From: Emiliania huxleyi CCMP1516
Lineage: Eukaryota
Assembly (NCBI RefSeq): GCF_000372725.1
Contig: NW_005201792.1
Location: 1,057,440-1,121,439 of the forward strand
Direction of reading: 5' to 3'
Length of the DNA stretch: 64,000 nt
The notes under the pieces were generated by a model. That model was not told the origin of the DNA. It did not search any database and saw nothing but the letters and a program-made list of their open reading frames with translations. The translations under genes and the position numbers were made by a program. Of this stretch, positions 1 to 64,000 are shown piece after piece; position 1 is the stretch's first letter; every line of letters begins with the position of its first letter.

Positions 1-665
1 CGCCGCGCGGGGCACGTCGCCTCCCCATCCAGCCGGGATTGTGGTGGCTGGATGCCGGGTGATGACTGCGTTTCGCTTCGCCGCAGAGGCGGCGGGCCTT
101 GGCCGGGCGTTTGGATTGGACGTGGGCTGGCGCAGGGCCGCTGGGCGTCCCCGAGAGGCTGGCGCTCACCCGCCGGTGAGCCACTGCATGGCGAAGCGCT
201 CTGGGGCTCGGAGACTTGGGGGTCCGGCGTGCAGAGTCAGTTCAGGCTCTGTGACCTGCCATCAACTCACACACACCCATTAGGGACCCCGACACCCGAA
301 GTGATTCCGACAGCGTTCACGCCGTACTTGGTTGCCAGCGAAAGGGTTTGTTATTGTGAGGCCTGGGGGTCGACTAATTGTGAGGCGGAGGGAGAGAGAG
401 TGTGTACAGAGTCAGAGAGAGAAGTGAGTGACGAGGCCGTCATCGCATTCGCCTTCTGGGACCCAGCGCTGACTTCTGACTGTCACTGCTGTCTCTCCCT
501 TCTCGACTGTCTGTGCTTGTGCGTCTTGGGTCCGGGGTTGTGTTTTTGTGTGAAAAAGGATTTATGTGAACAGCGCAACAAGGCCAGAAAAATTTTATTT
601 TTTTTTGAAACAGGAAGTGTCCGAGACCTCGTGCTACTCGAGTGCACATCTTGGCGCGAATCGTG

Positions 666-2732
666 ATGCCCAGCAGCACTCGCTCCGGCGTGCTTGCCAC
701 TCGAGCGCCCGCCCCCACCGCCACAGAGACTGCCGCAGAGACTCCGGCAGAGACTCCCACCGCCGAACCTGGCCTCTCGGCCTACGAACTGGAGCGGCTC
801 GCCAACATACGAGCAAATGAGGCTATTCTCGCATCACTCAACCTTGTGAGCTTCAAATCAGAGATGGGGCTCAAGTCCTCCTCAGCGCGTCCGTCGCAGC
901 GCGGCGTCGCCAACGCGTCTCGAAAGCGCTCCTCTTCGACTCCGACCGTCCCGACCCGGCAATCGTCCCGAACCCGCAATGTGGCACCAGAGTTCAGTGG
1001 GGTTGCCGAGGAGCACCGCGATGGCCGGATCGAACTCGACTCGGGAGACATCATCGCCCCGGGTGTTGGCAAGGTTGCCCGCCCGGAAGACCTCTTCAAG
1101 CAGCTCGACCCGCGCACGCCGATCCCTTTCCACCGCGTCAACGACGACGACATGGAGGAGGCGGAGGAGGACGTGCGGGCGGAGGACGTGGAGGCGGCGG
1201 CGGCGGCGATGGCGGCGGAGGACGCAGCGGAGGAGGAGGAGGAGGAAGAGGAGGACGTGCCCCTCTCTGCGCGCCTGCCGCCGGCCGCACGCGCTGCGGC
1301 TGCTGCGCTGCCAAAGCCCGACGAGCGGGACGGCGCACTGCTCCGCCTCGTCACCTCCGGCCAGGAGGGAGGCTCGAGGGAGGAGGCGCCCCGACAAAAG
1401 GGCAGGCCGGCCGGCAAGGGACGGGGCGCCGCCAAGCCGCCCGCCGCTGCCTCCTCCCTCGCACGCTGCTCGCTCGCCGAGGCGGACGTGGCCAAGGTGA
1501 GCCCCCCCGTGTGCGGCTTAGCTGTGGCAAGAGCGCCGGTTCACAGATGGGTTGATAAGAAACAAGAAGCTTCACAGCCTTGCGCGCGCGAGCAGGTGAC
1601 CAAGTCCGCGGTGGTGCACCTGCAGTTCCAGCCGCGCGACGACACGCTCCTCCTCGCGGCGGGCGACAAGGACGGCCACGTGTCGCTGTGGCACTGCGAC
1701 CGCGCCGAGGACGACCCGTCCGACGGCGTGCACCTGCACAGGCCGCACAAGCAGTACATCTGCGGGCTGCGGTGAGATGCGGCCGAGATGCGGCCGAGAG
1801 AGGGTAGTCGGCGCCCCTCTCCGCCCCGCTGCGACGCCTCTTTCGACGCCCCAGGTGGCAGCCGCACTCGCTAGACTGCCTCTTCTCCGCCTCGTACGAC
1901 GGGACCGCAAAGTGCCTCCGGCTCGGCCGGCGCGAGTTTGTGACGCTCTGCCACGCCGACAAGGAGTTCTCCGCCTTCACGCTCGGACAGGCCTGCCCCT
2001 CCCTTCTCTACCTCGGCACAAACGACGGCGAGGTTGGCGGCTACGACACGCGAGCCGGCGCCCTCTCGCACCCCTTCGCCGCCCGGCACGGCCGCAAGGT
2101 GAACACGCTCTCGATCGACGCCGGGCGCGACTGGCTCCTCGCGTCGGCGGGCTCCGACGCGGCGGTGCACGTCTGGGACGCGCGCAGGCTGTCTGGCGGC
2201 GGCGGCGGCGCCAAGCCGGTCGCGACGCTCAGCCTGCCCAAGGCGTCGCAGGCAGCGGAGTGGGCGCCCGACGGCAGCGGCCGGCTCGCGGTCACCTGCT
2301 TCGACGACCGGCTCCGCGTCTTCTCGCTCGCGGCGCTGGCGGACAAGGCGGCCGCCTCGAGCGCGAAGAGCGTCCCCGCCGCGAGCGCCGAGCCGGCCCT
2401 GGCCGTGCGGCACTGCACCGCGACGGGGCGGTGGGTGCGCGCTCCCGGACGCCCCTCCTCTTGCGGCGCCCTGCAGGTAACGCCTCGCCACGCCCTCCCG
2501 CTGCGCACAGGTGGTCCCCTTCCGCGCGACGTGGACGGCGAGCGGCGACGGCGTGCTCGTCGGCGGGATGAAGAGGACCGCCGAGGTCTACGACCCCGCC
2601 AGCGGCAGCAGGCTCGCCTCGCTCAGCTCGGAGCACATGACCGCCATCCCGTCGCGCAACGCCTGCCACCAGGGCGGCACCGTCGTCGCCGCCGCGACCA
2701 ACTCGGGCCGCGTCCACATCTACAGGACGTGA
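666..2732 (+). CDS. WDR76: WD40-repeat protein, WDR76/CMR1-like (spliced; intron 1497-1595 and two further introns at about 1772-1854 and about 2435-2510)
   Basis: N-terminal LSAYELERLANIRANEAILASL helix typical of WDR76/Cmr1. ADVAK|VTKSAVVHLQFQP...AAGDKDGHVSLW and further WD repeats (LLASAGSDAAVHVWD, HCTATGRW|VVPFRATW, AATNSGRVHIY*). ATG at 666, TGA at 2730-2732. Confidence 0.8.
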
Positions 2733-3271
2733 GCGGCAAGGCACCTGCGAGGCGGCGCCTTCTACCTCGCGCGACGCTCTTGGTCCGCAGCGGCCGCTGG
2801 CAGCGTGTAGCACTCTCGTATCTCGCGAGTCTCTGCCAGTGTATTCTGTATCGATGCGGCTCAATCGGACCTTGGAGCGCTGGAGGCTGGCGCGCTAGGG
2901 GCCTATGGCTATGCGCTAGCCTTGGCGCTAGGCGCTGCGCGCCGTGTGTGACGCGATCGCTAGAGCTCACTCGCTCCTCACGCAAACGGCGGAGTTCTCC
3001 TACTCTCCAACGAGAGCTAAGATATGTACTATGTACACACTGTCGGTTGTGTTTCGTTCATGCATTACGGCTCTACGGACTACGCACTGTCGGGAGACAC
3101 CAGAAGCGGCGCCAGAGACCTCGCACGCTCACAGCTCAGTCGATGTCCGGGCTCTCGCTCGCAACAACACATGAACGAGTTTGACCCCCGTCCGTACCGC
3201 TGGCATGAACAATTTGCCGGCCCAGTCGCGCGTGGTCGCGCTGCCAGCCAGGTCGAGCACGCCCCTCAGCC

Positions 3272-4147
3272 TCACTCTCTGGCCGTTGCCTGCACACTGC
3301 GGTCAGCATCACAGGCGCGGCCACGGCTCCGATTGGGCGAGCGGCGCGGGCGCAACGCACGTCGTGGAGCCGCTCTCGCAGCCTCTTCGACCCCCTCTCC
3401 CTGCTCAAGCGTCGTCTCGGTCGTCGTCGCCGCCGCCGCCGCGTCGGGGGCGCGCTTGGAAGTCTCGCCGGCGCCTTGGCGGAGGATGGAGTGCCTCGCC
3501 CGCAGGCAGACGCGGCCCTGTAGGTAGGCGAGCAGCAGCGCAGGGCAAAGCGAGTGGGCGAAGAGCAGCACCAGCACCGGCATCGGCGGCTCAGTGAGGA
3601 GGCCCGCGAGCACACACGACAGGACGCCGCCTCCACACAGCAGCGCGATGGCCGCTGCCACCGCCGCCACCCTCTCCCAAGGCTCGCGGCTCGCACCGGC
3701 ATCTCGTCCCTGCACAGCCTCACGGCGAGGCGCATGCTCGACATTGAAGTCGATCTGGTCCTCGTCCTCCAGGTCGAGCTCGAGCGGCGTCGCCTCCCAC
3801 GCAACCACCTCGCCGTCGAACAGGAACTGAGCCGGACCGGCATCTCTTGACGCGGTGTACTGGGAGAAGACGCGACCGAGGTTGTCTGTCATTTTGAGGC
3901 GATATACCTCCAGCTCTCCCTCCTCTGGAGCGCAAATTCGTAGGCTGATTGTCGACTTGCGGCGCCTCTCAGCCGCCGCTGTGGCTGCGGCTGCCGCCTC
4001 CTCTCGCTCAGACTGGATGAGCGGCGCGAGACGCTCGATCAGAGCCGACTTGACGCCACTCGTCAGGCAGCCGCGAGACTTGAGCTCATCTCGCAGGACA
4101 GCCGCTGTCGAGCGGGCGAGTTCTTCGGCCAGCACCGTGCCGTACAT
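3272..4147 (-). CDS. SAP domain + SUMO-like (Rad60-SLD type) domain + C-terminal transmembrane protein
   Basis: TAAVLRDELKSRGCLTSGVKSALIERL matches the SAP motif. ISLRI...YRLKMTDNLGRVFSQY...FLFDGEVV...TPLELDLEDEDQID matches the SUMO/SLD pattern. A hydrophobic stretch (VAAVAAAIALL...LLLAYL) follows. ATG at 4147; the 3' end may be spliced. Confidence 0.7.
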   Translation of the reverse strand: MYGTVLAEELARSTAAVLRDELKSRGCLTSGVKSALIERLAPLIQSEREEAAAAATAAAERRRKSTISLRICAPEEGELEVYRLKMTDNLGRVFSQYTASRDAGPAQFLFDGEVVAWEATPLELDLEDEDQIDFNVEHAPRREAVQGRDAGASREPWERVAAVAAAIALLCGGGVLSCVLAGLLTEPPMPVLVLLFAHSLCPALLLAYLQGRVCLRARHSILRQGAGETSKRAPDAAAAATTTETTLEQGEGVEEAARAAPRRALRPRRSPNRSRGRACDADRSVQATARE

Positions 4148-4568
4148 CGCTCTTGTTTTTTGGTTTGAGCATGGGTAAAGAAAAACGAGTGCCCACAATC
4201 GGTCCTGGGTTCCCTTTTATGTAGAGTGCGTTATGTTCTTGTTTTCTATCCGCTTTCTCTCTTTCGACGAGATGCCCGGATTTATTTCCGGGACAGCTCA
4301 GCATCCCCTCACTCACGCACGCGGACGGAAATTCATCGATCGAGCCCACCTCTATCTCGAACCTCTATCCGCCGCCGGACAGCACAGCACACGCCAGCAG
4401 TGTGCGCCGCGGCTGCGTTCTCGAGGTGGATATCCTTTGGCCGCGTTGGGTCACTCTGTCAAAGTTGACAAACGGAAACGCTTCATCGCAAACCCTGTCT
4501 GAGTCTGTCAGCAGAGACCAGAGACCAGAGTCCTCCTACACGTAAGAGAGCCGCACACAACGAAAGTT

Positions 4569-5020
4569 CACGGCGGCTGACGCCCGAGTGCAAAGATGAA
4601 AAGTCCTTTTAACTCCCTGTGTGGTGGCGGCGTGCCGTTCTCCCCTTTCTCCCACCCTCCCTTGCGCCTTGGTTTGTCCTTACCGGCAACTGGTCTCTGC
4701 ACTCTGGTGGTGTGCCGATGTCCGGCCTTGAGCTTTGTCAGTTTGCTGTGAAAGAAAGAAAGAAAACAGACAACCCAAGGGAGGGATGGGAGGACGGCAC
4801 GCCGCCACACAGGGATTTTAAGGAGAGGAGTGTGGTGCTAGCCGTCGCCCACCCACTTGGGCGTCTGCCTCTCCCCTAGCCTCTCCCTATCTCTCTTTGC
4901 AGTCTCTCTCCAATTCGCAGCGACCTTCATGCCGCCTCGCGGTCTTCTCACTCTCGTCGTTCTCTCTCCTGCCGCTTCATCCTCTGACTCATCGCTCTCT
5001 CGCTCTCCTCGGCCTCGTTC
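4569..5020. repeat. Dispersed repeat family A, two inverted core copies
   Basis: Core CCCTGTGTGGTGGCGGCGTGCCGT..CTCCC at about 4615-4665 and its reverse complement at about 4751-4820. The same family recurs at about 5178-5220, 22285-22340, 34205-34245, 34899-35035, 44765-45100 and 47775-48105. Confidence 0.8.
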
Positions 5021-5406
5021 TGAGACGCTCAGTTTGCTGTGAGTGAGAGAGGCCAGAGGGGCAGCTTGGTTCTACGAATTATTTCTTTCTGTCTTTGTGC
5101 TGTGAATAAGGCTTGTACTCTACGAATCTTTCTGGGATTCTCTGTTTTTTTCAGTCCCGCGGCCAGTGTTTGTAAAAAGAAAGAAAGAAAACAGACAACC
5201 CAAGGGAGGGATGGGAGAACGTGTTTGTAGTGTTTGTAGATGACTTTCAAATTCCCTTCTAAAATTCTTTTCTACGGCATCCCCGCCGAACCTTCAAGCG
5301 TAACGCCTTTCTGGAGTGATCGCCGCCCACGTCAGTCCCATCGAGGATCGAGCACCCACAAACGATGGGAGTCGCCGCCTCGAAAAAGACCCAGAGCTGC
5401 TGGCCA

Positions 5407-6291
5407 ATGTCGCCCAAGCCGGTCCTCCATTATTTTGACATTAACGGCCGGGGCGAACTCAGCAAGGTGCCCTCCGCTCTTGCAGCCATCGCGCCAACGA
5501 GCCGACCCCCTTCCTCCGGCCTCGATGAGCCACGTGTAGCACCAGGCCACCCCGCTCGCGGTTGCGTCGCTGGTAGCACTGATCGCCGCTCGTCCCTTCT
5601 CAGCTTATCGCCGCTGTGTCGCTGGTAGCACTGATCGCCGCCCGTCCCTTCTCAGCTTATCGCCGCTGTCGGCGGCCTCGAACTCGAATGCGTCGAGTAC
5701 CCATTTTCGGCAAATGGAGCCTCTGCCGCCGACAAGTTGAAGGCGGGCCCGGTTCAGTCGGAGCACACCAAGGCGGCTACCGCGATGGGCATGGACGGTT
5801 GTGGTCTGCCAATCTTAGTGCACGGTGACCTCAAGATCTACCAGAGCTTTGCCTGCCAGAACTACCTCGCGTCTATCGGTCCCAAGTATCCAAAGGTCAC
5901 CGCGCAGCAGCAAGCCGTGGACGACATGTTTCAGGGCGCGTTGGAGGACTGCATGGGCCTCGGCGCCGGGGTCATCCTGAGTGGTGGCGACCCCGCGCTG
6001 GTGCCAAAGGTCATGGAGAAGGTTCTCGCTCACCTGAGCAAGTACATCCCGGACAAGGGTTTCGTCCACGGCAAGGATGCGCCCACCACGGCCGACTTGG
6101 CCGTCCTCGTCCTGACACAGGCGCTGATCCCGTTCGGTGCGACGCTGGGCGAGGGCGCTGCCGAGTGCTACGGGAAGTTTCCCAAGGCTGTGGCTCTGGG
6201 CGAGCGGGCCGCCGCTTTCCCTGCGATTGCGACATGGCTCACCAACGAGCACTGCAACCTCAAAAAGCCGCCAAAGGCTGCACGCAAGTGA
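5407..6291 (+). CDS. Glutathione S-transferase (sigma/alpha-like); intron 5467-5655
   Basis: MSPKPVLHYFDINGRGELSK|LIAAVGGLELE...GLPILVHGDLKIYQSFACQNYLA...FVHGKDAPTTADLAV. This gives the GST N-domain (LHYF..GRGE, LP.L..G..I.QS) and the C-domain TxAD motif. Confidence 0.85.
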
Positions 6292-6444
6292 GGACCAGGC
6301 TTCGACAGTTCGTGATGACCGAGATCTTCTCTCGAGGTACGAGGACGATATCTTCGGGCCGGGTGGGTCGTGTGAGTGTTGATTTGTTTGGTGCGTTCCA
6401 AGTTGGGGGGAGCGGGAGGCTCGCGAGTGAGACCGCGAGAGATG

Positions 6445-6590
6445 CGCAGACGGAGAAGGCGCTCTCATCATCCCGTATCGCAGACGGAGAAGGCGCTCTC
6501 ATCATCCCGTATCCGCAGACGGAGAAGGCGCTCTCATCAACATCATCCCGTATTGCAGACGGAGAAGGCGCTCTAATCATCCCGTATCGC
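6445..6590. repeat. Tandem repeat, about 34-40 bp x4
   Basis: CGCAGACGGAGAAGGCGCTCTCATCATCCCGTAT repeated four times with small indels. Confidence 0.9.
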
Positions 6591-6738
6591 ACCGAAGTGT
6601 CTTTGATGTGCCTAATCGTAGTTGACGGAAGAGGGGACGTAGACCCTCCTAACAGGGCATCAAGGAGAAGGACGCACGTCGCGCGCCACGTTCCAAACTC
6701 GAATCGCCGACCGCAAATAGATCTAGCCCCGGAGCAGC

Positions 6739-8632
6739 ATGCCCACCAACGAGCGCAAGAGCTTCTTCCGTCCCTTTACGCGCTCAAAGACGTCCATCAA
6801 GTCGGCGTCCAACCTGCTGACAACGACCCGACTCGAGTTCCGCGCCGTCTTCCGCGCTGATGGCGTCGCCACTGATCCGTTCAGCACGTACACCGAGCAG
6901 GCGCTCCACGACGCGCTGCAGCTCGCCATACCCGCTGGCACCAGGGGGAGCCTGACACCATCCGTTGACTCCAGGGGCCAGCCGGCAGCACTCGTCCGCG
7001 TAGTTGCAACCGACTCCCGCGCCCTCTACGAGCTCCGGGCGATGGTCGTCAGCGGAGACTTTATGCGCGAGCTCACTCGGCAGCTTCGCGCGAACGTCAA
7101 GGAGGTGCGCCGCTCGCAGCGCGTGGAGTCGATGCGCACCGGCGCGCCCACCAGCCTCCCTGACGACGACCGCGACCTCGACAAGCTCGACGACGACTCT
7201 GCAAACGGCTCCGCTCCCGGCGTCACCGAGATGACCATGATGGATGACGACGACAACATTTGGGAGAGGATCCGTCTGATGCTGCCGTGGGAGGAGAAGT
7301 CGGAGAAAGACCGGCGGAATGAGGTCAAGCGCGAGCTCAACTCTTGCATCCAGCAGCGCACCGAGATGCGTGACAGGCTGGCCGAGATCGAGGCCAAGTG
7401 CACCGAGCTCACCGAGCAGCTGGCGACCATGTCTAAGAGCACCGAGGAGCCCGCCGCCGAGGTGGTGGCGAAACGGGAGGCAATCGAGGCGCCGCCGCCG
7501 CCGCCACCGGCGGCCGCGCTCTCCGAGGACGAGGTCTCCGACTCGTCCGCCAGCAGCGATGCGGGCGACCCCGTCGGCCCCGTCGCGGCCAACCACGTCG
7601 CGCTCGAGGAGCTGACGCCCGAGCAGTTGGAGATGGTCAAGGATCTCTCGGCCGCGTACCTCGCCGCGGGCGGCGAGCTCGACGAGTACGGCGACATCTT
7701 CATCCTCCGCTTCCTCGTCGACCGCGACTGGAAGTACGAGAAGGCCAAGAAGAAGGCCGAGGCGACCGCGGCGTGGCGTGCCAGGAGCGGCGTCAACGGC
7801 TTCCGCAAGCAGATCGCGGGCGGGCTCGCGTACCACGAGATCCCCAACATCAAGGAGCTCTTCACGAGTGTCGCCGTCGCCAACTGCCACTCGCGCACGA
7901 GGTCTGGCGACCTGCTGACCTTCATCGACTACGGCTCGCTCGACGTGACCAAGTTCTTCAAGATGCTCGACAACACGCAGTACTTCGATATCAACAACTT
8001 CATCCTCGAGTACGCCTCCTACCACGCCGACAAGCTGACCAAGGAGACCGGCATCCTCGTCCGGCAGGCCCGCCGCCGCCCTCGCCGCCGCCGCCTTCGC
8101 CGCCGCCGCCCCCCCCCCCGTCGCCCCCTGCGCCAAGCCCGCCTGTACTACCCCGAGCTGCTCGCAGCCCGCCGACAGTACTACCCCGAGCCGCTCGCGC
8201 CCCCCCCCGTCGCCACAGTTCATGGTCATCGACGCGGGTGGCATCGGCCTCGGTCACGTCTCGCTGCGCATGTTCATCCGCTTCAAGCCGATCATGCCGC
8301 TCGCCGACCTGTACTACCCCGAGCTGCTCGGCGGCGCGCGCGTGCTCAACGCGGCGTGGGCGCTGCACCAGGGCTGGAAGCTCGTCAAGCCGCTCCTCTC
8401 CAAGCAGATCCAGGACATGGTCGGTATCCTCGACGCCAAGCACACGCAGGGCGCGCTGCTCAAGGTCGCGGACCCGGAGGCTGTGCCCGACTACCTCGGT
8501 GGCGAGTGCGCCACCATCCCGCGCCCGGCGGTCAACGAGTACCCCAGGGCGGGCATGGACGGCGTGGATGCTGACGCCATCTGCCCGGGCAAGAAGCTGG
8601 GCGCCTACATGCGCCGCACGCTCGCGCCCTGA
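6739..8632 (+). CDS. CRAL-TRIO/Sec14-like lipid-binding protein with N-terminal coiled coil; GC-AG intron 8068-8218
   Basis: GDIFILRFLVDRDWKYEKAKKK...AAWR (CRAL-TRIO N). RQ|FMVIDAGG...DLYYPELLGGARVLNAAW...WKLVKPLLS...AVPDYLGG (CRAL-TRIO core). Confidence 0.85.
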
Positions 8633-9121
8633 GCATCACCCGCACTCCGCGCTGGCGCATGCTTCCACCCCGTGGAGATCGCTCGTGAACGCGAGTTGTG
8701 GAGCTTTGTTTGTCGATAGGTCTAGCAGAGATGGCAGCGTCACACCATCCTTCCCAGGAAGGGACCTGCTAGCGAACCTCGTTTTTTTTCCCTGCTGGGT
8801 TCCGGCTCCTACCCAGATAGGGGTCTGTTGACACCCGTTAGACCCTATGCGCTATGCAATAGGGTAGGTCCGGTTTTGACCGCTCCAGAGGGCCCCGGGC
8901 ATTTTTTCGCTTCGCTGCGCGCCCCCCTGGGAATAGGTAGGTAGGTGGGGCACGGAGCCTGGCGGTTGGCTCCCGCAATAAATAGGTAGGTATAGCTAGG
9001 GCGTTTTGGCGCGAGTGCAGTCGTTGCAGAGTCCGCCTTTCTGGAAGAGCCGGAACCCTGCCACGTTGGCACTCTCCTGCGCTGCCCACGCCCTGCCTCC
9101 GCGCTCTTTCAGACGCTCTTC

Positions 9122-10213
9122 ATGCAGTTCGCCGTCGCTATTGTGTTCGCCGTTGGCCTCCGCATGCTCATGAATCTGTGGCTCGGAGCCGCTGTGCCGG
9201 GCGCACACCCGCCGCGCGCCTCCCACCCTCCGCAAGTGGCAAGCGCGCCCGCCGATGTGGCAGCGATCCGGAAAGAGCTACTCACGCTGCAGCGGCTGGT
9301 TGGAGCACAGGAGCAGCTGTTTAACGCGGAGCGCGCGGCCAGCGCGGCCAGCGCGGCCGCCGCCGCCGCTTCGGCTGCTGCCGCGGCCGTCCTGCGTCCG
9401 CAGGCGACCGGGCCGCCGCCGCCGCCGCCGCCGCCAGAGCAGACGGTGTGGAGCGAGACTTCGATTGGCCGGCTCGCCTCGAGCATGCGTGCGCTCTCGA
9501 GCGAGGTGGATGGCGGTCCGCTGCCCACGCCGCCAGCGTCGCCCGACGCTCGGCACGCCTCTGGTGCGCCTCGCCACTCCGCGGAGGGTGCTCTCGCCGC
9601 GGTGGAGGAGTCTCTCGAGCGGCTGACCGCGCGAGGCGCCGAGGTGGAGCGGGCGTGGGCGGCCCTCCACTCGGAGCGAGCCAGCCTGGAGCGGGCCGCG
9701 GCGGCGCTGCGGCGCGCGCTCTCCCCGTCGCGTCCAGCCGGCCAGCCGGCAGGCTCGCAGCGGGGCGGGGAGAGGAGAGGGGCGGACGCCGCCTCGGCGA
9801 CGAGCGCAGCCGCGGCGGAGCCGCGCCGGCCGCGCGGCGCTGGCGACGATGCGGCGCCGGCGACGGCGAAGGCGGTGCCGCGGCGCAAGCCGGTGCGGAG
9901 GAGTTCGCCCGACGACTGGGAAAAGGAGTGGGAGGAGGAGGACGCGCACGAGAAGCTGGTCGAGTCAACGGCGGGCCAGCTCAACTCGGAGGTCGAGAGG
10001 CTGCTCCGCCTCTTCGCCGCGCCGCCCACCGCCGCCAAGCCCTCCAAGGGCAAGGGCCAGCCCGCGACCAACCCCGCCAGCGGGCTGCCGACAGGAGACA
10101 TCAAGCCCGCCGCGGCAGCCGCGGGGACGCACCAGGCGCACTCCCTCTCAAAGCCTCAGCAGCCGACCCTCGCCGACACGGAGGGAGACTTCGAGGTGGA
10201 GGAGGTGGACTGA
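9122..10213 (+). CDS. Hypothetical protein with N-terminal signal/TM segment and coiled coil
   Basis: 363-aa ATG ORF with a hydrophobic N-terminus, heptad-like stretches and an acidic end (DFEVEEVD). No recognised domain. Confidence 0.5.
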   Translation: MQFAVAIVFAVGLRMLMNLWLGAAVPGAHPPRASHPPQVASAPADVAAIRKELLTLQRLVGAQEQLFNAERAASAASAAAAAASAAAAAVLRPQATGPPPPPPPPEQTVWSETSIGRLASSMRALSSEVDGGPLPTPPASPDARHASGAPRHSAEGALAAVEESLERLTARGAEVERAWAALHSERASLERAAAALRRALSPSRPAGQPAGSQRGGERRGADAASATSAAAAEPRRPRGAGDDAAPATAKAVPRRKPVRRSSPDDWEKEWEEEDAHEKLVESTAGQLNSEVERLLRLFAAPPTAAKPSKGKGQPATNPASGLPTGDIKPAAAAAGTHQAHSLSKPQQPTLADTEGDFEVEEVD

Positions 10214-10651
10214 GCGAGCGAGCGAGCAGCGAGGCGCGTCGGTCTCCAGTGGCGTACACACGAACGGTTAAACGCGAGACCGGGGTGTGGGCGCGCGTAT
10301 ATAGCCTAGAGGGCGTAACCGTAAGTGGACTAAGGTTTTCGTGCGCGGTTGGGGTTGCCGGTTCGCGGAGTGCGCGAATGTCCGGACGTGACCAGGGGTT
10401 TAGGGGGTCAATAATTCCCATTTTCATAAATACGCAGCGGCGCGCAGACAGCGCCGCGCTCAAAACAAAAGCAGTTCAGGTAAAGTGTTGTGACTCGTGG
10501 AGGGGGTGCTCCATGCAGAGGGGTGGGTCGCATGCAGAGTCTCGACGGCGCCCAGCCGAGGCGACAGCGCTCGTGTCGCGCACGCAGCGCGCGGGTCTCA
10601 GGGGCATGCCGCAGGGTCCCCGCCTCGCGCGAAGCTCCGCGCCGGCGCGCT

Positions 10652-12726
10652 CTAGTTACCCAGAGGCGTCTCGGACACGTTGAGGATGCGGACGGTCCAC
10701 TGCTTGAGCCCGTCGCCGTTGCGCATGGTGTGGACGACCACCACCGCGTCGCCGTTCGCGAAGATCCCCTTTGCGATGCCCGCCTTGAAGCCCGCCTTGA
10801 CGTGCCTGCCCTCGCCGCGCTTCTCCTGCGTGAGGATCGACAAGGTGTTGCACATGTACCCCTCGATCTGGTTGGCGATGCGGCTGTCGTTGCAGACGGC
10901 CATGATCTTGGCCTGCGGGTGGTACTTTGCGAGCAGCCGCGCGGTCTCGCCCGTCTCGGAGAGGACGATGATCGCCTTGGAGCCGATGTCGGTCGCCATC
11001 TTGACGGCAGACGAACACGCAGACTCGACCAGCGAGACGCGCTTCGCCCTCTTCGTCTTCTTCATCTGCTCGAAGATCTGGTCGTAGCCCGTCTCGTCCG
11101 ACTCGGCGAGGTTGGCCTCGGCCTGCTGGCAGGTGCGCGCCATGATGGCGACCGCGTCGCGCGGGAAGGCGCCGTTGGCCGTCTCGCCGGAGAGCATCAC
11201 GGCGTCGGTGCCGTCGAGCACCGCGTTCGCGACGTCCGAGCACTCGGCGCGCGTCGGGCGCGGGTTCGAGATCATCGACTCGAGCATCTGCGGCGAGGCG
11301 GAGGGGAAGGCGGCGCGTGGAGGGCGCGGCGAGGGCGAGGGCGCGGGGCGAGGGCGCGGGGCGAGCGGCACGGGGCGCGGGAGTGCGGTGGCGGCCGTGG
11401 GTAGCGGGCAGGCCGGCGAAGTTGGTGGCGGGGGGCGGGAGGGGTTTCGTGGTGTGCGGGCGCGCCGCCTGCGTCGCCACGACGCAGGGCTATATCTCGG
11501 CTACTCTCAGCTTCTTCGAGGCTCTGTCTCGCGTCACCTGCGTCGCCACGACGCAGGGCTTGCCCGCCGCACGGCACTTAGCAATCATCATCTTTTGCTC
11601 GCGGAAGACCTTCTCGGGCGGGATCTCCATGCCGAGGTCGCCGCGCGCGACCATGACGCCGTCCGTGGCGGCGAGGATCTCGTCGAACTTGTCGAGCCCC
11701 TCCTGGTTCTCAATCTTTGCAATCACCTGCGGGCAGGGGCACGAGTGAGATCGCTGACGCGGCGCGGTGCGGAGTGCGGGCAGGTGGGCGGTCGGCGCGG
11801 TGCGGAGCGGCGGGGTGGTCGGAGGGTGGTCGGAGGGTGGGGTCTGTTGCCTTGATGGCGGAGCCGTCGCCGTGCTTGGACTCCTTGAGCGTCTTTTTGA
11901 TGAAGTGGATGTCCTCCGCCGACTGGACAAAGGAGGCGGCGATGAAGTCGACCTTGTTCGGCACGCCAAAGTTCTGCAGGTCGTCGATGTCCTTGGGCTG
12001 CAGCACGGGCAGGTCCACCTTGACGTTGGGCAGGTTCATGTTCTTGCGCTCGCCGATCGACTGGTTGTTCTCGACGCGGCAGATGACGGAGGCGGCCTTG
12101 CACTCCTTGACGGTGAGCACGAGCGAGCCGTCGGCGATGAGGATGGTGGAGCCCTTCTTGACCGAGGTGGGCAGCTTGTCGTACGTGCACGCGAACTTGG
12201 TCTCGTCGCCGAGGAAGGAGTAGTCGGTCGTCAGCTCGAGGTCCTGGCCCGCCTTGAGGTGGATCTTCTTATTGCACGACTCCTTGAAGAAGCCGGTCCG
12301 GATCTCGGGACCCTTGGTATCGAGGAGGATGGCGACGTTCTTGTCGGGCCGCTTGGCCGCCGCCTCGCGCACGCGCTTGAGGCACGCGCCGTGGCCCTCG
12401 TGATCGCCATGCGAAAAGTTGAAGCGCGCAGTGTTGAGCCCCGCGTCGATGAGGTCGACGAGCGTGTCGACGTCCCAGCACTGTGCGGCGCGGGCAGAGG
12501 CTCAGCGGCGGTGGCACTGTGCACGCCGGGCGCGCGCTGTGAGAGCATGGCTACACACACTACACATATGCGGGCGCGCACCGCCGGGCCCATCGTGCAA
12601 AAGATCTTGGTCTTCTTCTCCTGCACCGCGGCAGAGGCGGTGAGGCGGGTGGTCGGACGGGGCCACCGGGTGGCGATTGGGGGCGATTCGCAGCGCGGGC
12701 GCCGGTTGCGAACTCACCGCGGACAT
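10652..12726 (-). CDS. PK: Pyruvate kinase (exons 12726-12718, 12620-12582, 12480-11851, 11726-11538, 11287-10652)
   Basis: [91 protein letters not shown]. All splice junctions restore frame; one GC donor at 11850. Confidence 0.97.
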
Positions 12727-13050
12727 GGCTCGTTCGATAGGCTTCGGGGTTGCGACTGAACAACCGACGGGAGATTCCCCTTTCGTGGATTCTTCGAGGT
12801 GTGAACAGCGGGCGTGTTTTTGTGAGCGACGCGCCAGGCAACCGCACCACCACCACCTGCCTCTGAGTGAGGGGTGAGTCGAGATCTCGATCACCTCAGG
12901 TCCCCCAACCTCCCCCGGCGACTGTATATTCTATACCCCCGGCGACTCTCTCGCTCGCACAAGTGAGTGAGAGGGAGGACTCACGAAAGCTCCCCAACCG
13001 CGTGCTGCTGCCCACAGCGCTCTCAGCGTCAGGACGCGGAGGCAGCCTTC

Positions 13051-14622
13051 CTAGCAGTAGAGGGCGAGGACCGCCATGACGGCAAACCCCATCATCGCGA
13101 AGAGGTACTTGACAATGCCGGGGCACTTGCCATGGCCTTCCATCATCTCGCTGCCCAACACCTCTACCGCGCCCATCTGGAGGAAGGTGCCCGCCGCCAG
13201 CGCGTTGAAGGCGAGCGGCAGCGGGCTCTCTGCCCCCTCGGCGGTGGCCGCGGTGTGTCCGATGAGCATGCCGATCGGCGTGGCGATGGAGAAGCAAAAC
13301 ATGCACAGCGCCGCCTGAGGGCGAATACGGCCGGGTGCACGCCTCCGCACACGAGTGTGGGGCCAGGCTCGTGGGCAAGCCCCCGCGCTTCTCCGAGCCA
13401 GGCAGTTGCCCGTGGGGCGTGCGGGCACGGGAGATATGGGTGAGCGGTGGCGGTAGCGGTGAGCGGTGTGCGTCGCCTTGCAGTTGTCAAAGGCGCGGAA
13501 GACGGCCGCCCCAAGTGCAAAGGCAGCAAAGCCCTTGTGTGCGCCGACTGCAACGAACATGACCATGATGTCGTCGCCAACAACCCCGAGGGCGAGGCCC
13601 TCCAGGACGCAGTGGATTATGAAGGCGGTGAAGGCTGCGATGGCAGCAACCGCGCCGGATTTGCCACCCTTGCCCGTGGTCTCCAGCCCTCCCAGGCTGT
13701 GGTGGTGCGGGACGTGGCTTTTGGCGGGCTCTTTGTCGGCAGTCGAGCAGCAAGTGCCAGAGGCCGCCGTCTCGATCGCCATGAGGCCTGTGTGAGGGTG
13801 TCACACGTTGCGGAACCAGCACCGATGCGGGAAGATTTGGCTTGCAGAGGACTGGGCTCAGGGAAGGGCGCGTGGGGGGAGGGGCGCGCACTGATGAGTG
13901 CCACGGAACAGAGCAGGAACGACCACGGGTAGGTCTCTTCTTCCCCCTCGCCGTGCAGCGCGCGGCCGTGCGCGTCCATGTCCTCATCTTCCTCCTCCTA
14001 AGCCGCCGGGGCTCAAGTCAAAGCATGTCGGCGGCGCGCGCCAGAGCACGCTCTTTCCCCAAGAAGCAGCGAGCACTTTAATCCGCTCTCCCCGTGGCCG
14101 GGTGTCCACCACCCGTCTCCCCTTCCCCCGCGTCTCACTTCCTCGCCGGCGAGCATCTCGTTCAGCTCGGCCGACTCGGGCAACATGTGCATGAGGGCAG
14201 CGCCGACAAGCAGGCCGCCTGCAGGAGAGCAGCCCATCGGTGGTGGGGACGCCGGCGAGGGTGCGCGGACGGAGACATGGTGTCGACGGTCAATGTGGCG
14301 GTCATGGCTTGTGTCAACGCACCCGAGAAGCAATCGCCGACGCACAGAATCGCGTCGTTCTTCTGGAGAATCATCGGCAAGAACCTGCAGAGGGGCGAGG
14401 TCGCGTATTGGTTTCGAGTCGGGTCCCCGCATCCGCCGCGCGTGCTGCAATTCACCCGCCGATGAATGCAAGGGCGAACAGCAACGCCATCGCGACGTAG
14501 AAAGATTGGTCCTCGGATTCCTCCCCGCTAGCAGCCTCGCCGATGCCGCGCGCCGTGGCGGCCACGCCGGCCGCCGCATAGGCGGCGTGCTCCTTCAGGA
14601 AGCGCTTCAGCACGCGACCCAT
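13051..14622 (-). CDS. ZIP (ZRT/IRT-like) zinc/iron permease, multi-exon
   Basis: CFSG|GLLVGAALMHMLPES, YPWSFLL, His-rich loop, IIHCVLEGLALG, VGAHKGFAAFALG, FSIATPIGMLIG, NALAAGTFL. Confidence 0.9.
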
Positions 14623-14805
14623 GGCTCTGCTCTCCGGCGGCGGGAGTCGGACGTACGTACGGACGACTCGCGCCCGCTCGTCGTTACGGAAAAGGGTGCT
14701 CAAAGAGTAATTTTCCACTACAATTATTCCGATGCGCCACAAATTTCTTCTTGGCGTCGCGCCCGAACAATCGGCGAGTCGTGCAGCGCATGCACATAGG
14801 TGTAT

Positions 14806-15640
14806 ATGCTGCTCATCCACGCCACGCTGTTGACGATCTCTGGCAATAGCCGCAGCGACTGCCATCGGCAACGGCTCCACCAACGCTGCGGATCCGCCTC
14901 CTGCTGCGACGGCAGCGACGCGTGGCGGATCCAGCGGGCGCGCCTCGAGGAGCAGCATGCCGCCTCTGTTCGCCAGCGGCGGCCACGCTTTCTGCCCTTT
15001 GCTGACGCGCGGCAGTGGGCCCGCGCCATGTTTTTCACTGAGGAGGCTGACTGGCGCGACTGGATTGCCAACGGAGAGAAGGCGCCATCGAGACGCCCTC
15101 GCTAGCCTCCCCTCCTCCTCGTCCGCACCGCGCCGCGCCGCGGCTGTCTCCCACAGCGCCGGTCAGCTTCTGCTTGGAAGCACAGAAGGCTCGGGGTCGG
15201 GCGAGGGTCTCAGCGGCACGGACGGCCGCCCGCCCCTCTTCCCACGACTCCCGGGAAGCGGCGACGCTGACTGCTGCCCGTCCACGCGCGCAGCGAAACC
15301 CCTACGTCCCCCGCGAGCCGGACGTGGTGTACGCGGACCGGGGCTGGGAAGGCTGGGACGACTTCCTCAACGGCGAGATCGAGAGCCTGAGCGACATTAT
15401 GCGGCCGGGCTACAAGCGCGGCCGGTGAGAGAGACACTTCCGAGACACTCCGCTTCCACGCCCGCATTGCTTCGCCGCCGCGTCGCCCCTCGCGGACCCC
15501 CGCAAGCTGCAGCACGCGCGAGGGGGGCCTTGCCCCGCAGGTGGCTGAGCGGCCCTCTGAGCGAAGAGAGCCACCCGGAGAACCTGCCGCCTGAGGACGG
15601 CGAGGGCCAGCAGGAGGACGATCGGCCGCGCCGGTCCTGA
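14806..15640 (+). CDS. Small protein with one phage-integrase-repeat-like unit (introns 15082-15293 GC-AG and about 15425-15540)
   Basis: Splicing gives FLPFADARQWARAMFFTEEADWRDWIANGEK|RNPYVPREPDVVYADRGWEGWDDFL. This matches the F.EAR...W..W...P..P...Y...GW..W.D[FW]L repeat unit. Confidence 0.7.
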
Positions 15641-16280
15641 CCTTCCCTCACGCCACCGAGCCCTGTGCCTGTGGCTTGCCATGCGCGTGTGGGCCGGGGT
15701 CCGCCCGCTCGGCCCGCCCGCGCTGCATGGCCCGCGCCGGGGCGCGCGGGGAGAGACCGAGTGCGGCTCTCAGTGTGCGACCTGCGACCGGTCGATGCTC
15801 GATCTTGTACATATCGTGTTTTGTACCATAGGGTGGCCGAGTGTAATGCGCCATTGCGCGCCCCCCCCGACCCCCCTGCAGTCGACGACCTGGCGACCCC
15901 ACCCCCCTTTCTCGTTTCTCTGTCCTCGGACCTCTCTCTCTCTCCCCCGAACCATTTCTCGGACAGCAAACTCTCACAGCAGACTCAGAGGGCCGGTCTC
16001 TCTCGCAACCCGCGCCGCCCGATCCCACACCTGCGGCAGCTCGTGCTGAACCGTGGTCGTACCCCGGCTCGCCGCGGCGCCACACCGACTCCTCCGCACC
16101 GCCTCAGTGGCAGCTCTCCCGGTCTTCCAGCCTTGCGCTCCCGCCCGCCATTGTCGTTGGCTGCGCCAGGCCCCATCGCCGCCTTTGTCGCGCCAGCGTC
16201 TCGCGCCCACGAGTAGAGCCACCGGCTCTTGCGGGAGCGTGCACAGCAGTGTCGCACCCGCTCGGAGCGATGCTCGGTAC

Positions 16281-16555
16281 TCAGGCGCCTCCCAGCTGCC
16301 GAAGCCGCGCGTCGAGAGCGTTAACCTTGCTCAGCGCCACCTCGTGCACGCGCAGCGTGTTCTTGTCGACGGATTCCTGCCTCGTCTGCAGCCGGTCGAG
16401 CTGCGGGCGGGCGGGCGGGGAGCGGCGTCAGGCCGGCACCGGCCAGGGCGAGAGCCGTGCGAAACTGTTCGCGCCTGGCGGCGGAGGCCGGCAGACTCCG
16501 CGCGGAGCTTCTCGACGCGCGCCCGCTCCTCGTTCAGCTCCTCCTCCAAATCCAT
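16281..16555 (-). CDS. 66-aa coiled-coil microprotein (GC-AG intron 16474-16401)
   Basis: MDLEEELNEERARVEKLRAESAGLRRQ|LDRLQTRQESVDKNTLRVHEVALSKVNALDARLRQLGGA*. The CAG|GC donor and GCAG acceptor join two heptad-like exons in frame. Confidence 0.55.
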
Positions 16556-16949
16556 CCTTGGCTGTCTTGCCCTGGGCGAGGTTGCGGCGCCTTCCACGCG
16601 GCGATTAAAGAATTTTACTATACAAGAATTAATTCGACCTTATTGAATTCAATAATATTATTTTTTCTTTAAGGTTTACGCGGTAGGAAGGCCTCTCGGG
16701 GCAAAGAAACATCACCCCACCACCTCCCTACCTCCCACAGGCAAACCTTGAGCGGGCTTTCAAAGGTGTCGCGTGCCCGACTGCCGCCTCACGCTCGCCT
16801 CCTCTCCTCGCCGCGCCGCATCCTCGCCCAACACTGACCGCGCTGCGGCAGTCGGGCAGGCGTTTAAGCGACGACGAGCTTCGGCCGTGAAGAGAGGCTC
16901 GCGCCTCTGAGTGCGGAATTCCGCACATCATCGGGCGACGGCCCATCCC

Positions 16950-17065
16950 TAGTGAGGCCCGCATAGTATGTGGGAGACTCGTGCCGCCGCCCCTGCCACC
17001 CCTGTGTCAGTGTGCCTGTGGTAGGAGAGACTGCCAGCGACAAGCTGGAGGCAGGTCGCTAGACT
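16950..17065 (+). repeat. Dispersed repeat (copy at about 43390-43510; partial at about 42680-42745)
   Basis: TAGTGAGGCC.GCATA..TGTGGGAGACTC.TGCCGCCGCCCCTGCCACCCCTGTGTCAGTGTGCC.GTGGTAG..GAGACTGCC...GGTCGCTAGACTGA is shared by the copies. Confidence 0.85.
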
Positions 17066-17534
17066 GAAGAAATTCAATTCTTCAAGTGCAGCTCTGCAGC
17101 AGCATCGCTCAGCATGTTGCTGTGTGCTGCACGCCCTGCGAGCGGGGCGGGGTGCGCACTGACCCTCTGTGTTCGTGTGCGTCGCCCATCTCTCTCCCTG
17201 GAGATCACTGCTCTATTTATTTATTTATCGCTCAGCATGCTTGCTTTCGTGTCGCTTGCGCTTCTTGCCCGCTGCAGCCCACTTGTTGCGGGCTTGCCGG
17301 TATGCTCGCTCTTGACCGTCTCCGAGGTGAGCGAACGAAGTCCTCACGGCAAGGAGCCGGAGGGCCATCGTTGCCGCAGGTCTGGCCGCCGTCGAGGGCG
17401 CCACCACCGCTGCCGCCGCACGTGAGCCTGTTGTCGCTGCGCGGCCTGGGCCATCTGGAACGACCAGCAGTCGAGCGAAGCGCGCTGCGGACATACCGAA
17501 AGGACATTCCGCGTGGTTGACTAGCGGGCTTAGG

Positions 17535-17960
17535 CTGTACGAGGTTTTCCTCTCGCACCCCGTCCGTTTTCCTTTCCTTTTTTCTCTACAGCACCCTCTC
17601 TTTTCCTCTCTATTTTCCCGGGAAAACTCCGTGGAAATCGTCAAATTTTTGGGCTCTGAGCCGAGTCTGAGGCTGGTTTGGGCCCAAAATCAGCCAAATT
17701 TTAGGCCAAACCGTCAAAATGCCGGGAATTTTGCGGAGAACGTGTAGTGTAGACCTGGAAATTACCCTGCGACCGCCTGGGTATTGATTCCTCAATTTTG
17801 CCTCAGATTTTGCCCCAGACCAGCTCTCAGACTCAGGGAAACTCGCGAGTTTCCAGAATGGAGCACCAAACACCCTCTGGTTTTCTCTGGAAATTTCCGG
17901 AAACGCAAAGTGCTGGGGACCCTCTGTTTTCCTTTTTGTTTGCCGGAAAACCTCGTACAG
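17535..17960. mobile_element. MITE/foldback-like non-autonomous element
   Basis: Perfect 16-bp terminal inverted repeat CTGTACGAGGTTTTCC (17535-17550) / GGAAAACCTCGTACAG (17945-17960). Internal inverted pair at about 17663-17691 / 17806-17837. AT-richer than flanks, no credible ORF. Confidence 0.7.
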
Positions 17961-18204
17961 GCCAACTAGCGGCCCGATTTGCAGCCTCCTTTCGCTGGCG
18001 CTGCTCGCGCCGCGGCCTCCGCCGCACGCTCGGGGCGCTGTGACCCTACTGTGTGAAGAGAGCATTGCTAGAAATCGTACCAAACTCTGTCGAGCGGGAG
18101 CTCGGTCAGGGGTCGTAAAGAGATGTAGGACCTTCCTTAGGTCCGCCTCTCACACCATCACTGTCTGTGCGATGTGAGCTTCTTGTTTCTTATCAACCTA
18201 TCTG

Positions 18205-18335
18205 TGAATACGTTTTCCACGTATTCAAAATGACCTCCCAGAGGCCTGTATTCTGCCGTATTCCACCCGTATTCCACGTATTCCATGGAATACGCCGTAT
18301 TCCAAGCTCCAAAAATGGAGTATTCCGTATAAAAT
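18205..18335. repeat. GTATTCC/GAATAC low-complexity array
   Basis: About seven copies of (C)GTATTC(C) plus inverted GAATAC copies. Confidence 0.7.
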
Positions 18336-18496
18336 TTTCTTCGCTCCGCGAATTCACACAGTACTCGAGTAGGGCTAGAAAGAATTAAAGAAACTCAGTT
18401 TGCATCCTGCCCTGCATCTGACGAACTTGCGCGCAAACGACGCCGAGACATCGGCTAGCCCCGTCCACCCAGTCCACCCAGCCCGTCCACCCAGCC

Positions 18497-18955
18497 ATGC
18501 GCGGCTTTTTCAGCGCCATCGTGCTCCTGCTGCCAGCGGTCCACTCGCTCGCCACGCCAGGCGATCGCGGCAGGAAGCTGCCTCTTCGGACTTTTGCGAG
18601 GCAGGCGCTGCTGGCACAGGAGCGGCTGCTTGCGTTCGAGAGACAGAGGCTAGCGAACTCGAGAAGTGTCTTGGACCTGTCCGCCTCAGCCTCCCCGTTC
18701 GCACTTTCGATGAATTTCAAGCCCTTTGCGGAGGGTGGCGACCGCCTCCAGCTTCAGGTCCCGCGTCTCGCTGATGCGAGCGTTTTTGTGACTGAGGCCG
18801 TCGCCAAAGGGCTTCGCGTGTCGATGGTCACCGGCCCGGAGAGCACCCGCGTGCTTGTCAAGGGGAGCCGAAGAACTCTGGAGGCGTTCGCCCGAAGCGT
18901 CCGAGAGAAAAGCTCGCTCGTCACGGTGACCTGGGACGGCACCGCGATGCCATAA
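18497..18955 (+). CDS. Hypothetical 152-aa protein with predicted signal peptide
   Basis: MRGFFSAIVLLLPAVHSLA is signal-like and is followed by globular-looking sequence. Single exon. Confidence 0.55.
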   Translation: MRGFFSAIVLLLPAVHSLATPGDRGRKLPLRTFARQALLAQERLLAFERQRLANSRSVLDLSASASPFALSMNFKPFAEGGDRLQLQVPRLADASVFVTEAVAKGLRVSMVTGPESTRVLVKGSRRTLEAFARSVREKSSLVTVTWDGTAMP

Positions 18956-19369
18956 GGCAAAGAGCGCTGAGCGGCGGTCCTCAGGCCTCAGGGACACAGG
19001 GAGGGTGCGCCGGCGCGCCAATGTATAGTGTACGCTCGCTCCGTGGTGTGTTGTTGTTGTGGGGTGTTGTTATTTGTACTCTTTCTTTGTCCACAGTAAG
19101 ACGCACTGAAGTTCAATTTATTGAGATGACAGCCGTGTCTTCAGGTAAGGCCTCGCACTCCCCACCACCGCGTCCACTCTCGCTCGGGAGCGGCGCGGTG
19201 CGTGGAGAGAGCCTTTAGCATGTGACCTCCGTGGCCGCCGTCTAGGTGGGGCGCTACATGTCGTGAGCGGGCTGGCTCCGCGGCGGCGCGGTGCAGCTCC
19301 AAAGCGCCTTGGCCGAGCTTGAGACCGAGGAGCCAACCTAGGGGGGGTGGGGGAGGTCCGGCGCAGGGG

Positions 19370-20385
19370 CTAGCAGCCGAGGGGCGATCGCGGCTCCCGA
19401 GCAGTCTCTCCGAATCTCGCGACTGGTGGTGCGGCCGGCCAGGCGGTGGCTCGCACCGACTTGAGCACCGCAGAGATGCCCGAGGGCGGCATCACCCTGG
19501 TGGGGCCTGCAGCGAGGGGCGGTGTGCGTGAGTTGAGCCGTCCACGCGCATGATCTGGGCAGATCTCGGCAGATCTCGGCTCATCTCGGCGGGTGTCACC
19601 GGCGGCGAGGATGTGCGCCAGGAACTCCTTGAGGATGGCGAGGAAGGCGTCGCGGTGCCTGAGAGGCGGGGCGCACTGGTCAAGGCGGGGAGGGGGGCGG
19701 GGAGGGCGGCGGGGAGGCGGGTCTTTGCGCCGCGACTCGATGTCGTTGTGCGAGCCGCCAGTGATCCAGCCGGGCGGGAGGGGGTGGTGCGCGCGGCAGA
19801 CGGCGTACAGGTCCTGCGCATTCGAAAAGGGGATCGTCTCGTCGCAGTCGCCGTGCACCTGGCAGAGAAAGCAGGTGGAGAAGGGGAGGAGGAGGAGGTG
19901 AGAGGCGAGGGAGGAGGTGAGAGGGCGGCGGCTGCGCACTGCGCCGCGTGGCAGCGGCGGGGCGGGGGTGTGGGAGAGCGGGTGCGGGAGAGGCTCGCCA
20001 GCTGTGTGGGGGACTTGCAGGACGCGAGGCTGCCGAGGTTGTTGAAGAACTGGGCGTCGAGTGCCCAGACCCGCGTCTCCGGGAAGAGGACGCGCGCGCC
20101 AGAGGCGAGGCCTTGGGGGGGGGGGAGGGGTGGCGAGGGGAGGAGGAGGGGTGGCGAGGCCTCGCGCGCATGTCAACGGACACGTCACGGCGTGTCGATG
20201 CCGCGAATGTCGCGGACACGTCGCGGACATGTCGCGGACACGTCGCGGACATGTCAGGGGCGGGCGAGGGGCGGGCGAGCGAGGGGTGGGCGAGCGCACC
20301 GGAGCAGACGACCACGCCGCGGAAGGCGTGCTTGCCGGCGAGGTAGCAAGTGGGGCACGAGCCTGGGGGAGAGGGCGGGGCAGGG

Positions 20386-20472
<87 letters not shown>

Positions 20473-21151
20473 GTGGGCGAGGGAGGCAGGCGGTGGCACG
20501 AGCCAAGAGACTTCCCGAAGACGACGATGTCGCGCTCTGGCTTGAGCCCGAAGCCGTCGACGAGAATCTTCAGCGCCGCGCGCGCGTCCGAGTACAGGTT
20601 CGCCTCGCACGGGCTGCGCACCGCAGCAGGGGAGGGGCCGTCAGCTGCCTGCTGGCTGTCAGCTGCCTGCCGGCTGCCTGAACAACCCATGGGCCGAGGC
20701 GGCGCCGCTGCTGCAGGGCTGCGGTCCCAGAGGGCTGCGGTCCAGAGGGCGGTGCCGGCAGCGCGGGCACGCAGGGGCGTCTCGCGGGGTGCAACAGCTG
20801 AGGGACCCAGGTCCCGGCGCGCTGTGCGGGAGGCGTCTCTTTCGGGCGAAGCCTCTCGGACTCCAAAAGGCACCTGCCCGTCGCGTGCCCGTAGCCGGAG
20901 TACTCGTAGGCGAAGACGTCCACCTGAAGCTGCTGCGACATGTAGGCCCAGTACTGCAGCACCAGGCCCAAGTCCTCCGCGTTGGCGTGCGACACCAGCA
21001 CCGTCAGCGGGAAGCCACGCCGGATGTGGAAGGCAGGGATCCGGTTGCCGCGGTCAGTGTCGAGCCACATGTTGACGTCCTCCTTACGGTAGGTAGGGTT
21101 CGGTGGGCAGAAGGCCATCTGATTAACGTGCTTCGCCGCCATGGCGCCCAT
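19370..21151 (-). CDS. ABHD17: ABHD17-like alpha/beta hydrolase (depalmitoylase-like), multi-exon
   Basis: MAFCPPNPTY, VSHANAEDLG, FAYEYSGYG, EANLYSD, VFGKSLG|SCPT (nucleophile elbow), VHGDCDETIPFSN, GGSHNDIE. Ser-Asp-His triad present. Confidence 0.88.
20383..20471. repeat. Telomere-like (GGGTGA)n array inside ABHD17 intron 20363-20503
   Basis: About 14 tandem GGGTGA units (CCCTCA on the sense strand). Confidence 0.95.
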
Positions 21152-22144
21152 GGCGGCGGAGAGGGCTGCGGCGGAGGGGGCTGCGGCTGCTCCTGCGGCG
21201 GAGGGGCTGCCCAGGCCGACCCTCACCGCGGTCGCCAAAGAAAGAAAACCGCGGCGTCCGCGAAGAGTGGGCGCGCCACCCAAGAGCCTAGGTAGGTGCG
21301 GATCGGCAACGCGCAAGGATCTGTTTGCCTTATTATATCATCCTTGGGTTGTGATCTAAGAACCTTAAAGCAACCACGCACCAGGGGGCGCACAGCAGCA
21401 CGGATGCCCTTGCTGTCTATAAATATATACGCGCGACCTCCCGCGAGCGCGGCGGGATCGGAATTGCGGCCGGAGGGAAGGGCGAGCCGCCGCCGCCGCC
21501 GCCATACCATCAGCGACGACGACCGCGGCTCGCCCCAAACGACAGGCGCTGGATCGGCAGTAGGGCTTGGGCGGCGCAGCGTAGGCCTCGAGCCACACGA
21601 ATCGCCGACAACCCCCCCTCATCGACGTGATGGCCGCACCCGCTGCCGGCCGATGCAAGCTGCCGCCTCCACCGCACCAGCGACACTAGACCGCGGCTCG
21701 CCGCCACGCGCCGGCTCGGAAGAGGGGCTGTCGGCAGCGCAGCAGAGCGGCACGCCTCGTCATTCGAGCAGCACCAGCCCCCCTCTTCGACGTGACGGCC
21801 GCTCTCGGAGCCGGCCGGTGCGCGCCCGACCCACGCCCCCCCTCGCACCCCCCGACCCCCCTGCGCGGCGCCCCCTTCCACTGCGCGCCGGCTCGAGCGC
21901 CTATTGCCAAATCGCGACTTTCGAGCGCAGTGCGTGCGCCCCACACGTCACGCGCGCGCAGGACCAGGAGAGCTTGCGGCAGAGCAGTACCGTATACTCG
22001 CCGGAGGCATCGCGCCGAAAACCCCGCGCATGCCACCCCAACAGAGGCTGCAGGAGGCAGATGGCCAATAGCGACAATCGTTACGAAATGTTGCCTTACC
22101 GGGAGCTCTGCAAGCTGTCTTGGGTGGTAGAACACCAGCGTGAC

Positions 22145-22282
22145 GGCGCACCCCCCCTAGGGGCAGGGCTCTCTAGCCCGTAGCCCGATGCCAATCATCC
22201 GGCCCGCTGGGTGCGCTTCTCAGCTCCCCGGCCCTGGATGTGCGGTTACCGACTGCACTCCAAGCAAGTGCTCCAAGTGCGG
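22145..22282 (+). repeat. Dispersed repeat of about 135 bp (inverted copy at about 54750-54887)
   Basis: AGGGCTCTCTAGCCCGTAGCCCGAT...CCGGCCCGCTGGGTGCGCTTCT.AGCTCCCCGGCCCTGGATGTG...CCGACTGCACTCCAAG matches the reverse complement at 54.8 kb. Confidence 0.9.
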
Positions 22283-22769
22283 CCCCTGTGTGGTGGCGGC
22301 GTGCCGTCCCTCCCTTGGAGTGTCTGTTTTCTTTCTTTACTCGTGGTGTACCTGTGTTAGTGCCAGTGCGAGCCAGTCCCGTGCCCAGTCCTGTGCCCAG
22401 TGTCGTGCGAGGAGTTTTGTTGTAAAATTTCTTTCTTTACTCCCCAAGCGCGGTCAGGCTGGGCACGAGCCGCGGGCGGCGCGCAGACCGGCGCGGCGGA
22501 CGCGGCCGCGGCGGCGGCGGCGGCGAGGTCAAGAGCACCAAGAAGGACTGGGCGAGTATCGCTCGCGGACCCGCCCGCTCCCCCTACGACGGCGCTCGGC
22601 GGCCCACGCCTCGAGTCGAACGAGGCCTCGCTCTACGATGGGAGCGACGAGGAGTTCTAGGAGCGGCCGCCGAGCCCTTCCCGCAGCGCAACCCTAGCAG
22701 CGCAGCGGGCAGGGCGGCTCGCGCAGCGCGCGCGATCGCGCAAGCGGCGCGCGCGAGCGAGCGAGCGAG

Positions 22770-22781
22770 CACACACACACA

Positions 22782-22817
<36 letters not shown>

Positions 22818-22818
22818 T

Positions 22819-22889
<71 letters not shown>

Positions 22890-22892
22890 CAC
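22770..22892. repeat. (GCAC)n microsatellite
   Basis: Direct reading. Confidence 0.95.
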
Positions 22893-23314
22893 GTCCCAAC
22901 TCCCCAGAAATCCCGAGGAGCCGTGCAGTGCCTAGATAAGTCTGTGTGCTGTGTGGTGGACGCCCTCCGAGCGGGGCGGGGTCTGCCCGCGTCGGGTTGC
23001 TGCCCTAATCCCACCAGGGGTTGTCTGCTCTATTTATTTATTTGTACCATACCCCCTCTTGTGTTTGGCGGTTGTCGCACTCGCCGGGGGTGAAGCGAAA
23101 AAAGCGTCTTGGTGTATGGTGAGGGCTTTTGTGGGGACCCTGCTCCCTGGAGCCTGGTGCTGGTCTCCGTTCTTCGTCTTCTGACAACATTGTGATATTC
23201 GAATCCTAGCTCTCTACGATTCTCAAAGAATGCGCACCACCGGCGCGGACCCCTGCGTGTGACAGTGGCACAGCAGTCAGCACACGGTGCCGGACAACTC
23301 TCGCCGATGGGGTC

Positions 23315-25579
23315 TCACGACCCTCCGACCTCGCTGCCGGCCGCCGGCGCGCACCCGTGCTCGTCCGCGTCGTACTCCTTGCGGCCGACGTTGTGCGGCT
23401 TGACGCTCGACAGCCTACAGCAGCCAGCCACCGCGTGAGGCGCCCCACGCCGCGCAGAGACAGGCACTCTGCAGCACGGGAGCCTGTTCGGGTCCGGCTG
23501 GCCGGGCGGCGCGCCCTGGGTGGCGGCGAGGTCGGCGAGACTCGTCACCGGCGGGCGGCGGCGGGGCGCGGTGGAGCATGGCTCGCCTGCCGTGTGCATT
23601 AGCTCACGGTGTTAACACAGCGCACCGCAGCTGCATCGATGCGGGAGTGGGACCGCCTGTCTGCAGGAGTGGTGCCTGTCTGCAGGAGTGGTGCCTGTCT
23701 GTCCGCCCGTGAGTGCAGACCAGCGTGGAGCGCGTGCGCTCTCGAGCGGTGCAGCGCCGGTGCTTGTGGCCGGCTGTGTCTGTCAGCTCGCGCATCTAGA
23801 AGGAGGCGGACAGCAGAAGCCGCCCGTGCGAGGGAGGCAGTGCTCGCACACGAGGTGGAGCTTGTTGCAGTCGATGTTTCCGCAGTTGACGAAGGCCTGC
23901 GGGCGGGGGCGGGGGCGGGCGGATGCGGGTGCGGGCGGGTGCGGGTGCGGTGCGGGTGGGTCGCGGCCGGTGCGGCGGTCGGGTCGGGGCGGCGGCGGGC
24001 TGCGCTGCCTCGGTCGGGGCTCCGCAGTGGACGCACTGTCCGACCACCTCGGACGAGGCGCCCCCGAGCGGCACCTGCGAGGTGTCCAGGACGTGTCGAG
24101 GGGCGTGCACAGGGGGCGTGCACAGCGGCGTGCACAAGCGGCTGCATCTCGGCTGCACCCTGTTCCGGCGATGGAATCTCCCGGCTACACCTCGGCTGGA
24201 CTCGGCTTGTCTCTCGGCTGCACCGTGTTCCGGCGGTCGAAGACGAAGAGCGAGCCCTTCCAGCGGGGCGGCGCCTCCTCCGCCGCCGCGTGGGCGTTGC
24301 CGTAGTGCTGCACGCCGCCCTGCAGCTTGTACACCTTCTCGAAGCCCGCCGCGCGCAGCCGTGCGCCAAAGTACTCGCATCGGATCCCGCCCGTGCAGTA
24401 CATCATCACCTGCTCTTGTTCTCATCACTTGTGAGTCTCACCGTCGGTGTGGCGGTGGTCCCGCGCAGCCCCTCCCGCACCGGCGTCTCGGCGCGCTCCT
24501 CAGGGTCGGAGGGAAGGCCGTACGCCTGGAGGGCGGCGCAGAGGCGGCGCAGGTCAGCCGGAGGGCAAGCGACAGAGGGTCCCGAGTCGGAGAGGCGGCA
24601 GCGAGCTCGAGCAGCGTGCGCCTCCTCGTCCGACTGCGCGAAGGTGTCCGGCGACGGGCGCGCCGCGCCTGCCCGCCGAGGAGGAGGTGCAGCCGAGATG
24701 CAGCCGAGGTGCGGCCGAGGTGCGGCCGAGGTGCGGCCGAGGTGCGGCCGAGGTGCGGCCGAGGTGCGGCCGAGGTGCGGCCGAGGTGCGGCCGAGGTGC
24801 GGCCGAGGTGCGGCCGAGGTGCGGCCGCGCCGTCGAATCGTCCGACGTCCCACTCGTACCCGTTCCGCACGTCCAGCACGATGGGAGCACCGCCGCCTCC
24901 GCCCTCCTCTCCGCCGCCGTCTGCCTTAGCGAGCAGCTCCTCCCACTCGGCCGGGCTGACGTCCCTCCCGCGGTCCTAGTCAGAACCAGTGCTGTCACTC
25001 CCTCTCGTAGAGGGGACGGTGTGCACGGCTGACGTCCCTCCCTCGCTCCTGCAGGGACGCCACTCTGCCCGAGGCGCCGCCGCCGAGCAGCTCGCCGCTC
25101 GGCACGAGGCTGCGGTGCTTCACGCGCAGGCGAGGGAAGGCGAGCTCGTCGCACGGGTCCTCCTTGAAGAGGATGGGCTCGGGCGCGGCGCCCGGCCCGA
25201 GCTGGTCGTGGCAGTACGCGCGGTATTCGGCGCACTGCTCTGCGGCGCCCGAGACCTGCGCGTTGATGCCGTCTTCGCAGAGGTAGACGCGGCCAACCAT
25301 CCCTCGCTTTGTGAGGAAGGCGCGGTGCGACTCAACCGCCTCGTCCGGCTGGGCGATGGGCGAGATGGCGTAAAAGGCGAGCGCGCGGTACGGCAGCGTC
25401 GCGTCCAGCTTTGGGTTGATGGAGAGGACGGGAGCCGGGACGGGCACGGCCGCTCGGATGGCGGCTGCAGCCGTGACGAAGCGGAGACTGGCGCAGCCGG
25501 TGCCAGGCAGCCTTCGCGCGGCGCCAAACTGGCACGACAGCAGCAGAGCTAGCTGTCGCACAGGAGGACGCAGCAACAT
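23315..25579 (-). CDS. trhO: Rhodanese-domain tRNA uridine(34) hydroxylase, TrhO/UPF0176 family, probably organelle-targeted; many introns
   Basis: GRVYLCEDGINAQVSG, AFPRLRVK, VLDVRNGYEWDVGRFDGA, MYCTGGIRCE, VYKLQGGVQHY, WKGSLFVFDRR, C..CG.P, NCGNIDCNKLHLVCEHC...GFCC. Long N-terminal extension. Confidence 0.9.
24688..24826. repeat. 11-bp minisatellite (GCGGCCGAGGT)n inside a TrhO intron
   Basis: About 12 tandem copies. Confidence 0.95.
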
Positions 25580-25689
25580 TCAGGCCTGCCCGATCCCAAC
25601 AGTTATTGAGCTGAGCGCGCTCTCCATGGCAGAGGCAGCCTTCAGCGGCGAAAAGAATTTTGTTAGGGGTCGCGAAAAGAAATCAAAAC

Positions 25690-25800
25690 GGCATGGTACG
25701 GGACCCCTCGATCGTCTCGCCCTCCCTCGCTGGTGTGCTCATCGGGGGGGGGGGGGGGGGCATAACAAACACGGTCAGGATCGAGGTGCACGCCGCTGAG
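25690..25800 (+). repeat. Dispersed repeat of about 110 bp (inverted copy at about 56875-56978)
   Basis: GTACGGGACCCCTCGATCGTCTCGCCCTCCCTCGCTGGTGTG.TCATC(G)n CATAACAAACACGGT.CAGGATCGAGGTGCACG present in both orientations. Confidence 0.9.
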
Positions 25801-26579
25801 GGACCCCTGAGGGTAGATCGAGCGGTGTCGTCCCCCCTCTCCATCATCTCACTGGGAGACGTCGACGGTGGTGGTTGACGGCCGCTTTTTTAGATAGCAA
25901 AAATAGAACCCGGGGCCAAGACGCACAAGACAGACAGTCGCGAAGGGAGAGACAGCAACGACAGTCAGAAGTGAGTGAGTGAGCATTCGAGAGAGAGCCA
26001 ACACACTGGTCGCTGCGAGCCTGTCACTGTCCCTTGTCAGGAGCAGGAGAACCCCCTGTGCCCCTGATCGTCCTTCCAAAATTCTGCTCTTGCAGGTGGG
26101 GACCCTGTCCTCCTCCCATCCATCGTTTGCGCTGTGTGTTTTCTTTCTTTCTTTCTGCGCACCACACTGGCACTAACCACTAACCAGGTACACCGCAAGA
26201 GGAATTTGTTTCGCCAAAAGAATTGTGATTCGAAATCCACGTGATCGTCTTAACTCCGCGCTTCTTTCCTCAGTCCCGTGCCAGTGTTGTGAAAGGGCGT
26301 TTTCTCGTAAAATTCTTTCTCCGGGGCGGGGTGGGGGTCCTGAAAAGCCGAAATCTAACGGTTTTTTACGTGGCCGGCGGGACGCGCGCAGACGACGCTC
26401 GCTGCGCCTGCGGCAGCAGGAGGGAGGGGCGCCGGCGGCGGCGAGGGAGGGTGGTGGGCCGTGGGCCGGTGGCGCGGAGGCGAGGAGACGCTGTCGCTCA
26501 CGCTGACCCGTGACGGCAGCCCTTTGATCCGCCAACTTTTCTTCATATCTGGGGCCTCCGGCGCCAGTGCGAAGTCTAG

Positions 26580-27350
26580 TCGCCTACGGGCACGCCCTCC
26601 GGGCATACTCCGAACTCCCACACGACAACACACGCGCGGCCGGCGCCTCTCATGCCCTTCTCCACGCACACCGCGTGAAAACTGCGCGTACGTCCCCGCG
26701 CGCACGCAAACACGCGTAGCGCCCAGAAGCCTGTGTCTCATGTGCGTCTGCCCTGTGCTGGCGCCCCATGGCCGTCCCGCGCCGCCCGCACCAGCCACGC
26801 GCCCCTCGCACCACCAGAGCAAGCCGCATATCCACCCACGCCGCGACGCGCGCGCCGCAGCACACCTCACCAGCACACCTGCGCCTTTTTGCGCCCTGTG
26901 CAGGCTCTGCAGACTGCTTCTGGCATCCCACAAGCGGCTGTACTAGGACGCGCCGCGAGTGCGACGGCACCGCGCAGGCCCAGGCGCGCACGCACGCCCG
27001 CACGCGCGCTCGCTCATCCGCCCAGTCTGCTGTGCACAGCCTGTCAGCCTGCCTGCACACACAGCATACAGCACCATGTGCACGCATACGCTTAGACGCA
27101 GCCCGCACCCCACAATAGCCTGCCTCAAGCCTCACCACGCCGTCTCGCGCACACCGCCAGCAGCCCGATCAGAGAAACTGCAGCGCGCGCCTCTGCACGC
27201 CTGCAGCTTCTCTGCATTCTGAGACCTTCTCAATCCACCCCGCCGCCGCGCCTCCCCGGGCACACACCGCAGCAGTGAATATGTGAGTCGAAGTATGGGA
27301 TATCGACCGAGCCCGCGCCTGCCGCACACGTTTCCGTTTTTTACTGCCAT
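26580..27350 (+). mobile_element. Dispersed non-coding element of about 0.8-1 kb (family B); inverted copy at about 43730-44700
   Basis: Long collinear identity, e.g. CGGCGCCTCTCATGCCCTTCTCCACGCACACCGCGTGAAAACTGCGCGTACGTCCCCGCG and GAGTCGAAGTATGGGATATCGACCGAGCCCGCGCCTGCCGCACA. No transposase ORF recognised. Confidence 0.7.
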
Positions 27351-28266
27351 AAGCATAAAAAGAAAAAACACCATTAACAAACAGCGACGACCAGCAGCAA
27401 CGACCTTTACAGCAGCGTCCTGCCGAGTGTGTGTAGCACCGACGCAGACGCACCCCAGGCACTACACTACGACGGCTAGGCAGACCTCACCAGTCCGATA
27501 AGGATCAACTGGAAGGTTGAACCTCGAGCTTAGACAGAACGGGCGCGACAGACTCCAGGGGAGATCGCGCTCTACTCGGGGCACCAAGGAGGAAAACCGA
27601 AACCGTTTGGGTGCCCAACAAAAACCCAAACGCCACAGCCTAAAAGTCACACCTCCCCCCCACGTCCCCCCCCCCTTGGGGACGTAGCGCACGCCCTTAC
27701 TCGGAGAGAGTGGGGGGGGAGGGGGGGTGGGGGAATAGGAGGAGCCAACGAGCGCGGAGTAAGGTCCACAGTAGAGAGACAGGCATTTAAGGCGTAACTT
27801 CACCCTCGCTCACCTTGAGTATATCTAGGCGCCCTGGTGCAGTCGGTCTTCGGATCAGCGGCCAGCTTCCCATCTAGGGCAGGGAACCCCCAGCGACGCT
27901 AGTGTGGCCTACGGTAGCCTCAGCTTGTACGCGATCCCGGGGCAGGGGGGTGTGGACTCTAGAGCTCCAAGAAAGGATAGGGAGAGGAAGGGAGATTGGT
28001 GTGCCGGTTTTTCGCGTTAGCAATTTTTTTTTTCTTTGATCCGCCAAAAGCACCCAACTCTCTCTCTCTCTCTCTCTCCAAGATCCCCACAGTCCACTCA
28101 AAAGAAACCCCCTACCCACAAAACAAGAGCAGCGCCCACAAGCCCTCCCACTCACGAGTCGACTCAGCCGCTGTCGGCTGAGAGCAGTGAGCAATAGAGC
28201 AAACTCTGCCCAGCCTCTCTCCCTCAGACAGTCTTGCGATGGGCCGATCGTGTACCCGCCACTGCT

Positions 28267-28739
28267 TCAGCAAGCCACAACCACGTCGTGGCAGCTCATG
28301 AGGTACGCCAGCGTCACGGTCGCACCCTCCCCCACCGGCGCCGGAAGCTGTCGGTGGGGCGCCTCGTCCTCCGTCTCCATCTCCTCAGGCCCTCGGTTGC
28401 GGAGGGCGTCGCGGGCGGCGCAGCTCCCGAGCTCGCCGAGGGCCTTGAGCAGGCGCCGGCGAGGGCACGCGGAGCGGGCGACGGCCTCGAGGTCTGCCTC
28501 GCAATCGGCCTCGAGTCGCGCCACCAGAGACGCGACGACGTGCCTACACGCCCCTTGCAGTCTCGGGTGACCTCGGGCAACCTCGAGAGTCACATGCCCC
28601 ACGCACGCGGCGACACGCCTCTTGTCCGAGGCGAGCCTGCCGCTCCACGCCGGCCGGCCCCCGAGGAGGGCGCTCCAGGCCGTGCAGGCCGCGGGAGGCA
28701 AGCGGGGCCCGGTCGATGCGGGTGCGGGCAGGCCGTAGT

Positions 28740-28777
<38 letters not shown>

Positions 28778-31700
28778 AGCTCCGCGACGAACTTTTCAAG
28801 GAGAAGGAGGACCCACGGGTGGCTTGCGATCTGCGCGAGGGGCGCGCGGTCCGGACGGCGCTGCAGCGCGAGCAGGAAACACGCCAGCCCCGCCTGGGCG
28901 GGCCCATGCACCGCGACCAGCCCGCTGCACACGACCGCCTGGACCCTCGGAGCGTCTGCCGGCTGCCACAACGCCCCGGGCGGCGACGCATCGTGAGGTG
29001 AGGGCGTGCAGAGCTGGACGAGGAGACCGGCGAGGCGGAGGAGCAGCGCGGCGCGCGGCGTGTCGACCGCCTGCGGGGGGTGTTGGTGGAGCGGGCGCTA
29101 GCGAAGGTGCGGCGCTGGAGCCAGGCAGAGAGGGGTGAGTGGTGGCCCGCGCGCCTCGACTGGGATCGCCGAAAAGACTCGAGGGACCGACAGGCCGCAC
29201 GTGACGAGGACGGCGGCGGGGCTCGCCTGCCGGTCCGCGAGTCCCCTCGCCTGGTCTGCGCGCAGCAGCTGGACGAGGACCCCCAGGGCGCACAGCTGCA
29301 TCTCCTCCTCGTCGGAGGCTGACTCGGGGGTCGAGCGACGGCTGCCCCCACCGGAGCGGTCCGGCGTAGCAAGCGCAGCGACCTGCGCGAGCAAATCGCG
29401 GTCGGCGACCAGCGCTGAGACCACGTCGGGCACCGCCATCGCGCCGCCGCCGCCAACAGCGCAGTCGGCCACGTCGAGGGAAGAGTCGAGAGAGATCGCG
29501 AGCGAGACGTTGAGGAGGTTGAGGAGCTCCCGCCGGGCCGCGCCGTCGGCCGCGCTGCCAGGGCGGGCGTCGGGCCACGCCGTCGAAGGCGACGCGTTGG
29601 CGACGGGCTCCGGTCCGCACCCCATGCCGCACCCTATGCCGCACCCTATGCCGCCGCACCCAGGCTCTGCCGGGCCGGGGCGCAGCACCGAGTGAGCGCG
29701 CCGGAGTACGTTGTGAAAGCCCTGCCGCATTTGCAGGTGAAACTCGCGCCTGCTCTGGTCGCGCCCCGCAGAGTCCTCGGTCGAAGCGATGGAAGAGGCG
29801 AGCAAGCGGAAGACGAGGGCGAGGGCGGCGCCGTCCACGTCGGGGTGCAGGCAGAGCCGGCTGAGCGCCGGAGCGAGTCCAGCGGCGACGAGCATTGGGA
29901 AGATGCCCGGGTCGTCGGCACTGCGCGGCGGATTGTGGGGCGGCGGCACCAGCACGCGAGAGAGGAGGCGCAGCACGGCGAGAACAGCGTCGTCGCCGGC
30001 CTCGCGCGCCGCTTGCAGGTTGGTCGACAGGAGCGAGACGAGGAGGTGTGCCCCTACCTCGCCGCTCTCGCGGACGCCCTTGACCAAGTTGCGCCGGACT
30101 GACTCGCCTCCGGCCATCGACGCGCGCGTTGTCGTCTCGGAGTAGCACCCTCTCGCCCACGCCAGCAGCATTCGCCACGTCTGCTCGCCCGCACCGGCCC
30201 CTCCGGCGGAGGAGAAAGCCCGCTCGGTTGGGGTGGCGGCAGCGCCCCACGGCACGATCGATGTTGGCGATGGCGCGCCCGAGAGCAGCCACGCCACGCA
30301 CTCTGCGTCCTGAAGTAGCGCGGCAGGGCTGCACTCGAGAAGCGCCAGCTGAAGGCAGTGGCAAGCCGCCTCACCGCTGTGGTGTAGCGCTTGCTGCGGC
30401 GAGTGAGTCGGGTGCAGCGGCGCCAAGCACGCGCGCGCGAGGCGCAGCAGCGTCGCGACGGGGAGGCTGGCGTGCAGCGAGCCGCGCGGGACGGCGTGAA
30501 GGGCGAGCAGGATCTCCTCGATCTGGAGCTGCGCCTCGGGGTCGTGCGTGCTCCCCTCGACCTGTGCCCAAGGCGGCGCGCCTTCCTCGTGCTGGCCGCC
30601 GCGGGCAACCTCGAGGAGCAGGAGGAGGAGCTCGAGGGAGTACAGCGGGACCTACAAGCACGGCGCTCCGTCTCACCAGCCGATACAGGACAGGGCGCGG
30701 CTTTAGAGGCGCGGCGAGCCTCGTCGGTGGCGGCGCGCACGCGAGCGACGCAAGAGTGCAGGCCCGTGCAAGGCAACGTGAGCTCGACCCCGCCCGGCTG
30801 CCCGCCCGGCGGCTCGACGCGCTCGAGGGCGCCGAGCAGGGCAATGGCCAGGCGGGCGCTCGACTCGGCGGCGTCCTGGCGCGAGGAGAGGTCGAGCAGC
30901 CAGAGGCAGTCTCGCGTGTGCGCGTGGGCGAGGGCTCGCCGCTCGCCGCCCTCGAGCGAGCTGCCGCAGAGCATCGCCGCGAGCAGCTCGCAGGTGGAGG
31001 GGAGGAGCTGGGCGAGGGCGGCTGGCTCCTCCAACTGGTGCAGCGCGCCGAGCGAGCGCGGCACGAGGAGCGCGCACAAGTGGCAAAGGGCGGGGGCGTG
31101 CGCTGGGGAGGACCCTCTCGCCACGGCGGCGGCGAGCCTGCCCATCCCCGCCAGCGCGAGCGACGCGTGCGCCGCATCGGCGACGCCCGCGTCGATGCAG
31201 TCCCCGAGCAGGCCCGCACCGGCCTGGCAAAAGTCGAGGCAGGTCGGGATCTCGGAGGGGTGCGGCGAGTACCACTCGAGCAGCGCGACGGCGCAGCGGA
31301 GGCTCGCGTCCAGCTGGCGCAGGCAGCGGAGCTTGTCGGCCCAGCGGACGGCTACCGACGGGTGGAGCGCCTCGAGCAGCCGGGCGAGGAGCGAGTTGCA
31401 GCGAGGGTGCGGTGTGTGCAAGAGCTCGCCGAGCAGCGCCACGCACTGCTCCCGCAGGTGCTCCAGCTGATCCACCGTGGCGGACGGCGCGACACCGGCT
31501 GAGTCGACCGCCTGGTCCGTGCCCTGCCCAATGGGCCGGCACGCCTCGAGCAGGAAGGGGACGGTGTCCTCAGTGCAGAGGGCGCGCGTGCACCCCTGGC
31601 TGTGCAGCACCGCCAGCACGTCGACCGCAGCGAGCTGCAGCAGCGGGTCACCAGAGATGAGCGGCGCCTTGAGCGCGTCGAGCGGACGGGGGCGGCAGAT

Positions 31701-32577
31701 TCGGGCGGCGAGCTGCGGGTCGCTCGCCGCGAGGGCGGCGAGCAGCTCGCACATCTGCAGCGAGAGGCTTCTCCGCGGGGGCGCGCTCCCCCGGTGCGGC
31801 AAGCGGGCGAGGAGCTCGTCAATGTCGACGCCGCAACGGTGCAGCACGGAGGAGGCGCAGGCGCCGTGCGCCACGATTGTCTGGGCGAGGACTCGGAGCG
31901 CGACGCGCTCGAGGCTGTCCGCGTCTCCGAGGATTGCGCCCACGAGCACGTGCGTGATGCGGCTCTGCTCGACGAGGGCGTTGGCCGCGACCGTGGCCGC
32001 CTTGCCCTTGAGCAGGAGCAGCAGCATGCAGAGCAGAGGCAGCGCCGCGCCCGGGAGGCTGCCCGCCCCGCCGAGCAGGTCGGAGGCAGACTGGAGCATG
32101 CGCAGCTTGGCCTCGGCCACCAGCGACGAGGGCCCGAGCTGCTCCTCATACCGCACCGAGTGGGCGGCCAGCGCCCCGAGCAGAACCTGCGGGGGGAGGG
32201 GACACAGAAGACGGTGACAATGGTGTACGTGTACACCACACCGCACAAGGTGGGGGCATGGCGCAGCCGGCGAGCACGGCACGTGCGTAGTAGGGTGGCA
32301 CATCGCGCGCCTCCAAAAGCTCGGTCACCGCGTCGCTGAGCTCGGAGCCCCCGCTGAAGAGCGCAGGCAGCGCCGCGTCGATGCAGCGGATGAGCAGCGC
32401 GGGCTGGCGCAGGTCCTGCTCGCCGGTCGCCAGAGGAGTGGCCGCGTCGATGAGCGCGCGGACGCAGAGGAGGCGGTTGCTCAGTGGGCACACGAGGGAG
32501 AGGTCGAGGGCATTCAAGGTGGCGCCGACCCTTTCTGGCGTGAACAGGCCGGGCTCGACTGTGCTCGACCCGCTCAT
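28267..32577 (-). CDS. Large ARM/HEAT-repeat protein, putative MEI1/PRD1 (meiotic double-strand-break factor) homologue; multi-exon
   Basis: Long Leu/Ala helical ORFs joined by GC/GT-AG introns (first 32310-32187). LDALKAPLISGDPLLQLAAVDVL...LCTEDTVPFLLEACR resembles the conserved MEI1/PRD1 block as recalled. The gene is well supported; its identity is moderately supported. Confidence 0.6.
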
Positions 32578-33014
32578 CGCTGCTGTTGGCAAACGCGGCT
32601 CCGTCAGCGAGAAAACTCGCAGTGAGGTGTGGACTCGGCGTGAGATGGAGGGGCGGGGGCACGGGCCTTTACTCAAGTTTGGTGGGCTTTCCGTCCGCGA
32701 GAGATTGTCGCCGAGCACTCGACCGGTTGTCCGACCGATGGTGACTTTGCGAGCAGCCGCTGTCGGATCGTTTTTTTTTGCTTTGTTGCTATAGGTCGGC
32801 CCGCAGCGGCGGTGCCCGGTGCCGAACCTGTCGGACCTTATGTCTCACTGGCTTTAATCCCGGGCGCAAGGCCGGAGGGGGTCGGATCTCCGCGCCGGGG
32901 GGGGGGTGTTGTGTGTGCGCATGGATTTTGTTTGAGAAGGGTGTGTGCGCACGCTTCAGAACAAACAAAGGTATTGCTAAAAATCGAAATCTCTCACGCT
33001 TCAGCCATGGCTTC

Positions 33015-33131
<117 letters not shown>

Positions 33132-33255
33132 CTTCAGCAATCCACTCTGGTGTGTGCATGGATCCGAAGCGCCATGGATTGAAAAGGGTGTGACGTCTTT
33201 CGACAGCCTCAACGAGATCGTACTACACACAACCATGGAGAGAAACACGGCACGA

Positions 33256-33867
33256 CTACGTCAAAAACGGGTGGTGGTGGTGTGGCAGCAGGCCTCGGAC
33301 GCGCGCATACCGCTCGAGCTGGCTCGCCTGTTCGTCGAGCCTCCTCATCGTCTCGCTCCCCTTGAGGGGCCGTAGGGACCACGCGCGGTGTTGGTCCGAC
33401 GCGAGCACGAGCCCACCGCAGGGCGCCACCCCGCGGCTCTCCACATCCGACTGCGAGCTCCACACGTCAATCACCGGGCTCACCTCTGTCGTGCCGTCAG
33501 GCCGGTCCACGAGGGCGAGGGCAAACGCCGCGGAGCGCGTGGCATGCGCGTCCATCGCAGGGTTTCCGACCTTTCCGCTGCTTGTGCATACCTCTGCCTC
33601 GGCGGGCATGAGCTGCCGGATGCGCGGACCGCGAAAGAATGCCCGCGGGAGAAAGCCACTCTGCAACGCCCGCTCTGTGCTGCTGCCCCCCCGAGGAGTG
33701 TCAAATCGCTCCTCAAAATTGAGAATCATGGCGTCGTCCTCGGCTCCGAGCGAGTGGCGGCTATACTCGGCCGACTCGTCCGTCCGGAGGCCGGGGAGCA
33801 TGCAGTGGTTTTGCATAGCGCGCGACTTGACACGGTCCAGGAACTTTGTGGCTCCCAGAAAGTCGGC
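33256..33867 (-). CDS. Possible orphan exon or hypothetical protein between two microsatellites
   Basis: About 200 open codons with protein-like composition, preceded by a TAG| acceptor-like site at about 33868. No recognised domain. Confidence 0.3.
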   Translation of the reverse strand, partial: ADFLGATKFLDRVKSRAMQNHCMLPGLRTDESAEYSRHSLGAEDDAMILNFEERFDTPRGGSSTERALQSGFLPRAFFRGPRIRQLMPAEAEVCTSSGKVGNPAMDAHATRSAAFALALVDRPDGTTEVSPVIDVWSSQSDVESRGVAPCGGLVLASDQHRAWSLRPLKGSETMRRLDEQASQLERYARVRGLLPHHHHPFLT

Positions 33868-33927
33868 CTAGGAGACGGCTTTTACTGCAGGTGAGCAGTC
33901 TCGACAGGGGCCATGCGTTCACAGTGG

Positions 33928-34097
<170 letters not shown>

Positions 34098-35130
34098 TGT
34101 GAAGTGTCCTATGTGTTTGCGTCTCTGCGAGTAATGCCTCCGCGATGGCTCGTGCCGGTGTGTGTGCCAGTCCGCGCCAGTCCGCGCCCTTGTCGTGCCA
34201 GCAGAAAGAAAGAAAGAAAAGAGACAACCCAAGGGAGGGATGTCGTGCCAGCGTGCTGTGAGATGTACGTATGTATGTAGGAAGGTGAAGAACAGCCAGG
34301 CTCGGACTGGACACCAACGCGGTATGGGTGGACGCTGGACAGATGATGACGGCACGCACGAGCGACACACAGACACAAACAGGCTCACAAGACACACAGC
34401 CAGCTGGCTGCCACACACCCTGAGTCGGCGTACACATAACTCAAGGCCACATCCTCCCTGTCGCCCCCCCCAGCACTCCAAGGTGCCAAAGGAACAAACA
34501 AGCGCACAACAAACAACAGACGACAGCAAGTAACATGTGAGACTAGAGCAGGCTTGCTCCGCCTCTAGCAATCTCGCCGCCCGGCGAGGCACGGACGAGA
34601 CCGTGTGTGGGGTCTAGTGAGGTGTCTATGGACGCCCTCCTCAGAGGCTAGCGGCCAGCCGCTAGCCCTATCTGCTATCTCGCACTCACGGGCAGTGACA
34701 ATTCAATGTGTGAGTGTTTGCGAGCAGAGGCGCGTGGGCTAATTCTAGGCCGCACGTCGTGGCACTATGACGGAGGTAGACGTGCGGCCGCAGCGCGCCC
34801 GCCGCAGGCTCGGCGGTGCGCGCGTGTTAGCGAGAAAGTTGCGGGTAGAGCCATGCCCGACTTTTCGAAGGCGAGCCCCACCCCACGGATGCCGGCCGTA
34901 AAGAAAGAAAGAAAACAGACAACCCAAGGGAGGGATGGGAGGACGGCACGCCGCCACCACACAGGGATTTTAAGGCGAGGTGTGTGGTGCGCTAGCCGTC
35001 GCCCACCCTAGGGAGTCTGCCTCTTCCTATCTCTCTTCGCAGCATCCGTGCCTTGTTAGAAACCCAGGCGAGAATTCTTTTTGCGAGCGCACCTGCTGCG
35101 ATCGACTCCTCGCGCAGCACCACCGCCAAT

Positions 35131-35607
35131 ATGGCCCTGCTCGTGCTGCTATGGCCGTGTACGGCGATCATCGGCTGCTCGTCGCCTGGCTGCGCGCTGC
35201 TCGCGAGCGCTGTAGGAACGCTACGCTCTGCGGCAGGAACGCCTTGCTCTGCGGCAGGAACGCCTCGCTCTGTGATCACCCTTTCCGCAGAGCCGCCTTC
35301 GCTGCGTCCCTTTCTCGACAGGCTGCTCGCGTGCAGCAGTGAGGAGGATAGGAAGGCGAGCATGGTCACAGAGGTGAACCAGTGGTGGACGAGCGGCCCC
35401 GACGTCGCCCAGGCCAATGCCGATGAGCTGACTCGGCTCATGTCAGCACGCGGGACACGCATCCAGACCAGTGCGATCGCGGCCTACGAGCGGGGCGAGG
35501 ACACTTCTGAGGCATCTTCCGTGCTTCAGACGCTGGTCGATATGACGTTCCATGTCAAAATTATTGTGCGTGACCTGAAGAAGGCCGCTGCGGCGGGCGA
35601 CATCTAG
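35131..35607 (+). CDS. Hypothetical protein with signal-peptide-like N-terminus
   Basis: MALLVLLWPCTA..., three short SAAGTP-type repeats (CTCTGCGGCAGGAACGC), then a helical globular C-terminal half. Confidence 0.55.
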   Translation: MALLVLLWPCTAIIGCSSPGCALLASAVGTLRSAAGTPCSAAGTPRSVITLSAEPPSLRPFLDRLLACSSEEDRKASMVTEVNQWWTSGPDVAQANADELTRLMSARGTRIQTSAIAAYERGEDTSEASSVLQTLVDMTFHVKIIVRDLKKAAAAGDI

Positions 35608-36176
35608 CGAGGTGAAGCGATCGTGGCCAGTATGTGCGCTGCTCCATTGTCGAGTTTGCGCGAACGGCTTCGGTACGTTACGCGTCTACTTTTCTACGTC
35701 CTTAGTGTAGCTTTGTAGCCACGTACAGCACGCAGCTCAGGCATGCGGCGAGTGCGCGACACCCGCGACAGGGTCCGCAACCGCTGTAACACGCGGCGGG
35801 GGGCGGTCGCGGAGACCGCGAAACTCGTAAGGACACCGCCGCCCGCTGGGCCTGGCCCTGGGGCACCGCACTCAGTCTCGCAGACTGTGTCTACTGTCTG
35901 TCTCTCGAGCTTGTCTCTCTGTCACTGTCTCTCTCCGCTGACCCCTCTAGCTCACTAGCTCTCTTCGTTCCACAAAAGATTGATGATTGTTCGGTATTTG
36001 TTTCCAGCAAAAGGCAACTACCTTACACGCGACGTACGGCTCTTTAGGGCTATTTTCCCCGATCACACGTTATTCTGAACTCGTCACGGCTCCACAAAGC
36101 ATTGCGCCAGAACCTCCTCGCACGGCGCGGGCGCCTCGGGTGCCAAAGCGCGCAGCCGACGCAACGCGTTCGCCTA

Positions 36177-39100
36177 TCAGCAAAACCGCGTTTGTGCCGC
36201 TCCAGCGAGGGCAATCGTGCGGCGCTGCGCAGCGCGCCAGAGCGATCGCCCTCTCGCGAGCTCTGCGCGCGTGCTCTTGCGCCGTGGCCTGCGCTCAAGG
36301 CAGAAGCAAGTGGTCAGCGATCGGCGGTTCAGGAAAGTGGAGCAAGGGCTGTGCTGGGGGCGAAGCGCCACCTTTGAGAGCTTCGCGCCCACCGAGCCCA
36401 GGGGCGCAGCCTCTGCCTCCGCCAGCCTGAGAGAGGACAGGCAGGGCAGGCGAGGGGGTTGGAGGCGGAGCGGGCCGGTGCGCCGCCACCGGGTGCCGCG
36501 CACCGCTGCAAGACGGGAGCCGTGGCGCTCAGCGAGAGCGAGAGCGAGAGCGAGAGCGACGCGGCGGACGCGGGGGACGCCGCCTGCGCGTCCGCCTCGA
36601 GCTGCGCCACGAGCGACGCCGCCTCCTCGCCCGCCACCAGAGGCGACGAGCTTCGCCAGAGGCCGTCGACGAGGAAGAGAGCGTTCTCGCCGCCCTCACA
36701 CGCGCCAACACACGCACCAGCACCGCCCGCCGCGGCGCCGCCCGGCGCGCCTCTCGCGCGGACGGCGGCGGAGAGAGGCGCGAGCGCGGCGGCGCGCATC
36801 GCGGATCGCGTCTCAGCGCGGCAGTGTGCGCCGAGCCAGCCGGCCAGCAGACAGGCGGCCTGGGGCTCTCCGCCGCTGCCCGCCGCCGCGAGCGCTGAGG
36901 CTGCGCCCGGCTGGCCGCCGTGCGAGTAGGAGAGAGCGGCCCGCGCGAGCGCGCCGCCGAGCAGGCCGGGCGGCACCGGGGCGGCGGCCAGCTCGAGGCG
37001 GGCGGAGAAGAGCGCGCGCTGCGCGGGCGAGGTGAGCTCGAAGCACGCCTCGAGCACGCTCACCGCAGGCCCTGCCTGTGCGGCCGCCAGTCTGCCGAGC
37101 GTCGCGCGGAGGAGCTCGGCGGCGAAGCTGCTGGCGGCCTGCTCAGCCTGCTGCGCGGGGCTGGCGGCAGACGGCCGCGGGCGGGCGGCGCAGATCCAGG
37201 CAGACTCCGCTTCCGCGACGGCCCCCTGGGCGCGCGCGTGGCTTCCCCCGCCGACTCGACCCTCCCCACTCCCCTCGCCACCGGCGGGAAGAGGTGCGCG
37301 TGCCCAGCGAGAGGAGGAGGCGGCGGCGGCGGCAGCGTCCTCCGACCCAAAGGCGGGAGCGGCGTAGCGCGAAAAGTGGCGCGAGCAGCCGTACAGCGCA
37401 CCGCGCCGCCGCGGCGGCTGTGTCGGCGGTGGCGACGCGTTTGCGTCGATGCCGCCACAGACCGGGGAGCAAGCGGGGCAGCAGAGCGAGAGGAGGGCGA
37501 GGCGGGTCGCTGGCGGCGGCCCGTGCGGGTGCGGCGGCAGCGAGAGCAGCAGGGAGAGGACGAACGTGACGCGGCTCGGGTGGTGCTGGTACAGCGGCCG
37601 GAAAGTGATTAGTTAATTAGTAGTTAATTAGTAGTTAATTAGTAGTTGCCTGGTACAGCGGCCGGTAAGTGCGCAGCAAATCAGTCGCCAGCTGCAGCGC
37701 CTCACCGCCGCCTGCGTCACCTCCGCCGCCGCCCCTTGCGCCGATCAGCGCCGCCTCGATCGCCATGTCGACCGCCGGAAGCAGCCTCCTCGCCGCGCTC
37801 GAGTAGACACGCGGCCCCGCCCCCCGGCCCGGCAGCAGCGACGCGGCGGCCTGCGCGGCGTCGTCGTCGAGCGGCCTGATTAATTATCCGAAGTAAGTGT
37901 GCTGACAAGTCCTCAGTCGTGAGAGAGACATCGCGTCGAGCTGCCAGAGCGCGGCGGGTGCGTCGGCGTGGCGGAGCGGCTCCGGCGCGAGGGCTTGCGC
38001 GAGCCGCCCCATCGCGGCGCGCTGCTCCGTCGGCGGCGGCGGCGAGGGCGCCGGAAGCCTCGCAAAGGGAGCGACGAGACGCGCCACCGCCGGGGCCTCG
38101 AGCAGCAGCCGGCGCAAGGCTGCGGCGGCGGAACCCGCGCCGTCGGCCTCCTCGAGGCGGGCGGCGAGGATCGCGACAACGTGCTCCAGTCTCACCAGCT
38201 CAAGCGCCGGCCCAAGCGCGCACACCTCTGCGAGAGCATCGGCCCGGCCCGCCGCCCCGCCGGCGCCGCCGCGCAGCACAAAGCTCACGGCGACGTGGGC
38301 CGCCGCCGGGAGCTGTGCCGGCGGGAAGCCAGCGCCTCCGCCCAGCTGCCGCGCGCTCGCAACGGCAGCGGGGAGGAGGGTCGCACCCGGCGACTCTGCA
38401 AGCTCGGCGATCATCGCGCAGACCGCCGCCGCGTGCAGCAGCAGAGACGGCGGAGGAGCGGCGCCGCCGTCTGGGTCTGGCGGAGGCGGAGGCGGAGGGG
38501 CGGTCGCTCGGCCAAAGAGAAAGTCGCGGGCAAGCCGCAGCGCATCGGTGCCGCGGTCGGGCGCGGCAGCGTCCGCGGCGGCGGCGGCCACATCGACGAC
38601 CATCCGCAGCGCGCTGGTGACGGTGCGGCCGAGCTCTGCGGCCGGCTCCGCCTCGCTGCTGCCGGGCGGGTGGAGGGCGCGCAAGCGGCGCTCGGCGGCG
38701 AGGAGGAGGAGGGCGAGCGGCTCGAGCGCGACGGCGGCGGCGACGTTCGCCGCGCGCGCCGCCGGCGGCGCGTTCGAGTCCTGCGCCGCCTTTGCTGCGG
38801 GGATGATGGGGCGGAGGAGCGCGGCGAGGCACTGGGGCGACGCTGCTGCGGCGGCGTGCGTGGAGAGGAGATCTTCGGCGGCGCCGTGCGCGGCGGGGCA
38901 GCGGCTGCGGGAGAGGGAGGCCGCCGCCAGCTTGAGGAGAAGCTGGCTGTCTCGCTCGGTGCCTAATTAGTAGTTAATTAGTAGTTAATTAGTAGTTAAT
39001 TAGTAGTTAATTAGAAGCTGACTGTCTCGCTCGATGCCGCTGCGGCAGAGTAGCCAGCGGAGGCGGTACGCGAGCAAGTCGAACAGGGCCGCCTACAGTC

Positions 39101-42100
39101 GGCCGACGGCGGCGGCTCGCAGGACGGGAGACGTACCGAGCCGCCTCGCGGGGGAGGCTCGCACCAGCGCGTGCGACGTCACCGACCCCGCGGCGGCCGC
39201 GGCGGCGGCAGAGCCCGAGGAGGCTGCGTCGGGCGGGCACAAGTCGTACACGCAAGACTTGCCGTGCGGCGAGCCCGAGCCGAGGGTCTGCGGCAGCGTG
39301 AGGACGAGCCGCGCGTACGACTCGAGCAGCGAGACGAGGGGCGAGCCGCCCTCGCCCGCAGAGAGCGGCGGGGCGGTGCTGTCTGGAGCGGCGGGCTTGA
39401 GCTCCTCCTTGATGGCCGCGGCGAGCGACGCCTCGAGGCGGCGGCGGCAGTAGACGTTGAGGTGCAAGAGCAGCGACAGAGGCAGTGGCCGCCCGCCCGC
39501 GCGCAGGCCGTGCAGCAGCAGGTCGACGAGCTGCTGCGTGGTGATGTGCGAGGCGAGGCACGCGCGGCGGACCATCGACGCGGACGCGACCAGCGCCTCC
39601 GCAGCCTCGACTGCTCGGCTCGACCCGGGCGGGCGGCGGGAAGAGCCTACTCTCTCACACAATGGCGGCGTCTGGAGGAGAAGGAGGGGGGAGGAGCCGG
39701 CGGCCGCCGCCGTCCGAGAGCCGTTTGCGGGGCTGTTCTCCATGCCGCTGCTGCCTCCCCCTCCCCGGGCGCGGCTGGCAGCTGAGCTCGACGCGGCGGC
39801 CTCGAAGAGCGGCGCGACGGCCTTGTGTGCGTCCTGGGTGCGGCGGGCGAGGAACGGGGTGCGGCGAGGGGAGGGGGCGGTCTCGCTGGAGCTACGGGTG
39901 CGTCAGCGAGGCCATCGTGGGGGCAAGGGGTCGCGTGCATCAGCCTGGGGGAGGTGCGAGAAGGTGCGCGAACACGTGTGCGGCCGGGAGCTGGCGAGGG
40001 AGGGGGCACGGTGCAAGCTAGGCGCGCAAGCCTTCAGCGCCCTGTCGCCTGACACCTCGCAAGCTGTCCACGCCGCCGCGTGCGCCTCGATCGCCGCGGC
40101 GGGAGCCGGGAAGCGAGTGAGCAGGCAGAGGAGCGCGGCGCCGCGTAGGGTGCTCTCAGACGCGGCGGACGGCCCTCCGACGGCGGGCAGCGGTGCCCAC
40201 AGGCCGGCGGAGCTGCTGGCTGCGCCGTCGCAGCCGAGACGCAAGGCAGCGGCGGGCAACAGCCGGGCCCCGCGCTCCGCGCCCCCAGTCATCTGCTTGT
40301 ACAACACCGCGGCGTGCGCCGCGACGAGCAGCAGACCGGGCCCCGCGTCCGCAGGCGGCGGCCACAGCCTCCACTCCCCGCCCTCGCCGCCCTCCCCGCC
40401 GACGCCCGCTCCGCCGGCAAGCGGCGCGAGGTTGGCAAGCAGCGCAGCCTCGCGCCGGCGCGCCTCGTGGAGCAGCAAGTGGGAGAGCGCCCCCTCGTGC
40501 ACCCCGCGGTGCGAGTACAGCAAGTCCAGCGACGCGGGCAGCACCGCCGCCCGGCTCGAGCCAAGCTCCGCCTCTGCCGCCGCAGCGTCGGCGGAAGCGC
40601 CTGCGGCGGCGCGCCCGAGCCCGCCGCCGCGAGCGGCTGGCTCCCGCTCTCTGCTGCTGCTCGACGCCCTGCCGTTGGCGACGCCGCAAGCACCGCTGGC
40701 CGCGACACTCGCGGTGCCAGCACCCGAGCCGTTGGCCGGGTCGGCGCTGGCCGGATGGGCGCTGGCTCCCGCCCCCTTGGAGGCCCTCTTGGAGGTCTCC
40801 TGGGTTTGCTTGGAGGTTTGCTTGGAGGTCTCCTTAGAGCGCTTCCGCTTCACGCCGAGACGCGGAGACGCCTCCGAGGCGGCGGCGGAGGGGGAGGGAG
40901 CGGCGGAGGGAGCGAAAGCGGCAGCTGCGACTACGCTCGCCGCCGCCACCCGCGCCGCGGTGTCGGCGGCGGAGGCAGCGTGCTGCGCTGTCGCCAGATG
41001 CGCTAGCTGCGCCGCGCACACCGCCGCCTCCCGCGCCTCCTCCTCGAGGGCTGCAGCGGCCGCCGTCGCCGGCGCACGCGATGCGGGGAGGGCGGGCGGA
41101 GGCTGCAGCCGCGGCGCGCGCCAGTGGGCGATCTCGGTGGCAGCCAGCTGCACCGCCGTCGCCCAGCCAGGCCCGTTCTGAGCCCTCACCGGCGGGAGGA
41201 GGAGCGCCTGGGAGGGAGGGGGGCAAGGGGCGGGGTGAGGCAGCTGGGAGGGAGGGGGGGCAAGGGGCGGGGTGAGGCAGCTGGGAGGGAGGGGGGCAAG
41301 GGGCGGGGTGAGGCAGCTGGGAGGGAGGGGGGGCAAGGGGAGGGAGGGGGGGCAAGGGGAGGGGTGAGGCAGCGTGGCGGGCAGCCGCAGCCCGCGACGC
41401 GGCCCGTGCATGTGCGCGAGTGTCGCGAAGACCCGTGTCTCGGAGAGAGCTTCCCGTGACTGAGGCGTCCAGTGGCTCTCTCTCGCTTCCCTCCCCGACC
41501 CATCTGGACAGCGCCATCTAGACAGCAGCAGCCTCTGCCGCAGGGAGAGGAGGACTCTCCCGCGCGGCGCAGCCACGGGCGGCGGCGCGTGGGAGGAGGA
41601 GCGCCATCCAGTGCAGCGCCCCCCGGCCGTCTCCGCCGCCCCAGCCCCAGCCCGCCGACGGCCGTGCCGCGGCCCCGACCAGCGTGTCGCTCAGCTGCCG
41701 GAGCGAGCCCTCGAGGCCAGCGATTGCACCGCCCGCCTCCCACTCCTCCGCGCTGTCGCCTCCGCCGCTGTGCAGCTGCGGCCGCTGCTGCAGCCTCGCC
41801 ACCACGCCGGCCCAGCGCAGATGCGGAGACGCGTCGCCCGTCGCGGAGGTGCCTCCTCCGCCTCCTCCGCCTCCGGCCGCCGCCACTGTCTCCTCTGCCG
41901 CCGCCTCTGCTGCCGCCGCCGCGAGAGCGGCTGCGAGGCTGCAGCGCACCGTGTAGTGCGAGCAGATCGTGGCGTGGCGAAGCCGAGCGTTCGCCTCTTG
42001 GCCAGGCCCACCAGCCGCACCCGCGATCCTCCGCTCGCACAGCCGCAGGGCGTCGCACAGCAGGCGGGCGCTCTCCCGCCTCAGCTGCTGTAAGCATGCG

Positions 42101-42393
42101 GAGGAGCGACCCGGCTGCAGCTGCTCCAGCTGGGTCTCGGGCGACTGCAGCACGAGCAGGACCACGCGCAGCGCGCCAAGCAGCCACGCGGGCGGCTCTG
42201 CCAGCGGGTCAGCCGTGACGGCCGCCGCTTCCGCACGCAACATGCAGAGCGCGTCATGCAGCGATTGCAGCGGCGTGCCGGCACTCGGTTGCGCCGCTTC
42301 AGAAGGGAGCACTTCGCGCGCCGCGCGACCCAAGGCACCTGGCCACGCGCGGAGCACACCGAAGGCGAGAGAGAGCGCCTCTCGCGCCTCCAT
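36177..42393 (-). CDS. MED23: Mediator complex subunit 23 (divergent, multi-exon; 3' end approximate)
   Basis: Motifs occur in MED23 order after splicing: PLPLSLLLHLNVYCRRRL (cf. LPMNLLDSLTVH), SLLESYARLVL (cf. ALVETYSRLL), DLLAYRL, PRVYSSAARRLLPAVDMAI (cf. PIYFGNVCLRFLPVFDIVI), LLRTYRPLYQHHPSRVTFV (cf. LYKFHDRPVTY / YHPLRFTFV). Comparisons are from memory. Confidence 0.72.
37607..37647. repeat. (TTAATTAGTAG)n array in MED23 intron 37586-37649
   Basis: About 3.5 copies. Confidence 0.9.
38963..39013. repeat. (TAATTAGTAGT)n array in MED23 intron 38963-39037
   Basis: About 4.5 copies of the same 11-mer as at 37.6 kb. Confidence 0.9.
41208..41372. repeat. Intronic minisatellite of about 37 bp in MED23
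   Basis: CTGGGAGGGAGGGGGGCAAGGGGCGGGGTGAGGCAG repeated about four times. Confidence 0.85.
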
Positions 42394-42509
42394 TGCCTTG
42401 TCTCCGAGTGCCCCGTACTGAGCGAAGGCAACCGCCGCGAGGGCGAGGCTGGAAGGCACGGGACTGGCGCGCACTGGCTTAGCTTGGGATGAAAGAAAGA
42501 GAAGGTTTC

Positions 42510-42632
42510 GCGCGGGAGAGGTGACGTGTGAACTACAGGTGGTGGGGAAGGCAGCCTCGATTGCCATACAGACATGGGTGCGAAACAACGACAAGACCAA
42601 GGTATGGGCAGAGGAACGAGAGAAGAACATAA
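42510..42632 (+). repeat. Dispersed repeat (direct copy at about 47262-47378)
   Basis: GGAGAGGTGACG...AACT.CAGGT.GTGG.AAGGCAGC.TCGAT..CCAT.CAGACATGGGT.CGAAACAACGACAAGACCA...GAGAGAAGAACATA is shared. Confidence 0.85.
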
Positions 42633-43219
42633 AATTCTACACGGGAAAAGAATTTTACGAGCGCTCCCGCTTTTGGGTGCCTCTGTCAGTGTGCCCAGTG
42701 AGAGACTGCTGGTGAGAAGCCGGAGGAAGGTCGCTAGTCGAGAGAGATTGCCAGTGGAATAGGGAGTCCACCGTGCTGCGAGCCTGTCGCTGTCCCTTGT
42801 CAGGAGCAGGAGAACTAGGAGAGCGCAACCAGTAGGAGGCCCGCGCCTGCCCCCGTGCCGCCGGGTGCAACCTGTCCTATACGAGAGAGGACTCCCTGGG
42901 ACCCTGTCGTGTGGGTGAACCCTGCCCAGCCCCCCTCCGTGTCGCGATGCGCTCCCCGCTCCCGTCCGTGTCCCTGATCGTCCTTATGTACACCTTATAA
43001 GATCCTGCTCGTGCAGGTGGGGACCCTGTCCTTTTCCCACCCCTCGTTTGGCGTGCCCGTTTTATTTATTTATTTATGTCCAGTCCGAGCCTGACTGTTC
43101 TTCACCTTCCTACATACATACATACATATTTTGGGTGGCGGTCGCGCGCTGCCGACGGCGCTCGCCCGCGTTTGCGGCGCTACGGCGCTCGCGGCGCGCT
43201 CGTGGCGTTCAGGGCGGCT

Positions 43220-43228
43220 CGCACACGC

Positions 43229-43306
<78 letters not shown>
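43220..43306. repeat. (CA)n(GA)n compound microsatellite
   Basis: Direct reading. Confidence 0.95.
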
Positions 43307-43309
<3 letters not shown>

Positions 43310-43729
43310 ACATGCATGCACAGACACACAGCCCCTTCCCCTCCCCCCCAAGACCTTCCCAAGGGCGAGGACACGCGCAGGCCGCACCTCTAGTGAGGCC
43401 GGCATAAGTGTGTGGGAGACTCATGCCGCCGCCCCTGCCACCCCTGTGTCAGTGTGCCCGTGGTAGTGAGAGACTGCCGGTGAGAAGCCGGCGGAAGGTC
43501 GCTAGACTGAGATGAGACCGCCAGTGGAGTTGGGATTCCAACACACACTTGCCCCCTGGTGGTCTGGCACTCGGCGTTATACCTACTGGGGTTAGGCTGT
43601 TTTTCTTTTATTTTCTGAGCCTCGGGGGGGCGGGGGGGAGGGGGGAAGTGGGTCCCCGCGGTGTTTTTTCTTTCCTGTCAGTTTTCTTTCTATAACGAGC
43701 TTTTTCTTTTCGGTTTCTTTTATGGCAGT

Positions 43730-44700
43730 AAAAAGAAACGGAACTTTGTCGTTTGTGCGGCAGGCGCGGGCTCGGTCGATATCCCATACTTCGACTCACA
43801 TCTTCACTGCTGCGGTGAGTGCCCGGGGAGGCGCGGCGGCGGGGTGAATGAAAAGGTCTCAGAATGCACAGAGAAAGAAAACTGGTAACTGCAGGCCGCG
43901 CTGCAGTTTCTCTGATCGGGCTGCTGGCGGTGTGAGCGCGAGACGGCGTGGTGAGGCGTGAGGCAGGCTATTGTTGTGGGGTGCGGGCTGCGTCGTTAGG
44001 CGTATGCGTGCACATGGTGCTGTATGCTGTGTACTTTGCTGTGTGTGCAGGCAGGCTGGCAGTGTGTGCTCTGTGCTGTGTGCAGGCAGACTGGACAGCG
44101 GACTGAACGGATGGCGGAGCGTGCGCGCAGCGTGCCACGCGCGCGCCTCGTGCAGTGCAGACCAGGCGCGTGGCGGCAGGGGCGCAGCGCGGAGCACGCG
44201 GGCTGAATGTTCAGAACAAGCAGGGCTGCTGTGCAGTCTGCATGCAGACTGCACAGCAGCCCTGCTCGGGTAACGTAGCGCGAGCTCGGTGGCCTGCGCG
44301 CGCGGCGTGCCGCCGCGCGCGCCTCGCGGTGAAGCGTCTTGCCGGTCGCGTCGCGCTCCGGTGCGGTATGGTGCCTGAAGAAGGTGCAGGCGCTTGTGCA
44401 ATGGGCGCTGACTGCAGTGAGAGGTGCACTGCGGCGCGCGCGTCGGCGTGAGTGGTCGTGCGCCTGGGTCTGGTGGTGCGAGAGGCGCGTGGCTGGTGCG
44501 GGCGGCGCGGGCCGGCCATGGGGCGCCAGCACAGGGCAGACGCACATGGCACAGCTCTGAAATGGCGCTGCGCGTGTTTGCGTGCGCGCGGGGACGTACG
44601 CGCAGTTTTCACGCGGTGTGCGTGGAGAAGGGCATGAGAGGCGCCGGCCGCGCGTGGCTCGGCGTGTGGGAGTGTTGGGGTGCCCGTAGGCGCGTGGGAA
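43730..44700 (-). mobile_element. Family B element, second (inverted) copy
   Basis: Reverse complement of about 26580-27350, with extra internal sequence. Confidence 0.7.
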
Positions 44701-44761
44701 GGTGCCCGAAGGGCGATCATTTTCGGGGTGCTGAAGGAACTGTTGTTCACAGCTTCGCAGA

Positions 44762-45100
44762 GTTGCGCCGAAAGGCGGGAGAAGCCGCGAGAGCAAGGGA
44801 TCGGCAGGCGGCGGCGGCGTCGCAGGTCAGGACGAGGCAGAGGAGAGCGACGCGACAGAGGAGGAAGCGACAGGAGGGAGAACGACGAGAGTGGGACGAC
44901 CGCGAGGTGGCATGAAGGTCGCAGCGAGAATCGGCGAGGGACTGCGAAGGGAGATAGAAAGAGGCAGACGCCCAAGGGTTTGGGTGGGCGACGCCCGACG
45001 GCTAGCTAGCTAGCACCACAGTCCACACTCACAATCTCCCTGTGTGGTGGCGGCGTGCCGTCCTCCCATCCATCCCGGGGTGTCTGTTTTCTTTCTTTTC
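44762..45100 (+). repeat. Direct repeat of about 330 bp (family A, long form); left copy
   Basis: Collinear with about 47777-48105, from GCGCCGAAAGGCGGGAGAAGCCGCGAGAGCAAGGG through CCCTGTGTGGTGGCGGCGTGCCGTCCTCCCATCC. Confidence 0.9.
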
Positions 45101-45385
45101 TTTTTGGCGCGCACTGGCCACTAACACATGTTGGTTTTCAAACTCAATCTCTCTCTCGGCCTCTCACTCTCTCTCTCTCTGATGTCGACTCTGATGTGAG
45201 GTGTGGCGGACCAGCACAAAACCCCTGTGTGGCGGACATCGGACAACAACAGAAAAGCGCAGCAGCCAACCACCACCTTCCCTTCTCGACGCCCTCCCCT
45301 TGATCACCTAGCCCCTCACGCATCTTGAACCGACGCAGCGCTCCGCAGCGCCACCAGGGGAGGAGCGGCCCGGCAGCTCTGCACA

Positions 45386-46360
45386 CTAGAGGAGGTGCGC
45401 AAAGTCGCCCTCGAACTCCTCGCGGTCGCGCTTGCGTGCCGCGCCGTTGGCCCCGTAGGAGCCGAGCCGGAGTTGGGCCCGCTCTAGCCAGCCGTACAGG
45501 AGGTGGCGGCAGCGCTTGTGGGCGAGCGCGGCGTCGATCGCGTCGTACCAGAGCTGCAGGGCGCGCATGCTCTCGGGCGGGAGGCGGACCACTACCGTCG
45601 TGACGGGAAAGGCGTGGAGGAACACGGCGGTTAGGGGCACCGTGACGCGGTCGAGGGAGGAGCAGCCGCGAAAAGCGTTCTGTCCGATGGAGATGAGGGC
45701 GGGGGAGAAGACGATGCGCTTGAGGGATCGGCAAGAGAGAAAGGCGTCGCTGCCGATGTGTCTCACGCCGGCGGGAAGGGCGATGTGAGTGAGGGAGGTG
45801 CAGCCCTCGAAGGCTCCCGGTCCGATCGTGCAAAGGGTGGCTGGAAGGGCCACAAACTGAAGGGAGCTGCAGGCGTAGAACGCCGCGTCGTTGAGGACGC
45901 CGAAACCTTCTCGCCGGGGCCGAAACCTTCTCGCCACGCACTGGAAGGCCCGGCCGAGTTCGCATTCGTGCGAGAAGGTGACTGGAAAGGGCCACCCGCA
46001 CTGGAACGCCCGGTCACCTTCGCCTTCGTGCGAGAAGGTGACGGAGGTGAGCGACCTGCACTGGAAGAACGCCCGGTCACCAACGGCCTGGATGGAGCGC
46101 GGGCAGACGACGGAAGTGAGGGAGTCGCAGTCGGCGAACGCGGCCGCCGGTATCGATGGCATGCCCTGTGGCAGGATTGCGCGACCGGAAATGACAGGGA
46201 CGAGTTGGATGCCTCTGCCGGGGATGGCGGGCCGGTCGCTTGCCACGGAGATCACTTCCCAGCTGCTGCCCGCGATTAACCGAGGCTGCGCGTACGTGTA
46301 GAGAGCTCCAGAGTGCTGCGCAGCAAAATATGCTTGCAGGAATCGAATGTCGTCACTCAT
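45386..46360 (-). CDS. BspA/LRR_5-type leucine-rich repeat protein, intronless
   Basis: Repeats such as LPATLCTIGPGAFEGCTSLTHIALPAGVRHIGSDAFLSCRSLKRI and ISIGQNAFRGCSSLDRVTVP match the TpLRR consensus. ATG at 46360. Confidence 0.85.
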   Translation of the reverse strand: MSDDIRFLQAYFAAQHSGALYTYAQPRLIAGSSWEVISVASDRPAIPGRGIQLVPVISGRAILPQGMPSIPAAAFADCDSLTSVVCPRSIQAVGDRAFFQCRSLTSVTFSHEGEGDRAFQCGWPFPVTFSHECELGRAFQCVARRFRPRREGFGVLNDAAFYACSSLQFVALPATLCTIGPGAFEGCTSLTHIALPAGVRHIGSDAFLSCRSLKRIVFSPALISIGQNAFRGCSSLDRVTVPLTAVFLHAFPVTTVVVRLPPESMRALQLWYDAIDAALAHKRCRHLLYGWLERAQLRLGSYGANGAARKRDREEFEGDFAHLL

Positions 46361-47776
46361 CGAATGCCTCAACAACGACACAAGCCGGCTCAACGATGGA
46401 GACACGCGCAGCTTCGATCGGAGAACTTCCAACCCAATTCTTCGCAGACACTCGGCCTCTTCCTTCCCAACCACCGTCCATTTGGGTGCAGCTCAAGGCA
46501 GGCCAAGGCGGGCGCCTGCCCGCCGCTGCCCTCCACCCTGCCGCCAGCAGTAAATCGAGCCGACCCACCCGCGGGCGCGGCTAGGGGCGCGGTCGCTTTA
46601 TTTAGGAGGGTGGAGACCTCTATCTTGGGTGAGGGGGGGGGGGTCAAAGATCGTGGGTCGATCGACGACCGGAGGGTCCCGACAAACACAGACAGAACAA
46701 AACAAAACTCAGACAGATCTGTACGGGGGACTCTGAAAAATATTTTACGTGGTTGAGACAAAGCTCAAGCACAAGAGACAAGTGGGGGTGCCCGTGCCGC
46801 CTAGTTCCGCGGACGGGCCCCTCCACCCTTCATGTACGGATCATGTATGCACCTACAGATCCTGTGGTGGGATCGCTTGTTAATGCATGGTCCGCTTTCG
46901 TCTCCGCTAGAGACTCGAGCCGTAGAGACAGTGAGCCGCCACACAGGGGCATCGTTGGCGCACATACTGAGCGGCAGCTGCGCTGGAAATAAGGAAGAGG
47001 CGCGTTATTACTTCATGCGGAAGCTTGACAAACACACGGCGAGGGCGACAGCAAGAGTCGAACGCGGAACGGGCGGCGCCTGATTCAAAAGACACAGCCA
47101 CATTCCTGAGACGCGCGAGGGCAGCCTCCTTAAACGCAATGGGGTCTAGATTTGGAGCGCTCGCCGGAGAGGAGTACGACAAAATAGCGCCCGTGATTGC
47201 CTGCACGCTGCCCGCACTCACAGACTCCTACCATACCCGAAAGAAAGAGAGAGGAGCTAGCAGGAGAGGTGACGAGGGAACTGCAGGTAGTGGAAGGCAG
47301 CTTCGATCACCATCCAGACATGGGTACGAAACAACGACAAGACCAGGGCAAGGGCGGAGGAGCGAGAGAAGAACATAGGATGGATAGGGCGCCTGTTCAC
47401 GGCATGGAGGGTGAGCCACGCCGAACGGGAGGAGTCCGGAAGACGAATCGTCGACGACGACACGCCACTAGCAATCCCGTCGTCAGCTGTCACGATGCAC
47501 CCGAAGGGGACCCCAGCGCCAACATCATCGGTGGAGGTACAAGTGTCCGAAACGAGAGTGGACCTGAGCAACGATATGACTTGGCGGCAAATGATCATAG
47601 TGGGCGTCAGAAGAGTCGTCCTGGCGCGAGGAGAGCTCGATAAACTCGAGGGGCCAAAACATGCTATGGGTCCCAAGTATGGGTTCGGGACGTATTCACA
47701 CCAGTGTGAAGGTAGGGGACCCTGGATTTCTCCTTTCAGTGTGTTTCTTTTCCAGGCGGAGTGTGCGAGGAGAGCG

Positions 47777-48105
47777 GAGCTGCGCCGAAAGGCGGGAGAA
47801 GCCGCGAGAGCAAGGGGTCGGCAGGCGGCGGCGGCGTCGCAGAACGAGGCAGAGGGAGCGACGCGACAGAGGAGGAAGCGACAGGAGGGAGAACGACGAG
47901 AGTGGGACGACCGCGAGGTGGCATGAAGGTTGCAGCGAGAATCGGCGAGCGAGGGACTGCGAAGTGAGATAGGAAGAGGCGGACGCCCAAGGGTGGGCGA
48001 CGGCTAGCGCACAAGCGCACCACACTCCTCTCCTTAAAATCCCTGTGTGGTGGCGGCGTGCCGTCCTCCCATCCTCTCTTGGCGTGTCTGATTTCTTTCT
48101 TTTCT
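47777..48105 (+). repeat. Direct repeat of about 330 bp (family A, long form); right copy
   Basis: See 44762-45100. Confidence 0.9.
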
Positions 48106-48456
48106 TTCGTGTTGTTTGTCGTGTTAGTGCCAGTGCGCGCCAGTCCCGTGCCTAGTGTAAAGAAAGAAAAAAGACACGCCAAGCGAGGGAGGGGTGGGAG
48201 AAGGACAGGGTCCCCACCTGCACGTGCCTAGTAAAGAAAGAAAGAAAGAAAGCATTCAGACAAGTCGACAGACAAGGAGGAGGGAGGGGAGGGATGGGAG
48301 GACTTGGCTAGTGTCCTTTCAGCCATTTTCTTTCTTTCCCTACACCGAGTGTCCTTCTTCGGACTCGTTTTTCGAGCGTTTTTCGAGCGTTTTTCGAGCG
48401 TTTGTTGTCACGGTCTCCTGGGGCCCTCGTTGTTTGTGCTTGTGTCGAACCCGTGA

Positions 48457-49158
48457 ATGGCCTCCGCCATCATCGCCGGCGCCGGCGCCTCCACAGGAGC
48501 CGCGGTCGCACGAATGTGCGCCGCACGCGGCCTCGCTGTGCACGGCGCGCGGCGCCGGCCACCACCGCAGCAGAGCGGCGATACGTTCACGGTATCTGCA
48601 GTGGACTTTCGCGATGAGGAGTCCGTCGAGGCGTTCGTGGCTCGCGTCGAGGAGTCCTCTGGGCCTGTCGCGCTCGGCGTGCACAACATTGGAGCGAATG
48701 TTCAGTTCAGCGTGGCTGACACGACGCCGCAAGTGTTCAGGAAGACTTGGGAGCTTGCCGCGCTGTCGTCGCTCCACTTTGCGCGGGCGCTCGGCGCTCG
48801 CATGGCGTCGCGCGGCGAAGGCACGCTCATATTTACGGGCGCCACAGCCTCGCTGAGAGGCGCGGCTAGTTTTAGCGCGTTTGCCGCGGCGATGCACGCC
48901 AAGCGCGCGCTCGCGCAGTCGCTGGCGCGCGAGCTCGGGCCGCAGGGCGTGCACGTGGCGCACGTCGTCATCGACGGGCCGGTCGACACGCCGTTTGTGC
49001 GGCAGCTGCTCGGCGAGGAGAAGTATGGCTTGCTCAAGCAGCGCGGAGGCTTGCTCGAGCCCGACGCCATTGCGGAGCACTACTGGGCGTTGCACCAGCA
49101 GCCCAAGTCCGCCTGGTCGTTTGAGAGCGACCTACGGCCGTACGCCGAGCGATGGTGA
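48457..49158 (+). CDS. Short-chain dehydrogenase/reductase, atypical active site, intronless
   Basis: IAGAGASTGAAVAR (NAD(P)-binding), HNIGAN, IFTGATASLRG, RALAQSLARELGPQGVHVAHVVIDG, QPKSAWSFESDLRP. Confidence 0.92.
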   Translation: MASAIIAGAGASTGAAVARMCAARGLAVHGARRRPPPQQSGDTFTVSAVDFRDEESVEAFVARVEESSGPVALGVHNIGANVQFSVADTTPQVFRKTWELAALSSLHFARALGARMASRGEGTLIFTGATASLRGAASFSAFAAAMHAKRALAQSLARELGPQGVHVAHVVIDGPVDTPFVRQLLGEEKYGLLKQRGGLLEPDAIAEHYWALHQQPKSAWSFESDLRPYAERW

Positions 49159-49669
49159 CAACTGCCGATGTCTGTGAGGTGCCGCCGCTAGCTACACCTA
49201 GGTAGTGTGTGCCAGTCACTTCCACACCCTTGTCGTGCCAGCGAGAGAAAGATCAAAGAAAAAAATCGCACCTCGAGCGTCGAGGTACGAGGTCGAGGAG
49301 AGTTAGAACGAACAGATCACACAGATCAGAAGACACTAGACAGAACGTTGGACCTACTTTTCTTGTCAACAGGATCATGCGGGGTAGAAGGAAGGAGAGA
49401 AAGAAAACAGAGAACACGGACGAGGGATGCGAAGAGGACAGGGTCCCCACGCCCGCCAGCGCCACAATGTCTAGTGGTCCCACGCCCGCCAGCGCCACAT
49501 GAGTCATGACGCCCACAGCAGCCGCGTTGGTCGGCGCGCGCCGACGCCGACCATCTTTTCTGAAGAGGACAGGGTCCCCACCCACTATGTAGGAAGGTGA
49601 AGAACAGCCAGGCTCGCGTGGCGAGCGTTTCTTGTCAACAGGCACCACAGCCGCCCACTCGGGACACTC

Positions 49670-52600
49670 ATGCCGGCATACTGTGAGCTTCCCGAGAATC
49701 CATTCGAGCCGGCGCTGCGCCTCGTCGCCACGCACCCGCTCTCCTCGTTCTGCGAGACCAAGCAGCCTCCCAAGCAGCCACCACCGAGCGCAAAGCCGGC
49801 ACGCAGCGGCAAAGGCTCGGCAAAGGGCAAAGCGAAGAAGGAGGCGCAGCCGGCGGCGGTGCCAGCGCCCGCGGCGAAGGACGAGAGCAGCCCTCCCGCC
49901 GCCTCCCCCGGCCACGCGGAAAGCGGTCGCAGCTCGCCGCCGTGGCGCCGGCCGCAAGATAGTCCCGTCGACCGGCGTGAGGCAGAAAAGATGAAGGCGT
50001 ACATGAGACAGATCGAGGCGGCGGAGGCGGCGGAGCGGGAGCGCGCAAGGCGGCGGGCGCAACGCGAGGCGTCCGCCGCGGGCGACCCCTGTGCGTGCGG
50101 CCGCGCGCACGGCCGCAAGCTCTCGATGCGTCTCACATCGGGTGGGCGAGAGCATGAAGGCAGTCTCCTCCCCCATGGGGGACCTGTCGGTGACACGTCC
50201 GTGCCGCGCCCACAGGTGGACCGAAGTGTGAGGTCTGCTCTGGCGCGCGGCCGCTCCCTCCGCCGCCCGCGGTGCGCGACGCCCCCCTCTTCACGCCTTC
50301 GGAGGAGGAGTTTGAGGACCCTCTGGCCTACATCGCAAAGGCGCGCAGAGTAGCGCCTTGGCGCAGAGGTCAGCGACTCTTCTCGAGGAGCCGCTCGCCT
50401 ACATCGCAAAGAGACGTAGACGCGTCTTGCACGAGCGCAGCCGCCCTAGCCCTGACCCTGACCCTGACCCTGACCCTGACCCTGACCCTGACCCTGACCC
50501 TGACCCTGACCCTGACCCTGACCCTGACCCTGACCCTGACCCTGACCCCTGACCCCTGACCCCTGACCCCTGACCCCTGATCCCTGGCCCAAGGTCCAGC
50601 GCTCCTTTTACGAGTACGGTGCCGCGCACCGCGTAGATGCAGAAGCGGCAGCTCTGCGGGGCCCTCTCTGCAACCCCCCCCCCCCCCACACACACCCACT
50701 CCCTCCTCCCCCGCTGGCCCAGCACTCCGCTGACCACCCTGCGGCGTTGCACCTGCGGCGTTGCACCTTGCGGCGTTGTCTCTTCACGCACACCCGGAAA
50801 GGCGCTTTGCCGCGCCGCGGCTTGCACAGCACCCTCCCCCCCCTTCCCCGCCTCTGCAGGCATCTGCCGCATCCGCCCTCCGCCCAGCTGGTCCCCCCCT
50901 CACACCTTCCACCTCCGCCACGGACCCGACGCCGCAGAGCCGACAGCGCCCCGCCCAAAGCCGGAGCCACCCTCCCCTCCCCAACCGCCACCCGAGCCAC
51001 CCTCCTCCGACCACCCGCCCCACCCGCCCCACCCGCCCCACCCGCCCCACCCGCGGCCCGGCGCGCGATGGAGCGGCGCCGCCGGCAGCGCCGCCGCCAA
51101 CGGCGCCGCCGCCGCTGGCGCTGCCGCCGCTGGCGCTGCCGCCGCTGGCGCCGCCGCCGCCAGTCCCGTGGCTGGGACGGCTCCCCCGCCGGGTGCCCCG
51201 CCGCTGCAGGAGCAGAGCTCGCACGGCCGCGTGCTAACCCAACCCTAACCCTAACCCTGACCCTAACCCTTACCCTTACCCTTACCCTAACCGCTGCAGG
51301 AGCAGAGCTCGTATGGCCGCGTGCTGCCGCCGAGCGACGTCTCGTACAGCGCCATTGGCGAGGAGAGACGCAGCTCTCCGCCTGGCTGCAGAGAATGGGT
51401 CAGTTAGGGATTACACGCTAGTCGTAACGAAGTAGGAGACGCAGTTCTCCGCCCGGCTGCAGAGGATCGGCACGCGCGCCGAGGCTAGCGGCCACGCCGC
51501 CCCACGTCTCTTAATTAATGAATACACTAATGTCACTATTGATGAACAGGAGAGCGGCCACGCCGCCCCCTTCATCTGCACTTTCGTCTCCGCGTACGCC
51601 TCTGTCGCCCTCGGCGCGCTCAAGAAGATGGACGCCGAGCTTCGGTCCGAGGCCTTCCCGGGTCAGCCGGCGGAGGAGCCGCCGGCGGCGGAGGCGGCGG
51701 AGCGCTTCTTCTGGGAGCGGCTAGCTTCGGAGAGCGAGGCGCGTGTCTGGCGTCGACAGCGGCGCGCCGAGCCTGCTCGCCGTCAGCCCGAGATTTGCCG
51801 AGATCAGGCGCGCGTGCTGTACTGCTCGGACGTCGAGGGGACGGCCTTCCCGACCGGCGCACCTCGCACCGCCGCACCGGCCCTCCTCTCCCCACCACAG
51901 GCCCGCCCCTGTGCACTCTCCCCCGCACCCCCCCCCCCCCCCCGCACTCTCCCCGCCGCTTCTCACCGCGCCAGACCGCGCCAGGATGGGCGCCCGCCCC
52001 CTTGCTAGGAAGTGTCGTGGGAAGTGTCGAGGAAGTGTCTAGGATGTGTCTAGCCGGAGGAAGCGCCCCTTTGCGGTCAGGCGCGCGCGACGGCCCAACG
52101 GCGAGGGACGCCCGCTGGTCGCTGCAGCAGATCGCCAGCCACGACGCGTCGCTGCTGCGCTTCGTGCGGTACGACATCCCCGGCGTGAACACGCCGATGC
52201 TCTACTTCGGGATGCTCTTCGCGATGTTTTGCTGGCACGTCGAGGACAGCCACATGTACTCGATCTCGTACCTGCACGAGGGCGCGCCACACAGACTGTG
52301 GCACGGCTTCATTGCTACTCCACTCATTAGTTCGTGTGAACTAACTAGGGGCGCCAAAGACGTGGTGCGGCGTCTCGCCGCGCCAGGCCTAATTAATTAA
52401 CACGTACCTAATTAGTCCTGGCCTAATTAATCAACCAGGTACGGCGTCTCGCCGCGCCAGGCCGCCGCCTTCGAGTCCGTCTTCGCCGACGCGGCTTTCC
52501 CGCGCGACGTTGCCGCCGACCCGCTGCTGCTGCAGAAGAAGGCGTCCATGATCCCGCCGCACATGCTCACCAGCCGCGGGGTCGCCGTCTGCCGCGCCGT

Positions 52601-54281
52601 GCAGCAGCCGGGTGAGTTCGTCGTCACGCTGCCGCAGGCCCAGACACTTCCTAGACACTTCCTAGACACTTCCTAGACACTTCCGAGACACTTCCGAGAC
52701 ACTGCCGAGACACTGCCGAGACACAGCGCGAGTTGTCGTCACGTTGCCGCCACGCCACGGAACGCACAGCGCAGTTTCACGTTGAGCAGCGGCGAGTGGC
52801 TCCGCCCCAGGCCTACGTACTGACACGAGACATTCTCTTGTCTGACCGCCTACCACGCTGGCACGAGATGGCATTCTTCACACGCTCGCCTGGCCGCAGG
52901 CCTACCACGCCGGCTTCTCGCTCGGCTTCAACGCCGCCGAGGCGGTCAACTTCATGCTCGCCGATTGGCTGCCGTACGCACTCTCCGCCTCGGAGGCGTA
53001 CCGCACGCTGGGCAAGGAGAGAGCGCACCCTCGCCCCGCGCACCCTCCCCTCCCCTCCCCTACCCGCCCTCCTCTCCTACCCGCCCTCCTCTCCCTCGGC
53101 GACCCTCTGCGACCTTCGGCGAACCTCGGCGAACCCTCGGCGACCCTCAGGAGCCGGCGATCGACTTGGAGCACCTCCTCCTCGACGCCGCGGAAGCTCG
53201 CCACTCCGCGGAGGCGGCGGTGCGGCTCAAGGCAGCGACACTTCCGAGAGACTTCCGAGACACTACCTAGACAGGCGGCGCTGCGGCTCAGGGCAGCGAG
53301 CGCCGGGAGGACCCGAGATGGGCCGAGATGGGTTCGAGACTTGCGCCCTCTGCGCGGAGGGAGGGCTGCGCGCAGGAGGCTCGAGGCTCAAGGCGGCGTG
53401 GCGCTGGTTCCGTGAGTCCCCTCCCCCCCCCTTCCCTCGCCGCCAGGTGCTCGTCGACGAAGAGATTCGCGCGCGCGCTTCCGTGCGCTCGAGAGGCGTG
53501 CCCGAGGTGCAGCCGCACGAGCGCGTCTCGCCCCGCCGGTCGACGCACCGTCGTCCCGGCGCCAGTCGTTGCCTGTCGTGCCGGTAGGTTCGGATGCACG
53601 AGTCCGACCGCGCCGTCAACGTCGGGCGCGGGCCGGCTTGCCTCCGGTGCGGCCACACCTGCCACTTCTCCTTCGTCCAGATCGGGACGGACCGCTCGCG
53701 CGGCGGCGAGAAGAAGGGGCGCGGCGGCCGCCAGCTCGCCTGCCTCCGCCACTTCGAGGAGCTGCCCGAGGGGCGGCCACGCCTATCTTCTCGATTTCGG
53801 CCCTTCACTGGTGAGTTCTGGTTCATGACTTAGGAGCTGCCCGCCGAGGGGCGTCACCTCTTTGTGCGGCACGAGGACGAGGTGCTGCGCGGCATCGTCG
53901 CGCGCTCCGCCGACGCCAAGCCGGCGAGCAGGCCCGACCGCGCGTAGATGCTCCTAGACGTGTTCCTAGACCTCTCCCTAGACCTCTCCCTAGACCTCTC
54001 CCTAGACCTCTCTCCAGACACGCCCCAGATGCCAGGTCCACCGCTCTCTCAGATGCCGCGCCTGGCTCCGTCCCCTCTTGACGCGTGTTGCGCCACTTGC
54101 GTCCTCGCCGCCTCACCCGCCCCCCCCCCCCTCCTCCCCTCCACCCCTCCCCTCGACGCGCAGGCCGATGCTCGACCCGCCCGCAAAGCCGGGGCCGTTG
54201 CCGCAGGCGATGCAGCGCGCCATCGCCGAGCTTGACGCGCAGCACAAGCTCAAGCGGCAGAGGCGCTCCAAGCCTAGCTGA
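49670..54281 (+). CDS. JmjN/JmjC histone lysine demethylase (KDM5/JARID-like) with C5HC2-like Zn finger; many introns
   Basis: JmjN: APLFTPSEEEFEDPLAYIAK|VQRSFYEY|GICRIRPP. JmjC: IPGVNTPMLYFGMLFAMFCWHVEDSHMYSISYLHEG|APKTW|YGV...VQQPGEFVVTLPQ|AYHAGFSLGFNAAEAVNF (Fe ligands H-x-E...H). Zn finger: CLRCGHTCHFS...ACLRH. Confidence 0.9.
50446..50585. repeat. Telomere-like (CCCTGA)n array in a JmjC-gene intron
   Basis: About 21 CCCTGA/CCCCTGA units. Confidence 0.95.
51236..51290. repeat. Telomeric (CCCTAA/CCCTGA/CCCTTA)n tract flanked by 35-bp direct repeats
   Basis: Tract lies between 51201-51235 and 51291-51325 (CCGCTGCAGGAGCAGAGCTCG.A.GGCCGCGTGCT). Confidence 0.95.
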
Positions 54282-55053
54282 CGGGCCGCGGCTGTCGGGC
54301 TTGGCGCGGTAGGTGCGATGGAGCGAGGTAGGGGTGCGAGGTAGGGGGCTCCGGGCGTCTGGGCGTCTGGGGTGTGGGACTGGGCGCGGCCACAGCTGTG
54401 CTGTTGCAGAGGGCGCGCATCATGCGCTAGTACGCCAGGGAACCAGCATGCTGGTGGACGAGCTCCTGGCGCGGGTCAGTGGAGATAGCCCCACAAATCA
54501 GTGGAATTAGTTTTCAGACATGTTTTCAGAGGACAGAGCGAGAGGATTCGTCATTCGTCAACCGCCCCCGGAAACCGCGCGCGCGTGGGCCGTGGCGGCT
54601 GGAGCGAGCGAGCGCGGAGCGGCCGAGCGCGCGACCCCGCGACCGCGACGCGACCAACAACACCACACATAAAACGTCCGCGCGCATCTTACCATCTTAG
54701 GGATTTGCCAACAATATACCTACAATCTTAGGCGCAAATCGCACAGCCGATCGCACTTGGAGCACTTGGAGTGCAGTCGGCAGCCTCACATCCAGGGCCG
54801 GGGAGCTTAGAAGCGCACCCAGCGGGCCGGATGATCGGGATCGGGCTACGGGCTAGAGAGCCCTGACCCCTAGCTAGGGGGGGTGCGCATTCGCAGGGCA
54901 AGGGCCTTAAGGTAAACACGGATCGGTCTCCGACCTCTTTTTCTTGAAAGACGTAGAACCCACACGACAGCCGCAGCGCGGCGCCGTCTGCTCGGCGCGC
55001 AGGTCGGCGAAAGGAATTTGCTCGTGCTTTGCGGACGCAGTGCGCATCGCAGG

Positions 55054-56124
55054 ATGAGACTCCCGTGCGACCAGATCGTCGAAGAGCTGCCGCTGCTCAA
55101 GGGTGACGTGCACAATGTGACGAGTGATGAGTATTTGCAGACGATCGCGACGCGGCTACTATACTCGCGCTCGTGCGGCGTGTACTACTTTTCGCTTCTC
55201 GCCGCCTCCGTCACCGAGGTGGTCTGGATCCTCCACCCCTGGGCGGTGCCCGGCCACGAGCGGCGAATCGACTATCCCGACTCGTGGCGCGTGAGATAGA
55301 CGCACATCTACGCGCAGCCGACACTGCCGGACACGCTCGAGTCGCCTCGCCGCCAGCCCGCGCTCTCGCGCCCGCCGCTGGTGCCTGCCTATCGCTCCGA
55401 CAGCCGCCGCTCCTCGCAGGCTCTTCTTTCTGGTCGAGCTCTACCTCACCGCGGGCCTGTTTGGAGAGACGGCGCTACGGATCGTGCGCCAGCGCGCCGC
55501 CTTCTGGGGGCAGTGCGGCAACGTCTTCGACGCCGCCGTCTGCGTCCTCTCCCTCGTCTCGTTTGCACTGCCTCTGCTCAAGCTGGCGCGGGAGATGGAG
55601 GCGAGGTGTAGCCGAGATGAAGCCGAGATGTGGAGAGCTCGGTTTGGCGCGCGAGAGAGGGGCCGCAGCGGCAGAGGGCTCGCAGCGGCAGAGGGCTCGC
55701 ATGGAGAGCAGCGGCAGAGGGCTCGCATGGAGAGGCGCCGCGCTCCGAGCCCCTCGGTGCGGGTGCGCAGGTCGCCCTCCTCTCCATCATGGCGGCCTGG
55801 GTCTGGCTGAGGATGGCGCGCCTCCTCTCCGTCGCCCGCACGCTCCACAGGCAGCGCTCGACTGCTGTCGGTCGGCTCGACGTCTCCTTCGACGACGGCC
55901 TCGGCAGGCACTCGTCGTGCTCGTCCTCGAACGGGTCCTCGGACGAGGAGCCGCCGCCTAGGCGGCACGCCCCGACGGCGAGCACTCGCCCTTCACTGCG
56001 CCGACGCTGTGAACAGGAAGCTGTGCTCGGCGTCATCACCGAGGGCGCCGAGCAGCAGCAGCAGCAGCATGCCCTCCTCCGGCCACGCTCCCTGCCCGCG
56101 GGCTTGGGCCGGCTGTCGAGCTGA
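55054..56124 (+). CDS. Stand-alone voltage-sensor-like (S1-S4) membrane protein; two introns
   Basis: S1 GVYYFSLLAASVTEVVWIL; S2 FFLVELYLTAGLFGETALRI; S3 GNVFDAAVCVLSLVSF; S4 WVWLRMARLLSVARTL. No pore helix follows. Confidence 0.7.
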
Positions 56125-56431
56125 CCCGCGCTCACTCCAAAACTCTACCACGGTTCCTGTGTTTCATGGTGAGATAACGCGCTCAACGCGCGATATGTGT
56201 GCACCGGGTCTTTCTTTTTTTGATTTTGTCAATTCAACTCATCAGTGAACATCATACATCAGCACTGGATCGAGAGAACATTTATGTGCTGACAGATTAC
56301 ACTGAGAACAACACCGGAAGAAAAGAAAGCGAGAGAGAGAGAGAAGAAAATCAAGAAACATATATATTGGACTGTGTGTCAGCTCTGTGTGTGTCTCATG
56401 TATACGTACGTCAGGGGCGGCGACCCCCCCA

Positions 56432-56610
56432 TCTACAGATGATATGCGCATCTTGAGATAATATGCATCTAAGATGCGCCCTACCTGATCACTGTCTTGC
56501 CTCTGTATATGTGCTCGACGGCATCTCTAGATGTTTTTTTTTCAACTAAGATGCCGGAGCATCCTGGGATATGCTCGAATCATCTGAAGATGCTCGTGGG
56601 GCATTTAATG
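56432..56610. repeat. GCATCT/AGATGC palindromic low-complexity cluster
   Basis: Repeated short hairpin-like units, e.g. GCATCTAAGATGC, GCATCTCTAGATG, CATCTGAAGATG. Confidence 0.55.
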
Positions 56611-57271
56611 ATTATGTAAATGCAAGTTAAATTAAAGTATTAAAGACTTTTGAGCGGCGTGTGAGCCCTTGGATCAAATAAGTTGGAGTGGAGACTATGA
56701 ATCTATGCTTCTCTCACGCACGAGCTGCTATGCTATATGTAAGTGTGAAGCTCACCCATTGAGGAAGTGAGAACTGCTCGACCCACCCCTGATCCTGCTG
56801 AACGAGCTACTCTTGTAGCTCGATCGGTCACACCGCCACCGCCGTCGAGGAGAGGGGGGCGGACGACACTGCTTCGGCAGCGTGCACCTCGATCCTGTAC
56901 CGTGTTTGTTATGACCCCCCCCCCGATGAACACACCAGCGAGGGAGGGCGAGACGATCGAGGGGTCCCGTACGATGCGGAATCGATCGACACTATCCAGT
57001 GCTAAAGTACTAAAGTGTGATGTGACTAACTAACCACTCTGTCGTGTCTGTGGAATATTACTGATGGTGATGGAACTGCGAGCCAGTGAGTGATGGTGGG
57101 GCACTTAGCCCTTGAATCGGCGCGCCGTGCCAAGAATCTTCTCCTCATAGACAGTCAAGAGGATTTTTGTAGACTCCGCGCGAGGCTACAGATTTTTCAC
57201 CGCTGAGTACCGGGTAGTAACGACGTCCGACGCTTGAAACGTCGACTCGCCCTGAACGCGAACACACGTAT

Positions 57272-58048
57272 ATGCGCCGCGTGGTGGACGACCAGCAGCG
57301 GGAGAGTGTGCGATCGAAGGAGGCGTGGCGCGAGCGGCAGGCTGCGATCTCGGCGCAGCTCAAGAGACTGCATCATGAGGACCAGAGACGCTCGCCCCGA
57401 AAGGCAAACGGGCTGCCTCGCAAGAGCTTTGGTAGCGGCCCGCCACCCGCCAGTCCAAGGACTGGCTCGCCTTCGACTCCGCGGACGCGTCTAGCGGAGA
57501 GCCATAACAGCCTCTCCTCGTCCGACAGCATCAGGTCTGACCTGGCCTGCGAGGGTCTGCACGGGTCTGTGGGTGAGGGCTTCCTCTCAGTCTACCGGGA
57601 GGCCGCCGTGGATTACCGACGCTCGGTGTCCGAGGCCGTCCTCGCCATTGATGACGCCAAAGATGCCGGGGTGCAGCGCTGGCGGAATCAGCTCCGGATC
57701 GAGGCGGAGGCGTTGCATGCGGAGCTCTCGAGGGAGCTAGAGCTGCACGCGGAGCGGCTGGCGGCCGAGCTGTCGCGCACCGCCGAGGCACACCTCGCGC
57801 GGATCGAAGGTGCGGAGTCTGCGCGCTGCCCCGCCGAGGCTGCCGAGGGGCGCCGGGACGCGGGCGCGTCGCAGCCCTGCCGGCGGCGCCCGGAGCGTGG
57901 CAGGGTGATTGCAGGGGTTGTGGCGAGCGTCGGCATCGGCGCCCTCCTCGTGCTCGGACTTCGGTCATTCGACCGGGGGCGGTGGCCAGCCGCCGCCCTC
58001 TGGCTGGGGCTGTCTCGACCGGCCGCAGCTAGGGCGGCGCTGGCATAA
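57272..58048 (+). CDS. Hypothetical coiled-coil protein with C-terminal TM anchor
   Basis: 258-aa ATG ORF with heptad segments and VIAGVVASVGIGALLVLGL near the end. Confidence 0.55.
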   Translation: MRRVVDDQQRESVRSKEAWRERQAAISAQLKRLHHEDQRRSPRKANGLPRKSFGSGPPPASPRTGSPSTPRTRLAESHNSLSSSDSIRSDLACEGLHGSVGEGFLSVYREAAVDYRRSVSEAVLAIDDAKDAGVQRWRNQLRIEAEALHAELSRELELHAERLAAELSRTAEAHLARIEGAESARCPAEAAEGRRDAGASQPCRRRPERGRVIAGVVASVGIGALLVLGLRSFDRGRWPAAALWLGLSRPAAARAALA

Positions 58049-58505
58049 GCGGTGAGGGCGCGGGGTATGGCAGGCTCCCCAACAGAGGACTATCTGTGTG
58101 TGATCTTGGGGCCAGGAGCTGTGTCTTTGCGTGGACAGAGATTTCGGGCCGTGGTTTTTGTGCGGGCAGAGACGCGCCGCAGCATTTCTCTTCACGTGAG
58201 TTCTTCACGTGTAAACATATGATCTCTGTACTCTGATCTGCGAACGCGTGCGGAGAGGGCGGTCTGCATTCTCTGCCACGATGCCTGATCCTGTTCTGTG
58301 TGTGTTGGAGGAGAGAGAGATCAGCCATTACTCTGTCCACTTGGTGGAGCACTTGGAGTCGACTCACGAATTCTTTTTCCGAGCACCGACGCTCGGCGGT
58401 AAGCGCGCGCGCTCGCCGAGCAAGTACCCGGGTAGCGCTCCGAACAACACCAGCTCCACTGGTTGGCTGCTGCGCGGCCCGGGCGTGTCCGCGGCCGCAG
58501 TCTCT

Positions 58506-61500
58506 ATGTCGCCCGACTACTTTGTGCGTGCCACGCGCAAGGGCGGGCTGCCGCTGTCAGTGGAGAAGCGGCGCTATGGCAAACCAGTCACGATCCTCGA
58601 AAACTGTGGTGGCGACGTGCCAGGGCTGCTCGCTGCGATCAAGGCTGCTCTAGGGACGGGAGGCACACTGCACGGCGGCGGCCTTGAGATCCAGGGCAGC
58701 CTGATCGAGCAGCTCAGTGCGTGGCTCCTTCGTGCCGGCATCGTGCGTGGCCTCGCAAAGCCCGCACGGCCGCACGAGAGCGAGGAGGATGCGGCCGCTG
58801 CGGACGCCGCCGTGGCCGCCGCACGGCCGCCGAGGGATCGGCCACGCTGGAGCGCGGAGCGTGTGGCGGCCGCCACTCGAGCGGCAACAACGGGCAGCAG
58901 CTCTCTCGCAGAGGCGTCGGGTGCGCGCAGCCCTTACGACGCGTTTTGCGCGCTCTGGCGTGGCTGGCCGTACTGGGACCAGGTGCAACCCGAGAGCCTC
59001 CACTCCCAAGCCGTCGCAACGGCTGCTGCTAGCGCCCTCGCCGCGCTCCGTCCAGACAGCTGTCGCTTGCCCCGCCGCCGTCCCGTCCCGGCCCCGGCCC
59101 CTCTGCCTGGCTGCTGGATCACGCCTTCGCGCCCCTGCAGGACTGGTCCCGGCTGCCGGAGGTGTGGAGCCGGGCTCGCGAGGAGGGGGGCCCCGCCCTG
59201 TCCCTCGAGGCCAGCTCTCTCGGGCAAGCAGGTGGCGTGAGAGTCTCTCTCCTGCTCCGGCGGGCGGGCGGCGGTGAGGAGGGGTGCGGGCTGGGTAGGT
59301 GCGGAGAGACCTGCGGTGCTGCAGACGGCAGAGGAGCTGTCGGCGGCGCTGCGCTGCCTTGGGATGCTCGCAGAGCCGTGCGCCTCGAGGCGAGATGCAG
59401 CCGCGACGTAGCCGAGATGTAGCCGCGATGTAGCCGCGATGTAGCCGCGATGTAGCCGAGCCGTGTACCTCGAGGCGTGCCGCATTCGGCAACCTCGGCC
59501 CTCGCCGCCTCAGACGCCGCCTCCCCCCCCGCCGGCCCGCGACTTGCGCCCGGCTCCCCCTCTGCAGGCAGACGCGAGCCCAGAGGCTCGCGGCGGCGCG
59601 CGGCGGCGGCGCGGCGCGCGCCAGCGCGGCGGCGAGAGGAGGCGCAGCGAGAGGAGGCGCAGCGAGAGGAGGCGCGGCGGGCACGGGCAGCGAGGCGGGA
59701 GGAGGGCAGCGGCTTGACGTCGCCGCGGCGCGCCGCCTCGTCCAGGTCTCCTCCTCCGCCGCCGAGAGATACCGTGCACGAGACAGCCGCACCCACCGAT
59801 ACCTCCCTCGGCTGTACCTCGGCTGTACCTCGGCTGTACCTCGGCTGTACCTCGGCTGTACCTCGGCTACATCTCGGACCACCCACCCCACCGAGATAGG
59901 CTTCCCTCGGCGCACAAGCGCGCAGCGGCGCCGCGCGGGCGGGTGGCGCTGGCGCGTCGCCGTCGCCGCACCGCGCGCCGGTGAGAGCTCTCCTTGCGTC
60001 TGCCGTCGCCTCGCCGCCCTTGTGCTTCACTATTCGCACGCCTTCCCGCGCCCCTCTCCACGCGCCCCTCCTCCCCGCTCCCGCCCCGCCCCTCGCCGCT
60101 CCCTCTCACTGACGTCTGTGTCTGGCCAGGGCGGGAGGCAGGGCGGGAGGCCGCCTCCTCCTCCGCCTCCTGCAGGCTGGCGGCCCGTCCGGCGCACGGC
60201 GAGAGGGGTTGTGCCGGCGGTTGCGCCGGCGGTTATGCCGGCGGTTGCGCCGGCGGTTGTGCCGCCGCCGGCGCGCGGTCGCGGTCGCGGCGCGGTGTCG
60301 GCCGGGCGGGTTTCCCGCGGGGGGGGAGGCGGAGGCGGAGGCGGAGGCGGAGGGGGGCGCGGCAGACGGCCTCGGCTCGCGCTGGGCGACGGCGATGGCT
60401 GGTCGGGCGACGAGTGGTTGTCGGACGAGGGGTGGGGGGGGGAGGGGTGGGGGGTGGAGGGGTGGGGGGAGGAGGGCTGGGGGGAGGAAGGTCGCCACGC
60501 GACGAGGAGCGGCGCGAAGGCAACGCCCGCGGCGGCAACCGCAGCGGCGCTGGCGGAGGCGCAGGCGCAGGCGCAGGCGGAGGAGGAGGAGGAGGAGGCC
60601 GCACTCGACGCGGCGATCGCTCTCTCTCTGCGCGACGGCGCTCTCGAGGCGGCGGAGGGGGGTGGGCGGTGTTGTGCGCACGGCCCGGGGCGAGCGACGG
60701 GGCGCGGCGCCGCCCCTAGGCGATCGAGGCGAGGCTGGCGGTGCAGAGGCAGCAGTGGGAGAGAGAGGTGCGGAGCGGCGGTGCGGCTCTCCGCCCGGCG
60801 GGCGGTGGTGCGGGGCCGCTGCACAGGACGTGCGAGGAGCTGTGGGGCGATTTGAGCGAGGAGGAGGCGCGCTCGCCCGCAGAGAGGAGCAGGGAGGAGC
60901 AGGGAGGAGGGTGCCAGGCTACCGCGGGCCTGACGGGCTCGGAGCCATCTGCAGGCGTTCGCGCTGGCGATCCGTCTCTCTGCCGAGGAGGCTGCGGCGG
61001 CTGGGCGGCCGGTCGGAGGCCTCTACGGCGGAGGCGACGGCGGAGGGTGCGGCAGCGGCGATGGAGAGAGCGACGCGTTCTCTTCTCTCCCGTCGACCGA
61101 CGACGAGCTCGAGGAGCAGCTGCTGCGCGAGGAGCAGTTGCGGCGACAGGCGGCAGCAGAGCCGCCATCGCACCCGCCGCGGCCGCGGTGGGACGGGGAG
61201 CCGCCGCCGCCGCCTCTGGGCGCCGGGGCCGCCTCTGCAGCCTTCAACGGCGGGATGGGCGAGGAGGAGGCTCTGAGGTCCGAGATCTAGCCGAGAGCTC
61301 GCCGAGATCAAGTCGAGATCTGGCCGAGATCTAGTCGAGATCTGGCCGAGAGCTAGCCCGAAGCCGTCTAGGTCAGCCCGGAGGGGGTGTCCACTCTTCC
61401 TCTCCTGGCTCTCCTCTCCCGGCTCTCCTCTCTCAGCTCTCCTCTCTCAGCTCTCCTCCCGCGCAGGCTCGCCCTCGCGCTCAGCGGCGAGGAGGCGGCG

Positions 61501-61857
61501 GCGGACGGGGCGGCGGTCGCCGAGTGGCCGGCGAGCAGGGCGAGGGCGGAGGCCGTCCATGACGCTCCGCCGACACCCTCTGAGGTGGCGCGCGGCCGAG
61601 GCCGGCGCGTTGGCGCTCGTGCAGACTCGTTTCCGCCGCCTGCCGCCATGTCTGCGCGCGAGCAGGCTGCGTACGCTTTATTGAGCGCGGCGCGGGGCGA
61701 GGACCTGGATGGGGAGGCCACCGTCGATTTCCTGCTCAGCATGTCGCCCTCTGACGCGCGCGAGTACGTGAGTGACTGGCTTGGATCCGCCGCAGCGGGC
61801 GCGGTCGAGGGTGCGCTGGCGGGTGCGCGCACTGAGGCGGAAAGAGGTTTGAGCTAG
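58506..61857 (+). CDS. SUI1(eIF1/YciH)-domain protein with UIM and C-terminal helical domain; multi-exon
   Basis: LSVEKRRYGKPVTILE...LLAAIKAALGTGGTL...LEIQG matches SUI1. EEEEAALDAAIALSL matches UIM. C-terminal DGEATVDFLLSMSPSDAREYVSDWLG. Joining these into one gene is inferred. Confidence 0.6.
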
Positions 61858-62779
61858 CGCGTTTTTTGTGACGATCATACTAAAAAACACCCGAAGCACC
61901 GGCCGGTGAAGGCCGCTCGCTGCCCGATGGCAGGCGCTTCAAAAAAAAGATGGAGACGCGGAGCTGCCGCTCAGGCAGGCGCGGCGGGAGGGGAGGCGCG
62001 AAATAGCGCCGGGAGCGAGATCCAGTCTCTCACCCCCACGGAAGACCGCAGGGGAGCCCGGCACCCACATTCCTCCACTCCCACCGGCCCAGCCACGGCG
62101 CTCGTGTGGCGGTGCGCGGTCCGCTCGCCACCCTGCTTTTGGTGGGCGAGCCGGCAAAAGCGCAGGGCGAAAACCCGGCGGGACTACCGTGCGACCTAGG
62201 GTTAGGGTTTGCGGAATGGCGCACTTGGTGCAGCCAGACCTCGGGGCGAGGAACCGACAATTCCCGCCACGTCTCCAGGCGCGCAACCTAAAAGAAAACA
62301 CTTTATAAACTACACGCCCTCGCCGACGATGCTTCAAACCCGATTTTCTTCCAGCTCTCTCTTCCAGAAGAATCCAGAATCACGATCCAGTTTCGCCTGG
62401 AAGACTCTCTCTCTATCAATGTATGTGGCTCTTACGTACGTCCCCTCTCTCGATGCCCACGCCGGCGGCGGCGGCCGCCTGGGGAGCGCATATGGCGGCG
62501 CAGGCGCAGGCGGCGGCGGCGGCACACCACAAACGGCGGCGGCCACCCCCACCCAGACGCCGTAGGCATATGACTGTAGGGCCCCAGAAGGCTAGCTGGT
62601 AGCTTCATTTGTAGTAGCACAGCCGCCGGTGTGCTAGAGAGGGGTCCCCGCAGACGCGCAGAGGTGTGGGACGGGAGGGTTGAGAGAGAGACCCATGACC
62701 ACCCATGACTACATGGACCACACTCACATGTCTTTGCATGTAATAGTTTTGTTATACCCTCATGGGGCACAAGAAAGAG

Positions 62780-63060
62780 GCTCTACGGGGTCTGACTGTG
62801 TACGGTGGTCTGTGCTGCTGTCGGGCTGTCAGCGCTGCTGTCAGGCCACTGTGTGCAACTGTCGGGCTGTCGGGCAGCTGTCAGGCTGTCACGTTAGGGC
62901 CTGACAGCGACGGAGCACCTCGACTGTCAGACTCTGCTGTCAGGCTGTCAGATACGTGCTGTGTCAGACTGTCGGAGAAAGTGCTGTCAGTGCGCTGTCA
63001 GCGCTGTCAGGCACTGGTCAGGCGCTGTCCGGGGTTTGCTGTCAGGCTGTCAGACCAGGG
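62780..63060. repeat. CTGTCAG/CTGTCGG-rich satellite-like array
   Basis: More than 15 dispersed CTGTC(A/G)G motifs and one inverted CTGACAG. Confidence 0.8.
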
Positions 63061-63235
63061 CTCAGTGCTGAACTCTGAACCTGGGATCTCACAGGACCAC
63101 GCTCCACGGTTTCAATGGGCGTTAAGTTTCATTGCGGACATTGCACATTGGGACGCGCAATGTCCCGCATGTATTGTCTCGGCTGAGAAAAACAACAACC
63201 TGACCAGGGAATCACGAAAAACGTATCGAGCGATG

Positions 63236-63904
63236 TCATCCGTGCCCGTCCCAGACGGAGTCGGACTCCCTCTCCCCGACCCTACCGCCATCCGAGTCTT
63301 CCCGCTCCTCGCCTCGCACCTCCAGCTCGAGTTGAGCCTCACCCGCCGGAGGAGCCTGCACTGCAGCCAGAGCCGTCGCCTCTCCCTCCCACGCCCCAAT
63401 TGCTACCTTGCAGAGAGGGCAGGTATCTTCCGTCAGCAGCCATCGGTCGATGCACTCCGCGTGGAAGTAATGGGCGCACGGAGTACGGCGGACTAGCCGA
63501 GCCGGCTCCGCCTCGAACTGCGACAGACAGATCGAGCACGCCTCCCCCTTCCCGTGCGGAGCGCCTCCACAGCAGCCCCGGCATGTGCAACCGCCCTCCT
63601 CGCAGCTGGCGCAGCTGCAGCGCCGGTACGACTGCTGCGGCATCGCGTCGAGGAGCCGCTCCATCTTCCTCAACTCGCCGTGGTCGCTCGCAGCGGTGCG
63701 AGTGGCTGCAGCCCGGATTTGCAGCCGCCGCCGTGCTATCAGGAGCAGCCCGCAGAGGAGCACGAGGCAGCAACTGCTCGCGAAAGAGATTCCCGCGAGG
63801 ACTATGCCGGACCACTCGCCTTCGGCGTTTGATGGCGGCGGCGGCCACAGCGGCGGGGGATTTGGCGGCGCCGGCGGTGAGAGCTCATACGTGTGATCGT
63901 ACAT
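63236..63904 (-). CDS. Transmembrane RING-H2 E3 ubiquitin ligase (ATL-like)
   Basis: TM segment GIVLAGISF...LLLIARRR, then CSICLSQF...TPCAHYFHAECIDRWL...TCPLCK (C3H2C3). Confidence 0.88.
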   Translation of the reverse strand: MYDHTYELSPPAPPNPPPLWPPPPSNAEGEWSGIVLAGISFASSCCLVLLCGLLLIARRRLQIRAAATRTAASDHGELRKMERLLDAMPQQSYRRCSCASCEEGGCTCRGCCGGAPHGKGEACSICLSQFEAEPARLVRRTPCAHYFHAECIDRWLLTEDTCPLCKVAIGAWEGEATALAAVQAPPAGEAQLELEVRGEEREDSDGGRVGERESDSVWDGHG

Positions 63905-64000
63905 CGTGTTTGTCGAGTCTGCAGGCACTCGACGTAGCCGCCGACGCACGGCTCCGCTTGAGTGGGCTCCGCTAACTAACGACCCGGGACCCGACCCCCC

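Follow-up and report, generated by a model that had tools for sequence, protein, structure and literature searches.

It has long been debated where new introns, and the DNA that fills them, originate. Large-scale gain is at present ascribed to transposons, in surveys that would miss introns having only a tandem unit in common. In the accessible text of PMC4202315, the break-repair neointrons of Daphnia pulex carry a direct repeat that copies the adjacent exon edge, and the introns considered here have a like anatomy. The repeats measure 4-12 bp in Daphnia pulex (33 cases) versus 8-35 nt here. Moreover, unlike in Daphnia pulex, the filler can here be a tandem 11-mer common to several loci, and GC and GA donors occur beside GT (PMC4202315). 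Introners also insert new introns with shared sequence at unrelated loci, with splice sites partly provided by a duplication (accessible parts of PMC9860276 and PMC12130899). Their duplications are stated to be 3-9 bp long (PMC9860276), far shorter than here. The whole-length likeness, terminal inverted repeats and fixed length of introners are missing from the present introns, in which the tandem unit is all that is shared; judged by these sequence traits, they are not an introner. The available part of PMC12130899 gives three small E. huxleyi introner families (5, 6 and 45 copies), one of them with 10-bp terminal direct repeats; the 11-mer is absent from its 14 supplementary files, among which the family sequences may not be included. 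In the tandem genomic duplication model, both splice sites can come from a duplicated exon segment, as here, and the accessible text reports no excess of such repeats among Drosophila intron gains (PMC3296678). In contrast to that model, the duplicate here is too short by itself and 34-65 nt of foreign filler give the length; the filler often supplies the A of the acceptor AG.

Read and co-workers are said to have described, in Nature in 2013, 10-11-bp intron repeats of E. huxleyi with strand and position bias. The 11-nt-period intron repeats found here on the sense strand resemble them, and regarding such introns as carrying an exon-edge copy may explain them. To our knowledge, these repeats have been linked neither to exon-edge duplication nor to the birth or loss of introns. 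The E. huxleyi intron account in PMC4028052 makes no such link in its accessible part; it gives a GC-AG majority together with GA donors, and the introns studied here likewise use GC, GT and GA. A literature search covering few subscription journals or preprint supplements found nothing on exon-edge-copy introns in haptophytes, and the parts available of PMC2784329, PMC10290126, PMC12480563 and PMC13518057 do not describe exon-edge duplications. The present case is best read as a variant of intron gain through break repair, marked by repeats of unusual length, a filler that several loci have in common, permissive donors and a site at which alleles with and without the insert are seen.

The DNA analysed, called the window hereafter, is a 64,000-nt stretch of E. 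huxleyi CCMP1516, with 57-76% GC in 2-kb bins. Among named organisms, the haptophytes Haptolina, Isochrysis and Tisochrysis have the pyruvate kinases closest to that of the window, and named homologues of its MED23-like gene come from Prymnesium. The latter gene (36332-42393, minus strand) has about 1700 codons that are open after removal of seven intervening pieces, as indicated by RNA contig X11, the reading frame and the haptophyte homologues P0138, P0139 and P0141. Comparison with one 5409-nt RNA contig gives seven gaps, at 41532-41208, 40031-39834, 39721-39647, 39164-39093, 39037-38963, 37944-37876 and 37649-37586; the ends of the first five were set by hand, using the coordinates of the pieces and the letters remaining between them. 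The last three gaps are the focal elements of this study, and homologues are gapless at their junctions, except for a 3-residue gap just past the first junction in P0139. The name MED23, used in a preliminary description of this DNA, is tentative: the window's exons matched nothing in Pfam or PDB, and three of the four homologues scanned matched Pfam Med23 below its cut-off (E 0.0013-0.52, 8-17 bits versus 25). Homologue searches with the 338-358-aa exon were empty, as were PDB searches, and exact look-ups with ten further frames found none. All contigs compared were assembled ones: RNA X11 and X13 and DNA X1 and X8 for the MED23-like region, RNA X11 and DNA X1, X2 and X8 for the region of a JmjC gene (51300-54300). 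A tandem repeat lies at 41204-41368, within the 325-nt intron of the MED23-like gene, and X1 is short by 73 nt there.

The coordinates and sequences first given for the three focal elements all match. The 75-nt GC-AG intron (38963-39037, minus strand) begins with a 25-nt echo, that is a copy of the edge of the next exon, followed by an 11-mer array, an anatomy borne out by the sequence, by an RNA skip and by retention in DNA. The duplication spans 26 nt with 2 mismatches (intron copy 39013-39038, exon copy 38938-38963). The (AACTACTAATT)n array (38964-39014, minus strand) has 4.6 copies of a unit made of the palindrome TAATTA plus a 5-nt spacer, and fold analysis pairs neighbouring units as hairpins. 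A 15-mer core of the array has seven matches in the window, all inside the two arrays, and none in 100 shuffles. The RNA pieces leave 57 letters between them, as expected (54+3), and the RNA is identical to the exon copy. DNA contigs X1 and X8 enter the array from either side and metagenome contig L009 carries the whole intron, with 2 differences in 1244 nt; the intron is present in these three other DNA sets. The 69-nt GC-AG intron (37876-37944, minus strand) has an 11-nt echo (1 mismatch) and a non-repetitive filler; it is skipped in RNA contigs X11 and X13 and retained in DNA contigs X1 and X8. Because the 75-nt and 69-nt elements are gone from RNA contigs and kept in DNA contigs, they are spliceosomal introns. 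The proposal that introns or intron-shaped inserts here consist of a duplicated exon edge plus filler agrees with the duplications read at all three focal elements. The preliminary description had named related filler in two JmjC introns; the 11-mer itself is found in the 75-nt and 64-nt elements, but not in the 69-nt intron and the two JmjC introns named with them, where only TAATTA-type words occur.

The 64-nt GC..AG insert (37586-37649, minus strand) is the mirror case, with a 3.5-copy 11-mer array followed by a 22-nt copy of the previous exon's end (1 mismatch). The exon copy (37650-37671, minus strand) holds a Tyr codon, which homologues also carry, and the intron copy a Phe codon. DNA contigs X1 (2396 nt) and X8 (2395 nt) omit exactly 37586-37649, that is in 2/2 DNA runs, and RNA contigs X11 and X13 lack the insert likewise. 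Since both DNA runs omit it too, its absence from RNA is no proof of splicing; for the same reason, the insert is a presence/absence polymorphism, the only one of the three focal elements having alleles with and without it. The anatomy and coordinates of the mirror case hold, and we infer its splicing in the window's allele from the GC..AG ends, the stops in all three frames, the frame restored by removal and homologues that are collinear across the site. As the 22-nt repeat is shorter than a 31-letter word, such an omission would not be expected from assembly. The insert-free joints lie at 37585/37650 in X8 and X11, and at 37602/37667 in X1 and X13. By our own reading, which follows from the leftmost placement of the other joint in X13, X8 and X11 hold the exon-copy letter (Tyr) and X1 and X13 the intron-copy letter (Phe). 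Two insert-free alleles are seen, one for each repeat copy of the insert. Two histories would fit: the insert may have taken its repeat from the other allele in the course of repair; alternatively, an older insert may have mutated in its intronic copy and then been lost exactly, moving the change into the exon. The few differences in the flanks (1-3 per side) would be compatible with a recombinant haplotype across the site.

Echoes are also found in the JmjC gene (plus strand), where RNA verifies nine introns in 51300-54300 and the joined frame gives a clean JmjC protein. A 73-nt GA-AG intron (51363-51435; RNA joint) with a 29-nt echo is kept in DNA contigs X1, X2 and X8. The next one, a 66-nt GC-AG intron (51484-51549; RNA joint), has a 20-nt echo changed at +2 and +3 and is kept in X1 and X8, X2 being uncovered there. 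Further on, RNA and the echo score support a 67-nt GC-AG intron (52282-52348) with an 8-nt echo, separated by a 16-nt micro-exon from an RNA-supported 74-nt GT-AG intron (52365-52438) with a 25-nt echo and a fold z of -5.1. This micro-exon (52349-52364), flanked by two echo introns, belongs to the JmjC catalytic region. The filler of the 74-nt intron contains a 14-nt inverted copy (52409-52422) of the echo/filler junction (52382-52395). All 10 differences of its X2 allele fall in the filler, leaving the echo unchanged, and in a hand reading two short X2 stretches are reverse complements of nearby window stretches; the p of 0.015 for this confinement to the filler was set aside because the differences are probably few events. 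Finally, a 75-nt GA-AG intron (53759-53833; RNA, duplication scan) has a 12-nt exact duplication. GA-AG ends are found in three of the nine verified introns (51363-51435, 53017-53150 and 53759-53833). Most of the JmjC echo introns appear fixed, since X1 and X8 keep all five short ones and X2 keeps four, one being uncovered.

Similar scars lie inside older introns. In the JmjC gene, RNA places a 27-nt duplication of exon end plus donor, with an 11-nt-period filler (53212-53299, plus strand), within a 215-nt intron (53232-53446); an echo at 53214-53274, tried as a separate intron, was rejected because RNA puts it inside this longer one. In the pyruvate kinase gene, a 31-nt duplication of exon end plus donor with a 38-nt filler (11461-11560, minus strand; sequence and Pfam frame) is situated within a longer intron, and a third scar of this kind is that of the metagenome locus L018. 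Two further duplication-plus-filler scars of 24 nt each occur in one minus-strand gene, at 24954-25050, with a GA..AG register, and at 24147-24235, an exon-end copy inside an intron. This gene, without Pfam match, is presumably rhodanese-like, given its motifs.

DNA breaks are known to receive interstitial telomeric insertions. Widespread interstitial TTAGGG has been described in a coccolithophore (accessible part of PMC13518057). A candidate 90-nt GA..AG intron of the JmjC gene (51210-51299, plus strand), predicted from sequence alone, is alike, with a 35-nt duplication around telomere-like CCCTAA filler; the 11-mer itself is no telomere repeat. Within JmjC introns, the sense strand carries telomere-like tracts of CCCTGA and CCCTAA, at 50447-50580 and at 51236-51290, the latter between the 35-nt repeats. 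In the JmjN region, 50314-50411 shows a 27-nt duplication at 71-nt spacing, for which several registers would be possible.

An echo score of at least 8 is reached by 7/15 RNA-verified introns of the two genes, versus 1/272 mismatched pairings. This count leaves out 53927-54164, the ends of which are mis-set, and the 64-nt insert, the splicing of which is unverified; the insert also scores at least 8, giving 8/16 when included. The duplications measure 8-35 nt and the fillers 34-65 nt, with spacing clustered at 50-100 nt. Over the whole window, 13 duplications score at least 15 at a spacing of 50-100 nt, versus 0-1 per shuffle (15 shuffles); at longer spacing, two are found at 101-151 nt and one at 152-202 nt. 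We rely on this strict count and not on the loose threshold, which gives 26 duplications versus 3-12 in shuffles, the 26 including LRR gene repeats at 45937-46081. Fillers vary by locus, from the 11-mer to telomere-like, CCGAGACACTT-like and unique AT-rich sequences. The exon-edge echo, not the 11-mer, is the general feature of these introns.

The 11-mer nevertheless recurs outside the window. An exact 22-mer of the array matched metagenome contigs at 20 loci, eight of them with GC-rich flanks; since L009 is the window's 75-nt site and L011 and L013 are one site, six sites are new. All five new sites with both flanks are framed by duplications of 16-26 nt, with a spacing of 72-93 nt; including the window pair, duplications are 16-26 nt and spacing 64-93 nt. 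The duplications are 90-100% identical, and the filler is nearly all array up to their edges. The sixth new site, L019, begins at a contig end, and a second array there lies between 23-nt repeats; its array-bearing start is joined to a bacterial-like gene in a possibly chimeric contig. The other 12 metagenome matches, with flanks of 30-54% GC and no duplication, were regarded as unrelated and left aside. Together with two viral matches, they make 14 further 22-mer matches, none of which is framed by a 16-26-nt duplication; the best duplication score among them is 8.

The array is on the sense strand at 5/5 sites where the strand can be set, namely the window pair (by RNA) and L008, L018 and L022 (by frame and codon score). 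Codon scores at L007 and L011/L013 are weak and favour the strand opposite the array, although the only exact GC..AG register of L007 is on the array strand. Altogether, an exact G(T/C)..AG register is found on the array strand at 5/7 sites, and at L011/L013 on neither strand. L011 differs from L013 by a 100-nt insert between 37-nt repeats, present only in L011. The exact GT..AG register of this insert is confined to the array strand, whereas the opposite strand seems to carry the main frame nearby. Thus, what the preliminary description led one to expect of the 11-mer was observed, that is recurrence at further loci, framed in every case by duplicated flanks if both flanks are seen (5/5 new sites), and a sense-strand bias. 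It had also put forward a common template or seed. Because the 11-mer recurs between duplicated flanks and is sense at 5/5 sites, a shared seed is likely. The carrier RNA or mobile element envisaged was not found in viral 22-mer searches or with Rfam on the window. As a source, a virus was rejected (one 22-mer gave two AT-rich matches without duplications, a second none), and so was an RNA family as carrier, the window being without Rfam match.

Starting from the anatomy, the splicing of the 75-nt and 69-nt introns, the presence/absence of the 64-nt insert, the recurrence of the 11-mer and the GA donors, all of which are observed, we consider it probable that the short echo introns arise in one step, through repair of staggered breaks accompanied by the writing of filler. 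A staggered DNA break would be filled in at both overhangs, producing an exon-edge duplication of about 10-35 nt, and 35-65 nt of filler would be written between the duplicates during the same repair. An error-prone repair polymerase may slip, fold back and copy in trans from other intron repeats; a polymerase that slips and copies templates would explain one hairpin-forming 11-mer at several loci. The accessible parts of earlier reports indicate that duplications arise at staggered breaks (PMC8355091) and that Pol theta extends from templates in cis and in trans (PMC4912351). Most genes would not withstand such an insert in their coding DNA, and the survivors would be inserts with a donor and an AG in register. 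Relaxed GT/GC/GA donors would make such inserts common: among 20000 simulated duplication-plus-11-mer inserts in the MED23-like coding sequence, the exactly removable share was 2.9% when donors had to be GT, 20.5% for GT/GC and 24.4% for GT/GC/GA, about 7-8-fold over GT alone, a simulation that scores register only and not splicing. Later changes at +2 to +4 would likely improve the donor, and the flanking repeats would also permit exact loss. It is the model that supplies the break itself, the polymerase, the source copied into the filler and the direction in which the polymorphism arose.

Scars inside older introns, where splice sites are unneeded, are as predicted for a general mutational process. 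Most echoes are at the 5' end of the intron, which may reflect selection for having AT-rich filler, instead of a GC-rich copy of the exon, beside the acceptor. It is likely that introns are still being gained or lost here via imprecise repair of DNA breaks. Against break repair as the origin, 8/15 verified introns have no clear echo, and most echo introns are fixed, a single element being polymorphic. It should also be noted that deletion between its repeats accounts for the 64-nt polymorphism no less well than gain does, and that plain end-joining alone leaves unexplained why eight sites carry an identical 11-mer and why the period is 11 nt. More tentatively, one might imagine a standing intron factory without transposon, in which break repair would copy 10-35 nt of exon and write filler from a few self-templating 11-nt seeds passed in trans between introns, and relaxed donors would allow many of the inserts to splice immediately. 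If so, it would account for much of the lineage's short introns together with their 10-11-nt repeats, and the 64-nt insert would be an event caught with its repeat copied from the other allele, or an exact loss that carried a mutation into the protein.

Other origins have to be weighed. Target-primed reverse transcription is unlikely, but is the best of them. Here, non-LTR machinery would nick the DNA, producing a long duplication, and a short or reiterated RNA, either the 3' repeat tail of the element or an intron already excised, would be copied, leaving tail-only inserts. Variable-length duplication around a simple-repeat insert is a signature of this route, and such an arrangement is found at the 11-mer sites. 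The route explains one motif at eight sites and also, if the template was an intron RNA, the sense bias. On the other hand, 0/7 sites with both flanks share unique sequence, as from an element body, beside the array, and Rfam found no match in the window. Moreover, fillers differ widely, and the fold-back at the junction points to DNA template switching.

Slightly less plausible still would be an origin in two steps, in which introns that at first held some other filler would have acquired their 11-mer arrays afterwards, through slippage or conversion from one intron to another. Variant units in tandem (L007, L008, L018), fillers that change fast between alleles and a repeat-unit number that varies in the 325-nt intron would fit such a history, but the filler is nearly all array up to the edges of duplications with few differences, and each allele compared either has the 64-nt insert whole or lacks it entirely.

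The explanation first given for these introns now appears improbable; in it, the duplication would owe its ability to splice, from the outset, to a dedicated multimer of branch points that derives from a common template. The arrays do offer YTRAY at -12 to -49 and end in or near AG, and the strand and register counts given above speak for this explanation. However, YTRAY is missing from the last 60 nt in 9/15 RNA-verified introns, three more having it only at -5 or -55, and RNA shows that JmjC echo introns with other fillers are spliced as well. Therefore, a branch-site array is not needed, and the idea that it causes spliceability is not supported; the array may help splicing without being required. 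In addition, the A-rich palindromic unit yields YTRAY and AG on both strands, and L007 and L011/L013 (weak codon scores leaning to the opposite strand, the latter without exact register) seem not to conform. The donors themselves have changed. Echo and exon copy differ at 7/27 positions at donor +2 to +4, versus 3/113 further in (nine introns; Fisher p 0.0004, an excess that the way of calling echo ends inflates); in two instances, the change gives rise to the GC donor itself. Hence, several introns were probably tuned after birth, and the description of such introns as ready to splice holds only in part. Last, it is very improbable that the 64-nt insert merely reflects a faulty assembly of the window, with a haplotype switch via a repeat: the insert is carried by 0/2 DNA runs and its repeat copies match two different insert-free alleles, but its ends are GC..AG, its removal brings the frame back exactly, its 75-nt twin is supported by three other DNA sets, and like architecture is seen in the independent assemblies L007, L008, L018 and L022, once with an identical GC-plus-array start.

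Coming back to repair of staggered breaks, the scars attributed to it are long enough to be read without an outgroup in 7/15 verified introns of two genes. Presence and absence alternate for at least one element, and one filler can be followed from locus to locus. Counting echoes over the whole genome, combined with population data, would measure intron gain without transposons as well as exact loss, and is feasible with existing assemblies. The same data would test whether relaxed GC/GA donors raise the rate of intron birth, as the register simulation suggests.

Other repeats of the window deserve mention. At 59373-59477, a 20-nt duplication encloses a filler of GCCGCGATGTA with an 11-nt period, with registers on both strands. 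Further intron repeats of 11-nt period (CCGAGACACTT, GAGGTGCGGCC, CCGAGATCTAG and similar) are found at 52640-52710, 24684-24827, 61280-61350 and 59800-59870. Summed contig depth, a rough hint of abundance, is thousands-fold over the CCGAGACACTT-type repeat (52640-52710) versus about 4-5-fold over the 11-mer bin, so that by this rough measure the former is far commoner than the 11-mer of the MED23-like gene. A dispersed intergenic repeat with GAAA runs and very deep coverage (4728-4780, 5170-5215, 34198-34250, 34897-34929 and 48077-48340) is probably a small mobile element.

Follow-up and report, generated by a model that had tools for sequence, protein, structure and literature searches.

Introns that begin with a near-copy of the following exon and contain AT-rich filler in a JmjN/JmjC demethylase gene of Emiliania huxleyi

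We analysed a window of 64,000 nucleotides from Emiliania huxleyi CCMP1516. Its plus strand carries a candidate histone demethylase gene (Table 1). Removal of the 16 introns leaves a single frame of 793 residues with Pfam JmjN and JmjC domains, to which an earlier note on this DNA had also pointed; the two domains were matched by three of the five exons scanned. The orthologue cluster of the gene includes a protein of Chrysochromulina tobinii named lysine-specific demethylase 5d-like.

Six of the 16 introns start with a 20-37-nt near-copy of the next exon (79-96% identity), here called an echo. These are the six intron/exon pairs that the earlier note had listed, and all of them are present. 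The echo in intron 52282 (introns are named by their first position in Table 1) is 26-29 nt long rather than the 8 nt given there, and it crosses the site of intron 52365. The description of the echo introns as short and AT-rich also holds: they are 66, 67, 73, 74, 75 and 90 nt long, and the filler that follows the copy has a GC content of 0.30-0.55, compared to 0.60-0.74 in the other introns and 0.73 in the coding sequence (P 0.004 for filler against other introns, with 52282 placed among the others in the test). Intron 51210 has repeats at both ends: it opens with 26 nt copied from the next exon and closes with 9 nt copied from the previous one. Its filler is an array of the telomere repeat (CCCTAA-type) that abuts both copies and is in register by 2 nt at each joint. 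A single staggered break predicts such a junction with repeats on either side. The filler of intron 52365 is TAATTA-rich and contains an inner direct repeat.

Table 1. Demethylase gene, its introns, and related insertions in the window
Feature	Position	Strand	Description
JmjN/JmjC (KDM5/JARID1-like) histone demethylase gene	49670..54281	+	17 exons, 16 introns, 793 residues, one open frame
Echo intron	51210..51299	+	GA-AG, 90 nt, echo 24/26; retention gives in-frame stop; splicing predicted
Echo intron	51363..51435	+	GA-AG, 73 nt, echo 31/37; one TTAGGG in filler; joint in 4/4 runs
Echo intron	51484..51549	+	GC-AG, 66 nt, echo 18/20; filler GC 0.30; joint in 4/4 runs
Intron with weak echo	51739..51807	+	echo 7/8, GC-rich interior; position common to relative L014/L015; joint in 2/4 runs
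Echo intron	52282..52348	+	GC-AG, 67 nt, echo 23/29, continuing across site of next intron
Micro-exon between two echo introns	52349..52364	+	16 nt; its letters lie between joint sides in contigs (rows for 3/4 runs)
Echo intron	52365..52438	+	GT-AG, 74 nt, echo 24/25; position common to other lineages
Exon-end copy within intron 52638	52614..52750	+	11-mer array separates copy from exon
Duplication spanning existing 5' splice site (53232)	53212..53299	+	27 nt; 11-mer repeat filler between copies
Intron absent from the earlier list	53507..53587	+	GT-AG, 81 nt; removes in-frame stop; possible old echo, not significant
Echo intron	53759..53833	+	GA-AG, 75 nt, echo 17/20; splicing predicted
Predicted echo intron	38963..39037	-	GC-AG, 75 nt, 25-nt echo, filler (ACTACTAATTA) x4.6; frame test; putatively spliced
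Predicted echo intron	37876..37944	-	GC-AG, 69 nt (donor may be shifted by 3 nt), echo short, a TAATTA close to the end; spotted by eye; putatively spliced
Predicted mirror-type intron	37586..37649	-	GC-AG, 64 nt; last part copies 22 nt of the preceding exon; putatively spliced
Predicted echo intron, UPF0176-domain gene	24976..25048	-	GA-AG, 73 nt, 22-nt echo; putatively spliced

The start of each intron was aligned, anchored, to the downstream coding sequence, with the remaining G|G sites in that sequence as the null. The score of each of the six echoes was matched by none of 178-181 such sites. When the controls were pooled, a score of 10 was reached in none of 2865 trials; the maximum was 9.5, which is also the score of the 52282 echo (maximum of its own control 6). 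None of the remaining ten introns beats all its controls, the weak ones being 51739 (1/175) and 53507 (9/181). A control in which the acceptor AG was swapped for nine other dinucleotides was discarded as uninformative: whatever the repeat, one anchor or another will pick it up.

Splice joints were taken from contigs of four runs in three studies, covering 51295-52630; these runs are presumed to be RNA and are not recorded as such. The junction check suggested in the earlier note gave a clear result on these RNA-like contigs. All four echo introns within the interval, namely 51363, 51484, and the pair 52282 and 52365 around the micro-exon, are spliced in all four runs, with joints at G(A/C/T)-AG ends. 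Both introns of the pair are also present, unspliced, in a single contig of run X1. A wild allele (L001) that differs from the window at 4 of 557 nt carries two echo introns, with one of the differences inside them, and thus these are not an assembly artefact.

Two more genes in the window contain four further insertions of the echo or mirror type, which are predicted to be spliced. Among the resulting ten insertions, nine are 64-75 nt long and nine are of the 5' (echo) type. The long minus-strand gene has 851 codons with its three insertions removed and at most 595 otherwise, as expected for one long frame interrupted. Since it has no Pfam match, and no homologue was found (weak evidence), its frame is drawn from stop codons only. 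Removal of intron 24976 restores the frame of a gene with Pfam UPF0176_N in the upstream exon; the exon that follows has no match in Pfam or among solved structures. Seven of the nine 5'-type introns are unlike the exon copy near the donor (six substitutions at +2 to +4 and one 2-nt insertion; P 0.002-0.02). A branch-point-like motif, loosely defined and counted with no control, lies 5-13 nt from the end in all nine.

The same scar is seen across old splice sites, at 53212..53299 and 52614..52750. Direct repeats of 19-31 nt abut both sides of 6 of 49 short-period arrays, and a score of at least 11 is reached by 9 of 49 (control 3.5%). Several of these repeats cover exon plus intron, and thus the template was unspliced there. 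As duplication with repeat filler occurs across old splice sites too, the process is general, and exonic insertions likely survive only when spliced.

The fillers of the ten insertions were compared all against all in either orientation, and 44 of 45 pairs score at most 10.5. The 11-mer filler shared by introns 38963 and 37586 (3.5 copies in the latter) scores 38, against at most 15 for shuffles. Thus the statement of the earlier note that the interiors are not one element family is true of most fillers, which are unrelated, with the reservation that two share an identical 11-mer and one is the telomere repeat. Seven of the ten fillers match nothing else in the window better than shuffles do, which counts against the explanation preferred below. 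TAATTA hexamers are confined to five echo insertions (14 of 14), all ten insertions making up 1.1% of the window. This confinement is in part due to composition, because just four comparably AT-rich 50-mers occur elsewhere. Families of 11-mers recur across the window, and one has very high contig depth; intron repeats of 10-11 bp are reportedly described in the Emiliania genome paper (Nature 2013). A search of viral contigs yielded no JmjC relative.

Relatives of the gene were compared for introns at these sites. In an intron-rich relative (L015/L014), four of the five covered echo sites have no intron and one is occupied. Four genomic orthologue loci (L002, L004, L012, L013) are single frames with no intron across the region, which may reflect wholesale intron loss. 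Three intron positions are common to the window and L015/L014 (of 7 and 5, respectively, within blocks that align well), whereas 0.3-0.44 are expected (P 0.001-0.003). One of the three is 52365, the least diverged echo. As L014/L015 share this position and the ORF of a distant homologue (P0049) breaks at the same place, the site is probably old. If so, an intron could have been born there only after an earlier one was lost, or because the site is a hot spot. According to the available part of PMC3488318, parallel gain accounts for about 5-20% of shared intron sites, which counts against the hot-spot reading. In the orthologue comparison proposed in the earlier note, the four empty sites are thus compatible with gain, and the 52365 site is used in other lineages. 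At 52282, the glycine codon of L002, L007, L012 and L013 is kept in the intron copy and altered in the exon copy. In L015/L014, short echoes (5-13 nt) with telomere-like fillers are present in four of the eight introns delimited, and introns of L015 contain head-to-head G- and C-strand tracts.

The earlier note had also called the creation of these introns recent or ongoing. This is not supported: the copies differ by 4-21%, and seven of nine near-identical wild ORFs carry both tested introns. The other two, P0021 without 52365 and P0026 without 52282, may be partly spliced RNA or a collapsed assembly, and the sequences compared include no same-species allele that securely lacks the introns. 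A further sequence, P0011, is sister to the protein of the window with support 93; the tree is a midpoint-rooted quick search from which L016 was excluded for coverage and P0007 removed, and several of its deep forks are open. P0011 reads straight through the 52365 site and retains two flanking introns. It was dropped as a genomic model, as it is more likely partly spliced RNA, and hence has lower weight.

Our preferred explanation, which we consider probable though far from certain, is that these spliceosomal introns arose from repair of staggered exonic breaks by duplication plus filler, with permissive GC/GA donors and with repeats longer than those of Daphnia. We infer the following course of break, repair, filler insertion and selection. 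A staggered DNA break would occur in an exon, and both overhangs would be kept on repair, so that 20-35 nt are duplicated. A filler of 36-64 nt would be inserted between the copies; depending on the case, it may be of the telomerase type, copied from a nearby repeat, or untemplated. The insertion would survive in an exon only if the spliceosome excises exactly one copy together with the filler. With GC, GA and GT permitted as donors, a 5' site would be available at nearly every G|G of the first copy, and the AT-rich filler could provide the acceptor AG, wholly or in part, as well as motifs resembling a branch point. Permissive donors and AT-rich filler would thus explain the predominance of the 5' type and the clustering of lengths. 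The earlier note, too, proposed duplication plus filler and set it apart from introner transposons, and the repeat far above chance, the foreign AT-rich filler and the splicing agree with this. Its duplicated proto-splice site AG|G is borne out as regards duplication, but not as a simple tandem duplication, as 36-65 nt of each intron is filler. Indeed, AG|G is found in just 11 of the 16 introns of the demethylase gene, and the acceptor A comes from the filler in several cases: in 52282, 52365 and 38963 the G alone lies in the repeat.

A broader version of break repair, possible but doubtful, is a transposon-free intron factory of haptophytes. Telomerase or a related reverse transcriptase would add repeat units at staggered breaks, and the units would themselves carry branch-point and AG motifs (CCCTAAC, ACTAAT..TAG), so that, given permissive GC/GA donors, many exonic insertions become functional introns. 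This would yield introns with 11-nt or telomere-like arrays, repeated strikes at the same proto-splice sites in separate lineages, and thousands of introns per genome.

Alternatively, old introns could have been rewritten by aborted intron loss, in which a broken end copies spliced cDNA for 20-35 nt past the junction, releases, and is rejoined with filler. The position of 52365, common to L014 and probably P0049, agrees with this, and so does the 52282 echo, which tracks junction-free sequence past the 52365 site (8/10 nt, P about 0.002, uncorrected for the choice of gap). P0026 retains the upstream intron while lacking 52282, and has different letters after the 52365 donor. Moreover, intron loss has acted nearby, as an intron after residue 495, present in L016, P0011 and an ORF of Isochrysis galbana, is missing in the lineage of the window. 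However, the crossing echo fits equally well with then intron-free DNA followed by regain, and P0011 (weak evidence) reads through the site. The AT-rich fillers are not remnants of the GC-rich introns of this genome, and that of 38963 extends up to the acceptor. Given also the four empty sites among the five testable ones in the intron-rich relative, the repeats on both sides of 51210, and the exon-plus-intron duplications, which require an unspliced template, we regard rewriting as unlikely.

Certain LINEs have short tandem repeats at their ends and generate long duplications. One possibility is that only the tail of a non-LTR retrotransposon, or units added by a telomerase-like reverse transcriptase, was inserted by target priming, with a target duplication of 20-35 nt. 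The identical filler at 38963 and 37586, the direct repeats abutting arrays and the recurring 11-mer families point in this direction. However, the two 11-mer fillers have the same orientation and are separated by 1.3 kb, so that one could be a copy of the other; most fillers are mutually unrelated; those parts of the window that were inspected showed no element body; and the 11-mer matched only one viral contig, which is AT-rich and unrelated. This makes tail insertion rather improbable. Still less credible is a classical introner, that is, a family of non-autonomous DNA transposons whose target duplication supplies a splice site. The narrow length range would suit it, and introners are known from a Chrysochromulina genome, but the duplications given in the part of PMC9860276 that covers them are 3-9 bp, not 20-37 nt and variable as here, and no end-to-end family exists among the ten fillers. 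Within the window, the introner reading is largely refuted. Chance similarity or misassembly could be suspected in a GC-rich, repeat-filled genome, the more so as P0021 lacks 52365, as a collapsed assembly could. It has almost no probability left, as the pooled controls never reach a score of 10, independent contigs contain the same insertions and a SNP, and the joints are at G(A/C/T)-AG; for the four introns covered by RNA-like contigs it is refuted.

The closest known case is Daphnia pulex, where intron gain was attributed to repair of staggered double-strand breaks (PMC4202315; the comparisons here and below refer to the available portions of the cited sources). In both systems, the intron and one adjacent exon share a direct repeat, and the insert is AT-rich with inner repeats. 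However, repeats in Daphnia measure 4-12 bp (33 cases) and nearly all splice sites there are canonical, whereas the window has 20-37-nt repeats, GA and GC donors, and six echo introns among the 16 of one gene. The Daphnia gains were demonstrated as presence/absence polymorphisms, whereas P0021 and P0026 are at most candidates for such polymorphism here. Parallel gains at one site are common in Daphnia (43/90).

Interstitial telomeric repeats are inserted at breaks with target duplication (PMC7215372). As in intron 51210, telomere repeats lie between direct repeats, there with 2 nt in register too, and the head-to-head tracts in introns of L015 are a further likeness; however, duplication is rare at those loci (3/66), the portion available describes no making of introns, and only one of our ten fillers is plainly telomeric. 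Fill-in by CST and Pol alpha-primase creates tandem duplications at breaks with 3' overhangs in mammalian cells (PMC8355091). It is a known way in which breaks with staggered ends give rise to small tandem duplications; the portion available mentions neither filler nor introns. Introners (PMC9860276) likewise co-opt a splice site from the duplicated target and leave the mRNA with no net change, but they form sequence families, often with inverted ends. Among direct repeats near intron borders (PMC11782384), the arrangement found here, intron 5' end with 3' exon, makes up 18.2%. Those repeats have a mean of 11.4 bp under an equal-base null, the longest (25-30 bp) being in plastid group II/III introns, and the portion available names no haptophyte. 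The portions of PMC2784329, 10.1101/2024.05.26.595999 and PMC11347835 available contain nothing on intron scars.

The birth of spliceosomal introns without transposons is an old question with few clearly marked cases. The window contains ten insertions per 64 kb with long readable scars, four of them spliced, and a related pattern is seen in a second haptophyte lineage. Should the rest of the genome be equally dense in them, a cultured alga for which genomes and RNA are public would offer thousands of events that can be dated. It would then be possible to test birth by break repair, to separate hot spots from ancestry at shared positions, and to see whether permissive donors raise the birth rate. 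At such a density, the process may also account for the origin of introns filled with repeats, an obstacle to gene prediction in haptophytes. If break repair is indeed the mechanism, this alga would be a rich source of intron births, which are rarely caught.

The JmjN/JmjC gene yields a single 793-residue frame in the gene model after excision of its introns, one of which (53507-53587) was added to the model after being revealed by an in-frame stop. The exons match both the JmjN and the JmjC domain. The orthologue cluster includes a Chrysochromulina tobinii demethylase, and half of one exon is matched at 91% identity by a fragment from Isochrysis galbana, which marks the source as a haptophyte. 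All 16 introns are of the type G(T/C/A)-AG and lie in a G|G context, which is AG|G in 11 of them; among 241 curated junctions of Emiliania (Gephyrocapsa) huxleyi, as given in the accessible part of PMC4028052, 56% of donors are GC and 4% are GA. The GC and GA donors, together with the overall GC content (about 66%), suggest this species or a near relative as the source. One JmjC-core codon (window 52251-52252), encoding histidine in the window and asparagine or glutamine in relatives, differs in two sequencing runs and in the metagenome contig L001.

The earlier note had claimed that at least six introns of this gene begin with a near-copy of the following exon. Indeed, six of the 16 open with a copy of downstream coding sequence, and each of these echoes outscores all 178-181 other G|G sites aligned per intron; a score of 10 was reached by none of the 2865 pooled controls. 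The 3' end of 51210 is also a 9-nt copy of the previous exon. The fillers, that is, the remaining interiors, are 36-65 nt long with GC content 0.30-0.55, as against 0.60-0.74 in the other ten introns; that of the window is about 66%. Simple tandem duplication is ruled out by these fillers.

Gene and echo introns (named by window start position), with identity of the copy to the following exon
Feature	Position	Strand	Description
JmjN/JmjC gene	49670-54281	+	17 exons, 16 introns
echo intron	51210	+	copy 24/26
echo intron	51363	+	copy 31/37
echo intron	51484	+	copy 18/20
echo intron	52282	+	copy 23/29
echo intron	52365	+	copy 24/25
echo intron	53759	+	copy 17/20

Predicted joints of four echo introns were recovered on transcript-like contigs in all four runs (three studies; presumed RNA): these omit exactly 73 nt at 51363 and 66 nt at 51484, and are joined over 52282 and 52365 with the micro-exon kept between them. 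The set of introns is real, spliced (joints seen for these four) and well marked. One contig of run X1 includes 52282 and 52365 unspliced, with one letter different, and L001 holds both, with four differences in 557 nt. Seven of nine near-identical ORFs read into both; 52365 is missing from P0021 and 52282 from P0026, which might reflect allelic variation, partial splicing of an RNA source or a collapsed assembly.

Similar insertions occur elsewhere in the window. Of 228 direct-repeat pairs with a spacing of 50-150 nt, 37 remained once arrays and low-complexity sequence were masked. Three of these are further intron-like insertions (38963, 37586, 24976); a fourth, 37876, was spotted by eye. 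Removal of 38963, 37876 and 37586 gives a minus-strand gene a frame of 851 codons, against 595 at best otherwise, and a UPF0176-domain gene regains its frame once 24976 is taken out, which suggests that all four are spliced out. The minus-strand gene (36400-42400) is long, alanine-rich and intron-poor, these three being the only introns noticed; it had no Pfam match in the scanned exon and no homologue was found. The filler unit ACTACTAATTA is common to 38963 and 37586, the latter being of a mirror type with a previous-exon copy at its end. A filler source within the window was not found for seven of ten insertions. In seven of the nine 5'-type introns the intron and exon copies do not match close to the donor. 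A branch-point-like motif, defined loosely and without a control set, lies 5-13 nt from the intron end in all nine. The copies diverge by 4-21%, perhaps partly through errors made at birth. In 52282 the codon present in four orthologues is retained by the intron copy, whereas it has changed in the exon copy.

The relatives set comprised 20 loci, L003 and L005 being from the same species as L004. At L002, L004, L012 and L013 the region is a single frame throughout with no introns. The intron-rich haptophyte relatives L015/L014, which have telomere-like fillers, cluster with the intron-free L002/P0004 in a quick tree. In four of their eight delimited introns the first 5-13 nt repeat sequence of the following exon, and L015/L014 lack introns at four of the five covered echo sites. 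Three intron positions (residues 424, 512 and 579) are common to the window and L015/L014, against 0.3-0.44 expected (P 0.001-0.003). Residue 512 is the site of 52365, and the ORF of the distant homologue P0049 ends in the same way there. These shared positions, including that of 52365, are the main result against plain birth.

The introns of L014/L015 are largely telomere-like arrays; some pair a G-strand tract with a C-strand tract after it, as though both break ends had been extended before joining, and in one the intron's 5' junction recurs inside it as a 12-nt inverted copy. Those of L016 (590-2830) contain many diverged tandem copies of exon end with intron start, and of acceptor with exon start.

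An intron after residue 495 is present in L016, P0011 and I. galbana and missing in the window's lineage. Since its site lies 48 nt from that at 512, the two introns may have disappeared at the same time. The 52282 echo, more diverged than that of 52365, runs unbroken over the 512 site (8/10 nt). A consistent history would be loss at 512, formation of the 52282 echo, and then 52365 as a later regain. The shared 512 site, the nearby 495 loss and the unbroken 52282 echo also fit the chief rival, rewriting of old introns by copying from cDNA, which we regard as rather unlikely. Scars also straddle existing splice sites (53212, 52614, 59374, 11461, 24147); in those cases where a copy holds both exon and intron letters, the template was unspliced. 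An origin from retroelement tails seems more doubtful still. Echo introns fail the introner tests in the available part of PMC9860276, which upholds the earlier distinction from introner transposons.

On balance, we favour birth of these introns at DNA breaks, through duplication together with added filler. Two nicks, separated by 20-35 nt, would be followed by fill-in of both overhangs, addition of filler at the ends and joining; selection would retain insertions able to splice. In the cited parts of the sources, tandem duplication from 3' overhangs is a known route in mammalian cells (PMC8355091), and horse telomere repeats lie in register with break ends, at times with duplication (PMC7215372), a pattern with which 51210 agrees. 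Echo introns resemble the break-repair gains of Daphnia in repeat, splicing (four introns with joints) and filler; the Daphnia intron-exon repeats are 4-12 bp (n=33; PMC4202315, seen in part). A literature search on introns, repeats and elements, with the Emiliania genome paper and supplements outside it, found no haptophyte description of such introns. Interstitial telomere tracts are abundant in Calcidiscus leptoporus, with no tie to intron origin made in the accessible text (PMC13518057).

Several other repeats and local duplications were observed. An 11-mer array at 52005-52053 has contig depth 34,000-298,000 in four runs, so its family is probably very abundant; it also fills 52642-52724 and 53237-53273, in opposite orientation. 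An intron at 8140-8330 has two copies of a 20-nt stretch found some 90 nt into the following exon, and thus local copying extends beyond adjacent sequence. At 5575-5670, in what we take to be a glutathione-S-transferase-like gene, a tandem duplication of about 52 nt crosses a 3' splice site without filler. A GGGTGA array at 20337-20504, between diverged direct repeats of about 27 nt, is possibly an older telomere-variant scar, and 45937-46080 is a mosaic duplication of overlapping 46-60-nt repeats in mixed order.

Direct repeats of 19-31 nt abut both sides of 6 of 49 short-period arrays. As the scar is also found across existing splice sites, the process is a general one, of which the echo introns probably represent the insertions that survived in exons.
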